Below are positions 1-64,000 of a DNA stretch of 64,000 nt, piece after piece. The stretch's first letter is position 1; every line of letters starts with the position of its first letter. A program made the translations under genes and the position numbers. The DNA comes from Narcine bancroftii (Eukaryota): contig NC_091469.1 in assembly GCF_036971445.1 (NCBI RefSeq), positions 340,690,001 through 340,754,000 of the forward strand. Direction: 5' to 3'. Under the pieces are notes generated by a model, which did no database searches, was not told where the DNA came from, and was given only the letters and a program-made list of their open reading frames with translations.

Positions 1-460
1 TCCATGGTCTCATGTACTGTTGCACCAAGACCCCCATAAAATGGAGGAGCAATACTTAATTTTCTGTCTGGGCATTCTCCAACCAGATGGCATTAACATC
101 TACTTCTCCAGACTTTGATACCCTACTCTCCATTCTCCCTCCCTTCCCTTTCCCTTCTTCATATTTCCTCCAGTTCTCCTTTCCCTTCCCTCTCCATCCA
201 CAATGCCATGCCTGCTTTCTGGTCTATCCTTCCACCCTTAGCCACCTATTACCTCCTGCCTCTGGTCTGCCCTCCCCCCCCCCATTTCGTTGGGTGTCTG
301 CCAACATTTTGTCATATCTTTTTGATGGGCTCAACCCTAAAACATTGGTTATGTATCTTTTTATCTTTGCTATAAAAAGTGCACTGTTTGACCCGTTGAG
401 CATCTCCAACATTGTGCTTTACTTCAACCATGGTGTCTGCAGACTCTCGTGTTTTATCCC
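1..460 (+). mobile_element. 3' tail (pLTR) of Penelope-like element
   Basis: Matches the 3' end of the RT/GIY-YIG element at 45970-46401 (aaatggaggagcaatacttaatttt...ccagatggcattaacat, pyrimidine tract, gggctcaaccctaaaacattggttatgtatcttt). Confidence 0.75.
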
Positions 461-471
461 TATGTACATAA

Positions 472-660
472 TATAACGTGATCGATAGTACTTGGAGACT
501 TGTGAGGAACACAAAAGTGCTCTTATTAGCTTACAATTAATGGCCGATATCTACAATATTCTTCAGGTAAATCAGAGGTAAGGCAGGAAAACAGGGTTTA
601 TATTGGGACCGACAAGGGCGGAGCCAAGAGGAGGGGTTGGCGGTCTAATCTATACATTCA
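472..660 (-). repeat. 3' LTR of G1
   Basis: Aligns along its length with 4496-4684 (roughly 80-85% by eye). TATA-like aatataaa and AATAAG/AATAAA on the minus strand. Confidence 0.9.
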
Positions 661-728
661 CCCCTTCAGAAAAGAACCTGCGAGTGAAAACAGAGACTAC
701 GTTCAGCAACTCAAATTTTTACAATTAT

Positions 729-3555
729 TTACAAATTGAGGTTGTCTGAGGGCCTGGTTATTCTGGTCGAGTGCCTTAGTACTGGTGGACTTTGCTCTTC
801 CTGTACCTCCTGTGGTTCTTGGATAGTCAGGCTTAAAGGAGGACTCAAGGGATCCAGATTTGATGGTAGCTCCATTGGAACCATGTCGTAAATAACCCTG
901 TGCGGGGTATTTGGAGATTTCTGGCCTATTGAGGGCATTGGGACCTCAGATCCTGAAGGTGCCAGATCTCTAACCGAGACCGTGTCCTTCCTGCCATCCG
1001 GATATGCTACATAGGCATACATAGGGTTTGTGTATAGTAGGTGCACTTTCTCAACCAGATGATCCATTTTGCTCCTCATGGTTTTTCAGCGGGACTGGTC
1101 AAGGTTTTGTTAACCATGCTGGAAGAGTGATCCCTGACGTGGATTTCCTTGGAAAAGCAAGCATTAGTTTGTGAGGAGTCACGTTGGTTGTGGTGCAGAA
1201 GAACGCCCTTATGGAGTGGAGTGCGGTGGGAAGAACCTCTTGTCAGCGTGAGTCTGGAAGGCCTTTACACTGGAGAGCCAATTTTACAGCCTTCCAAACT
1301 GTTGCATTCTCCTTTTCAACTTGGCTGTTCCCCCAGGGCTTGTAACTAGTCATCCTGCTCGAGGTGATGGCTCTTGCGAGCAGGTACTGGTGTAGCTCTT
1401 TGTTCATAAACGATGGGCCCCAGTTGCTATGAATATAACTGGGATACCTGAACATGGTAAAAATAGAGTTCAGAGCTCTGATGACTGTAGCGGTGGAGAT
1501 GTCTGGACAGGGGATAGCGAACGGAAAATGTGAGTACTCATCGATAAAGTTGAGAAAGTACATGTTTCCATTGGTGGAGGGAAAGGGCCCCTTGAAATCG
1601 ATGCTGAGTCGTTCGAAGGGGCTGGAAGCCTTTATCAGGTGCGCTTTGTTATGGCGGTAGAAGTGCAGTTTGTACTCAGCGCAGACCTGGCATGACATGA
1701 CCTGGTCATCTCCCTGATGTCTTCAATAGAGAAGGGGAGGTTGCGTGCCTTGACGAGTGGGCCATGTGGGTGATTCCTGGGTGGTAGAGCTCATTGTGAA
1801 TTGACCGAAACTGGCTGGTGTGTGCAGCAGTACAACTCCCTCAGGATAGGACATCTGGAGGTTCATTGAGAGTACTTGACCTATACACTATCTCATAGAT
1901 ATAGGTGGAGAGTTTGATCCTCCACCTCATGATTTTGTCATTCTTTATTTTACCCCTATTCGTATTATGGAACATGAATGCTACAGATCACTGATCAGTG
2001 AGCAGACTGAATTTCCTGCCTGCCAGGTAGTGCCTCCAGTGCTTGATGGCCTCCACAATGGCTTGAGCCTTCTTCTCCACAGACAGGTTCCGGAACTCAT
2101 GGCGTTGCAGGGTGCGGGAAAAGAAAGCTACCATCCTGCCTGCCTGGTTAAGAGTTGCAGCCAGAGTTATGTCAGAGACATCGCTCTCCACCTGGAATGG
2201 TGCATTTTTGTCCACTGCATGCATGGTGGCTTTTGCGATATAGCTCCTGACGTAGTTAAAATCTGCCTGGGCTTCAGCCGACAATGGGAAGGAGGTGGAT
2301 TTTAAGAAGGGCTGGACCTTGTCAGCGTAATGAGGTACCCACTGGAAATTGTATGAGAAGAAGCCCAGGCACCTCCTTAGTGCTTTTATGGTCCTTGGGA
2401 TAGGGAAGTCAAAGATGGGCCACATTCACTCAGGGTCTAAGCCAATGATGCCATTCTCCACCACATAGGATGGCTAGGTGTTTGGTCCTGAACATGCACT
2501 TACTGACATTGTATGTGAGGTTCAGGGATTTGGCTTCTGGAGATTGGCGTTGCGGTCCTCCAAATTGTGTCCACAAATGGTAACATTGTCGAGATAGGGG
2601 AAGGTATCCCTTAGCCCATACTTATCTACCATTTCGTCCATCTGCCTCTGGAAGACCAAGACCCCATTCGTAATACCAAAAGGGACCCTCAGAAACCGAT
2701 AAAGCCATCCATCTGCCTCAAATGTTGTGTAGGGATGGTCCTCGGAACGGATCGGTAACTGGTGATATGCTGCTTTCAGGTCAATAGTTGAATAGACCCG
2801 GTACTGCGCAATTTCATTCACCATGACCGAGATTTGGGGGAGGGGGTACGCATCCAGGAATATGAAACGATTAATAGTTTGGCTATAGTCAATCACTAGC
2901 CTGGGCTTTTATTCCCCTCTCACGATTACCACCTGGGCTCTCTATGGGCTGTTGGTATGTTCAATTATTTATTTTTTCTTAAGCAGCACTGTATTTCAGC
3001 TCTAATAAATTTTTGTTCCCCTGCACTGTATTGCCTGCTCTTTGTAGCTATCGGCTTACAGTCGAGAATTAGGTTCTGAAATGGGGGGTGGGGGTGGGGG
3101 GGTGGTTTCGATATTCAGTGTGGAGGGATCGCATGAAGTGTCTGGATTTTGGGTCTTTCCGTTCTGCACCATGATTGGGGGAAGTGGGCCTTAGTACTCC
3201 ATGGTCATGCTTTTAAGGTGACACAGAAGCACACAAATCTTTCAACACATACAAATCGGAACTTGTAAAATTCCCCCACTTTTACAGTTAAGTGCACAGT
3301 TAAATACCCCTGAATAGTCACCAAATATGATTACAATGCTAGATAGATATGATATTCCATGGGGTAAATCTTTAAGCTGAACTGCCTAGCAGTCGAAGAG
3401 TTTATAAAGCTCTCTGTCAAGTCAGTATCTATTAAGCAGTCTGTCAGATGTCCATTTACCCTCTCCTCCAGCGTCGAGTTGCTCAGCTGATGAGGTTTTG
3501 CTTGATCGAGGAAGACTGATGCCAGCGCTCTGGAGGCTGCATCTGCCAATGTCAT
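729..3555 (-). pseudogene. G1 pol (PR-RT-RNaseH-IN), frameshifted with stops
   Basis: ORF pieces 3331-3555 (protease), 2522-2896 (RT), 1988-2425 (RNase H), 1243-1698 (integrase core) and 729-1079 (integrase C-terminus). Confidence 0.92.
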
Positions 3556-4495
3556 CTTAATCCAAAGGCCGGAAAGGTGGCGTCAACCACAAGGAGCAGC
3601 AAGATGGCCACCGCTCCCACTATTGCACCTCTTCCAATAGTGGTTTCTGCCACGAGACACAGCAAGATGGCAGCGGCAGGCAGCATGGAGAGGAGAGGGC
3701 CCACAACTTTGGGCTTGGGCATGGGGTGTACGACTGTTTGGGGGCTGTGTACATGGTAGCCTTTCTGGTGTTTCCCTTTGTTCACCAGACTTTCGCCCAG
3801 TGCCCCCCTTACAGCATCCTGAACTCATGGACTCTTCCGTGGGGCATCTGGCGCAATTGTGTTTGGCCTGTCCAGTCACATGTGGCCGTGGTAGTCAGTA
3901 CCTGGGACAGTTGTGCTCTGCAGGCCTGGCTTTCTGAGAAGGTGCTGCTTATATTACCGAGGTTGTCTGCTCCCAGTTGGGCCTATTCGAGGGATTTCAC
4001 CTGATCGAGCATACTGGCAAGGTCCTTCTTCCCCAATTCTAATAGTCACTGCCTCACGTACTTCAAACTCACTCCTGCCAAGAGTGTATTTTGGACTTGC
4101 TCTTCTTCCCTCACCCTGGCTGAGACTGCTTCATAGTGGCACCTTCTCATCATAGTTCCAGGATGTAGTTGTCCAGTGATTCATCAAGTTGTTGCCGACG
4201 TTGTGAGAGTCAGTGTCTCACCTGCATATCGTTCTGGGGTCTCATGTAGTGGGCCTTCAGGCCTTCAATGGCCATCTCACACATTGCATACCCCTTGGGG
4301 CCGACTTGAGAGAGGAGGGTCGATCTCCAGATGCTGTCAGAATGGAAGATTTCTTGGGTGGGCACTTTGTAGGACTGGAAGCACTCCAACTAGTAGACAA
4401 ATTCTTCCGGGGCCTCTGGGGACAGAGGATTGACCTGGAGCATGCCTGGTCTCAATAGGGCATCCTTCCCATCTTCAAAAATAAGCTACTAAAAT

Positions 4496-4684
4496 TGTAA
4501 CATGATCGATAGAATTTGAAGACTTGTGAGGGGCACAAACATGGTTTTATTAGCTTACAACTAATGGCTGGTATCTACAATAGTCCAGGTAAATCGGAGA
4601 TAAGGTAGGAAAACAGGGTGTATATTGGGACTGACAGGGGTGGAACCAAGAGGAGGGGTCGGCCATCTAATCTATATATAGACA
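4496..4684 (-). repeat. 5' LTR of G1
   Basis: Bounded by tgtaacatga...tagaca (TG..CA). Homologous to 472-660. Confidence 0.9.
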
Positions 4685-4689
4685 CTAAA

Positions 4690-5135
4690 TTCCAGTTCAC
4701 TGCACATAGTGCCCTGGCTGGTGAAGGCAAGAGTGCCAAATGCCTTCTTCACCATCCTGTCTACCTGTGTCACCACTTCCAGGGAACTCTTCACCTATTC
4801 CCCAAGGGTTTCTGTTCCACAACATTTTCAAGGATCTTGCCATTTTATTGTAGACATCCTGCCCCAGATTAACTTTCCAAAATGCAACAGTTCACACTTG
4901 TCCACAATAAATTACATCTGCCATTCCTTGATTGACCTCCCCAAGGGATCTAGATTGTGTTGTAACTTTAGACAACCTTCCTCACTATCTACAAGCTTAC
5001 TGACCATGCTAACTATATTCTCATTCAAATCATTAAAATGAAATGACAAACAATAGTGGACCCTGCACTGATCCCTGCGGCACATTACTGGTCACAGGCC
5101 TCCAATCTGAAAAAAATCAGCCCTCCACTGCCAAT
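4690..5135 (-). mobile_element. CR1/HER1-like LINE RT fragment
   Basis: gtggaccctgcactgatccctgcggcacattactggtcac reads as the CR1 VTSNVPQGSVQGPLLF motif on the minus strand. Confidence 0.7.
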
Positions 5136-6755
5136 GTCTGTATTAAGGTCTTTAAGATGGCCAGAACTAAAGACGAGTAGTGGTAAGCATAAAACAGTTT
5201 GTGACAGTAACAGAGACAAAGTCAGAAACAAGGGTTGTAAAGGGGGAGAGGGAGAAAAATGCAGAGACAGTTATAGTAATGTGGAGGGAGAGAGAGAGGC
5301 AGGGAGAACGAGGTAATTAAAGCAACAAATAAATTTTGTTAGATAATTTTCAGAGGCTTAAGTATGATAGAGAATTGAAGTAGTGAGAGATCTGATGTGT
5401 TGTCGTTATTTAATCTGCCTCTAGTCTCCCAGGCGCAGGTGAGATAGCATTGTAAGTTGCAAAAATAGTTATTAGGTTAGAACAGTGAGAGAATCACAGC
5501 TTCACCTGGACTTGACAGTGAGTAGTGAGGAGGTAGAAAGGGAGAAAGCCGTAACTCATACCCAATAAACAACCTAGAGAAGGTCTTCTTTTACTTGCTT
5601 CCTGGCAATGGAAGAGAGTGCCCTGAAAAGTACAGGTGGCCACTTTGCCTCAGGAAGGTTATTAATATTGGGTAATGTGTAAATTTCTGAGGCTTTGATT
5701 GATTACTTTGTGTCGGCCTTTGCAGTGGAAGTAACATCAAAAATGCCAAAGAGAGAGTTATAGATAAAAATGGAGGTGAGTATTCAATCACTTTCACTAA
5801 AGAGGTAGTGGATTGCATTCTAGGGTACTGAAAAAAGGACAAAAGTATGTGTAGAGGAGTTCATAATAATTTACCAAAATTCTCTTGATCTCTGGGCAGA
5901 TGGGTGAACAGCAAATGTAATGCCACTGTTTAAAAAAGTATAAAGGAAAAAGGAAGGTTAATTAAAAGGAAGGTTAATAGGGAAGTTAATTTAATGTTTG
6001 TCATTGAGGAAATACCTTGAAGCTATCATTAAGGAGGAAATAGCGAGACATCTGGATACAAATTGTTCTATCAGGCAGACATGGATTCAGGAAGGAAAGG
6101 TCATGTTTGGCAAATTTACTGGAGTTCTTCGAGGAAACAATTAGTAATATGGATAGAAGGAACAAGTGGATGTTTTATACTTGGATTTCCAAAAGCCATT
6201 TAATAACATTAGACAATGAAGATTTTACTTCCTGAACACTTTTGGGTGCATTTTATGAATTTTGGGCTGGTGATCACAAAAATCACCTTAAAATTTTCTT
6301 ATCATGAATTATTTTTTTTACATATAACCTGTTTTTGTGATTTCCTTTCATATTTTAAGTCTACTTCAAACGGGGTCGGCACCTTGTGGGGACATTTGCA
6401 GACTTTCACCCACCCCCCCAACAAAGTCCTGTGCCCTCCCCCCCCCATACAGTCATGGTAATCCCTGGCCCCACTCCGTCCCATGTCAGTAGCATCTATA
6501 GCGTCTAGGATGATGCATGCTAGCGACTCTTCACCTGCCTCCAGTCGTGTCACTAGCATGCGTCAAGCATCAGTAGCTTGACACAATAAAGAGAGCACCC
6601 TCCTATCCAACATCGAAGGAATAGTCTCAATAATAGGTATGCTCTTGCTAACATCCCCCCCCCCCACCAATAGGTCAGTCCCTGCCCCCTCTAACTCACT
6701 AATGCCCCCCTATAACATGTTATGGTGCCAACCCTGACTTCAAGCATACAAAACC

Positions 6756-6944
6756 ATGAAGTACAACATGTCATTAAAAATTCATTTTCTGCATTCGTAC
6801 TTGGACTCCTTCCCTGCTGATTTTGGTGCAGTCGGTGATGAACATGGTGAAAGCTTTCATCAGGACATTGTGAGCATGGAAAAGCAGTATCAGGGGATCT
6901 GGAATCCATCAATGTTGACTGACTATTGTTGGACACTGACATGA
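6756..6944 (+). pseudogene. Chapaev3-like transposase C-terminal fragment
   Basis: KIHFLHS.LD.FP..GAV.DEHGE.FHQDI motif. Confidence 0.8.
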
Positions 6945-7536
6945 GAGGCATCAGATGCTGAGTACAAATGAAAATCAGCAGCAAACATTTTTAGGTCAGC
7001 TGAACTAACACAACGTGTCAGCACCATTATGTGATTAAACATGCTAAATTCAATAAAAGTTAATTTAATAATTCTCCGACTTCCTACACGATACGGCAAA
7101 TGATCTTTGTATTGAGCTTGAAGTTGTCTATCATAATCCCCAATTTCTTTTCAGGAAGCAAACCTTTTGTGAAAAACTTGTTGTCCAGTGTAATCAGAAA
7201 GGCAGTCAGAGATACCCACTCTAGTTGCTGATCACTATCCTGCCTCTAGTCTATCAATATCTATTATCACCTGACCAAAAGTTAATAGTTTCTAGTACTC
7301 CTCTGAATAATTCTCAATTCCCACTCAGAGTTAATTTATCCAAGTTCAAAGCTTTATTTATAATAGAGAACCACAGTGACTAAACCAAATGTTAAAAGGC
7401 TTTCAAGCCTTCCAATGTTGCTTTGAATTTTCACTTGGATTGGTTTTAGCAATGTGTCTGACAGTTCAGGATATGTCAGCTCTTGGCCAAAGCTATGATC
7501 ATTTTTAGGTCAGTTGAACTAACACAATGTGTCAGC

Positions 7537-7715
7537 CAGTTCTCCCTGTAAGCTGTGCGCGTGTGCCCAAATGATCAGTATGCACGCACACAAAGGAAAT
7601 CACTGCGTGTACCTCTGAACTCATGCGCACATACACAGTCCATTTTGTGCAAGTGCGCACGTGCATGCAGAATGTTTGTGCATGTGTACACACACACAGC
7701 TGAGAGGGAACACTG
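7537..7715. mobile_element. hAT-type MITE nested in Chapaev3 right end
   Basis: TIRs cagttctccct / agagggaacactg. 8-bp TSD gtgtcagc / atgtcagc. Confidence 0.8.
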
Positions 7716-7989
7716 ATGTCAGCATCATTTTGCGATTAAACAAACTAAATTCAATAAAAGTTAATTTAATGTTCCTCCAACTTCCTATTTGATACAGCAA
7801 ATCAGAAATTATCTTTGTGTTCAGCTTGAAGTTGTCTATCATATTCCCCAATTTCATTTCAAGTAAGCAAACATCTTGAAAAAACTGTTGTCTAGTGTAA
7901 GGTGCTGCATAAAAGAGTTCTGCATAAGATTAGCATGCATGGAGCTGGGGGTAATGTATTAGCATAGATAGAAGATTGGTTAACTATTA

Positions 7990-8225
7990 GAGGGCAGAGA
8001 GTTGGGAGAAATGGATGTTTCCCTTCCAGCCCAAGAATCCATGCTGTCCAATTACCCCAATTAATTTACCACCCCCATACGTTTTGAAGGATCGGAAGAA
8101 AACGGAGCATTGGAGAAAACCCACACAGACACAGAGAGAATGTACAAACTCCTTACAGACATTGCCAGATTCAACCCCAGGTTGCTGGTGCAGTAATAGT
8201 GTTGCACTAACCATGATGCTTACTG
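7990..8225 (-). mobile_element. HE1-like tRNA-derived SINE
   Basis: agaatgtacaaactccttacagac core is shared with copies at 22970-23150, 28705-28935 and 31405-31625. Confidence 0.7.
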
Positions 8226-9745
8226 TAAAAATAGAAGATCAGATTATAATTGAAATAGTGAAAGATTGCCACATACTATTGTGCAGTGGGACTTGGGAGT
8301 GTATGTGCATGAATCACAAAAGGTTGATTGTAGGTGCAGCAGGTAATCAAGATTGCAAATGGAGTGTTGGCCTTCATTGTTAGAGGGGTTGAATTTAAGA
8401 CCAGAGAGGTTCTGCTCCAATCATATAGGGCATTGGTGAGGCCAAAGTGTGCTGTGGGAGGTAAGAATTTTGGTGCATATGTAAATTGTACAATGCATAT
8501 AACAACAAATTCATTATCGTCATTGCGTTTTCATGCAATCTCATAGTTTTTGAGATCCTTACTTGGCTAAATTAAACTTTTTTTTTGATTTAAACTTGTA
8601 AAATTTTATTCCCATATTACTAAATAGTGAAAGGAATTCAGGTGCCAGGCATTCTTTTGAAGCTAACAAATTGGATTTTGTGAAGGGTGATTTTTCATCC
8701 TAACATCATCAGATGCCAAATTGGACAACTGAGGATTCTGTGACTGACATGTAAAAAGCTAGTAAATAGCAGCTGAGACATCAAAACCCACCCCTTCCAA
8801 ATTTATAAACCTCACATTGCTTTTTTTCTCTTCTCTGCGGACATTACAAACATTTTCTGCAGTTGCAAGACACACGATTCTCACACCACCAATCTCTGAT
8901 TTAGTCAGAATGTTAGCAGTGTGAGATATTTATTGTAATGTCAGTCCACTTACTATAATGAAGATTGATAGCCATGGTAATGAGAAGTAAATACTTCATG
9001 TGTGCACTTTCCTAAGAACTTTGTCCAGCCCCACACCAATCTGTAACTTTTATTCTCAATCTATTGACTGTGTTCCCAATGCTTTCTGTGGATTTAGACT
9101 TCTTAACTTTTGCTGATTTTTCACCCTAATAAAGAAATGAAACAAGATTCAAATGATCTATCCCTGCTTCCCCCTGCCAAAGCAATTTTTTTGTTTGTGT
9201 AATTAACAGATTGTAATCAATTAGAGGGCTAGATATTTGGTCAATGTGGTGCTCCTGATTCAGACTTCTGTGTTCCTAATCTTGTTTTCTGAAATTGTGC
9301 TGTGTTCTGCATTAAACAGAATCTTTCAAAGCATCTGCAGATGGTGTTTGGTTTGTTTTTTGGCAGAAGGCTGGTGATATAGTGTTACTGCAGTATGGTA
9401 AGCCTTTGTTAACTTCTACTATTAGTGTAAGGTTTATAGAATATATTTGTTTTGGAAGAGCTGGGAGAAATCACTAGGGTCCTCTCATACTAGAGAAGAA
9501 ATAATTCAGTATATTTAAAATTATGAGCATTCTATTACATAAAACACATGGGATATAATTCATAATCTCTTAGGAATGAAAACTATTTCAACGGCTGCTT
9601 CTACAACATTTCTTTCTTTTACCATTTCCAAACAAGTTTCTGTAAGCAGAATCGTGCCTCTGAAGTTCCATGCTGAATGCGGAATTCAATTAAAAATAGA
9701 TGCGAGTTGCTGTCCTGGTACTTTGTTGATTCCAGACTCCAAAAT

Positions 9746-9783
9746 TAACACTAACCCTAACCCCCCAACCCTAACCCTAACCC
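9746..9783 (+). repeat. Short degenerate (CCCTAA)n tract
   Basis: taacactaaccctaaccccccaaccctaaccctaaccc. Confidence 0.6.
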
Positions 9784-10639
9784 AAGTCAGTCCCATAAAA
9801 TCATATTAACCCAATAATGCTGCATATTTTGTGGCAATGAGAAGCCAGGATCCTGTTATTATCTTAGAAATGTGAGCTGAAAGTAGACCAGAAAAAGATT
9901 CTACAAAGTTGTATGACATGATAACTATGGGTGAGCTTCATCTGAGTATGAAAGTTCAACAGAAATAGTACTCACTTGTATGCTCCAATTTCATTGGGAT
10001 TGGGTAGCCCAGACCTGCTGAGGATGGAGAAAATTGACAGGAGTCATTCAAAACAACAAAATTAAAAGGAAAATCATTACAATGACTGTGGAAAATTATA
10101 TAGAACCTTCTTTCCTCATACTCCATAACTGCTTTCCTGGAGTTTTTTCTGAGTGCTCTGAGGCCAAGCCTTACAATTAAAATGAATAAACCTGCTATCA
10201 CCATAAAAAGGTTTTAGGTAACTAAACAAGTGCATAACTGAAATATTGTCCACCTTGCCCACCTGCATGTATTCTCATTATTCACCATGAATTTATACCA
10301 TTGCCACTTTGATCATTGGATTGTCAACCGTATTTCTTTTCCAGCTGCTGATGGTCACTGCATGGACTGCATACTAAGGAATTCATAATTTTATCATAAT
10401 TCACTTGCAAAACCATAGAATATACATTGGCAAGGAGAGGTCCAGAATTGGTGAAGAGATCATTGAGATGATCGTGGTAGTGAAAGAAGGAAAATCTTGA
10501 TCATCAATGATCACATCTCACAGGCCACTGACATAATGGTTATAACCATCTTCCTGCTTTTCATTTCACATGGAGCTAGAGTGGATTTTTAGCAACAGTG
10601 ATAAAATGTTTCATCGGCATTTTGTACCATCATTAAATA

Positions 10640-11079
10640 CAGATGGTCCCTGACATATGTTCAAGTTCCATTCTGACTGACTGGTCAGATCTTGAAATGA
10701 ATGCAAATCAGACATATGTTCCTTTTGGCCAACACATTCTTAAACTGGAGCCGTGGCACTTTGTCCTCAGCCCAGACTGTCCACCACCACCGGCACCTGG
10801 CCTGCGCTCACCTCTCCCATCTCAAACACTGGGTCTGTCTCTGCCTTTGTGTCCCGAAAATAGAACATATTCGGTGGCAGCAGAGTCTCGGCGCCCTCCT
10901 GGACGTGGCCGCCGCCACGCTGGTCCGTCAAAATAAACAGCCCCTGGATCTTTATATATACAATTTTTATATATACATCTATTTTTTTCTTCATTTAAAA
11001 ACATTTATACAGTATTTTTTTTTCAGCCACATGTACAGATGGTTGTAAGTTGCATAGGTCGTACATAGGGGACCACCTG
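10640..11079. mobile_element. Tc1/mariner-pogo (Tigger-like) MITE
   Basis: TA|cagatggtccctgacatatg ... gtcgtacataggggaccacctg|TA: imperfect TIRs with TA TSD. Confidence 0.7.
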
Positions 11080-11266
11080 TAAACTCTCAATGTGTTATTC
11101 TTCATTCGGCAGATTGGGTGAAAATCATGAACACATTTGAACTAAGCTAACTAATATGAGAACACCTCTGGACTAAGGAGCTAGAGAGAAAGGTATAAGT
11201 TTTATAATTATTTTATATTACTTAGTCAAACTTATTAACATTTTCTGTGATTAAAATTCAGTTTTT

Positions 11267-14200
11267 GAATCAGAAACAGAATCAGGATTTATTGTCATGA
11301 ATAAGTCATGAAATTTGATGTTTTGCAGCAGCGACATAGAGGAAACACACAAGTTATGACCATCTTACAACATTACTATATAAACAAAATAGTGCACAGA
11401 AAGAAAGGCAGTCCCTTTGGTTCATTGATCATTCAGGAATGTGATGGCAGCAGGGAAGAAGCTGTCCTTGTACTGTTGAGTGGTTGTCTTTAGGCTCCTG
11501 CACCTTTGTCCCAATGGTAGCAGAGTGAAGAGGGTGTGGCCTGAGTGGTGGGGGTCTTTGAGGATAGAGGCTGCTTTTTTAAGACACCACCTCATATAGA
11601 TGTCCACAATGGAGTGGTCTGGTGCCTGTGATGTCTTGTCCTAAGCATTGGCGCCTCCATACCAGTCAGTGATGCAACCAGCCAGAAAGCTCTCCACAGT
11701 ACACCTGTAGAAGTTTACGAGAGTCTTCGGTGACATTCTGAATTTTCAGACACCTCTCAAAGTATAGCCACTGGTGAGCCTTCTTTGTGATTGCATCAAC
11801 ATGGAGGCTCCATGACAGATCCTCGAAAATGTCAACACTCAGGAATTTGAAGTTCTTGACCCTTTCCATTACTGAGTCCTCAATGAGGTCTGGGTCGTGT
11901 TCCCCTGACTTTCTCCTTGTCCACGATCATCACCTTGGTTTTGCTGATGTTGAGTGCAAGGTGGTTGTCATTACACCATTTAACAGGCTGATCTGTCTCT
12001 CTCCTGTACGCTTCCTCATTGCCATTTGTGATTCTGCAAACAACTGTGGGGTCATCGACTAACTTGTAGATAACATTGGAATTGTGCTTCGCCATACAGT
12101 CATGGGTGTATAAGGAGTAGAGCAGTAGGCTAAGCACGAATCCTTGAGATGCGCCTGTGTTGATAATCAGTGAGGAGGAGATGTTGTTTCCAATTCATAT
12201 GTATGAATATGTATGAATTGCTGTTTTCAAGGTGATCCAGAGCTGAGTGGAAGCCAGTGATATTGCATCTGCTATAGAGCAATTGTGACAATAGGCGAAT
12301 TGCAGTGGGTCCAGATCTTTGCTTAGTAGGTGTTAATTCTAGCCATGACCAGCCTCTCAAAGCATTTCATTACAGTAGAAGTTAGTGCTACTGGGTGGTA
12401 GTCGTCGACACAACTCATGCTACTCTTCTTGGGTACTAGGATGATTGATGCCCTTTTGAAGCAGGTGGGAACCTCTGACTGCTGCAGTGAGAGGTTGAAA
12501 ATGTCCATGAACACTCCGGCTAGTTGGTTGGTGTAGATTTTCATTACTCTGCCAGGCACACCACCAGGGTGTGATGCCTTGCGAAGGTTCACCCTCTTGA
12601 ATGACATTCTAATGTCGCCCTCAGAGACAGATATCACAGGGTCGTCAGCTTTTTTTAGGGATTCTAGTCTTTCTTCTCAAAGTGGGCATAGAAGGTGTTC
12701 AGCTCATTGGGTAGTGAAGCATCACAGCCATCTATTGTGTTTGTTATATAGTCAGGAGAATGTGAGCTATTTGTAACCGCGTATGAATACATGCTTCTCA
12801 CTGTAGTAACTGAAGTGTACCACTGTGGGGAGTTTGTATATGTATATGTGAACGTGAAAATGGTGGAAGGCATCAATAAGTCTCTTTTGTTATCTGAATC
12901 TTGCATCTCTAAGTTATTTAAGAAGCCTCCCAAGTAACACAGAGACATAACATGGTGGCAGCGGTATAAGAGAACAGGAATAAAGCCATACAATTGATTG
13001 TAAGTCACTGAAATATGAAGGGGAAGAAGAGGAAAAACATTATTGGAAAAAATGGCTGGAGCATCAGCAGTTCACCCAGTGATGGACTGGGAGGCTGAAG
13101 ACATTGTGGAATCGTTTAAAAGGTTTCAGCAGAAGTACAGTTTAGCATTCAAAAGCTATTTTAAAAAATGCAACAGCAGAGAGAAGATCAGTTATAGACT
13201 TCTCTGGACAGGGGAGTGAGGCCTTGACTTATTTAATAGCTGGGGGCTTACAGAGGTGGAGAAAAATGATTCAGAGCAGATATTTGCAAAGTTTGCTTCT
13301 CACCTTGAACCCAGGTCTAATCATAGAATTAAACACTATGAATTTCAAGGCTTAATGCAAGAGACTGATAAAACTAGACTAAAAATTGTTGCTGCAAAAT
13401 GCAGATTTAAGGATATAGAGGAAAGATTAGTTTATCAACTAATATTGGGGGAGTGCCCATCCTGAAGTGCAAAAGTCTCTTATAGGGAAGGATAGCCTGA
13501 AGCTGGCTAAAGATATAGACACACCCAGAGCCTTCGGAGCCATGAGGACGCAAATGAAATCCCTATGTATGCAGACCCACCCACAGCAAAGAGAAGGAAG
13601 GGTTGATGCTATAAAGAACACAATCAGAGAAATGCAAGCTCCCCAAGACCTGCAGGAAGTGCGGCAGACAACACTCCTTTGATGACCGAAACTGTATGCC
13701 CCATTTACAGTTCTGAATGGAGAGCCTGTGGTAAAGCAAACCATTGGCCAAAGATATGCAAGATTGGTATGAAGAAAACAGTAATACCAGTGAAGAAAAA
13801 AGACAAGGAGAAGGAAACAGAAAAGGAAACAACAATGAGAACTCTGACACCCAGATACTGGACGTAAAATCCATACACCTTCACGAGATATTGGGTGAGA
13901 TGAAAGAAGGAAGTGAGTTGCACACAAGGATCCAAATACAGAGGACAACCCGCAACAAGCCAATGATATTTAGCCTAAAGGTGAAGCTGGAGACTGGATC
14001 ACAAAGTAACGTCCTTCCACTCAGACTCTACCGTCAGATGTTCCCAGAGAACATAATAAAAGGATATCCAAAAGACGGTGCATTGGAAACAGCAAATGTC
14101 ATATTAACAGCCTATGGTGGACCCATGATCAAGCAACATGTACCCAGAATGTTTTGATGATTCAGTTGGATGTTTTGGAGACTTTGAATATTACATCTCC

Positions 14201-15390
14201 ATAGATCCAAATGGCAAACCCGTCATCCCTGCTCCAAGGGAAGGTCCACTAGAGCTTAAGAAGAAGCTGGAGCAAGAACTAAAGGACATGGAAAGGATTC
14301 AAGTCAAAGCCAAAGTGACTGAGTGACTGACGGGGTAAATTCCATAGTGGTCAAAGACAAACCAAATGGCCACTTGAGAATATGTCTGGACCATAAAGAC
14401 TTAAATCAAGCAATAAAATGGAGTCACTACCAAATACCAACACTAGAAGACATCTCAGCAGAACTAAGGTCATCAGAGAAATTGAGACAGCAAGATCATA
14501 CATAGCCGAGACAGACTCTGGCAATCAGCTGAGGAGGAACAGAATTCACATCCGGCCGACACAAGATGTGATGAAGCGGAAAGCTTTAATACCAGCAAAG
14601 CCTGCAACACCAATAGAAAATGAGGTATAAAGTGAAGAGACCACAACCACTCATACCGAAACATCAACACAGCAGTTGTCAGGTGGAGCACAACAAGCTA
14701 CATCACCTGCATGTGCACCAGCAACACAGAGCCTAATAGTCACAGCCAAATCCACAAGATGGTGAAGCAATCTACTGCCCCCAGTGCAATAAAAACTATT
14801 TAAAAATAGTTGTGTAAATAAACTAGTGTACCAAGTTCAGTTACTTAAGTTGCATTGGAAACAAAGTGATAAAGAACACTAAATTTTTCTTTATCTTGAG
14901 AAGAAGGGATGTTATATAGTTTAGATAATGTGAACTATTTGTAACTGTGTAAGAATACACCCTTCTCACTGTAGTAACTGTAGTGCACCATCGTAGGACG
15001 TATGAATATGTATATGTGAGTGTGTGAACAGTTTCCTGACATGGTGGAAGGCATCAGCAAGTAAAATCTGTTTTGTTATCTGAATCTTATATCTCTAAGT
15101 TATTTTTAAGAACCCTCCCAAGTAACACAGAGACATAACAGTGTATCTAACTCTGTCTCTAGCCTCCTCCGGAATTGTCACTTTGCTTCAGTGATAGCCT
15201 TTTGCAGGTTGCACCTTGACTTCTTGTAAAGATCCCAATCTCTGGCCTTAAACGCCCTTGCTCTCACCCTCAGCAGGTTGCAAATTCTCTGATTCGTCCA
15301 GGGCTTCTGGTTGGGAAACACCTGGTATTTGCATGTGGGCACACATTCATCCACGCAGGTCTTGATGAAGTCTGTGACCCCTATTTGCAT
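11267..15390 (-). mobile_element. Rex1/Babar-like LINE, interrupted by Mag-type LTR element
   Basis: Minus-strand RT pieces (VNLRKASHPGGVPGRV..IFNLSLQQSEVPTCFK; KAHQWLYF; VFPNQKPW) at 11422-12740 and 15141-15390. (gaatca)n tail near 11270. Confidence 0.85.
12742..15140 (+). mobile_element. Internally deleted Gypsy LTR element, Mag-like (element G-Mag)
   Basis: LTRs 12742-12952 and 14910-15140 (tgttatat..ataaca). tRNA-Leu-type PBS tggtggcagcggt at 12953 and PPT gagaagaaggga. TSD gtgtt/gtgta. Gag, protease (LETGSQSN) and RT start (KPNGHLRICLD..IPTLEDI) are joined directly to the integrase C-terminus (RSYI..LRRNRIHIR). Confidence 0.9.
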
Positions 15391-15919
15391 ACTGCCATAT
15401 TGCAGTGGACAGAATGAATTAAAATTTAACTTTTAAAATCATGTCCGCTCTTTGCAAATTAGAATACAACCTTTCTATAGAAAATACTGAATGTTTTTCC
15501 AAGTACAGAGCAATTTGGGGCTAGAACTCAAGTTCAGTAACTTTCCTTTCCTTTATAGCCTCATTCCCATATGTTTGTATCCATTCCAAACTGGTTTAAA
15601 CAATATAATAATCTTTAAGTGACCCAGTTTACTGATAACCCCAAACACAAAGTTATCAGTTTGAGAATCTTGTACTGCTGCCTGATCCCAAACTGCTTTG
15701 CTTTGTTTTGGTCTTGAGGTTTAGATATCATCAGGCATACTTACGGTCAATACTGAAGGCTTCAAAGAAATCATTGTCAAAATTATTGATTTTCATGACA
15801 CCCAATACCAGCTGATAACCAGAATATTTGGCATTCTGTGCACCATTTCCTATGGCTGACCATCCCTGCCATACTACCCATTGGATAACCTTGCTCAAAG
15901 GTGGGACGTGTGCAAATGT

Positions 15920-16160
15920 GGTGAAAACACAAAGATGCTGGAGGAACTCACCAGGTCATGTAGCATCAAAAGGAGGTAAAGATATATAACCAACGTTTTG
16001 GATCTGAGCCCTTTGTCAAGAAAAAGCAAAAAGCAGGCAGGTGCATAAATAAAAAGGCTGGGGGAAGAGGGAAAATAGAGTGGGTGGGGGAGTACAGGCC
16101 AAGAGGCTAAAGGCCATAATTAGACATAGATAGGAGGACAGGAGCAGGGCAGTTCTTTCG
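15920..16160 (-). mobile_element. Penelope-like tail fragment
   Basis: aaaacacaaagatgctggaggaactca...gatctgagccctttgtcaag is the reverse complement of the PLE tail at 46290-46401. Confidence 0.65.
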
Positions 16161-17100
16161 GGAGCACCTGTCTGACCCACACCGGAACCTGCAGTACTTG
16201 CATCAGCGGCTGCAATTCTCTCCTCCATGGGGGGCTCCTCAGCAACTGCTGTTGTTGGCATTGGCCAGGCCAGCAGTTGGGGAAGGTGAACATCAAAGGG
16301 CTCTACATGGTGAGCTATAGCTTCTAGGGAGCGAACCACCTCCATGATCCTTGTACGAGATGAATTGTTCTCCTCCAACAGTCTTTGTCAGGTCACCCTC
16401 AACTGCAACCCTCGCACGCAGGCATTTCGAACAAGTCGTTCCACCTCCCAGCAGTCACCCCAGCTTCGATCATGCATGGGTGTACTAGTTCTTACAGTAT
16501 CTCCAGGTAAGCGTCTGCCATCTCTCCTGGATGGTGCTCCCTAATGCTGAGCAGGTACCGGGTGTAGAGTATGTTCATCGGAGGCCGGTACATGGCTTCC
16601 AGGACAACCATAGCTAGTTCGATATCTGTGCAGTCTCACATAGCCTGGAAAGTGCGCGGGCCCAGCTTGAAGTGTAGTACCATGAGTTTTTTCTCGTTTG
16701 TATTGACGACCTCAGCCTGTGTGTGGATGATCACCTCAGTCACATGCTTCCAGATCTCGAAGTATGCTGGAGCACTTGGGTGTTGAGGGTGAATATCCAG
16801 CCCCTTGATGGTGAGGAACTTTTCCGTGATCTTTTTAATTTTGAGCTAATTAAATTGTGAGCGCTACTGCGCGAATAATTCTGACGCAAAATCCACAGAC
16901 TGTACAACAGGCTTTAATTAGCTTAAACTTGTACAGAATCTTGCTAGCTCCATGTGTCAGACTGACCCTGAAGGGGCCAGCTTGAGTCTTTATACAGGCC
17001 GGTGAATGACAGCTGGTAGGTGAGGCCAACCTCCCAGGTTTCCTACCTGCAGGTACAGTGGTTGTCCCCTGTACTGCTCTATGTTTCCCTGGTGCTGGCA
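16160..17100 (-). mobile_element. Truncated Gypsy element (5' LTR plus gag), related to G1/G2 (element G3)
   Basis: LTR begins at tgtgag (16856) with TATA and ATTAAA on minus. Minus-strand gag-like reading FLTIKGLDIHPQHPSAPAYFEIWK..QRLLEENNSSRTRIMEVVRSLE parallels the G1 gag. Confidence 0.75.
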
Positions 17101-17409
17101 CTAGCAGAACAGTTCCATTTGCATGGGGGATTTTGGGTAAGGAAGATGGCCATTTTTACCCATTGATCTTGCATTGAACATTGGGGTGCTGGAGCGGCCC
17201 CAAAGTGGCCCATTGAGATGCCAGCCCGAAGCGACCCAGTGAGTTGCCGGAGTGGTCGTCCGGGGCACTCAAATGAGCCCCAGCAGCTCTGCACCCTTGG
17301 GATGGAGATTCATTGTTGGGCTAGGGACTCGGATATTGGGCAGGTGAGGTGAGGACAATGGCATCCCCCTTCAAGTGGCCAAGCTGCCATACCCTATATA
17401 TGCCTATGA

Positions 17410-17730
17410 TATTAAGGACTGGTCCTTAAGGAAAGCTGTGAAGGAAGGAGAGGGGAAGGTATGCCAGGTGGTGGGATCACTCGGTGGGTGGCAGAAATGG
17501 TGGAGGATGAAATGTTGGATGCAGAGGTTGGTGAGATGGTAGGTGAGGACAAGGGGAATCTTGTCTGTGTTGTGCGTGGACGTTAGGGGTCCAGGGTGGA
17601 TGTGTGGGCCAAGGCCGATGTGTGGGTAATTGAGGATAAGCGGGTGAGAGCCAGGTTGATGGCAGTAGAGGGGAATCCATGTTTTTTAAGAAGGAGGACA
17701 TCTCAGCTGATCTTGCATGGAAGACATCAT
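17410..17730 (-). mobile_element. Penelope-like element fragment
   Basis: ORF 17477-17737 MSSFLKNMDSP and caccaacctctgcatccaacat resemble 45415-45680. Confidence 0.65.
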
Positions 17731-17999
17731 TTTTCATACCTAGGATCTCATTTAGTCAGAGACGCTCATTCATTCAGTGGTCCAGCTGTGCCAGAATATC
17801 TCAGCACAGCCTGGATTGCTGCTTGCCAACAATTACAAGTACTAAAAAATTCCAGCTCTCAATGAGGCAATAAGGAATTAACCTCACTGGTGGCTAGGTA
17901 GTTTGCAAAGTCAGTGATCAGCACTCTGTCACCAGGCCTCCCATTTAAACAGTTAGGATTAATACTGCTGGCCTATTTATATTAGCAAGGAGCAGATTA

Positions 18000-18500
18000 A
18001 GTCAAGTCAAGGTTATTGACATCTGATTGCACAAATACAACCTAACGAAATAACATTCTCTGGTCCTCAGTGAAAAACATGCAGATCCACCACCAGTCAT
18101 AACACACATTCATAACAATACATATGGAGGACAATTATTCATAAATACAAATATATAAATAAATATTGTTTCCTGAATATGAGTGTCGCAGATGGTTAAT
18201 ATAAGTAATTCCTTTGGTCTTTCAACATTCTCACTGCCTGGTGGTGCTGGCTCTGATCCTGCTGTATCTCTTTCCTGACAGGAGCAGCCTCTTCAGACAA
18301 TGATCCTGGTAGATCACGTCAATGGTGGGATGGGGGGAGGGGCGGAATGGAGTCTCCAATGATCCTCTCTGCCACTCTGATGGTTCTGTGGATTGACCTC
18401 CGATCCATATCTCCGGAGCAACTGAACCACACTGTGATGCAGTCAGCTGGGACATTCTTGATATAACTCCTGTCGAAGGTTGACATAATGGTGGCCGAGA
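18000..18500 (-). mobile_element. Rex1-like LINE 3' fragment
   Basis: (aagtc)n tail and minus-strand LLLSGKRYSRIRASTTR. Confidence 0.6.
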
Positions 18501-20999
18501 GCCTTGAAATGAATGAATTACTAATGACAGTCGATTAGAAATTTTTTTGCCCCTCTTTCCCATATCCCTCCTTCAATCATTTATCCAATCTTTTTTGAAT
18601 CTGTACCACTCACTATTTCAAAAGGTTTTCTTTGTTTTACCTCCAGTTCTTTTTCAATTTGTGGTCTTTTGTATTTGAACCTTCGGGATCTCTGTCAGAA
18701 TTGCAGTTGTAACAAAATTGACACAATTTCTTTGTATTTTTTTCTAATTAAACCATTCATGATTTTTTTTCGATGCTTCTATCAAATCTCCTCTTTGTCT
18801 TTGGTAATCAAGAGGATTTCAAAAAGTTTATGCAGCAATAAACCTGTGGTTTCTCTGTAATGGAATTCATTTGGTAAATCAAATAAAGCTGAGGTCTTTA
18901 AGTTGTTGCATACAGCCTGGGCAGGCAGGAAAGCCATTGAAACCAGCTTTGGCCAAAGCTTCTTTCATAGACTTTCTCATGAAATAGTGAATTGTCCTAA
19001 TATGTAGAAGTTTTTTTAAACATTTTATTTATTTAACATATAATATCAAGTAATTAACAACAATATACTATAATAGTATAATAGAATGTTAACAAATATA
19101 TGCTGAAAGTATATATAAAAAAACCCTAAAATCTAATATCTAAAAACGAAAGTTAAAAAAAACTACTTACTACAAATAAAAATGAAACACCTTGTTAACC
19201 CACCCTTCCCTAAACGAGTCTAATCCCAAAACTAAAATATATGATATTTCATTATAAAATGATTACAAATAATTAATTCAGATGCATCAGTTGACACCTC
19301 AAAAATATCATAAAATTATTATACCTTCAGGGAAAACTTCACTGATCAGGAAAAAATATCATAACTTTAATTTCGTTATTTTAGCACATGGACCCCAAAT
19401 GTATGTAGAAGAGTTGATTAAAAACAACAGCAGGCCAGGCAGCATCCGAAAAAAGAAAAAAACAGTGTTGAGGTTTCAGGCTGAAGACCTTTCATCGTTT
19501 TGTCCATAAATATTAGCTTACTTTCCCAGGATTGCTCTGGGATTTATAAAATCATTGCAATTTCTCTTATTTCAGACAAGGACATTGGGGAGTAGTTGGG
19601 GGTTAATTTCTCTGGAGTTCTCCAATTTGTCTGCTGTAACCCAATGATGCAGCAGTGATAAAGCGGGAAGACTGTTACAGAAATCTAACCTCTGGAGTTC
19701 TTTTGATTTAACTGCTGTTCTAGCAGAGATCCTGTTGAATTTTAGATATCGCTACTCATTGAAAGGAAGAAAATGAGTGACTATGTATAATGAGGATGCT
19801 GTTTAGCTCTTCAAAACTGTTTTGCCATTATTTACAACAATATCTTAATTTTATCCAGCAGCCTTCATTCTGTAATCTATAATGGACTTGATCCATAAGT
19901 GTTGAACGCACGTGCTCAAAAGTGTGAGGAAAGCCTTCGACTTTCATGTTACATGTCAGTGAGCAGCCTGACTTAACTTCTAAATGACTTAGCCTTATTT
20001 TATGGCAGACATTTCTTTCTCAACCTTCTCTCCCTGTGTATTTGTTTTATTTTCTGATTAGCTAATATAGGCAAAAGGTTTAAGAATGTTTTGGTGACAC
20101 TCCACTCCTTTTGTCCAGATGAGAAAGTTTCCAGTTTCCAAATCCAGTTATAAATCCGAACATAAATGAGCCATAGCAATCCATATGGGGTCTGATCATG
20201 CAGATTTTTGGCAAGCAAAGATAGATTTCAGGTGTCTGGATCAGTCGGCAGGCTACAATGTACCTTTAAAAGACTTGCCAGATCTCTGCAGCATACGCTG
20301 TAACTGCTCAGCATTAGAACACAACAGGCAATTCACTTTATTCTGCCAGAGTACAGATGTAATGTTAATGGAATTGTGGCAGTGTGGATAGATTTACAGT
20401 ATGTTGTCGATTGATTCTCCAAAAAAGCTAGAGATAAAAAAAATGGAGTTAACCAGCCATAACTTGCACCTTTTCCCTATCCCAGACTTATTTCATGCTC
20501 AGTACTGATATTAAACAACAAGAGCATTCACGCTGCTTAATTTAGATATACTTCACTTCCCTGAAAGTGGTGGCTCCTACTGGGATACAACACTACAGCC
20601 AATTGCAGCCCACCCATAACTAGTTCAAGTGATCATCATTCATGTGGGAGTCTAGACAATGAAAACCAGCCAAAAACAGGAACACTGGCCAATTGAATTT
20701 ATTCTCCCCAGCTGCACATCACTGAGAGTCAAATTGATTGCCACTCTTCTTAGTCCAGCTGAATTGGACCAATTCAGTCCAAACTTCACACTCTCTTGGG
20801 CATTGTGAGCCAAACTTTACCCATTGATAATATTTGGAGTCTTCTTAGGAACTTTTAAATAGGGCATTATATTGTTGAAGAAAACTTGGTCTTTCAAAAA
20901 ATGCAGCAAAAAGGGAGCAGGCACAGCTGTCAGATCGAAGTCACGAAGCTGCAGATCAATACAGAAAAAGGCCATTAGGCTCTCAATGTTTTTGTCAAA

Positions 21000-22110
21000 A
21001 TGTTTGCCCATCTACTCTGGCCCCATTTGCCTGGACTAGGTCCACATCCTTCAAAGCCTTGCCTGTTCAGGTATCTGTCTAAATGTAGTGATCTTCTCTG
21101 GGAATATCACAGTTATCAACCACTCTGTGTGAAAACATTTCCCTCTGAAATCACTTTAAACATTTGCCCTCCTGTTTTTGTTACCCTCACCATTGAAATA
21201 AAGATTCTAATAGTTACCATCTCTCTGCCTTTCATAATTTTATGTACCTTTATGAAGTTTACCTCAACCTCCTTTGCTCCAGGGAAAACAAACCTCAAGA
21301 AAGTTGCACGACCAAAGGGACTGGTCACAGTAACCATCCAAGAATCTCATTTGTACAATGCAAATTCTATTTATTTGTATAGATAAAATACTTGTCCTGC
21401 AGATGTATTATTTGCCTATATGTGTGTTATGTCTAGTTGTGTGATTGCATGTTTTGTACTGAGGACCAGAGAACACTGTTTTGTCAGGTTGTACTTGTAA
21501 AATCCGAAGACAATAAACTTGACTTGACAAACAAAGCCAATCCAATCTTTCCCCACAACCAGGGGTGCAGTGCTAATTTTTTAGGTGCCAGAGGTCACCA
21601 AAAATGGTGACAAGGAGGTGCCAAGCCGCCCCATGAGCTGCCTGGAACGGCCCCATGAGTTGCCAGAGCGGCTCAATGAGGGGCCGGAGCAATGCTCTGG
21701 TGAGCTCCGGCAGCACTGCACCCCTTCCTACTACCTGTACTAAAGTCCTCCAATCCAGCCAATATCCGGGTGAATCTACTCTGTTCTTGCTTCATATTTT
21801 CCCTCAGTGTTGTGATCAGAACTGCACACAGTATTCCAAGTGGGTCAAACAAAATATTTTGTAAAGTCACAATGTAATATCTCAACTGTTATATTGTATG
21901 CCCTGACATATGAAAACAAGCATTCCATATGGCTTCTTCATCACCATATTGCCTCTTGAACAATGGGCAAAATCCAAGGTCCATCTCTTCTTTAACATTC
22001 CTTGCTACTCTATCATTTACAGTTACATCCTACCCTTATTTGACTTGTCTGGATTAAATTACATCTGTCAATGCCCTGCCTTATCTGATCTATATCCTGC
22101 TGAGCTTGTT
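21000..22110 (-). mobile_element. Degenerate CR1/HER1 3' fragments with nested inserts
   Basis: cagaactgcacacagtattccaagtggg and FIKVHKIMKG-like readings. Confidence 0.6.
21560..21726. mobile_element. hAT-type MITE
   Basis: TIRs caggggtgcagtgct / agcactgcacccctt. Degenerate 8-bp TSD cccacaac / cctactac. Confidence 0.7.
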
Positions 22111-22191
22111 TTGCAAGAGCTGGGCTCACACAAATACATATTCCTTTCCATTTCTTTTCATATTGTAGGCCAACATAATGTCGCTGTTTTT

Positions 22192-22194
<3 letters not shown>

Positions 22195-22230
<36 letters not shown>

Positions 22231-22237
22231 TCCCTCT
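22195..22237. repeat. (TC)n microsatellite
   Basis: Direct reading of the sequence. Confidence 0.95.
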
Positions 22238-22969
22238 TTTGGCTTGGTTTATCTGGCCCTCAATTTTAGGAACTTGGTTTCTCTTGCCATAATTTGGATC
22301 TCTTCCCACATCTGTTTCCCAGTACCTTTCCGTGCCGATCAATCTCACAAAACATATAATACCCAGAACTAGTCTGCATTTCAAAATGCAATTATCAAAA
22401 GTACCATTATATTTTAGCGCTTCTTTCATGGTTTGCAGAAACACTCACTCCAGGCACTCTGATTTCATGTTTCCATTCCCTTACATCCATAAATCTGCTT
22501 CCCCAGTTTGCAGGTCACCTTTACATTTTCCTTTGGTTCCTTTCAAAATACCAGATGTTGAGAAGCTGAATTCATTCATTCTGCAAAGACCTTGTTCATT
22601 GATACTACTTAATTAGCACCAAACCCAGAGCTCCTTTTTAAAGGAAGTAGAATTAACAATGAATGAATTTGTAAAGTTCATTTTCAAGAATTTTGTACTT
22701 TGTGTTCACATTTTTGTTTTTAACTCCATTCTTATTGCAGACCTATAGATACATCTTCAGTTGTTTGTGCTAAATGCACAAATTACGGTGGTTGAGCTTT
22801 GCATTCTGCTTCCAATTTTTTTTACAGTATCTCCAGTAGAACAGAAGATCAGAAGCAAAGCTACTCTAGATTAATTCAGTGGCTGAAGAACCTCAATGAA
22901 TCAAAATCTGCGTCTCTACAGCAAATCTCAAGACATTAACATGATGTCCTGAGACTATCATTTTTTTGA

Positions 22970-23150
22970 ATGTAGACATACTACACACTAACAGGCCCTA
23001 CCGCCTATGAGCCCGCACTGCCCAAAAACCCCAATTAACCTAAAGTCCCCCGTATGTTTTGTAGGGGGAGAGGAAACTGGAGCACCTGGAGGGAAGCCAC
23101 GCAGACACGGAAAGAACATACAAACTCCTTGCACACAGCCACCCCAAAAA
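22970..23150 (-). mobile_element. HE1-like SINE
   Basis: gaggaaactggagcacctggagggaagccacgcagacacggaaagaacatacaaactcct. Confidence 0.7.
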
Positions 23151-23166
23151 TCCCAGCATTGACAGT

Positions 23167-25264
23167 CTCCAGCAAAACAAGTGAGTGAATGGGATGAATA
23201 GGATGATGAAGTTAGAATATTAGTGCCAAAGTTGGAATGACCACATTTAAAGTTCAAGGAGTAGAATAAGGGAGGAATGGAGGGAGACAAGTACAGAAGG
23301 AAAATAGTCGCAATTCTTTTATGAATTCTGTGTTTTCTGATTTCACCTTCATTTGCAATCACTAATCGCATCCCTACATCATTGGTGACTCCCTCTTAAA
23401 CCATTTTCACTCCATAACTCCCTCTCAAAATCTTTCCATCTTTTTACTCTTTTTTTCATTCAAGGCATTTTTCAAAAAATAAATCAACAAATGGCAATTC
23501 TGCCAATATCTACTTCCTTGACTGCTTCCAAATTTTACACCTACACATCTCTGAGATAGTTTGTAAGGTTAAGATTTCTTCATATAAGCAAGTAGAGTTT
23601 TTTTTCCAATACAGAACATCAAATTAAAAAAAAAAGTCAGTTTGTTCTTAGTAAAGTTTGACTGGCAAAACCCAAAACTGCCTCCAATTAATGTGTCAGT
23701 TCAGGGGGTATTGTGGGATGGATAATACATGCTGGCTTCGCTGCTAACATTCTCATTCTATGAGTGCACACAGTAAGTCTGTGGTCAAGTCTGAAGAGCT
23801 TTGAAGATATATTGGCCATGAGCAACACAACGTACTAAGAAGAGTAACTTCAGTCTCCCATTAGCTCTGTTACAGTTACGCAGAGGATGATATTTTGAGT
23901 CATTGAAAGATTATCTCAAGTTGTTTATCAATCAATTGACAAATTAATTCACAATAAAATGGTTTTTTAATTTATTATCAACACTGTGATCACATTTGCA
24001 AACTTGTGTATTTTTTCTCACACCTGTTTTTTGTTTTGCCCCATCCTCAGAACTGCTTGGGGTAGAAGTTGACAGTTGTTGACTCATTCACTGGAATGCT
24101 ACACTTGATCTACCAATGGGGTGAAACTGAATTTAGGATTGTTCTTGTGTTCCTGACTAAAGTGGACCACATGATTGTAACTTGTGTATTTTACAAAGTT
24201 GACATTGCAATATGGTTGGTATGAGGCAGGGATGAATTATATTAAGATTGTGACAAGCTCCTGATGGAGCCAAAGCAGAAAGCATTACAGGTTGATAGTT
24301 CAGGGAGTGGTACTCTTGGTGACCTCCTACCTGGAAAACATGGAAATATCCATCAGAGTTGACCATTTCCTTCTTGACTCTTCTCTGCACTGCAGTACAT
24401 TAAAGCCAACATTCATGCCAAGGACTTCAAAGGATGGGCAAGAAAAATGCACAGTAAATTTGCAAATGTGCTAATAGCGCGGATTATAAATTCAAAAACC
24501 ATTTTACTGTGAATTCATTTGTCAGTTAAATGATAAACAACTTGAGATAATGTTTTAATGACTCAAGCTATTATTCTCTGAGTAACTGTAACAGAGATAT
24601 TGGAAGACTGAAGTTACTCTTCTCAGTCCCTTGTGTTGCCCAATATCTCCTCAAAGCTCTTTAGACTTGACCATGGGTTCACTGCGTGTATTCATAGAAT
24701 GAGAATGTTTCCAGCATCTACTATCCATTCCACAGCATCCCCTGAACTAATGTATTCATTGGAGGCAGTTTTGGGTTTTGCCATTCAAAATTTACAAAGA
24801 ACAAACTGACTTTTTTGAGTTTAATGTTCTGTTTTTGGGTGAGGTGGGGTGGGGGGGGGGGTGATCAACTTGCTCATGTGAAGAAAGTGTTTGAGAGATG
24901 TAAAGTTTGGAAGCAGTCAAGGAAGTAGATATTGGCAGAATTGCCATTTGTTGGAGAAGAGGTAAGTTTGAAGAAATGCCTTGAATGGAAAGACTGAGTG
25001 GAAAGATTTTGAGAGGGAGTTCTGGAGTGAAAATAGTTTGGGGGAGTCCCCAATGGTGGAGGGATTTGATTGGTGGTTGCTAAAGAAGATGAAAACTGAG
25101 AATTCATAAAAGAATTGCCACTGTTTTCCTTCTGTACTTGTCCCCCTACAATCCTCCCTTATTCTACTCCTTGAACTTTATTTGTGGTCATTCCAACGTT
25201 TGGCATCAATATTCTAACTTCGTCAAGTCCCAGACATCCCATTCACTCACTTGTTTTGCTGGAG
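23167..25264. repeat. Long inverted repeat (arms ~23167-24075 and ~24400-25264)
   Basis: ctccagcaaaacaagtgagtgaatgggatg at 23167 is the exact reverse complement of 25235-25264. Collinear inverted similarity continues inward to ttgccccatcct / aggatgggcaa. Confidence 0.92.
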
Positions 25265-26049
25265 CATGTATGTGATTATTATACACTTTGTGAAGAAATG
25301 TATTATGTGCACCATGGTCCGGAGAAACACTATTATCTGGTTGAATTTGTACAGTCAGATGATACTAAATGAACTTGAACTTCAGGTCTTGTGAGCACTC
25401 CTATGTTGAACCACTTTCCTTCAGCTTCTTTAACCCCACTCTCTCTTCCTCCCTGATGCACCATCAATTACCACAAAAGACTCAGGTTGTGAATCTGATG
25501 GGCTTTTATTGACTCTAAACTGGAGCAACAACCAACCTCAGGAAGGAAGAGTGGGAGCATGCAAAGGGGTAATGGATAGGATCAGTCTCTGGAGGCGTGT
25601 CGAGCTGGCAGAAGCCAATCACAGTATAATATTGGTTAACCACACTCCCTTTCATTCTTGCAGTCATTTGACTCAGTACCTCACAATGCATGCCAGCATC
25701 TAATACACAAATGTGCTGCAGAAACTCAGCAGGTCTCGCAACATCCAAAGGGCTTGAGACCAAGCCGAGATTACAGACTGGGAGCAGTGGGAGAGGCCTA
25801 CCCTGAAGAAGTTCTTCTCCTCTCGTGTGGAAGCTGCGTGACTTGCTGAGTTTCTCCAGCATGTTTGGGTATTGCACTCAACCCCAGTATCTGCAGACTT
25901 TATTGTTTTTGATCATTTCCTATGAAGCACCCTTGGATATTTTACAAATATAGGCATGAAATAATAATGTTAGTTTCATTTTGGCATCTGTGCTGCTTAG
26001 CCTAGCCTGAACACTTAACAGTGCTGCTGCTTTACTGCTATCTGTTGAG

Positions 26050-26530
26050 TTGTTTTTTTGTCAAATTTTATTTATTAATCAAAATAAGAATACAAGTAAA
26101 TACATAATATTTTTTATCCCATCTAATCCCCCACCCCTCCCAAGCCCCCTCTAAACTACCCAAAAAGAAAGAAAAAAGAGTAGAAGAGGACAACAACTTG
26201 CATAACAACCTTCAAATATTGTCATAGTTTAGTGAAACCCCAACGACCGTGGGGGAAAAAATACTATTACAAATTCAAACCCATATATCTCATATGGGCT
26301 TCAAACTTTAACAAAGAAAGGATAATTATTAAGTAAATTGTGCATTATCTTTTCCAATGGAATATAAGGCCTCATTTCCAAATGCCACCATTGAATACTC
26401 AAATCAGTCTCATTTTTACAAGTAACTGCCAAACATTTTCTAGCCACAGCTAAGGCCAATCTCATAAAAGGCAATTCGAGACTTACCTAATTTTAATTCC
26501 AAACTTAATTTCTTAATATAACCCAATAAA
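26050..26530 (-). mobile_element. L1-clade LINE 3' end
   Basis: Minus-strand RLALAVARKCLAVTCK..WWHLEMRPYIPLEKIMH resembles an L1 ORF2 C-terminus, followed by AATAAA and an A-tail. Confidence 0.7.
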
Positions 26531-27384
26531 AATCATATGTTGAGTTTTAATTAATTTCTCCTTTCCTCAACAAAGCCAGTTTGGAATCTCTATTATGGTC
26601 ACTGGCTGAAGGAATATACATTTCTCCAGTATTGTATCATATCCTTCATAAATGTCTCCAAATACTTTACATTCAACAGCTTAGTCTGAACTAGTTGTTA
26701 TTGTGGGCAAAGTTCAGAGAGAAAATTGGCAGCCCTTTGTTCTGACACAAAATGTATGATCTGGAAAGAACTGGATGAATGAATGGCAAAAGCAGATTCA
26801 ATAAGACTATTCATGGCATGAGAGTTGCTGGATGGGGGAAAACCTTGGATGAATGAAACTTTCCGCGCTCTAGGTTTTAGACTGCAAACTTTTGGGCCTC
26901 CAGTTTATACAAGGTGGAAAATGAGAGCCCAGTCAGAGTGTGTGAAATCAGTAAGTGCAGCTGTTAATCCTAAATGGATTCACGGAGGATGAATATCACT
27001 GAAGCACGAGTGGCTTGTGCCCTCACAGCTGTATCCTAACATTTGTGAATGCCTTCATGAAAGGAGGGTGTACTGGAAGAAAGTAATGGGTAGAGGATTA
27101 TTGGAGAGAGGACTGAAGGTACTAAGAGATGCATTATTGGGACTTTGAAACATTGGAGTGGTTTTTGAATGGCCATGTTGTTGGGGGATAGGGGAAGTGG
27201 AGGAGGTTGCCTGAATAAAACAGTTGATCATTGAATCAACCTTGAGAAATGTTCTTTATCACCACCATCACCTCCCCTCATCATTCCCACACTAAACACC
27301 ACAAGGATGGTGGGTCGTGTACTTGCCTTGCCCTCAACCCATAGCTTGTAGTGTGGGCTCCAAAAAGAGCAAAATGGATTGGAT

Positions 27385-27720
27385 AAAAACACAAGTGCTA
27401 GAAGTGTCTCACAGCATAGCATCCATAGGAAGTGAAGATATACGTATAACCAACATTTTGGGCCTGAGCCCTTCTTCAAGGTGTGAGCAAAGCACGGGCA
27501 GGCATCTGAATTAAAAAGCTAGGGACGAGGGAAGAATGGGAGAGGGAGGAATGCAGACCAACAGAAAAAAAAGGTGTTAATTAGAATGGATGGGACACAA
27601 GAAAAGGGATAGGTGAAAATTAAATGATTGCTTTTGATTCTGTAGAAGCAGAGCTGGAGGAACAGAGTAGAAAGAAAAGGGAAGAGAGAGTGAGACAGAA
27701 CTAGCGGATAGGAGACCTAG
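27385..27720 (-). mobile_element. Penelope-like tail fragment
   Basis: ataaccaacattttgggcctgagcccttcttcaaggtg matches the PLE tail consensus. Confidence 0.65.
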
Positions 27721-28704
27721 GGAAGGATTGCCAGCAGATCGCCCTAGTCATGCTTTGCACAGAGCAGCTGTTTGAATAAAGTTTGAATAAAGTTGTGTTT
27801 GAATAAAACGGCATCACCCAGGATGGTTGATGCTGCTCACTGTTGGGGCGACTCTTTTATTAAAGTGTCTCCTTATGCCTGCTCAGTAAGAGTAGCCCTG
27901 GTCAGACTCTTTATCTGTAAACTTGGGGAGGGGTTGTTAATTATCTATAATGTTACTGTTTTTTGAGGTGACTTCGTGGAGGGGGATGAACCCGCAGATG
28001 AAGTGACGATTAAATGTTTTCAAAGAATGTGACTGAAAATAAAGTAAAATACTTTAAGGTTTATATATTAATGCAAATGAAGTTTGTTCAGTGCAAGTAC
28101 AGTATAGTATATTTGTCTTTCATTTTCTAAACTGTTGATTCTTAATGCAGGTGTATTAATCAGGCTTTGTAAGAGTGATTCTCAACCAACTGGAAAATAT
28201 ACTTATCCGACATATACCAATCTCCACAGGTGCCGGATACCAGGGACTTTACTGTATCTAATTTCTGGTGATTTCCATATCCCTTGTCCATGTATAACCT
28301 TCTTAGCAGCATTTAATATAACATGGAATTTCAACAGATACAGTGTATCATCATCTGGCAGGTGTAAATGAAAAAAAATCAATGGTGGATAACCACAAAA
28401 TAATGTAGAATGGCAGGGACTGAAGGTAGGAGGAAAGCTGAGAGCGCAGCATTTACCCACTTCCATAGAAGTTGACAAGAGGCAAGATTTCAGGACCCAG
28501 CTTGGTTTGTTCATTTAAGCAAATGGTAGCTTATCAAAGAGTTCCACCATCATGGCTGAAAATGAGGAGAAAGCACTTCCCAGTTTGCATGATGGTTCCA
28601 GCAGGAATATTAGCCTGTGTGCGGTACCTTGGAAAAGACAGACATATGCCAAACCTTCAACTTTTTTACTGCTGAAGGTAGAAAATGCAATTACGTACAG
28701 TTTT

Positions 28705-28935
28705 AAATGTATACATTTTGACATGCAGCACAGTAAATAGGCCTTTCCTGCCCATGAACACGTGCTGTCAAAATACAAATTAACCTACAAATCCCGTGAA
28801 GAAATCCAAGCATCCAGAGGAAACCCATACAGACACAGGGAGAATGTACAAACTCCTTGCAGGCAGTGCCAGATTCGAATCCAGGCCACTGCTGCTGTAA
28901 TAGCGTTGCACTAACCGCCATAAACCGTGCTGCCC
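28705..28935 (-). mobile_element. HE1-like SINE
   Basis: acagacacagggagaatgtacaaactccttgcaggcagtgccagattcgaatcc, with B-box-like ggattcgaatc on minus. Confidence 0.75.
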
Positions 28936-31404
28936 ACTCACAACCTTTGCACTCACAAACAGCAATAATTTGCTCTTGTGATACTGAATTGTTTGTAGAT
29001 TAATATTAGTGGTAGATACAAGTGTTAACTTTTCATCGAGCTAATGTAATTACATCCACCTGAGGGGGCCTCTGCTTATCATCTCATCCAAAAGACAGCA
29101 TTTCCAACAGAGAGTGTTCTATCTACTTAACGTTGTTGGATTAGCCTGATGCTGCTTTTATCCTCAAAGATCCAGCATTGGACTTCAGCCATCTTCAGGA
29201 ATGTTGTAGCTCATCCTTTACAATTAGTGTCCATATTTGCAGCCTTTGCAGCTTTGATGAATAATCAGTTCATTGTAATACATGACCTGAGCTCAAAACT
29301 ACTCTTGAGAAGCTGCATTGACAGAGAAAGTGGAATGGGATTTCAAGGCTTCATCCATCTTCGGACACCTGCCCTCAACAACTAAATGCAAGTGTTGAGC
29401 CTCACCCCCAAGATCAGCATCTGTTGCCATTTCCCAGGATCTCAGGACACCAACACTTTGTCAACTCCTCAATCAACTCTCACCATGGTGCCAGAAGACC
29501 AGCTGTGTTAGGAGGATACAGCTGCCATCAGAAGCCTGGGGTTATGGTAACTTGCTGGATGAATGGCAGAACAATTAACCTCAAGACTTGGACTATAAAA
29601 ATAAGTTAAAACTATGTTTTGTTTTTGTGGCAGGTGGAAATTTAAATTTAACTAATTGAATAGATTTTAAAATATAATTCAAAAAGGGTAACTTTGAAAC
29701 TAGTGGTTGGTTGGAAAAATGTCTTCATTGACAAAGAAATCTGCTATCATATCACAGTTTGATGCTTCTGTGACTCCACGCTCATCAATGTGTTTTGACT
29801 TCTAGCTGCCCTTGAAAAAGGCTTGGCAAGGCAACTGGTTCAACTATGACATGGACATCCCTTAAATGAATAAATTGAGTAGGAACTTAAAAATAGAACA
29901 AAATCAATTGGTCCTATTTAAGCATTCCTGAAATGAAATTTAATATTTTCAAATCATTTACCAAGAAACTGTCTCATGACATCAGAGGATTTTATGAAGT
30001 TCTGTTCTTTGAAACATCTCCTCAACTTAATACATAACTCTTGTCAAAAATTTAAAAGATTTATTTTTGATATCAAGAAGCTATATTCAAATATAGGAGA
30101 GATGTTCTTAGAGATGCAGAGAAAGTTGAATGATGCATCGAAAAGAGGAAAAATTGACTTTTTAAATTCTCCTCCGACATAGACAGCAATTATCAGTTAT
30201 TAACAATAAAATTAATTCATTTCAGCAAACAAAACTTAGTAAAAACAGTAGATTTTATATAAATTAAATATGCATAGTTTTGAAAATAGAGACAAAATTG
30301 TTTCAATGTTTTCTTAACGTTCTTGGTTATGGTATTTGTTTTTGTACTATGTATAAGCAGTGAAACCAAAATAAAAGGTCAAGATGCACAGAGAAATTAC
30401 TGACTTTTAAGAGTAAGGTAGAAAAAACAAAATTAATGAAGAATGTTAAACAATGCTAAGCTTGGAGAAACTCACTTTTAGAGGAAAACAGACAAAATTG
30501 TTCTTCAGTTTTTGAGGCACTGAGGAAAAATGGGTTAATTAGTCAATGGCACAATTTACCTTTATTTCAGCACAAATAAACTAAGAATCAGATCAAAATT
30601 TATAATGTGCATTTGAGCTGATTGAGCTCCCCTGCCCTCTCAAATTCAGTGTGTTGCAACTTGCAAGTCAGGATTGAGCAGGACGTCAATGTGGCACCCT
30701 CACAGCTATTGGATTTACTATTAAAGCCCATAGTGGATCTGAATCATGCCAGGCTATGGGCCCAGATGCTTTCACCTTGGAATCCAGACAGGTACTTGAA
30801 TGATAGAATTAATGGAGATAGAATGAATGCAGGCAGGTGGGATTAGTATAGATAGACATGAGGGTCAGCAGAGAAAAGGTAAGTGAAATGACCTGTAGGG
30901 GTGAGCATCGTCTGCTTGTAGCTGCTGAGCTGGAGGTACTAGACTGGAGCTTCAAGGCAACTCAATGCATAGGAACAGCGAGAAATTGTTGGCAATCTGC
31001 AGAATTGCATCTAGTCCATATGTTATCTAGTTGCTTTTTACAAATGTCATCTTGCCGGAGGCGGGTGAGAACTCCAGGCACTCATCTGAAGTCTTCACCT
31101 TAAAATACATCTTCTGAACTCTTTGAAGGTCATATCTTATTTACACTGTGGCCTGATAATGACAGAAACATAGTGTTCTGAGTTAGATGAGGTGGTGGGT
31201 GGGGTGTAGGGCAGAGGGGAATGTGTTTCTGTCGGAAAACTTAGATTAAATCTATAGAAAATATTAATATGAGAATTATCCCCTCCCTCATTAAAATATT
31301 TAATCTGGCTGTCTGCAACCTGAACTGGTTTTGTCAAACATTGGAAGCCAACTGTGTTGTATATTTGACTTGAGGTTGAGGTTTAACACTTTTTTTGTTC
31401 AAGC

Positions 31405-31625
31405 AGATAGTAGTTAGCACCACACTATTACAATGCCAGTGACCTGGCTTTGAATCTGGCGCTGTTTGTCAGGAGCTTGAACATGCTCCCCATATCCATA
31501 TGGGTTTTCTCCACGTGCTCCGGTTTCCTCCAATATTCTAAATTCATACGAGGTTAGTAGGCTAGTTGGTCATGTGGATGTAATTGGGAAGCATGGGCCA
31601 AAAGGGTCTGTATCTCTAAATTAAA
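31405..31625 (+). mobile_element. HE1-like SINE
   Basis: gttagcaccacactattacaatgccagtgacctggctttgaatctggcgctgtttgtcaggagc. Confidence 0.65.
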
Positions 31626-34326
31626 TTCAAAATGTTGAACAATCACTCTTTGTCATAAAAATATAAATCCTACAATACTTCAGTACCTGTATTAATCAGT
31701 GGATTTTGTGTTGAATTAACAATCAGTTCAGTGAAGAGGTGCAGCTGCAGATACGTATGCATTTGCAATATAATGGGAATTATCTAGTTTTAATTTATTA
31801 AGATTGCATTTGTACATGAAGCCCATTTTGGAATACACACCGTCATTGCTATTGTGTCAATAAAAAAATGTTACCTGAATTTTAAATGGGATTTTTCAGG
31901 GGATTTCAGGAAATAACATTGAATTTGCTTCAAAATGCTTAATTTCTGAAAAGTTTTATGTTCATGGATTTTGTGGAGATGGAATTTTTAAAGACATTAA
32001 GATCTGAGAGTTAATTTACCCTATTATTTTAATTCAAGTGAGATCAGGAAATGGATTTTGCATGGTGTGATTTTCAAAGCTATTGATTTTAAGCCCCAAA
32101 GACCTTGACTGGATTGAGTCACATTGTGTGCTTCTGAACTTACCCAGCCTCATTGAGTGTGGGTGGTATGGCTACGCTGATGGTTGGTGGGGGTGGGGTG
32201 GGTGAGGGGGCTGTTATTGAGGGAGGGGAAGAGAGTGTGAAATGGCCCACCCAAGTCCTGGGGGTCATTGCTGACAATCCAGTTCTTAGAGCAGGGCAGA
32301 CACCTGCTTTCCTTGCCAAAACAAACCATCCTCTACCGTAGGCACACTTTAAGAGTTCACTTTTTCAGAAATGTGGCTCCAATTTCGCTTTAACCTTCTC
32401 AAATAACTGGTCACTGCATCAAGGCACATTATGTGCAAGAAAAAAAAATCTCATTATAAATTTGGAAAGCACCAACATGTATCCATGTATTGGTGCTAGA
32501 ATGTCATGGAGAAAAGTCATTTCAAGTTCTTCTCTGGTGGTCTTCCAAGAGGACCCGAAATGCTATTTGTTATCTTTAGAGCTGCTAAGTACATCTGGTT
32601 TTGATTTTGTTCATATAGTTTGTCTTCAGGATCAGCTTGAAGTTTCAAAGGGATTTTTTTTCATAAATTGAATTCTCCAGAATTTCAGACCCAGGATGGG
32701 AACCAAAAGAGGTTTGTGCTCGTTACACAAAACTGCCATTCAGAAATTGGCCTTTAGGTTCACAGCCCTGGCATAAATCAGTTTCACCTGTTTGGCAGCA
32801 GAAGTGCATATTAGAAGTAATAAAAAGCCATTAGCAGGATCAGATTTTGCCTGCGTGTTTTCTGATGTAAAATTAAATGAACCCCTCTTGACCCTGGCTG
32901 CCAAATTTCATTTTACTACTCTTGTAAACTGGTTATTGTGGCCCACCAAGTCTTAAGTAATTATGCTTAAAAATATATTTCAATCCCCTTCTTTCACATG
33001 CCTCTAGCTAGTGTAATATTTGTGAAATGTCTCATGGCTGTTATGTATAAATTTATATCTTGCATCAAAAAGTCTTTATCTATAATAACAAATTGTCATC
33101 AAATCTTGAAGTCCATAGAAACTCATTGATGGAAAATTCCTCAGAGTTTCCAGACTAGACTTCTTCTTAAAAAAAATACATTTAAGAAATAGTTCCCCAT
33201 TTCCCCATCACTGCTTTCTTTGGCTACACTTCGTCCCCATCCCTAGTGGGCAGAACTATTTGGGTTATTGGCTTCATAACAGCTGCCCTCAGTGATTTTC
33301 CGGGGGATGCTCTGCTGCCAACTTTTCACCCCCCGCCCCCTTTTCCAGATGTGCAGTTCCTGCAAGGTCTGTGGGCGAGCAACTATAAAACTGACCTCAA
33401 TGAAGTTGAGTTTTGAATCCTGACTGTTAGCAATGGACTTTATGGATCAATGGGTGACTTACACAGTTAAAGGTGCAAAATTTGGTGCAGATCAGAAAGA
33501 AACATGTTTTTCCATCAATTATTTTTCCGTCAACTTTTCAACATTGGATGAAAACTTGTTATTACGGAGCAAGATATAAATGTATACATTTCCAGCAATG
33601 AAGCTTATCATAAATATTGCAAGCTGCTATTTGTAACAGGATGTGGTATTGCTGACACGGCCAACATTTATTGACCATCCTTAATTGCCATTGGAAAAAT
33701 GGTAATCAACTGACACCTCAGACAGTTACTCCCATTGTGGGCAGGGAGCATATGGAGAGCGATATTCCTCAGTGGATGGAGGATAAAGTGTAGCCAAAGA
33801 AAGCAGAGATAGGGAATTGAGGAACTATTTCTCAAATTTATTTTGCTGAAGTCTAGCCTGCAACATTTTTTTGGGGGGGAAATTTCCATCATCGATTTTC
33901 TGTTGACCTACAGAGAAACAAGGAAGCACAGGGAATAAGAGTTGGAGTAGGCCATTCAGATCTCTGAACCTCTGCTTGGTCATCATTTTCCTTCAGGGAA
34001 ACATGCTATTATCCAGTGACGGTGAAAGAACTGCTATTCTATTTCCAAATCAGGTTGATGTAACTGCAGGTGAATCTGGGGGGGGGGAAGGGGGGGTGTG
34101 GTTGGAGGATTCAGAATGGTATTCCTATTCATCTGATTCTATTAAGTTACTTAGTGTTAGATGACATAGGTCTGCAAGGTACTGGAAAGCTGGTACATCT
34201 GCATTCATGCTGATCTCTGTTGGATGACTGTTCATCCAGTTGGTGCCACTTTTATATACAGCTCCAGACATTGGTGAAATAGTGAAATCTGCTCCGGTTC
34301 TTTCTCCAACCATTTGTCTATTTAAG

Positions 34327-34497
34327 CAGTGGCTCTCAACCTTTTTCTTTCCACTGACATACCACCTTAAGTAATCCCTTACTAACCATAGAGCATCTAT
34401 GACATCCTATGCAATAGGTGCTCTGTGATTAGTAAGGGTTTACTTAAGGTGCCATGTGAGTTGGGGGGGGGGGGGTGAAAATGGTTGAGAACCACTG
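34327..34497. mobile_element. hAT/Charlie-like foldback MITE
   Basis: TIRs cagtggctctcaacc / ggttgagaaccactg. The interior is almost fully palindromic. Confidence 0.8.
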
Positions 34498-36609
34498 ATC
34501 TAAAAGCATCTTATATTTGCCATCTTTGCCCACCACTGTTGAACAGGCTGCTCATAATCATTGTCAAGACTTGAGAATGGGAATTCAGACAAACCATTGG
34601 AATGTAGTGAGTAACCAGTTTTAAAATCTGCAGGAAGTGGAAGCTATAGGAAAAAGAGCAGAGAAAAAGAGGGAACGAGTAACCAAGAAAATATTAAAAT
34701 TTCATGACTTTGGGGCTGATTTAAATTTCTTTCTCCCTGTGAAACAGGAGTGAACTCAGTAGGAGAAGGAAGGAAGGTTTCTACCCTTCACAGATTCATG
34801 TGGGTAACTATGATATTCTTGATTCAGGTGGCAGGGTCCTTACTTGTGTTAAATGGAGTTCTGTATCATACAAGTGACCCTGATAATTTTAACAGCCTAT
34901 TTAACACCTTCTATCACTCTGTGGAATGGGTTGGTACAGAAGATGAAGCCCTTTGATTCAAGTGAAAACATTCTATAGGGATGAAGGAGGCCAGTGTTGC
35001 CCTGGCCTCTGCACCAGTAGTTGTTACATTACGGCTCAGGGGTATTGGTGTCCCCACACCTGATCATGATGCAGTCAGTCAGCACACTTTCGACCACCTG
35101 TAAGATTTGCCAGGGTTTCTGATGTCATACTAAACCTCTGCAAACTACTGAGGAAGTAGAGGCGCTGACGTGCTTTGTTCATGTTAGTGTGTTGAATCCA
35201 GGAAAGATCACCCGAGATAGTGACTCCCAAGAAATTCAATGTGTGTATATTCATCCCATAATCAGTCAAAGTTTATTTCCTTCACATGCCCCAGTTGTAG
35301 ACTACAATTGTCTAGACTCCCTCATCACCTGGTACAACCCTGCTCAAATAATATCGAGCGAGGTCAGTCACTGGAATGTTTAATAATGCTCCCACCCCTT
35401 CACAGCACCCAGCCAAAGCATTCACCCTGTCAGCATCCTGAAAACCCCAAACTTCCTCCCCCCTCCTCATACCTATCCCAGACTGAAGTGCCACAATCAG
35501 ATTACTGTGGCTGTTGTAGTTTAATAACTTCTGTTACATGGAGAATTGTTACAGTACGTGAACAAAAAAAGTAGAAGAGTGCTTTTCAGAACAAGGTCAC
35601 AGTAACACTGCGATTACAACAAAAACAAGACCACAGATGGATATCAGAGCCAAGCTTGAGGCGTTTAAGTATTTTTATTCCTCCGGTGACCTTAAATAAA
35701 TAATCACTTAACTATCTTCTGGAAATAATAGTAACTGTTTACACACGTGAAATTTTCTTTGCATTAGCACTGCGTGGCTATTTAATTAATACAGAATTGA
35801 ACTTGGAGTGCCTTTTTATTGTGCCATTTAGAAGACCACTGCTTGCTCCTGTGGGTGTAAAATTGTTATTTACTCAGAAATAAATGATTTAATAATTTAA
35901 ATTGAGCAAACACTGCATGACTCTCCATAGTATGTCGATAATCATCACTTACTGTATTGTTTCCAGTAAATTCAAACTATCTTTAAAAAAAAATCGACAA
36001 AAATATACAGGACATTGCAATGTTTTTATTTTCAGTAATTTCCAAACTGAGCATTGCATTGAATCTTCTCTGCACCTACACCAAAAGCATCAGATGTTTG
36101 TTAAAGTATGGTCTCCAAACCTGGACAGTTCAATTGTAGCCAAACCAATGTTTTATAAATGTTCATCATGACAACCTAGCCCTTGAATTCTGTGTTTTTA
36201 TTTAATAAAACAAAGATTCAGTTTCTTGACCTGCTTGGTGATGCCCAATGATACACGTCAGTATGGAGTCATGCTGTTTTACAGTATGGAAATAGGCACT
36301 TTGGCAAAACATGTCCATAATGTTGTCAACGTATGCTTACTTTTAGCCCATGCTCCTCTAAATATTTCTTGTCAATATATCTGTCTAAATATCTTTTAAA
36401 TGCAACAATGACTGTATACCCTCCTCTACCACTTCCTTTGGCTGCCTGTACCATAAACCCATTCCCCTCCTTGCAAAAGGGGGTCCTTTGGATCCCTTCT
36501 ATCTCACTTCAAATGTATGCCTCTAGTTGTAGATTCCAGTTCTCTGAGGAAAAAGTTAGAGAAACATTAAACATTAAACATTACTGACACATTGCATTAG
36601 CTAACCTGG

Positions 36610-37165
36610 CTTAAAAATGTTTTGTCCCTGATTTTCCTCCAATTTACAGGTGGTCTCGGTCTGGCAGTACATGAGACCATGGACAGGCATGTCGGCAAGG
36701 GAATGGGATGGAGAATGGAAATGGGCGGCCACTTCAATTCTCCATCCCATTCCCTTGCCGACATGTCTGTCCGTGGTCTCATGTACTGCCAGACTGAGAC
36801 CATGCATAAACTGGCGAAAAACACCTCGTCTTCTGTCTGGGCACCCTCTAAATGGATGGCATCAATATTGATTTCTCAGGCTTTAAAAAAAATCCATCCC
36901 CTTCTTCCCCGTCGTCTCTCCATTACCTGTCTCCTTTTGCACAGGCATGATAAATTCTATCTAGTCCCTTATCATATCCAATTAACACCTTTTGCTGGTC
37001 TGGATTCCTCTCCATTATCTGAATTCTGAGTCTGATATATCCTGCTTCTACATTTTCAGATTTTTCCTTGAAGAAGGTGTCAGGCCTGAAATGTCAGCAA
37101 TATATCTTTGTCTCCTATAGATACTGAAAAGATCAGCTGAGTTCCTCCAGAATTTCGGTATGTTA
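36610..37165 (+). mobile_element. Short Penelope-like insertion with inverted 5' duplication
   Basis: Palindrome 36651-36802 followed by the PLE tail (ccttgaagaaggtgtcaggcctgaaatgtc..gctgagttcctccag). Confidence 0.8.
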
Positions 37166-37169
37166 TGTC

Positions 37170-38210
37170 TTCCACTGAGAAGCTGTTCAAGGCCTCAGCC
37201 ATTTCCACATTCCTCATAATTAATTCCTTCTTTTATTCTTCCAATTCACCTGTTTTAACTTTAGACACCCTTTCCCACATGATATATTTATAAAAACCTT
37301 TATTGTTTTTTTATATTCTGTAGTAGTTTACTTTCTCTTTATTGATTGTTTAGTGTTTCATATTTCTTTTTAAACTGTTTTCTCAATCTTCCAGCCTCCC
37401 TATACTCTATGACTTTGTACGCACAAGATTTTAATTTGATGCCTTCCTTCATTTCTTCCCTCCTCTTACTGTTGTTAATTTGAACTGGAATATATTTTGT
37501 TGAGCCCTGTGAAAAATCTCTTTGAAAATGATACAATGGTCCTCAACTGTCACACAATATTACCTGAGTTCCCAATTTATGTTAGCCAACTCCTTCCGCA
37601 GCCCTTTATAGACTCTCTTGTTTGGGCATAGCACTGGTTTTAGATCTTACTAATGTCCTTTTGGGATCTTTTATATTTCAATAGGATCACACCTCATTCT
37701 TCTAAACTCTAAAGAAGGCATTCTCAACCTGTTTACCATCTCTTAATCGGACGTCCTCTCTCCCATGATTAACCTGGTGAATCCCTGTTGGACTTTTTCC
37801 CCATATTAAGGCTTTTCCATCCTTTCCTGGATTGGGGGACTAAAAGTGTGTATTGTACTCCAGCACCCTGCTCAATTGTGATAAATCTATCGTACTTCTA
37901 AACTCCAATCACTTTTGCAACAAAGACCAATGTGTAATCTTCTCTTTTCCCTACTTGGTGTATTTGCTTGTAACTTTGTGAGTCACATAAAACAAGAACA
38001 CTCACTTCTCTCTGCACTTTGAGTTACTTGCAGATTTTTTTCCCCCATTTAGGTAATAATTTGCCTCTTGACTCCTCTTACTAAAGTAGATGCCTTCACA
38101 TTTTTCTACATTGCACTCCATTTGCCAAGTTTTCACCCATTCAATCTCTCTTTATCCTTTTTGAGAATCAGAATATCATCATCACAACTTGCCTTTCCTG
38201 TGATTTTTTT
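37170..38210 (-). mobile_element. Degenerate CR1-like fragments
   Basis: ggatcacacctcattcttctaaactc, tttttctacattgcactccatttgccaa and related CR1 minus-strand motifs. Confidence 0.55.
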
Positions 38211-40329
38211 TAATATAATCAGAAGTAAACTGTCGGGTTTTGATGAACAATAAGCCATTTTCATGTCTAAATTGACTCGACAATATTGATATATTGTTTG
38301 ATATTGAGTCAGGCCATTTTAGCAAGTTAAGCCAGATACAGTAACACAAAACACTGTCAATCTGGAAATCCGTTCTGGTGAGGAGGCTGTGGGAAATGAT
38401 GAAGGTTTCCTTAACCCAAGACCGGGTTCGGCAGATGTCATGTACAAGTCATTGGCATCTTTATGCAGACACATCATCATTTTCTTCTTGTCCAACCCTG
38501 GGAGATGTAACCCAAATTACTTTCCGAGTAATCTGTCAGGATCATGTTGCCAAAAATGTCAATTTATGCTGGCAATGGAACAAACGTGCACCATGTGACC
38601 TGTGATGTTTTTGGTGTACATATTATGCTGGAAAATCTCAGTCACAATAAGGTGAATAGTTCATGGCAGTGTCCAGGACAATTCTCTGTTGGACACATGA
38701 TTTCACCTGGAAATGATGGCAAGCATGATCTATCCTGATTTAAGTAATTAAAGTTGCATCAAGTTACAGGTTAAAAATGAGCTAATTGTAGCACTTTCAC
38801 CTGTACTGGCCATAGTGTGGTTATTTTGCAGAAAAACAGAAGTATTCTTTTAGTGAGACTTTAAAAAGATGTCTGTTCTCTTCATATCCTTTCTTGGCAC
38901 GATCCCGCAATCTCTCGCCTCCCTGCCTTCCTCTGGTTCAGCTCTTCCAAATGGTTACTTTTACATTATTTAAAATGGATAAGCCTGAACCTTAAAATAA
39001 TTTCTTAATTGAGGGCACCTCAGGTAAACCAATGGAAAGTAAATCATGAAAATCTGTAAACACCATAGTTGAAGTAAAAAAAACACATAATGCAGGAGAA
39101 GCTCAGCAGATCAAACAGTGTCCTTTATGTAGCAAATGTAAAGATACATAAATGTTTCAGGCTTGAGCCCTTCAGCAAGGTATGAGAAAATGCCGTCAGG
39201 TATCTGAACAAAAGAGTATGGGGGTGGCTGTGGAGAATGTCTGCAAAGCTGCCTGTCTCCCCTCTGGCGAGCTTTGCTGTTCGAACATTGGCTGTGCATT
39301 ATCTCTTCTGTTAAGGACACTCCCCTTGGATATAACTGTATATGCATCTATTATCTTTAATTATTGTACCATGAGTTTCCGCTAATAAAAGCCATGATTA
39401 TTGTTTGACCACATCGTCTTTGTCTACTTCATCAACTGGCACTTCAATTTTATTAGCAGAAGTGGATGCAGCACCAGAGCAGCTGATAATCGACCAGTCT
39501 GCCCTAAGAGCCAGAGAAATTCTCAACCACTGGATTGCTTGTTTCGATTACTACATGGCTTGAAACAACGTGGTCAATGAGGCGATAGAGTGGGGTCACC
39601 TGAACTCTCTGCTGGGTGAGGTTCCTTTCGTCGTAACGCAAGGAGCTACCACTCTGGCTATAGCCCGGGAACGTCTGACTGCTTACTGTGCAGTGCCACA
39701 GAAAGTGGTACTTGCTTGACACCAGTTGCTGATTAGACGCCAGAAACCCGGGGAAACTGACACTGCCTATGCACTGGCTCTCGACTCACTGACAAATGAA
39801 TGTGATGTCAGGGCATCTGGATGCTTTAGTCAACGGGATTGACTCCAGTTACATCTGACAGAGGCTGCTGGAGATGGAGCCCTTAACCTACGACCGGGCA
39901 GTCACTCTAGCCAAAACACTGAGAAGTGCCATACGGTCCAGTGAAATGCTAGAAACCGAAAAGGAAACATCCAGGAGTGCTGGATTCCTGAAGGAAAGAA
40001 AAAGGTGAACTCCTGAAAAATGCTACTTCTGTGATAAGAGCTGGCACCCCAGACAGAAATTCCTGGCTCGATTTGCTACCTGCAGCTATTGTGGGAAACT
40101 CAACCACTTTGCTAAAGCGTGTAAGGTGAAAAGTATTCCCAGTGAGAAGGAGAAGAAGAAAACCACCAAGAAAATGCATCCTGGAGCTACAGGAATGGAA
40201 GACAACTGTGAAAAGGGGGAATCTTCAGACGAGCAGGCTGAATTGACTTCAAGTGACGATGAGGTGAGATCCCCTGTGATAGCTCAATTGACTCCAAAGC
40301 TTGGGGGATGTTATGGACTGGAATGGTCG

Positions 40330-43300
40330 ACTATGAAGGGGGAGACTCTTGATTGTCTAATAGACTCAGGAAGTGCTGACAGCAACATCCACGAGAGAGT
40401 TGCCAGAGCCTTAAATTTGCGGAGATATCCAACGAACCGAAAGATATCGATGGCTTGTAGTGAACTTACAAAAACTATACGGGACGAGTGTAAAGTTACT
40501 TTAAATTTGCAGGGACATTACCTGGCTGATGTGTGGCTCTTTATTATGCCAGAGCTCTGCGCCCCTGTGGTACTGGGGTTAGATATTCAATCTCAGATGA
40601 ACGGTGTAGTGTTAAATTTCGGTGGGTGTCGGACTCTGGCTTTACCTTACTCTTAATTTAGTCTATGTGTAATCTGAGTCCAGCGTGTTCTTTGAATGAA
40701 GTGATAGGAGAAGGTATTCGGTTCAACAGTCAATTTATTACACAGCACAAGAATAAAACTTAACAGAGCTCTGGGTCACTCATTAGTTCATAGGTCACCT
40801 GCACAGTGAGCTACTCCCCAAGACTGACCCCTATTGTCCAGTTGGTTCAGTTTATATAGGTCAACCTTATCATACAGAACAAAAGTTGGCTTCCTTTGCT
40901 AGATTTCATTATCATACAGAACAAAAGTTGTCTTCCTTTGCTAGATCTTTTTGCATAAGGGTTATCACAAGTCATCTCCTGTTTTGCAGATACCTGGGGT
41001 GTAGCACTCCCATCTTAATCCTCCAGGCCAGACTATCCTGTTGTGTTGATCAGAAATTAATTCATCCCCAGATATTTCTAATCACCATTCTGTTCTTGTC
41101 TGGCCAATTTCTGCTGTTCTCTTTAACACCTCCTCATGCCTTAATCTTCCTCCTAGACTGGTTTTCCATTCCCTTTGTTTCTTGCAGGCCATTCTTTGTT
41201 CTGGTCTGGCCTGTGTCTCCTGTGCTACTCACCACCTCCTTCAGTTTGAGCATTCCTCCTAAATCGTTTTATGCATTTCCTCTCCCTGTATTTTGGAGCA
41301 GACAATTTTGCTCAGCCAACTTTGCTCCATACTGTGATTGCCACTTAATCACATTCCTTTTTCCCTGAACCATGCAGTAAATATACACTTATTAATTAAT
41401 CATTTATTTCATACTGTTTTAACCCCTAGATTCCAACATGGGCCAATACACATGCTTACCATCCCCCGCGCTAGTTACTGTGGTCTGTCAACATTAAAGA
41501 TCAAAGCTCCCTCCCTTTTCAGTAATTTATCCCCCGAATGTCGGCCGATTGCCACTAAGAGCCGTTCTTACAGCAAAGAGGATTAAACCCAATAAGAGTC
41601 CATGGCGAGCCCAGGTGGTAATTGTGAAAAATTACACTAAGAAAAGACTGGCTATTGACTACAGCCAGACAATCAACCGTTACACTGGATGCCTACCCCC
41701 TGCCATGCATCAATGAAATGATTAATCAGATAGCACAATACAAAGTGTACTCCACTATCTACCTCAAGGCAGCTTACCACCATATCCCCATTAAAAAAAA
41801 GGAATGAGCCTATACAGCCTTTGAGGCTGATGGGGGTTATACCAGTTTAAAAGGGTACCTTTTGGAGTCACTAATGGTCTGTCGGTGTTTCAGAGGGAAA
41901 TGGATAAGATTGTTAGGACGTATGAGTTACAGGATACGTTTCCCTATCTGGATAATGTCACTATCTGTGGGAAAACACAGGCTAAGCACGACAACAACTT
42001 AGAAATTTTTTGCAACAGCTAAAGAACTCAACCTTATATTTAACAAGGGCAAAGGTGTGTTCAATGCGACAGAGCTACCCATTCTGGGCTACATTGTCCG
42101 CAAGGGCGAAATCCACCCCGACCCGGAAAGAATGGTCCCCCTTAAGAAGTTACTACCCCCAAATTCAGTAAAAGCCCTTAAAAGGAGTATGGGATTTTTT
42201 TCCTACTACTGCAAATGGGTTCGGGACTACGCCATGAAGGCACGCCCTCTGTTTGACACTAAATCTTTTCCTCTCTCTCCAATGGCCTTGATGCCTTTCA
42301 AGAGAATTAAAGCTGATATTGCCAAAGATGCACTCTCATCCATTGACAAGGATGTCCCATTCCAAGTGGAAACTGATGCCTCAGATTGTGCCTTGGCAGG
42401 AACCCTTAATCAAAAGGGCAGACCTGAGGCATTCTTCGCCCGCCCATTACGCAGTCCTGAACTTAAACATCTTGCCATTGAAAAAGAAGCCCAGGCTATT
42501 ATTGAAGCTGTTCGCTACTGGAGACACTTTCTAGCCAGCAGAAAATTTACTCTTGTCACTGATAAGAAATCTGTAGACTACATGTTCAGTACTAAACAGA
42601 AAAGTAAAATCAAGAATGATAAGATGGCACACTAGTGAATAGAACTCTCAACTTATAATTATGAGATCCAGTACTGACCAGGCAGGTTAAATGATCCCTC
42701 TGACGCATTGTCACGATCCGCTGCTGGTGCTCAGCTGGAGGGGCTAAAAGAGATCCATAGCAGACTGTACCACCCAGGAGTCATGAGATTCTTCCACTAC
42801 ATAAGGGCTAACGACCTGCCTTACTCTCTGGAAGAAGTCAGGAAACTAACTAAAAGCTGTCCTGTTTGCGCAGAATGCAAACCTCAATGGTTTAAAGCTC
42901 CAGAGGCCACTTTCATCAAGGCAACCCAACCTTTTGAGAGGATTAGCTTAGATTTTAAAGGGCCGTTACCTTCCAACAACAAAAATGTATATTTCCTTAC
43001 CGTAATTGACAAATATTTCAGGTTTCCCTTTGCGATACCCTGCCCTGATGTCTCGTCAGTGTCTGTCATTAAGTCACTTGACAGAATTTTCAGTATTTTT
43101 GGTTTTCCCAATTACATTCTTACCGATAGAGGCTCAGCATTCATGAGCGTTGAACTGTGGCGAGCTCTGCTTCGAAAGGGGATTGCCACCAGCTGTACCA
43201 CGAGCTACAACCCGCAGGGCAATGGGCAGGTTGAAAGGGCTAATGCTACATTCTGGAAGACTGTTAATCTTGCTTTAAAAACACATGGTTACCCTGTTAC

Positions 43301-43812
43301 CCAGTGGCAGGAGGTGCTGCCTGAGGCACTACATTCTATTCAGTCTTTATTGTGTACTGCAACAAATCAAATGTATGTTTGCCCTTCCTAGGAAATCAGG
43401 AACTGTGATGGACTGGCCAGCCTGTTTATCTGACCCTGGAACCATGCTGCTGAAGAGCCACGCTCGGGCATGTAAAACAGATTCCCTAGTCCAACCAGTT
43501 CAGCTACTGCATACTAACCCCAAATACGCTCATGTTAACTTCCCAGATGAGAGTACTGACACTGTACCCCTAAAAGATCTGGCCTCGCCTGGTTCACTCC
43601 TTCCTTGCACCCCTACTCAGAGTGAGCCTAAGAGGTTGGATTCACCCCCCCAGCCTGTGACCCCTAGTAAGGTTTCAGATGGCCAGGCTGAGGCTCCACT
43701 GCCTCACGCTAGCGATTGTGGAGTGGGTCCAGAAGCCAGTCCTTCCCACACTACAGACTCAGGACCTGTACCAATTCCCAAGGTTGCAAAGGAGCCACCT
43801 GTTTTGAGATGA
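40330..43812 (+). pseudogene. G2 pol (PR-RT-RNaseH-IN), disrupted
   Basis: ORFs 40126-40656, 41338-41586, 42057-42635, 42708-43391 and 43285-43812. Confidence 0.92.
40627..41438 (-). mobile_element. Solo LTR (812 bp) inserted antisense in G2 pol
   Basis: Termini tgtcggactct / agattccaaca (inverted, TG..CA) and 4-bp TSD TGGG. Removing it restores the frame LNFGG-PIHMLT. TATA (ctatataaa, ~40851-40859) and AATAAA (~40734) on the minus strand. Confidence 0.88.
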
Positions 43813-44899
43813 AGCACCAGAATTTGTAAACAACCTGATAGACTGACATATTTATAAAACATCTCATTATATTTCAATTGCTTACTAGATACTGCCATAT
43901 TTTGGCTGTTAGAGTAGCTCAAGGCCAAACATGGTATCCATGTATCGCTTGCTTCAGTCTTTCCTAGCAGCTGTCCTTTTGATTTTAACCCTTCTTCTGC
44001 CGGGGGAGACTGTGGTGAATGTCTGCCAAGCTGCCTGTCTCCCCTCTGGCGAGCCTTGCTGTACTAACATTGGCTGTGCATTATCTCTACTGTTAAGGAC
44101 ATTCTCCTTGGATATAACTGTATATGCATCCATTGTCTTTCATTATTGTATCATCTGCTAATAAAAGCCATTATTATGGTTTGACCACATCGTCTTTGTC
44201 TACTTCATCAACTAGCACTTCAGTGGCAAAAGCAGGAGATGATAGATGGAGAAAGGGGGGAGGGGACAGCAGCTTTGAGTGGGAGGAGGGAGGGGAAAAT
44301 TGGAAAGACTGGAAAGGGTGAGGGGATCGTAAAGGTGAGTAGGTTTAGTAGAAAGCAGTAAAGTCAATGTTAATACCATCTGGCTGGAGAGCGCAAAGAC
44401 AGAAAATAAGATGTCTTTCCTCCAATCTGCAGATGGTCTGGGTGGGACAGAACATAAGGCCATGGACAGACATGTGAGTGTAGGAGTGTGACCCAGAATT
44501 AAAATGATTGGCCACTAGCAGGTCCGTTCTGTGACCGGACTCTCCGATGCCTCAAAGGGAATGGTAAATAAGTCGTCTGAATGTACAAGAGAAGTGTTGC
44601 TTCATGCGAAGTGGATGTACAAGAGAAGTGTTACTTCATGTGAAAAGCCTGTTTGGGGTTGAGGACCATGGTGAGGGAGGAGGTGTGCATGCAAGTGTTG
44701 CATCTCCTGCAAGCTTAGGAGAAGTTGCCAGGTGGGGGGAATGGGTAGAGAGGGATGAGTATACGAGGGAATTGTGGAGGAAGCGGTTCCTGTGGAAGGC
44801 TGAGAAGGGAGGAGAAGGAAAAATGTTTATCCCCCACACAAAGTCCAAAAGCACTTTGCTTCTTTCTGAACCAAAGACCCAACTAGTCACCCTCTTCCA

Positions 44900-46065
44900 C
44901 CAGCCTCCTCTGCTTGGCAGAAATTGTCCTCACTCTAAATAACTTCTCCTTTAACTCATCCCAGTTCTTCCAAATCAAAGGAGGAGCCATGGGTACCGCA
45001 TGGGTCCCAGCTATGCCTGCCTGTTTGTGGGCTTTGTGGAGCAATCCATGCTGCAAGCCTACACAGATAAGACCCCTCAACTCTTCTCCAGTATATTGAC
45101 GACTACATTGGTGCTGCCTCATCCACCCGCGATGAGCTTGTCAACTTCATTCACTTTGTGGCCAAATTCCACCCTGACCTCAAACTCACCTGGTCCAACA
45201 GCAATAATACTCTCCTCTTCCTGGATATCTCCATCTCCATCTTGGGAGACAAGCTTTCCACTGACATATATTACAAGCCCACTAACTGCCACAACTACGT
45301 GGACTACACTTCCTCACACCCTGTTGCCTGCAAGGATTCCATCCCCTTCTCTCAATTTCACTTGTCTCCACTGCATCTGTTCCCAAGATGTGGTCTTCTA
45401 GTCCAGTCCAAAATGTCTGCCTTCTTCCACAAATGTGGCTTTTTTTCCAAAACTCAACTCTCACCCACATCTCTTCCAATTTCCGCTCATCTGCCCTGGC
45501 CCCCCTCTGCCCCCAGACACAATAAACATAGAATCCCCCTCGTCCATCCTCACCTACCACCCCACCAGTCTCCACATCCAACACATTATCCGCTGGAATT
45601 TCCGGAACTTACTACAGGATCCCACCACCAGACATATTTTTCCTTTTCCTCCCCTCTCGGCTTTCCCCAGGGACCGCTCCCCTTGCGATTCCCTCATGCA
45701 TTCATCCCTCTCCCCCACCCCAGCAACTTCCCCTGTGCCTACAGGAGGTGCCAAACCTCCGGCAACACTTCCTCCCACTTCACTTGTACATCCACAGGAC
45801 TGACTTACTGCATCTGGTGCTCCCTTTGTGGCCTTCTCTACATCGAAAAGACTGGTCACAGATTGGGAGATTGCTTCACTCAGCACCTCCTCTCCATCTG
45901 CGACAACAGCAACCACCCTCCCAGTGGCCAATCATTTCAATTCTGAATCACACTCCACACTCAAATGTCAGTCAATGGCCTTGTGTACAATCCCACCTTC
46001 AGATTGGAGAAACAACACTTTATTTTCCATCTGAGCACCCTCCAGCCAGGTGGCATTTACATTGA
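44900..46065 (+). pseudogene. Penelope RT plus GIY-YIG endonuclease remnant
   Basis: ORF pieces 44914-45099, 45000-45401 and 45158-45946. Confidence 0.88.
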
Positions 46066-46292
46066 CTTTTCTACTTTCTACTAAACCTCCTTGCCTTTTT
46101 GTTCCCCCTCCTCTTTCCCTCTCTTTCCAGTTCTCCCTTCCTTCCCTCTTATCTACCCAGCCAACCCTTCTCCCCCTCATTGCCACTGTCTCCTCCCTCC
46201 TTCCTCCACATATCATCTCCTGCCTTTGCCATTACCCCCCCCACCCCCCACCCCCACCCAATCTTCTCTTTGGACGCTTGCCGGCATTTTCC

Positions 46293-46333
46293 CATACCTT
46301 GATGAAGGGCTCAATCCTGAAACGTCAGTTATG
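46293..46333 (+). ncRNA. Minimal type-I hammerhead-ribozyme-like motif in Penelope pLTR (variant core)
   Basis: catacc-TTGATGA-a-gggc tcaa tcct-GAAACGTC-agttatg: stem I catacc/(a)gttatg, stem II, and GAAA with ACGT palindrome. Confidence 0.5.
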
Positions 46334-46625
46334 TATTTTTACCTTTGTGACATAAAGGACATTGTTTGACCTGCTGATTTTCTCCAGCATTTTGTGTTTT
46401 TAGGTAAATCAATGGTTTTGTGTCAAGTTTCAAAATTCTTAACTATCTTTCCAAGTTTTTAGAATATTAAAAGGTTTTGTAAAGAATGCACAACATTTCA
46501 ATAACATCAGGTTTTGTGTTGATGAAGCCTGTTTTTATGTATTTTTCTCTCAGGTAATATTATCTAAAGTTGATAGGTGTCTTTAAATTAAATTTAGTTG
46601 TCACAAAATACCCTATGAACAGACA

Positions 46626-47016
46626 ATACATGACAATAAAGGAATCTTGACAGCCTTTACCACATTTATGGCAAGTTATCGATGAGAGGTCTAATCAAGG
46701 TTCAAGGAGATTTTGTAGGTGGACTAAGTAAACAGCTCTGAAGAAGCTCCAGTAAATGTAGAATCAATAATGGCACTTCTCATAGTCAAATTATTTTGTC
46801 CTCATCCACAATCTATAAATGCCAATTTCTTAACAGAAGGATATAATATGAGGTAGAGATGTGCTGCAACCACACAACATGTAAGATACACCAACTACAA
46901 CAGCAGAAATTAAATTACTGTAGTGCACCATAAGGCAGCAAAAGAGATAATAAATATAGAAAACTGATAAATAAATATTCATAGTTCCAAAGTTTAGAGT
47001 AGATTGTGGTGTTCAT
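46626..47016 (-). repeat. Inverted local copy of 52533-52917 flanked by a 13-bp direct repeat
   Basis: About 96% reverse-complement match by eye. ctatgaacagaca at 46613-46625 and 47017-47029. Confidence 0.92.
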
Positions 47017-47196
47017 CTATGAACAGACAGTCACATAAAGAGTACACTAGTTCTGTTTTTAATGGCTGATATTACTTTCCTTAGTATGTGACCAGAATGT
47101 TCAAGAATTTTTAAAGTTACTTTAAAATTCCTCACTAATCTGTACACAAACAATATGAATAGCAGGAGCCCAAATAAATGGTTCTTTAGTCTCCAG

Positions 47197-47590
47197 ATTC
47201 AAGATTATTTTACTGTCATGTAATCAAACAGAAAATGTATTATATGATATTTCGTCTACCGTAAGACAGACAAGGTTTGATTTCAACAAAAATTGCTGAG
47301 TGCCCCTTAGAGCTGGAGAAAGAGAAGCAAATGAGAGTCCCCCAGAAGTCACTGAATGTCCATGGCTTTACCTCCTGCATTCCTGCAGCCTTCCTTCAGT
47401 CCAAACATCAGCAACCTGAGCTCCAGATGTACACCTCTGACACGATCGGGAAGCCTCCAGCGCCCTCTCACATCCTGGTTCCGATACCTGCTACCTCTCC
47501 AGCAGTCTATTGTGAGTCCTTTGACCCCAGCAGTTGCCAGTGCTCGCATCTTACGTGGGCACCTCACCTTGGGACATGAACAGCCCGCCT
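47197..47590 (-). mobile_element. Unclassified non-autonomous retroposon, related copy at 52895-53520
   Basis: Shared caagatt..tgtcatgtaat..ccgtaag.cagaca..agagaagcaaatgagagtcc. Confidence 0.5.
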
Positions 47591-47718
47591 CTTATATATT
47601 CTTCAGCCTCAGAGCCACTGTTCTGCCTCTGTTTTTGTTTGTAATCTGTTTTAACATGATAATTATACTAACATTAAAAATAGTGTATAGATATAATGTG
47701 TTATGTAGTTTTTTTTTC

Positions 47719-49030
47719 CTTTGGCTTGACTTCGCGGACAAAGATTTATGGAGGGGTATGTCCATGTCTGCTGCAGGCTTGTTCGTGACTGACAAGTCCG
47801 ATGCGGGACAGGCAGGCACGATTGCAGCAGTTGCAATGGAAAATTGGTTGGTTGGGGTTGGGTGTTGGGTTTTTCCCCCTTTGTCTTTTGTCAGTGAGGT
47901 GGGCTCTGCAGTCTTCTTCAAAGGAGGTTGCTGCCTGCTGAACTGTGAGGCGCCAAGATGCATGGTTGGAGGCAATATCAGCCCACTGGCGGTGGTCAAT
48001 GTGGCAGGCACCAAGAGATTTCTTTAAGCAGTCCTTGTACCTCTTCTTTGGTGTGCCTCTGTCTTGGTGGCCAGTGGAGAGCTCGCCATAGAACATGATA
48101 TTGGGAAGGCGATGGTCCTCCATTTTGGAGACGTGACCCACCCAGTGCAGTTGGGTCTTCAGCAGCGTGGATTCGATGCTTGCGGACTCTGCCAGCTCGA
48201 GTACTTTATGTTGGAGATGAAGTCGCTCCAATGAATGTTGAGGATGGAGCGGAGACAGCGCTGATGGAAGCGTTCTAGGAGCCGTAGGTGATACCGGTAG
48301 AGGACCCATGATTCAGAGCCGAACAGGAGCGTGGGTATGACAATGGCTCTGTACACACTGATCTTTGTGTGTTTCTTCAGGTGGTTGTTTTTCCAGACTC
48401 TTTTGTGTAATCTTCCAAAGGCGCTATTTGCCTTGGCTAGTCTGTTGTCTATCTCGTTGTCGATCCTTGCATCAGATGAAATGGTGCAGCCGAGGTAGGT
48501 AAACTGGTTGACCGTTTTGAGTTCTGTGTGTCCGATGGAGATGTGGGGGTGCTGGTGGTCATGGTGGGGAGCTGGCTGATGGAGGACCTCAGTTTTCTTC
48601 AGGCTGACTTCCAGGCCAAACATTTTGGCAGTTTCCGCAAAACAGGACGTCATGCGCTGGAGAGCTGGCTCTGAATGGGCAACTAAAGAGGCATCGTCTG
48701 CAAAGAGTAGTTCATGGACAAGTTGCTCTTGTGTCTTGGTGTGAGCTTGCAGGTGCCTCAGATTGAAGAGACTGCCATCCATGCGGTACCGGATGTAAAC
48801 AGTGTCTTCTTCATTGTTGAGGTCTTTCATGGCTTGTTTCATGCTGAAGAAGATAGTAAAGAGGGTTGGTGCGAGGACGCAGCCTTGATAGTAAAGAGGG
48901 TTGGTGCGAGGACGCAGCCTTGCTTCACGCCGTTTTCAATGGAGAAGGGTTCGGAGAGCTCATTGCTGTATCTGACCCGACCTTGTTGGTTTTCGTGCAG
49001 TTGGATAACCATGTTGAGGAACTTGGGGGG
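47719..49030 (-). mobile_element. RTE-clade (BovB-like) LINE, 5'-truncated
   Basis: ORFs 48159-48842 (LLFADD, KKTEV, FTYLG) and 47746-48309 (WVGHVSKMEDHRLP, C-terminal CNCCNRAC). 36-bp internal tandem duplication near 48852-48922. Confidence 0.92.
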
Positions 49031-51484
49031 TAGAACTTGTACAAATATATCACCTTTGAAGTCTAGATGTTTGGTTTTCCATTGTTGTACCTTTCGGAAA
49101 TGTTTTGTTGAAAACTCTAACCAAACAAGGTTTCCATTGAATCTTTGCCAGAATTATAGAGCAAGAGAGCAAAAAGCCCTGAGGACATTCCCAGCACTCA
49201 GCCCTTCAACATTTGTGTATCTCAGACCGCCCCTACATGTTAATCCTAGGTCCTCACTGCCAGAAAATCCAACTAAATTAATGAAGTCAGGAAGTAGGCA
49301 ACTCTCTTTATTTTACTTTGGTTATTATATGATCATTTTTGATCTTTGGAAGGCAATAACACACATTTTGGAAACAATTGGAACTTGTGCCTTTTCCTAC
49401 CAAGGCTCTAGGCCTCGGAATTCCCTTTTTAAGAATGTCTTCCTCTCCTTTCTTTTAAGATGCTTGCTGAAACTTGCCTCTTGGACTGAGATTTTGTGCG
49501 CCTGTCTTATTAATTTGTTATGTGCCTAGGTGTCAAACTTTGTTTTCATTCTTGTTTGAGTGCTTTAGGGAACTTTACCATATTAAAGGACATGTATAGA
49601 TTAAAGTTGTTGATGTTCTAATTAGCCTTTAACTGGAAAACAAGTTTATTAATAAAAGAATGAAAGAACAAGTGAATAGTGGCAGGAATATTTCATGTAT
49701 TTTTGTGGATTATTAACTTGGCCTAGATCTTTATGTAGTTGAAGTAAAGGTTTGAAATTAACATGCAAAACTGTTGCATTGCCAGCTTGTCAAGAAGTGT
49801 CAGTTAAACTCAGTTGGAAGTATTCTTGCCTGTTCTGTAAGAAAGTGGTGAACTTGAAATTGCTTCCAAAATCTGGGAAGGCATGAAAGTCTGCTGCTCC
49901 ATAGGAAGACATTTGATTTGATAGGTGACATATTGATTCCAAGGAACTATTCAAGGAAGGTACACCATTTGCCATGACTCTGATTAATGTCGCATGCTCA
50001 ATCAAAAAGAAAAACAATGAAGTGCTCATTGGTTTTATGATATTTTTGTGATCTTGTACTCAGTGCCTTTATTAATGACACAAGAACAAAAATTTCACTG
50101 AAAAAAAAACCATTTCTTTCCCTCATACATTGCATATTGCAATATGCTATTTCATTTTGCAACCCGCCAAACTGGTCTATATTTGAAGGTTCAAATTAAA
50201 AAGGGGAGTGAAATAAACATTAAAAACCTGAGTAGCCTTGAGTTGAGCTTATGAGTAACATTCACCTCAATGGAGACCTGGATTATTGGAGTAGCTCCAC
50301 AACCACTGTTCACTGAACCAATATTGACCATAGTACCACAAAGTCATCTTGACAAGACTAGGCCAATAGTAACAGTTCAAAAGTCTGCAACCAGCCATGA
50401 AAACCCATTCCACCAGCCTATCAGATTCTCTTCGAAATGTAATACTGTCGCCCTTATTATTCTAAATGTCTCATTGTTTGGTTCTATTTACACATTTGAA
50501 AATAGTGCTCTCTACATCCGTACAAGTAATTTGAAGAGAATTAGTGATCCACATACTAGCCCTGGTGAATATGACTGTACACTTGCTACCAGAGTGCAAA
50601 ACATCGTTTTCCTAGAACTTTCACAGAAGCAACCAATCTTTTAAACATGCTGTCACAGAACCCTTCATCCTAAGGCCTTCAAGGGTGATGAAAAGGCTGA
50701 AAATGAAAACAAAACAACTGCAGATGCTGAAAATAAGAAACTTTAAAACAGAAAATCATGCAGCGCCTGTGGAAAGTGGAACACAGTCAATGTTTCAGTA
50801 TATTATTGGGAAGAGCTATCCTCCTCCCATTGCACCAAATTGTACAAGACTACAAAAACAGCCTTGAGGAAGTCACAGACGTGTGGGTGGGGTCACTTCT
50901 TACAAAACATTTTTATGAGAACATCTAGTACAAATTTGCAGCCAAGAATGAATATTTCACTTCTCGTGATGTGGCAGTAACACCTGGTGATAATTCTCCA
51001 ATATTCACTTTGGGGTCTGCTTTAGGAGCTGCATTACCAGTTAGGATTCTGTCTGTTGAAGAGCCAGTACATAAAAATGTCAACTTTCACTGAACAAACA
51101 GATCTCAATACCCTTCGGCAAAAGGCATGGTGATAAGGGGGTGAGATGGTTTGCAAAGACTGAGGATATCTTTCCCAATGCCTTAGTTTAAAATTCCACC
51201 CTAGAAATTAGAGAAATTTAAACTGCAGTGGTTAAATCAATGAAGATTTTATTTTAAAGCATGCTAGCTTCAGCTATGGTAACAGGAAACTATTAAATTG
51301 TTGTAAAAACTCACCTGGATGACTAATGCCCTTCACAGAAGAAAATCTGCTGTCCATACCTGGTCTAGCCTACAAGTGACTCCAATCCTACCAACGTGAT
51401 TAACCCTTAACTGCTTGAATAATGGTCTAGTAACCCATTGTATTTCTGGTAGCATTGGGGATGGGCAATAGGCGATGACTTTTA

Positions 51485-51811
51485 TGGTTTTTAGACTGCA
51501 GGCATGTAACAGCACAATCAAGGAATTTTGCCACTACACAGGCAGTCTGAAAAGGAATGTGCAGGAATTTTGAGTTAATTCCTGCACCACAATTTATCCT
51601 GCAGGACTCCTGCAACTTTTTGGAAGAAGCCTGCAGTGTAAATCATACCAGAAAAATTTGTTGGCGGTCATCCACTCTACTGCACATCTAACCATTGTGA
51701 CCATTGCACTCAGGTAATTGCAATCTAAAAAGGCCCCCAGTGTGAATGACCACATGGGCAGTAATTATGTTTTTTTTCTGCAATTTTCCCAACAATACAA
51801 TCTAAAAACCA
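51485..51811. mobile_element. PIF/Harbinger-like MITE
   Basis: TIRs tggtttttagactg / caatctaaaaacca with internal subterminal repeats. Confidence 0.55.
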
Positions 51812-52029
51812 TACATGTTAACAATATCTACAGTTCATGAGTGAATCAAAAAATATCAGGTTAGCAAGACTTACAATCATCGGTCTCACTGGGAAAATAG
51901 CATTGGGCAATATTCTTATTGCTGCTTGGCTTTCAGTTGCTTTGCATTGTGTGTGAAGAAGCAAGTTTGACAAGCCCTAGGAGAAATGAGGCTGAATGAT
52001 GGTGTTTTTATTTATTTACATGTATTGGG

Positions 52030-52222
52030 NNNNNNNNNNNNNNNNNNNNNNNNNNNNNNNNNNNNNNNNNNNNNNNNNNNNNNNNNNNNNNNNNNNNNNN
52101 NNNNNNNNNNNNNNNNNNNNNNNNNNNNNNNNNNNNNNNNNNNNNNNNNNNNNNNNNNNNNNNNNNNNNNNNNNNNNNNNNNNNNNNNNNNNNNNNNNNN
52201 NNNNNNNNNNNNNNNNNNNNNN
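52030..52222. other. Assembly gap (193 N)
   Basis: Run of n. Confidence 1.
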
Positions 52223-54224
52223 ATACGATACCAATGACTATCCAGAATCACCCACGGTTCAAAACCTAGAGTGGAGCTAGGGTTCATCCCAGAAGAGAAG
52301 AGGCAGATAGTGCACATGTGGTGGGCTTTAAGGTGCCATCAGCTGGAGAGTCCAGTCCAGGTATCAATGAGGCAATTGAAGGAGCCAATGACAAGGTGTG
52401 CAGTAAACTGTGGGCAGGGCTTGACCTTAATTGGCAGGTGAGATGTCTTCCAACTAGGTTCCAGATGGAGAGGCCACATGATTCTCCGCAATCCACATTC
52501 CCATCAGGTTCCAGACAGAGAGATCACATAACCACCACAATCTACTCTAAACTTTGGAACTATGAATATTTATTTATCAGTTTTCTATATTTATTATCTC
52601 TTTTGCTTTCTTATGGTGCACTACAGTAATTTAATTTCTGCTGTTGTAGTTGGTGTATCTTACATGTTGTGTGGCTGCAGCACATCTCATACCTCATATT
52701 ATATCCTACTGTTAAGAAATTGGCATTTATAGATTGTGGATGAGGACAAAATAATTTGACTGTGAGAAGTGCCATTATTGATTCTACATTTATTGGAGCT
52801 TCCACAGAGCTGTTTACTTAGTCCACCTACAAAATCTCCTTGAACCTTGATTAGACCTCTCATCGATAACTTGCCATAAATGTGGTAAGGCTGTCAAGAT
52901 TCCTTTATTGACATGTAATAAAGACCGTATATTACACAGGATTTGCTTTAATCTGCCGTAAGGCAGACAGATTCGTCATCAGCAGAAATTGCCTCTTAAA
53001 GTCAGAAAAAGAGAAGCAAATGAGAGTCCTCGAGTGTCTGTGGCGGCCCCTGCAGTCACGCAAAGTCCTGTCCGCTGTGAATCCCTCAACTTCAGTTGCC
53101 TGCAGTCTGTGCAAATTCCTCACCTCAAGTCTCCAACAGCCTCAACTGTTGGAGACAGGCCCACCTGTTGAGGAGAGCCTGTGTGTTCCGCGGCCACAGA
53201 ACCCCTCACTGGTCCGTCGCTGTGGTCACTGTCACATGGTCATCTCCTCTGCTTCTCTTTCTCAAGTGGGGGGAGGGTGTTTTCCCCCATTTTCTGGTGT
53301 CCTATGCCAGTCCTCTGTTTACCCAGAGTTCGCAACCCCTCGTGGCTGCTTCGATCACAGGCACCGCCATCTTGGGTGCAGAGCCCGCGGTCTTTTTAAA
53401 GTGAAACCATCATTGGCTCCATTAACAAGGTGTTTAAAGCCTGTGCAGAACTGACAGCAGTTGGACCCCATGGGAACACTGTGTCTCCACTTCCTGCTCT
53501 AGACAGGTCTGCACCAGCATTTTTTCATTGCACACCTACACAAGTCTATTGATAACTGATTGAAACAGACTGTCAAGCATCAAGTGGCTTCAAAAACTAT
53601 AAAAAATAATGCATACTGTTAAAACTTCTTAAAATTATTGAAACATTAAAAATAAAGGAAAACCACAGTGCTTAGAAACAATAACAAATATTCAAAAATA
53701 GTCAAATATATTTAAAATAGTTCCAATTCAATAAAGAAAGCAGCTACCACCGACTTTTACTATTGAATAAAGTGATGGAACAAGTGCCAGTTTGGAGCTT
53801 TTGCTTTTGCACATGCATGCATTGGAACTGCAAGCTTCCTCACAATTAGAGGATAAAATCAATGTTTCTGCTTTTTTTCAGCTCCAGTTTCTTTCTTAAT
53901 AATTGGTAGACAGCTTCAAACAATCCTCAAATGTAAGGGAGCTCTGTCCCTTACACCAAAAAATTGTTATTGGACATCCCACCAGTAGAGAGATTCACAT
54001 TTGGGCAGTCTTTGTATCGAATATGACTTGAGGTGGTCTTAAAATTACATGAACATGGGAGCATAAGTGTACAATTAAGTCTAACTTCTCAAGTCTTCTC
54101 CAGTGTTCAGTAGAATCAGAGTTGATTCATAACTGAACTCTACATAAACATTTTATCAAGGGTTTGTTCACAAAAAACTGAACAGAAGTTTTGCATTTGC
54201 ACCTGGCATCTAATAAACACCATA

Positions 54225-54593
54225 ACCCACTTTTCCACCAGTACCCTGTCCCAGGAATTAACTGGGAATTTACTGGAATGGGGTCCAGTGGAAAAGGAAC
54301 ATTGTCCAAAAGACAATGTCAAATGATGCCACTTCACGCCGGAAATTACCACTGTTCATATCCCTGGCTTTTGCTGACGGTGGCATGCTGATAAAACCAG
54401 TGGAAAAGGGATTGCAGAAAGTCATCTCTTTCTACTTGAAAGTAGAACACTCCGATCCCCGGGGATGAGTTGTGTTCAGTGGAAAAGCAATTAGTGTCCC
54501 AGTTAAGGGTGGCCCAATGGAAATGGCACAAAGGGCTTCCTATCCTAGGACTCTACACAGTCAATTAACTGGAATGCCAGTGGAAAAAGGGCT
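54225..54593. mobile_element. PIF/Harbinger-like MITE
   Basis: ATA|acccacttttccacc ... ccagtggaaaaagggct|ATA (3-bp TSD), with repeated cagtggaaaag motifs inside. Confidence 0.7.
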
Positions 54594-55914
54594 ATATATT
54601 GACTAGAATTGGAAAATTATTTTGGGTGATCCAGTAAGTTCCTCGTTCAGCCTATTGTGTAGATTGCGATGCCAGAGCAACTCATATCAACCTTGGCAAC
54701 AACTGTCACTATTCTTGCCTAGCTACGTATAGTAAGCTAACTTGAAGTGGTATTGATTATTGTGTTGGAAGGGTCACTCTGGCGCTAGCCAACATTGTTT
54801 TTCAGTCTGTAGCAGCTTCTGATTATTGGTGTTGTGCAAGAATCGATTGCAAACAAGCTTTTGAGCTTTAACGGACATATCCATTGAAATAGGTTTCATA
54901 AACAAACAACCTTTATTTCTAACAGCTGCTTTTATATTCATTTAATGTTTATGAAGCTTTTGTGCCTAATCTTATGCACCCAGTCTGACCCCAGGTTTAA
55001 TTAATGTTATGTGTGAGCTGTAAAACATCTGAATCAAGTCCAAAACTAATACGTTTAGAATGTTCTAATTTCTCACATTGTCCTGTAACAGGCTGAACTT
55101 GAGCAGACACGGTGACACAGTATTGGCCAATATACCACGTTACATTGTCTGCATGCACAGTCTATTTATTTAAACTTCACCCACAGCTAGTTGAACAGCG
55201 CAAGGAATTGTATTCTCCAATATCAGATCCAAAGATGTTTCTTCACATCAAACTATTCCTTTTAAATTCAAATGAAAGAGTGCCTTGAAAGAAAGGCATT
55301 CTGAGTTTTTTTTTCATTTGTCTGAAACTAAGAATTTTAATAGGTATGGATTTAGTGAACAAGGAAATTATTTTGCTTTGGACCAAGAAGCATAAAAAAC
55401 TCAAAAGTAGGGTGAACAGAAACTAGCAATAGAAGAGCCAACAGCCTGTGTGAATTCTGGTTTAAACTGATGTTACAGGAAACATGTTGAGTGTCACGCC
55501 CATAGTTACTTTTGCAGAGCAACTGGTCTGTAAACCTTCCTGGATTTTCCATTTATTATGTGTAGATCATCCAATCTTCTTGATATATGCATCCACATTT
55601 TTGTGGCTATATTCGGAGTAGTTGAATCTTCCCACTAGCACCAGAACTTCATGAAAAATCACGTTGTACAAGGCAGACTGAAAGAAGGACACAAATGTAC
55701 ATGTTTACAGCAAGAATTGCAAGCTTTGCTTTATAATAAGATAAACCAACAAATAAAAACTTACAAAGAATGACATTGCCTGGCTAAATTTAGATGTTGT
55801 GTTAGGTCATTGTATAGAAAATTCATCAGTGAAGAGCAAAAAGGGAGTGAAAAGGGAATGTGGCAGAGAGAATCACTCTTTAGTTATTTAGTTAATATTG
55901 ATAAAGTGAGTAAT

Positions 55915-56185
55915 TAAAAACACAGAAATGCTGGAGGGACTCAACAGGCATTGCAGTTTCAACAGGAGGTAAAGATATATAACCGACATTTCGGAACTGA
56001 GCCCCTCTTACGAGTGAAGTGCAGGTAGGAACCTTAATTAAATGGCTGGGGAGAAGGGAAGAAAGGGAGAGGGAGGAGTAGAGATCAACAGACAAAAAGT
56101 TTTAATTGGATTTGGGTAGGACATGGGCGAGTTCCTACAGCATTTCTATGTTTTTACTACAATCACAGATTCTGAGGATTTCCAT
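55915..56185. mobile_element. Penelope-like tail fragments in inverted arrangement
   Basis: aaaaacacagaaatgctggagggactc ... gagttcctacagcatttctatgtttttac. Confidence 0.6.
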
Positions 56186-57689
56186 GTTCCACTTCAATTG
56201 AGCAATTAATGCTGATCTTAATTTCATTATCATAATATTACTAATCTTTTCTGGCCCTGTTATCATTCTAGATAACATTAATCTGAGGGTGCACTTTTCC
56301 TTCTCTCCGCCTGAAACCATCTGCTCGGGTGCTGGGATAGCCACAAACTTCATCTACAAATGCTACTCATCTTCCCACTATCCCATATTGAAATATATAA
56401 ATTATCATTTCTTACCTACCTTTCAACAAACTGACTTCCTGCATTGGACCTGCTTTGTACATCCTGCATGCAACTCACAGCTGTACAATCAGAGACACGA
56501 GAGACAACAGATGCGATCAGTTATTGTCAATATTTCCCCTTCTCCTCCCTGCTCACCTGATAGCCTGTTTCTCCTTCAGGGAAAGCCCACCCTTGCATCC
56601 TTAGCTCGTCTCTTCAGGATGTAGAGGAATTATTTTTAAAAGACATGCTTCCTTCAACACAACAGCATAAAAATTATGAGATAAACCTTCAAGATTCAGT
56701 GGACGTGACTTTGAGGACATCGGAAGAAAGGGAACATTCCAAGGCAAGATTGGTTGCAAGGCAGTAGAGCTCAAAACGAATATTCAGGAGTTTAGAGTCA
56801 AACACATTAAATATCTACTGACATAGATGGGATGGAGTGTGGGGATTGGTAAGAAAGGCAGAGGTCGTGATATTACAGTTGGGAGAACAGTTGGAAGTAG
56901 GGTGGGACTGAACGTTATGAAAGATTAATTTGGGTCAACATAAGTTGGAGAACACCGGTGTGATAGCAGATTCCAATTTCTGGCCCTGACTTATCCAAAT
57001 CCTGTGACTTTATTTTTACATCTCCCATTGTACCCTCTCTGACGTTACAATTCGCCTTTCAACCTTGAAGCTGCTGTACACGCCTTTGTCTTAATTTCCT
57101 TCTTGCAATCTAACTCTACCTTACATTGAATACAATTTGCTAAACATTCCTCTAAGAATGATCCTGAGCTTCCTAACCTCAACTGCAATGCAATGATCAA
57201 ATTACTCAGCCACTGGAAAAAACTCTGGATCATTAATTCAGAAATGCAAGTTTGAATTCCACCATGACAGCTGGGAGATTTAAACTTAAATAACTAATTT
57301 TGCTCAGGTTATTTTAAAAAGATCAGTAATGGAATCACAATACTACAAGATTGTTACAGAACTCCATCAGGTTCACTAATATCCTACAGGAAAGGGAATC
57401 TACTATCCTTACCTGGTCTGGCCAATAGAAGAGCTCAAACCAATGTGATGAGCCCCTCAAAAACATGAGCATTAATTATCGGTGAATTCAAAAGAGCTGT
57501 TTCGTTTCTCAGAACTTAGAACCTGGTTGCCCTTAAAAACTGACATACAATTCATACTAAGAAGGGTTCTTCTGCAAGATGAGTTGTAGGTTATATCTAA
57601 TATTGTGTGTAAAGAACACAATTACAGATATGGGATTTCAATGAAAAAAGAAAGATGATTTTGCACTAAGCAACGGCAGAATCATAAGG

Positions 57690-58870
57690 ACTGTTATAGC
57701 CTTCATTCAGAGGCCTGGTGGCTGCAAGGAAGAAGCTGTCTTTAAGCCCATTGGTGCACACTTTCATAGTCTTGAGCCTTCTTCCCAATGTGAAGATCGA
57801 GAAGAGAGTGTGTTGGGGATGCATGTCTTTCAGTATGGTGGCAGCCTTGCATAGGCAGTAGGATATGTTGATGGAGTTTGTATCACCTCAGACCATAAGA
57901 TCCTGCAGAGGATAGTGAAATCAGTGGAAAAGATAATTGGGGGCTCTCCTCCTACCATGAAGGACATATACAATACACGATGCACACGGAAAGCAATAAA
58001 AATTGTGAAGGACTCCACACACCCCTCACATAAACTTTTCTGCCATCTGGTAGGAGGTACCGTAGCACTCAAGCCCTTATGCCCAGATTGGGCAACAGTT
58101 TTTTCCCCAAGCCTTCAGGCTCCTGAATTCTCTGAACAGATGTGGAATTTTATTGTATATGTCTTAATATTTTAACTTCTGTTTATGTAAATCTGCTATC
58201 TTGTCTTTACTGTGTAATGCATGGTATCAACAATAAATAAAGGTGACTTGACGAGTCCATGGAGGGGAGGAATGACTGCATTATGTCCTGAGCTGCATTC
58301 ACTACTTTCTGTTGCTTTTTTCTGATCTTGAGCAGAGTGGGTCCATATCATGTTGTGATGTAATCAGTGGGTATGCTTTTGATGGGGCACCCATTTAGGC
58401 TGTTGAAGGACCAGAGAGACAAGCTGAATTCCTTTAGTATTCCAAGAAAGTGGAGGAGTTGTTGTGCTTTCTTGACCATCACGTCAGTGTGTTGGTCCCA
58501 GGTCAGGTCATTGGAGATATTTATTCCTAAGAACTTGAAGCCATCTTCTCCTTCGACTTTAGCACGAGGGGTGTAGATTGTGCCCCCTTCCACAATTATC
58601 TCCTTCATCTTAATGATGTTCAGAGAGAGGCTTTTACCTTAGCACCATGCCACGAGACTATCAATCTCTTTCCTATGTTCCGTCTCATCATTATTTGATA
58701 CCTAACCCACTACTGTGATGTCTTCAACATACTTGAAAATGGATTTGGAACAGTAGGGAGGGGAGGTGCGCTGAGGCTTAGGTCCTAAGATATGGGAATG
58801 AGTTTATTAAGGACTATGGAAGCTGTAGTTTATGAATAACAGACTGTCGTAGGTGTCCTTGGCATACAGA
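57690..58870. mobile_element. Rex1-like LINE fragments on both strands
   Basis: KAIKIVKDSTHPSHKLF (57915-58175, +) and FKFLGINISNDLTW..KKAQQLLHFL (58348-58608, -). Confidence 0.7.
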
Positions 58871-59652
58871 TGTTACTGGGCTGCCTGTATCTGTATCTTT
58901 GTCAGCAACCCTAAATGGCATAGTATCCAGATACTTTTAATTATCAATACTGCTGTTGCTTGGATAATTGATTAGATGTAATCAACAATGATCATTTTAA
59001 TGTTGTCTTATGTTTCTTGCATGTGTGTGGAAGCACAAAGGAGCCTCCTAATATTGATCTTTATATGGACTCTTGTTCATTTCTCAGCATCTTTACTTAA
59101 TTTTTTAACCACTTTTCAATTCATTTATCTATCTTGGAGTTTTTTTGTTATGCATTCCTAACTGATCTCAACATATGGTCATAGATTCCAGACATCGCTT
59201 AAACTGGACCAGGAATTTGACCAGTCATCGGTTACGAAAACTAATTTAACACATCTGCCATTCTCCGACGGTCCGACCTGTGAGAATTTAGCTTCTGTCT
59301 TTGCATTATGTGGGGGTGATAACTTGAACAATCAGACCATTGTTTCTTTCCCTTCTCTGTGGCTGATCTCTCATGCAGGGGAGAGGTGTCAGAAAGAGTG
59401 GCACAAGTTCATAGAACAGCTTCAATTCCACTCTGAAGAGCAGCTTGAGCCCAGTACTTGGATTTTTTTGAGAATCCATTGTACCATTTGTTTGTTTATC
59501 TCCTTTAGGTGAGCACACAACCTTTCCTAATAAGGCAATGAGATGTTTGCAACATAATGTGCTTACATGCCAACTGCTTCTGAAAAGCAGAATTTGTCAG
59601 TAATAGGAATATTTTACTATAGTATATTAATTTGGTTGGAAAACATGGGATG

Positions 59653-62600
59653 TATGGGGGGGTGGGGGTGGGGCTTCATGTTCAAATCATCCCTGTAATG
59701 CTGGCTGACTACGAGATCCGGGGGGCCACGCTGGGATGGCACTGGACCCCCTCCACATCTGGTATGAAGCCCACGGGCTGAGAAATGCTTCGGGAGTGTT
59801 ATGACGTCATGTCTGGTTTCAGAATGGCCGAACAGCAAGTGACTTAAAAAGTGGTCTAAAGAGAGATTAAAACAGTTCTTTTTTGGTTACAATGGGAGTC
59901 AATGTTTTCCTTTGTAGCTTTGTCTTAAAAGGCACCATATTGGTGACCCCAACAGTTCAGTTGTCTCTGAACCCAGGACAATGGCCGATGAACTAGTGCT
60001 AAGCGCAGTGGTCAGTAAGCTCCCAGTGGTCTGGCCACACAGACCATGTGCATTGTTCATTCAGGTGGAGGTACAATTCAACCTCTGCAATATCACCAGC
60101 GAGGCTACAAAATTTTGGCACGTCGTTACATCGCTAGACAAGGAGTTGGTCACTAAAGTTGAACTTTTCCTAAGCAATCCTCTGCAGAAGGTCAGTACAA
60201 GGCCCACATCCTACAAACTTTCACTGTGACCAAGCTGGAGAGAGGCACTTGTCTCCTATAATCTGGACAAACTTGGGGACAGGTCCTCCTCCGAGCTAAT
60301 GACTGAAATCCTCGCACTAAATGACAGATACTCCAAGTGCCTAATGTTCAAGGCCGCATTCTTAGAATGCCTCCCCCACGATATCGCCATGTTCCTGTTC
60401 AACACAGACTTTTTTGACCCTCAGGCTGTGGCAAATGAAGCAGACAGACTATACAGAGTTCCCAAAAATTCTGTCGCAACAGTTCATTTCGACAACTGTC
60501 ACAACCCTGAGACAGGCAGGAGGGTCCAAAGGCAAATAGCAGGACGGGTAGTGTTTCTATCATAGGAGGTGGGGCCGGAATGCCCGCTGATGCATCCCAC
60601 CATGCACTTACTCAGCCGACACCCAGGGAAACGGCACTGCCAGCCACCAGTAATGGCCATGGCACTTGGTGAACACACAGGCCTCTTCTGCACTGTCAAC
60701 CAAATCTCCAGACAAAGGTATTTAGTCAACAAGGGAGTCAAACGCAGCATCCTGCCACCAAACACTTTTGAACGAGAAGCCCAGTCTAAGCAGTCCAATC
60801 TATTCATGACAAATGGGACGCCTATACATCAAGTCAGTCCGTTTGCTACTAGGAGACTTGGCTTACAGGTGAGATTTCACTATCACAGCCGTACACCAAC
60901 TGATCCTGGGAGCGGATTTCCTGAGGGTCAATAACCTACTGGTCGATGTGAGGGGGTGACGGTTAGTCCATACCTCCACTTTCCAGACATGCCCACTCTT
61001 GCCTAGTACGTGCCAGCCCTGCACGTACAGACCCTGACTACGAACAAGTTCGCAAAGGCCCTAACTGAGTTCCCTGAGATCCTTGCTCTGGATTTTCATA
61101 TGAACACCCCACTGTACTAAGTCCAACATTATGTGATAACCAAAGGACCACCCATTCATGCCAAGGTGAAGAGACTTCCCCCTGAACGTTTACAACAAGC
61201 CAAAGAGGAATTTAAAATGATGGAAGAGCTGAGCATCGTCAGGCGTTCTGACAGCCCTTGGTTGTCTCCCCTAAAGCAAGCGGGGGCTGATGACTATGTG
61301 GAGACTACTGAAGAATGAACAGTGCAATGGTACCAGATCACTACCCAATATTGCACAGTCAGGATTTTGCTGCAAACCTGCATGGGAAACAGTTCTTTTC
61401 CAAAGTGGTCCCTGTGAAAGGTTACCACCAAATCCCTGTACACCCAGATTTTGTGCCTAAGATGGCCATTAAAACCCTGTTCGGGCAGTTTTAATTTCTG
61501 AGAATGCCATTGGGGTTGAAAAACGCGGCGCAAACATTTCAACGTCTAATGGATGCAGTTTCCAGAGACCTTCCCTTCATTTTCATCTACCTGGATGATA
61601 TCCTGAAAATAGTTGCTCCAAAGAGAACTTGCAGGTTTTGTCACCTGAGCTGGTTTATGGCATTTCCCTGTTGGTGCCAGCTGTCATTCCACCCCTGCCC
61701 AATGGTGATGATTACATGGCACTGGAAGTACTCTGATGCTTGCACCAACATCTGGGGGCATTGGCCCCAACCCAGTTCAAAGTCATAGCTCACCATCCAT
61801 GCATGTCCCGGCAGATCTCAACAGTACCTTTCGTGTTTGTCCATCGCTCGACACGGGACACAGCTACAGCATCCCTACATTGGACCATATCTTTGGCTTG
61901 GCTTCGCGGACGAAGATTTATGGAGGGGGTAAAAAGTCCACGTCAGCTGCAGGCTCGTTTGTGGCTGACAAGTCCGATGCGGGACAGGCAGACACGGTTG
62001 CAGCGGTTGCAGGGGAAAATTGGTTGGTTGGGGTTGGGTGTTGGGTTTTTCCTCCTTTGCCTTTTGTCAGTGAGGTGGGCTCTGCGGTCTTCTTCAAAGG
62101 AGGTTGCTGCCCGCCAAACTGTGAGGCGCCAAGATGCACGTTTTGAGCCGATATCAGCCCACTGGCGGTGGTCAATGTGGCAGACACCAAGAGATTTCTT
62201 TAGGCAGTCCTTGTACCTTTTCTTTGGTGCACCTCTGTCACGGTGGCCAGTGGAGAGCTCGCCATATAACACGATCTTGGGAAGGCGATGGTCCTCCATT
62301 CTGGAGACGTGACCCATTCAGCGCAGCTGGATCTTCAGCAGCGTGGACTCGATGCTGTCGACCTCTGCCATCTCGAGTACTTCGACGTTAGGGATGAAAG
62401 CGCTCCAATGGATGTTGAGGATGGAGCGGAGACAACGCTGGTGGAAGCGTTCTAGGAGCCGTAGGTGGTGCCGGTAGAGGGCCATGAAACTGCCAAAATG
62501 TTTGGCCTGGAAGTCAGCCTGAAGAAAACTGAGGTCCTCCATCAGCCAGCTCCCCACCATGACTACCAGCCCCCCCCACATCTCCATCGGGCACACAAAA

Positions 62601-63346
62601 CTCAAAACGGTCAACCAGTTTACCTATCTCGGCTGCACCATTTCATCAGATGCAAGGATCGACAATGAGATAGACAACAGACTCGCCAAGGCAAATAGCG
62701 CCTTTGGAAGACTACACAAAAGAGTCTGGAAAAACAACCAACTGAAAAACCTCACAAAGATAAGCGTATACAGAGCCGTTGTCATACCTACACTCCTGTT
62801 CGGCTCCGAATCATTGGACCATATAAAGTGCTAAAAAACAACAGGTCCAGCCCGCTGTTGGACATTGGGAAGAAACACGAGCTGTGTACATGGACTGGCT
62901 CAAACCTGCCCACATGGACACTGCCGAGACAGTGTCATTTCCACTGCTGCATCACCATGGTCACCCCTCCCCAAAAAAAAGCCTAGTACTCAGACTATTG
63001 TACCGGGGGATGATTTGGGGGGGGGGGGGGCGGGTACAGTAACGGCAGCCAGGGTCGGGGCTTCACATTCAAATTGTCCCTGTAATGTCGGCCAACCACT
63101 AGTCCCGGGGGCCCACGCTGAGATGGCGCTGGGCCCACGCTGAAATGGCGCTGGACTCCCTCCACCTCTGGGACGAAACTCACAGGCTGAGAAGCGCATC
63201 AGGAGTCTTATGATGTCACGTCTGGTTTCAGAGTGGCTGAACCACGTGACTTAAAAAGTAGTCTAACGAGAGATTAAAACAGTTCTTTGCTGGTTACAAT
63301 GCGAGTCGGTGTTTTCCTTTGCAGCTCTGCTTTAAAAGGTACCACA
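59653..63346 (+). mobile_element. Internally deleted Gypsy element, CsRN1-like
   Basis: LTRs ~59653-59939 and ~63038-63346, TSD GGATG. tRNA-Trp-type PBS tggtgacccc at 59941 and G-rich PPT. Gag KLPVVWP..FIQVEVQF..TKFWHVV and RT GPPIHAK..SPW, MPLGLKNAAQTFQR, YLDD. RNase H and integrase core are missing. Confidence 0.9.
61891..62811. mobile_element. RTE LINE with 5' inversion, inserted in the CsRN1-like element
   Basis: 3' part on minus (61891-~62484) and inverted 5' part on plus (~62485-62811). 13-bp TSD cattggaccatat at 61878-61890 and 62812-62824. Confidence 0.93.
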
Positions 63347-64000
63347 GGATGAATAATATTTGGAAAGGACATTGATAAATGAAAGCACACTTAAATAATT
63401 GCAATTTGATGACTGCAGGATTTCCATTGATAAGACTTTCTAAGTGACCATAAATGATAAATGTGTATAATATTTTGTATTCCATAGTATTATCACTAAT
63501 GGTAATATTCTTGAATTCAAAGCAAGTTTTGAAACATTTCTATTTCGCTGAGGTTGATTGCATTCAGCAACAAATTTACAGCTGCTTTCTTCAGAAATAA
63601 CTGAAACTAAAATATATTGCCCTTCTGCTTCAAACTAGATGGTATCTTGTGCATACAAATAATTATGGATAATGGTCAAATTGCAATGGGTTTTGTTTTT
63701 GTTTAACATGGAAAGAGGTAAGAGTAAACTGTTCCTTCTAAAGAAGCTGTTATATTCGTTTTGTTGGAATAACCTTTGATCTACTTTTTACTACATTCAG
63801 CCATACATATCAATATCGATTTTATAACAAGCACCTTTTATATTCCAGGAAATGTGATCAAACAGACAAACATTTTTTTTGGAAGGATTGCTGAAAAAGA
63901 ATGGAAGAGTTCATCTTATGTTTTTTAATAATGTTAGGTTGTGCCGTTAACTGAAACATTGGTTCTGATGTCCAAGTGCTTTTTTTTATTCTGGTGAATC

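Follow-up and report, generated by a model that had tools for sequence, protein, structure and literature searches.

Three related LTR elements in the window

We analysed a 64,000-nt stretch of the Narcine bancroftii genome, referred to below as the window. Three related LTR retrotransposon copies, G1, G2 and G3, lie within it, and the coordinates of their features are collected in Table 1. G2 is full-length but decayed (39229-44222), with a 5-bp target site duplication (TSD) and 5' and 3' LTRs that are 89% alike. Its gag-pol region is interrupted by stops and frameshifts and retains the DYSQTIN and YLDN motifs of reverse transcriptase (RT). G2 measures 4994 nt, compared with approximately 4250-4300 nt in most copies of its family, and some 700 nt without a polyprotein-like frame lie between its protease and RT (around 40700-41450). 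G3 retains only a 5' LTR and the start of gag, with no RT motif at the locus; its family elsewhere in the genome carries the RT of the lineage described below (62% to a young family).

Table 1. Features of the G2, G1 and G3 elements, in window coordinates.
Feature	Positions	Strand	Remarks
G2 left TSD, GTGGC	39224..39228	+	matches the right TSD
G2 5' LTR, TG...CA, 218 nt	39229..39446	+	
G2 TATA-like box	39329..39338	+	promoter prediction
G2 LTR arm, likely self-primer	39377..39390	+	AATAAA at 39384-39389; predicted primer 3' end at 39390
G2 predicted second stem, directly 3' of the arm	39391..39440	+	39391-39394 with 39437-39440; suggestive only
G2 unpaired spacer A (39447) and PBS (39448-39461)	39447..39461	+	arm-complementary, no TGG
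G2 gag-pol remains	39462..43840	+	zinc knuckle, protease, RT, RNase H, integrase
G2 polypurine tract, 5' of the 3' LTR	44000..44010	+	
G2 3' LTR	44011..44222	+	arm copy at 44154-44166, 13/13 with the PBS
G2 right TSD, GTGGC	44223..44227	+	
G1, decayed, same clade as G2	472..4704	-	5' LTR ~4496-4704; 3' LTR ~472-657
G3, truncated	16549..17071	-	5' LTR ~16856-17071; gag start ~16549-16824
G3 5' LTR parts		-	TATA 16988-16995; arm with ATTAAA 16913-16927; PBS 16840-16854

At the site normally occupied by a tRNA primer-binding site (PBS), one spacer base after the CA that ends the LTR, each copy has a TGG-less segment complementary to a stretch of its own 5' LTR, which we call the arm. The G2 PBS pairs with the arm at 13 of 14 positions and closes a 57-nt loop. 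The corresponding pairings are 12 of 13 with a loop of 50 nt in G1 (PBS 4482-4494, arm 4545-4557; minus strand) and 14 of 15 with a loop of 58 nt in G3. A preliminary description of the window had reported this geometry, and its pairings hold in all three copies. It had also called the three arms different: they differ mainly in the outer three to six pairs and have a core in common, and the strong covariation signal presented below comes from a wider sample rather than from the window. Both remaining LTR pairs of the window (12742-15140 and 59666-63344) have TGG among the six bases that follow the LTR.

A scan of both strands of the window identified 18 CA sites followed by at least 12 of 14 pairs, and three of these are the LTR ends of G1, G2 and G3. 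Sites with at least 13 pairs comprise G2, G3 and one long inverted repeat near 36700. This repeat (36690-36763) is near-perfect, with its arms about 50 nt apart. An inverted repeat pair of 386 nt with 97% identity is also present (46627-47011 and 52533-52917), its copies separated by approximately 5.5 kb.

A Ty3/Gypsy lineage that includes a young family

Two protein searches of the 3.3-Gb host genome returned 57,744 and 49,320 first-look candidates, 150 of which were scored in each case. The G2 and G1 lists each supplied 40 batoid loci, and 20 of those taken from the G1 list belong to a young family. DNA from outside the host genome contributed 62 metagenome loci and six genome-contig loci, whose hosts are presumed to be animals; the viral contigs searched yielded no relative. 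Six contigs binned in bacterial MAGs (L219-L224) encode a lineage element and are probably animal DNA in those bins.

The lineage has the TG...CA LTRs, TSD, polypurine tract and PR-RT-RH-IN order of Ty3/Gypsy elements. LTRs are mostly 150-250 nt long, TSDs are mostly 5 bp, and gag starts approximately 18-38 nt after the LTR end. Protease, RT, RNase H and integrase are present in five of five lineage proteins, none of which contains a Chromo or SH3_Tf2-1 domain, and the GPF/GPY motif is absent from the ORF of the young-family copy L157. RT-RH identity is 55-71% inside the lineage and 22-30% to outgroups. A quick tree, which returned long-branch warnings, groups 34 lineage rows (SH-aLRT 99) apart from three other lineages of the same genome. 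From their motifs, we label these as Mag-like (a family whose PBS has TGG), Gmr1-like (also a family) and sushi-like (one copy). The sushi-like row (L283) falls outside the lineage; it is a single decayed long-branch copy, named by eye from its integrase tail. One family (L259, also L260-L266) has an integrase SH3-like domain 5' of RT, an order that appears Gmr1-like, and LTRs of about 700 nt; the single junction examined in this family is without TGG directly after the LTR end.

The lineage matches the Cigr-1 clade of Ty3/Gypsy in a by-eye protein comparison made without a joint tree. We file it there because Cigr1 rows in the available part of the PMC8220671 supplementary alignments share its SPWRAQV, DYSQT-N and LDAYPLP signatures (RT, RNase H and integrase), and because a manual count across roughly 110 residues of RNase H puts the identity to Cigr1 near 60%.

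The young family has LTRs that are 99-100% alike, and L157 encodes one unbroken ORF of 1461 aa with the RNase H acidic motifs. The same junction is found in 19 of its 20 loci. These recently moving elements therefore have no tRNA PBS. The best named match of the L157 protein is 99% identical and comes from Narcine bancroftii, and other matches are from sharks, rays, cnidarians and Trichuris. Many ORFs of this family (L153-L172) exceed 1400 aa, and an Ala/Thr/Asp-rich tandem repeat of variable length lies between zinc knuckle and protease.

The arm-complementary PBS is found throughout the clade

We scored pairing as at least 12 of 14 pairs from PBS position +2. Among LTR-pair loci with exact TSDs, pairing was found in 11 of 12 loci of the G2 family (from 41 loci), 3 of 4 from the G1 query (from 21), 11 of 12 of the young family (from 20) and 8 of 11 outside the host genome (from 68; one of the eight is a false call in a TA repeat). 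Control LTR pairs gave 0 of 8 (from 18 loci), and seven of these eight have TGG. The misses are wrong boundary calls or an outer host element. Automatic LTR ends were wrong in L044, L146, L162, L072, L094 and L224, and the automatic call for L078 was the outer, TGG-primed host element; all were kept in the counts. L078 itself is a lineage element nested in that other LTR element.

A looser junction scan of the batoid loci found pairing in 26 of 40 G2-family, 12 of 20 G1-query and 19 of 20 young-family loci. The G2-family and G1-query loci with no pairing junction (14/40 and 8/20) are assumed to be decayed or truncated. Outside the host genome, anchoring on the gag start gave pairing in 30 of 35 testable loci, compared with 11 of 600 random positions; five of the 35 scored below 12, and the other 33 of the 68 loci are without the region. 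TGG, whose absence had been noted for G2, is missing from the first six bases in all 19 of the family representatives described below. The arm-complementary PBS is real and clade-wide. One copy of the G1 family, L139, has lost the arm and approximately ten following bases from both LTRs, between short direct repeats, and the deletion sits at the predicted strand-transfer point.

PBS and arm covary without G-U pairs

One natural copy per family was chosen for a 19-row set, and five rows were added to make a 24-row set. Near-duplicates (L078-80, L094, L095, L124, L127; L086, L097, L098; L093, L101, L103, L113) and copies with decayed or deleted junctions (L082, L115, L126) were omitted from the 24 rows. 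In the 19-row set, the PBS scores 13.5 of 14 against its own LTR and 9.5 against the LTRs of other rows, a preference reached in 0 of 100,000 permutations. The own LTR is strictly best in 14 of 19 rows and tied in five, and in each row 0 of 300 shuffles of the LTR segment match the observed score.

The 24-row set gives the same picture at the level of single positions. Of the 312 cells that cover PBS positions +2 to +14, 305 are Watson-Crick pairs with the cognate arm and none is a G-U pair, with the reservation that the rows are related (for example L072/L075, L104/L112 and L107/L117), that the cells are not independent events, and that the register was set by best pairing. Position +1 is never Watson-Crick paired. 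Positions +2 and +3 are A:T in 24 of 24 rows, and +4 in 23 of 24. From +5 to +14 there are two to four pair types per position, save that +11 is G:C in 21 of 24 rows though its neighbours vary. Pairing with the own arm is complete (13/13 Watson-Crick) in 20 of 24 rows, the duplex extends over 13-19 pairs, and G-U pairs occur only outside it. The covariation across families and the retained complementarity agree with what had been proposed from the window.

Structural RNA stems usually allow G-U pairs. We read the arm as a primer rather than a mere fold mainly because a PBS that is re-copied from its primer in plus-strand synthesis should exclude G-U.

Promoter, RNA folding and the poly(A) signal

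Six batoid rows have a predicted TATA-like box 60-93 nt 5' of the arm 3' end and a predicted Inr-like motif 33-60 nt 5' of it. These motifs place the predicted transcription start 18-45 nt 5' of the arm, in line with the suggestion that the arm is not at the beginning of the transcript; the primer would consequently be internal. The family copy L036 has an Inr-like motif approximately 27 nt 3' of the TATA-like box. Contigs from four runs presumed to be RNA, compared with the young-family LTR, show neither a clear poly(A) junction nor a clear start and are given no weight here.

The PBS-arm duplex is part of the minimum-energy structure in folds of all 19 rows (z -1.2 to -7.5). The decayed G2 copy alone beats its shuffles only modestly (z -1.6, 13/200). 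Most folds also contain a second stem that begins at the base after the arm. Its summed length is 58, compared with 42.6 in shuffles (0/3000), although shifting the start 1 or 6 nt along gives stems of similar mean length. The second stem of G2 and G1 pairs with bases 4-6 nt from the LTR end, probably within U5.

The preliminary description had tied the arm to the LTR poly(A) signal. This is correct for 16 of the 24 rows, in which the arm ends in AATAAA or ATTAAA, and does not extend to the remaining eight, which have no canonical hexamer in the arm. A hexamer is present in the loop in 3 of the 8 rows without an arm hexamer and 0 of the 16 with one (Fisher p 0.02, 19-row set). Because loop hexamers occur only where the arm has none, the arm hexamer, where present, is probably a working poly(A) signal. 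Among G1-like copies, arm and PBS switch together between AATAAA (8 of the 12 shown) and ATTAAA (4 of 12), which may represent one event. The coupling is labile: the quick tree places L117, whose arm has a hexamer, within a group of rows that lack it.

A probable self-priming mechanism and the source of the primer

The preliminary description had proposed that these elements prime minus-strand synthesis from their own RNA. Cognate pairing free of G-U, the lack of a fitting host tRNA (see below) and the clade-wide junction all make this likely. We put at roughly 0.72 the probability that a widespread single-ORF Ty3/Gypsy lineage, which matches the Cigr-1 clade and has G2, G1 and G3 among its copies, uses a 13-19 nt arm of its own LTR as minus-strand primer instead of a tRNA. 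Self-priming in the broader sense, with other copies of the arm also admitted as its source, is highly probable. The process is probably Tf1-like, with an internal primer, in a clade that is not chromoviral.

On the model of Tf1, the arm copy in the 5' R would fold back onto the PBS, and the RT-RNase H of the element would cut just 3' of the terminal A run of the arm, at the foot of the second stem. RT would then make a strong-stop DNA of no more than 24-68 nt, and this product would move to the 3' end by means of the stretch that separates the arm from the poly(A) site. When the plus strand is made, the primer still attached would in turn be copied into the PBS, and re-copying in each cycle would explain why the covariation is confined to Watson-Crick pairs. 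The primer itself would be an internal capped fragment of roughly 30-60 nt, in contrast to Tf1, which uses its first 11 nt.

The poly(A) site generally follows the hexamer by some 10-30 nt. So short a strong-stop DNA requires homology in the interval from the cut to the poly(A) site, and the hexamer would then have to sit in or just after the arm. This is the likely reason why the arm contains it in most families: a poly(A) site is needed a short way 3' of the cut, and the geometry of strand transfer could by itself account for the overlap. In HIV-1, the poly(A) hairpin holds AAUAAA in a stem near the 5' end, and the hairpin lies within R, at both ends. The stem is of a similar AAUAAA type here, but its partner strand is the PBS and it is predicted at the 5' end only. 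As the partner strand exists only at that end, putative masking of the 5' LTR poly(A) signal is a plausible extra role, to which we give somewhat less than even odds.

The primer might be self-derived but come from another copy of the arm, which we consider unlikely. That copy could be the 3' R of genomic RNA, which would circularise, or short RNAs supplied in trans by solo LTRs or by 5' LTR polyadenylation after tail removal. The arm lies in predicted R and so would be found at both RNA ends, with the 3' copy of G2 pairing perfectly, but no more than 24-68 nt separate the 5' arm from the PBS, and in the family representatives the minimum-energy fold is predicted to be the local hairpin. The second stem of G2 and G1 uses probable U5 and hence forms at the 5' end only. 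L139, without an arm in either LTR, fits a primer from elsewhere, but is explicable as a one-round strand-transfer slip between its short direct repeats. Templated Watson-Crick covariation fits such a source too.

tRNA comparisons and other candidate primers

We compared the PBSs with 15 isoacceptors of the host's own genome; neither the 3' end nor the anticodon half of any of these tRNAs fits in family after family. Half-tRNA matches of the Osser/Bianca type reach at most 8-9 nt, in 4 of 19 rows (tRNA-Ile, tRNA-Asn). When G-U pairs are allowed, the best tRNA fits in most rows end at tRNA position 23-25, in the D-arm. In a post hoc test, the arms with their three following bases were scored against the D-loop of tRNA-Thr(AGT) (nt 12-27) and gave a mean of 10.9 of 16 (10.4 without the closest subclade). 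This score was reached by 0 of 300 shuffled tRNA sets and by 0 of 2000 column permutations (6 of 2000 without the closest subclade). Among 762,314 windows of host DNA, an equal score was found only in tRNA-Thr(AGT) and in three windows resembling lineage LTR arms, and the chance expectation from host DNA is approximately 0.005-0.01 for the tRNA set used.

A 5' fragment of host tRNA-Thr(AGT) ending in the D-arm (about nt 12-24) could accordingly be imagined as the primer, with the LTR arm acting as its mimic to shield either the PBS or the poly(A) signal. Beyond the D-loop likeness, which exceeds that of shuffles, this is suggested by L085, the sole row whose PBS is a perfect 13-nt Watson-Crick complement of the tRNA-Thr(AGT) D-loop; the PBSs of L072, L075 and L076 pair completely if G-U is counted. 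A PBS normally mirrors its primer, but here 20 of 24 rows have one to four true mismatches to tRNA-Thr(AGT) and 22 of 24 need G-U, against complete pairing with the own arm in 20 of 24. Present-day priming by this tRNA is therefore improbable. Sequences with longer complementarity of the PBS to tRNA-Thr were sought as well: the genome gave two matches, neither of them LTR junctions nor tRNAs, and the genome contigs gave none.

The D-loop of tRNA-Thr(AGT) is instead a possible origin of the arms, judging from this sequence likeness. Cigr-1 self-priming might have arisen independently of Tf1/sushi when the LTR captured a copy of the primer used before, a 5' piece of tRNA-Thr that ends in the D-arm; the captured copy would then have become the poly(A) signal, and families of the L085 type would still accept either primer. 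We hold this full scenario to be doubtful. If true, it would record a route from tRNA priming to self-priming, and one short element would act as primer, 3'-end signal and 5' poly(A) switch.

It is likewise improbable that the duplex is only regulatory or structural, serving 5' poly(A) masking or the control of translation or packaging near the gag start, with some other molecule as primer. The hexamers in 16 of 24 arms, the distribution of loop hexamers, the closeness of gag to the LTR end and the precedent of the HIV-1 hairpin would all suit such a role, but the duplex is kept in the eight rows without a canonical arm hexamer, its fixed start at +2 and its lack of G-U pairs would go unexplained, and a lineage with recently moving members would be left without a primer.

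Priming by a tRNA-Ile half has been predicted for the Copia element Bianca (in the available part of PMC6317226). The anticodon arm of host tRNA-Ile(AAT) complements 8-9 nt of the G2, young-family and G1 PBSs, but priming by this anticodon half (AAU), or chance A/T-rich complementarity, is largely refuted by the cross-family test and very improbable, as the match falls to 6 nt or nothing in other batoid rows and does not track arm changes, and as the self-pairing spans 13-19 nt at scores that no LTR-segment shuffle reached.

Relationship to known self-priming elements

In Tf1, RNase H cuts between bases 11 and 12 and frees a primer consisting of the first 11 nt (PMC7175516, PMC4600332, bioRxiv 10.1101/2022.12.06.519325, in their available parts). 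According to the same partial sources, Tf1/Tf2 of S. pombe, Tj1 and the Tf1/sushi group resemble the present lineage in having no tRNA PBS and a PBS complementary to a segment of 5' LTR RNA. Tf1 also forms flanking duplexes in a three-duplex 'pretzel', one of them adjoining the primer end, to which the second stem predicted here may correspond. The lineage would work like Tf1 but is not a Tf1/sushi member: it lacks the chromodomain, SH3_Tf2-1 and GPF/Y, and its RT-RH is 22-24% identical to the sushi-like copy. Its duplex is also 13-19 bp long, with the arm predicted 18-45 nt inside the transcript and usually overlapping the poly(A) hexamer, unlike in Tf1.

The available part of PMC6317226 gives self-priming as predicted from LTR/PBS complementarity in the plant Copia TAR lineage (Houba, Osr-1) and in Tcn1, and these predictions imply that self-priming arose more than once. 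Both differ from the present lineage in belonging to another superfamily or to the chromoviruses, in plants or fungi, and that part of the source describes no overlap with a poly(A) signal. The Saci2/lennie clade, in the accessible portion of PMC12471100, is similar in its single gag-pol ORF, length of about 5 kb and metazoan hosts, but has a 4-bp TSD, LTRs of 250-520 nt and tRNA PBSs assigned by its author. We dropped an identity with Saci2 as TSD and LTR length disagree with the lineage.

The literature covered further included parts of PMC3601003, PMC5341516, PMC5006619, PMC2678813 and PMC13524379, and PMC2774666, in which a term search gave no useful matches. Within these partial sources, animal self-priming is confined to sushi-type chromoviruses. 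Our literature search found no description of self-priming in Cigr-1 or in any other animal Gypsy clade that is not chromoviral; its reach did not extend to the Levin papers, Butler 2001, Simmen and Bird 2000, GyDB, Repbase and Dfam, which may already remark on the junction.

A second, non-chromoviral origin in a clade as abundant as this one (approximately 50,000 first-look candidates here) would make independence from tRNA common among animal retrotransposons. Self-primed elements would be expected to evade silencing by 3'-tRNA fragments and would slip past tRNA-based PBS filters. With an internal primer that overlaps the poly(A) signal, both the choice of the self-primer cut and 5' poly(A) suppression could be tested on a 120-nt RNA. 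The G-U-free duplex offers a simple computational signature of templated primers in other clades.

Cigr-1 is represented by the Ciona element and by molluscan relatives in PMC6238403, the main text of which has no occurrence of 'PBS', 'primer' or 'self'. The RT, RNase H and integrase signatures are common to Cigr-1, as far as its sources were available, and the present lineage, but Cigr1 itself has YLDD whereas the RT motif here is mostly YxDN. Of 141 homologous proteins, 103 have YxDN, those of the unbroken young family among them, 31 have YxDD, and seven are unmatched. The RT motifs lie at 41808-42022 in G2 and 2525-2908 in G1.
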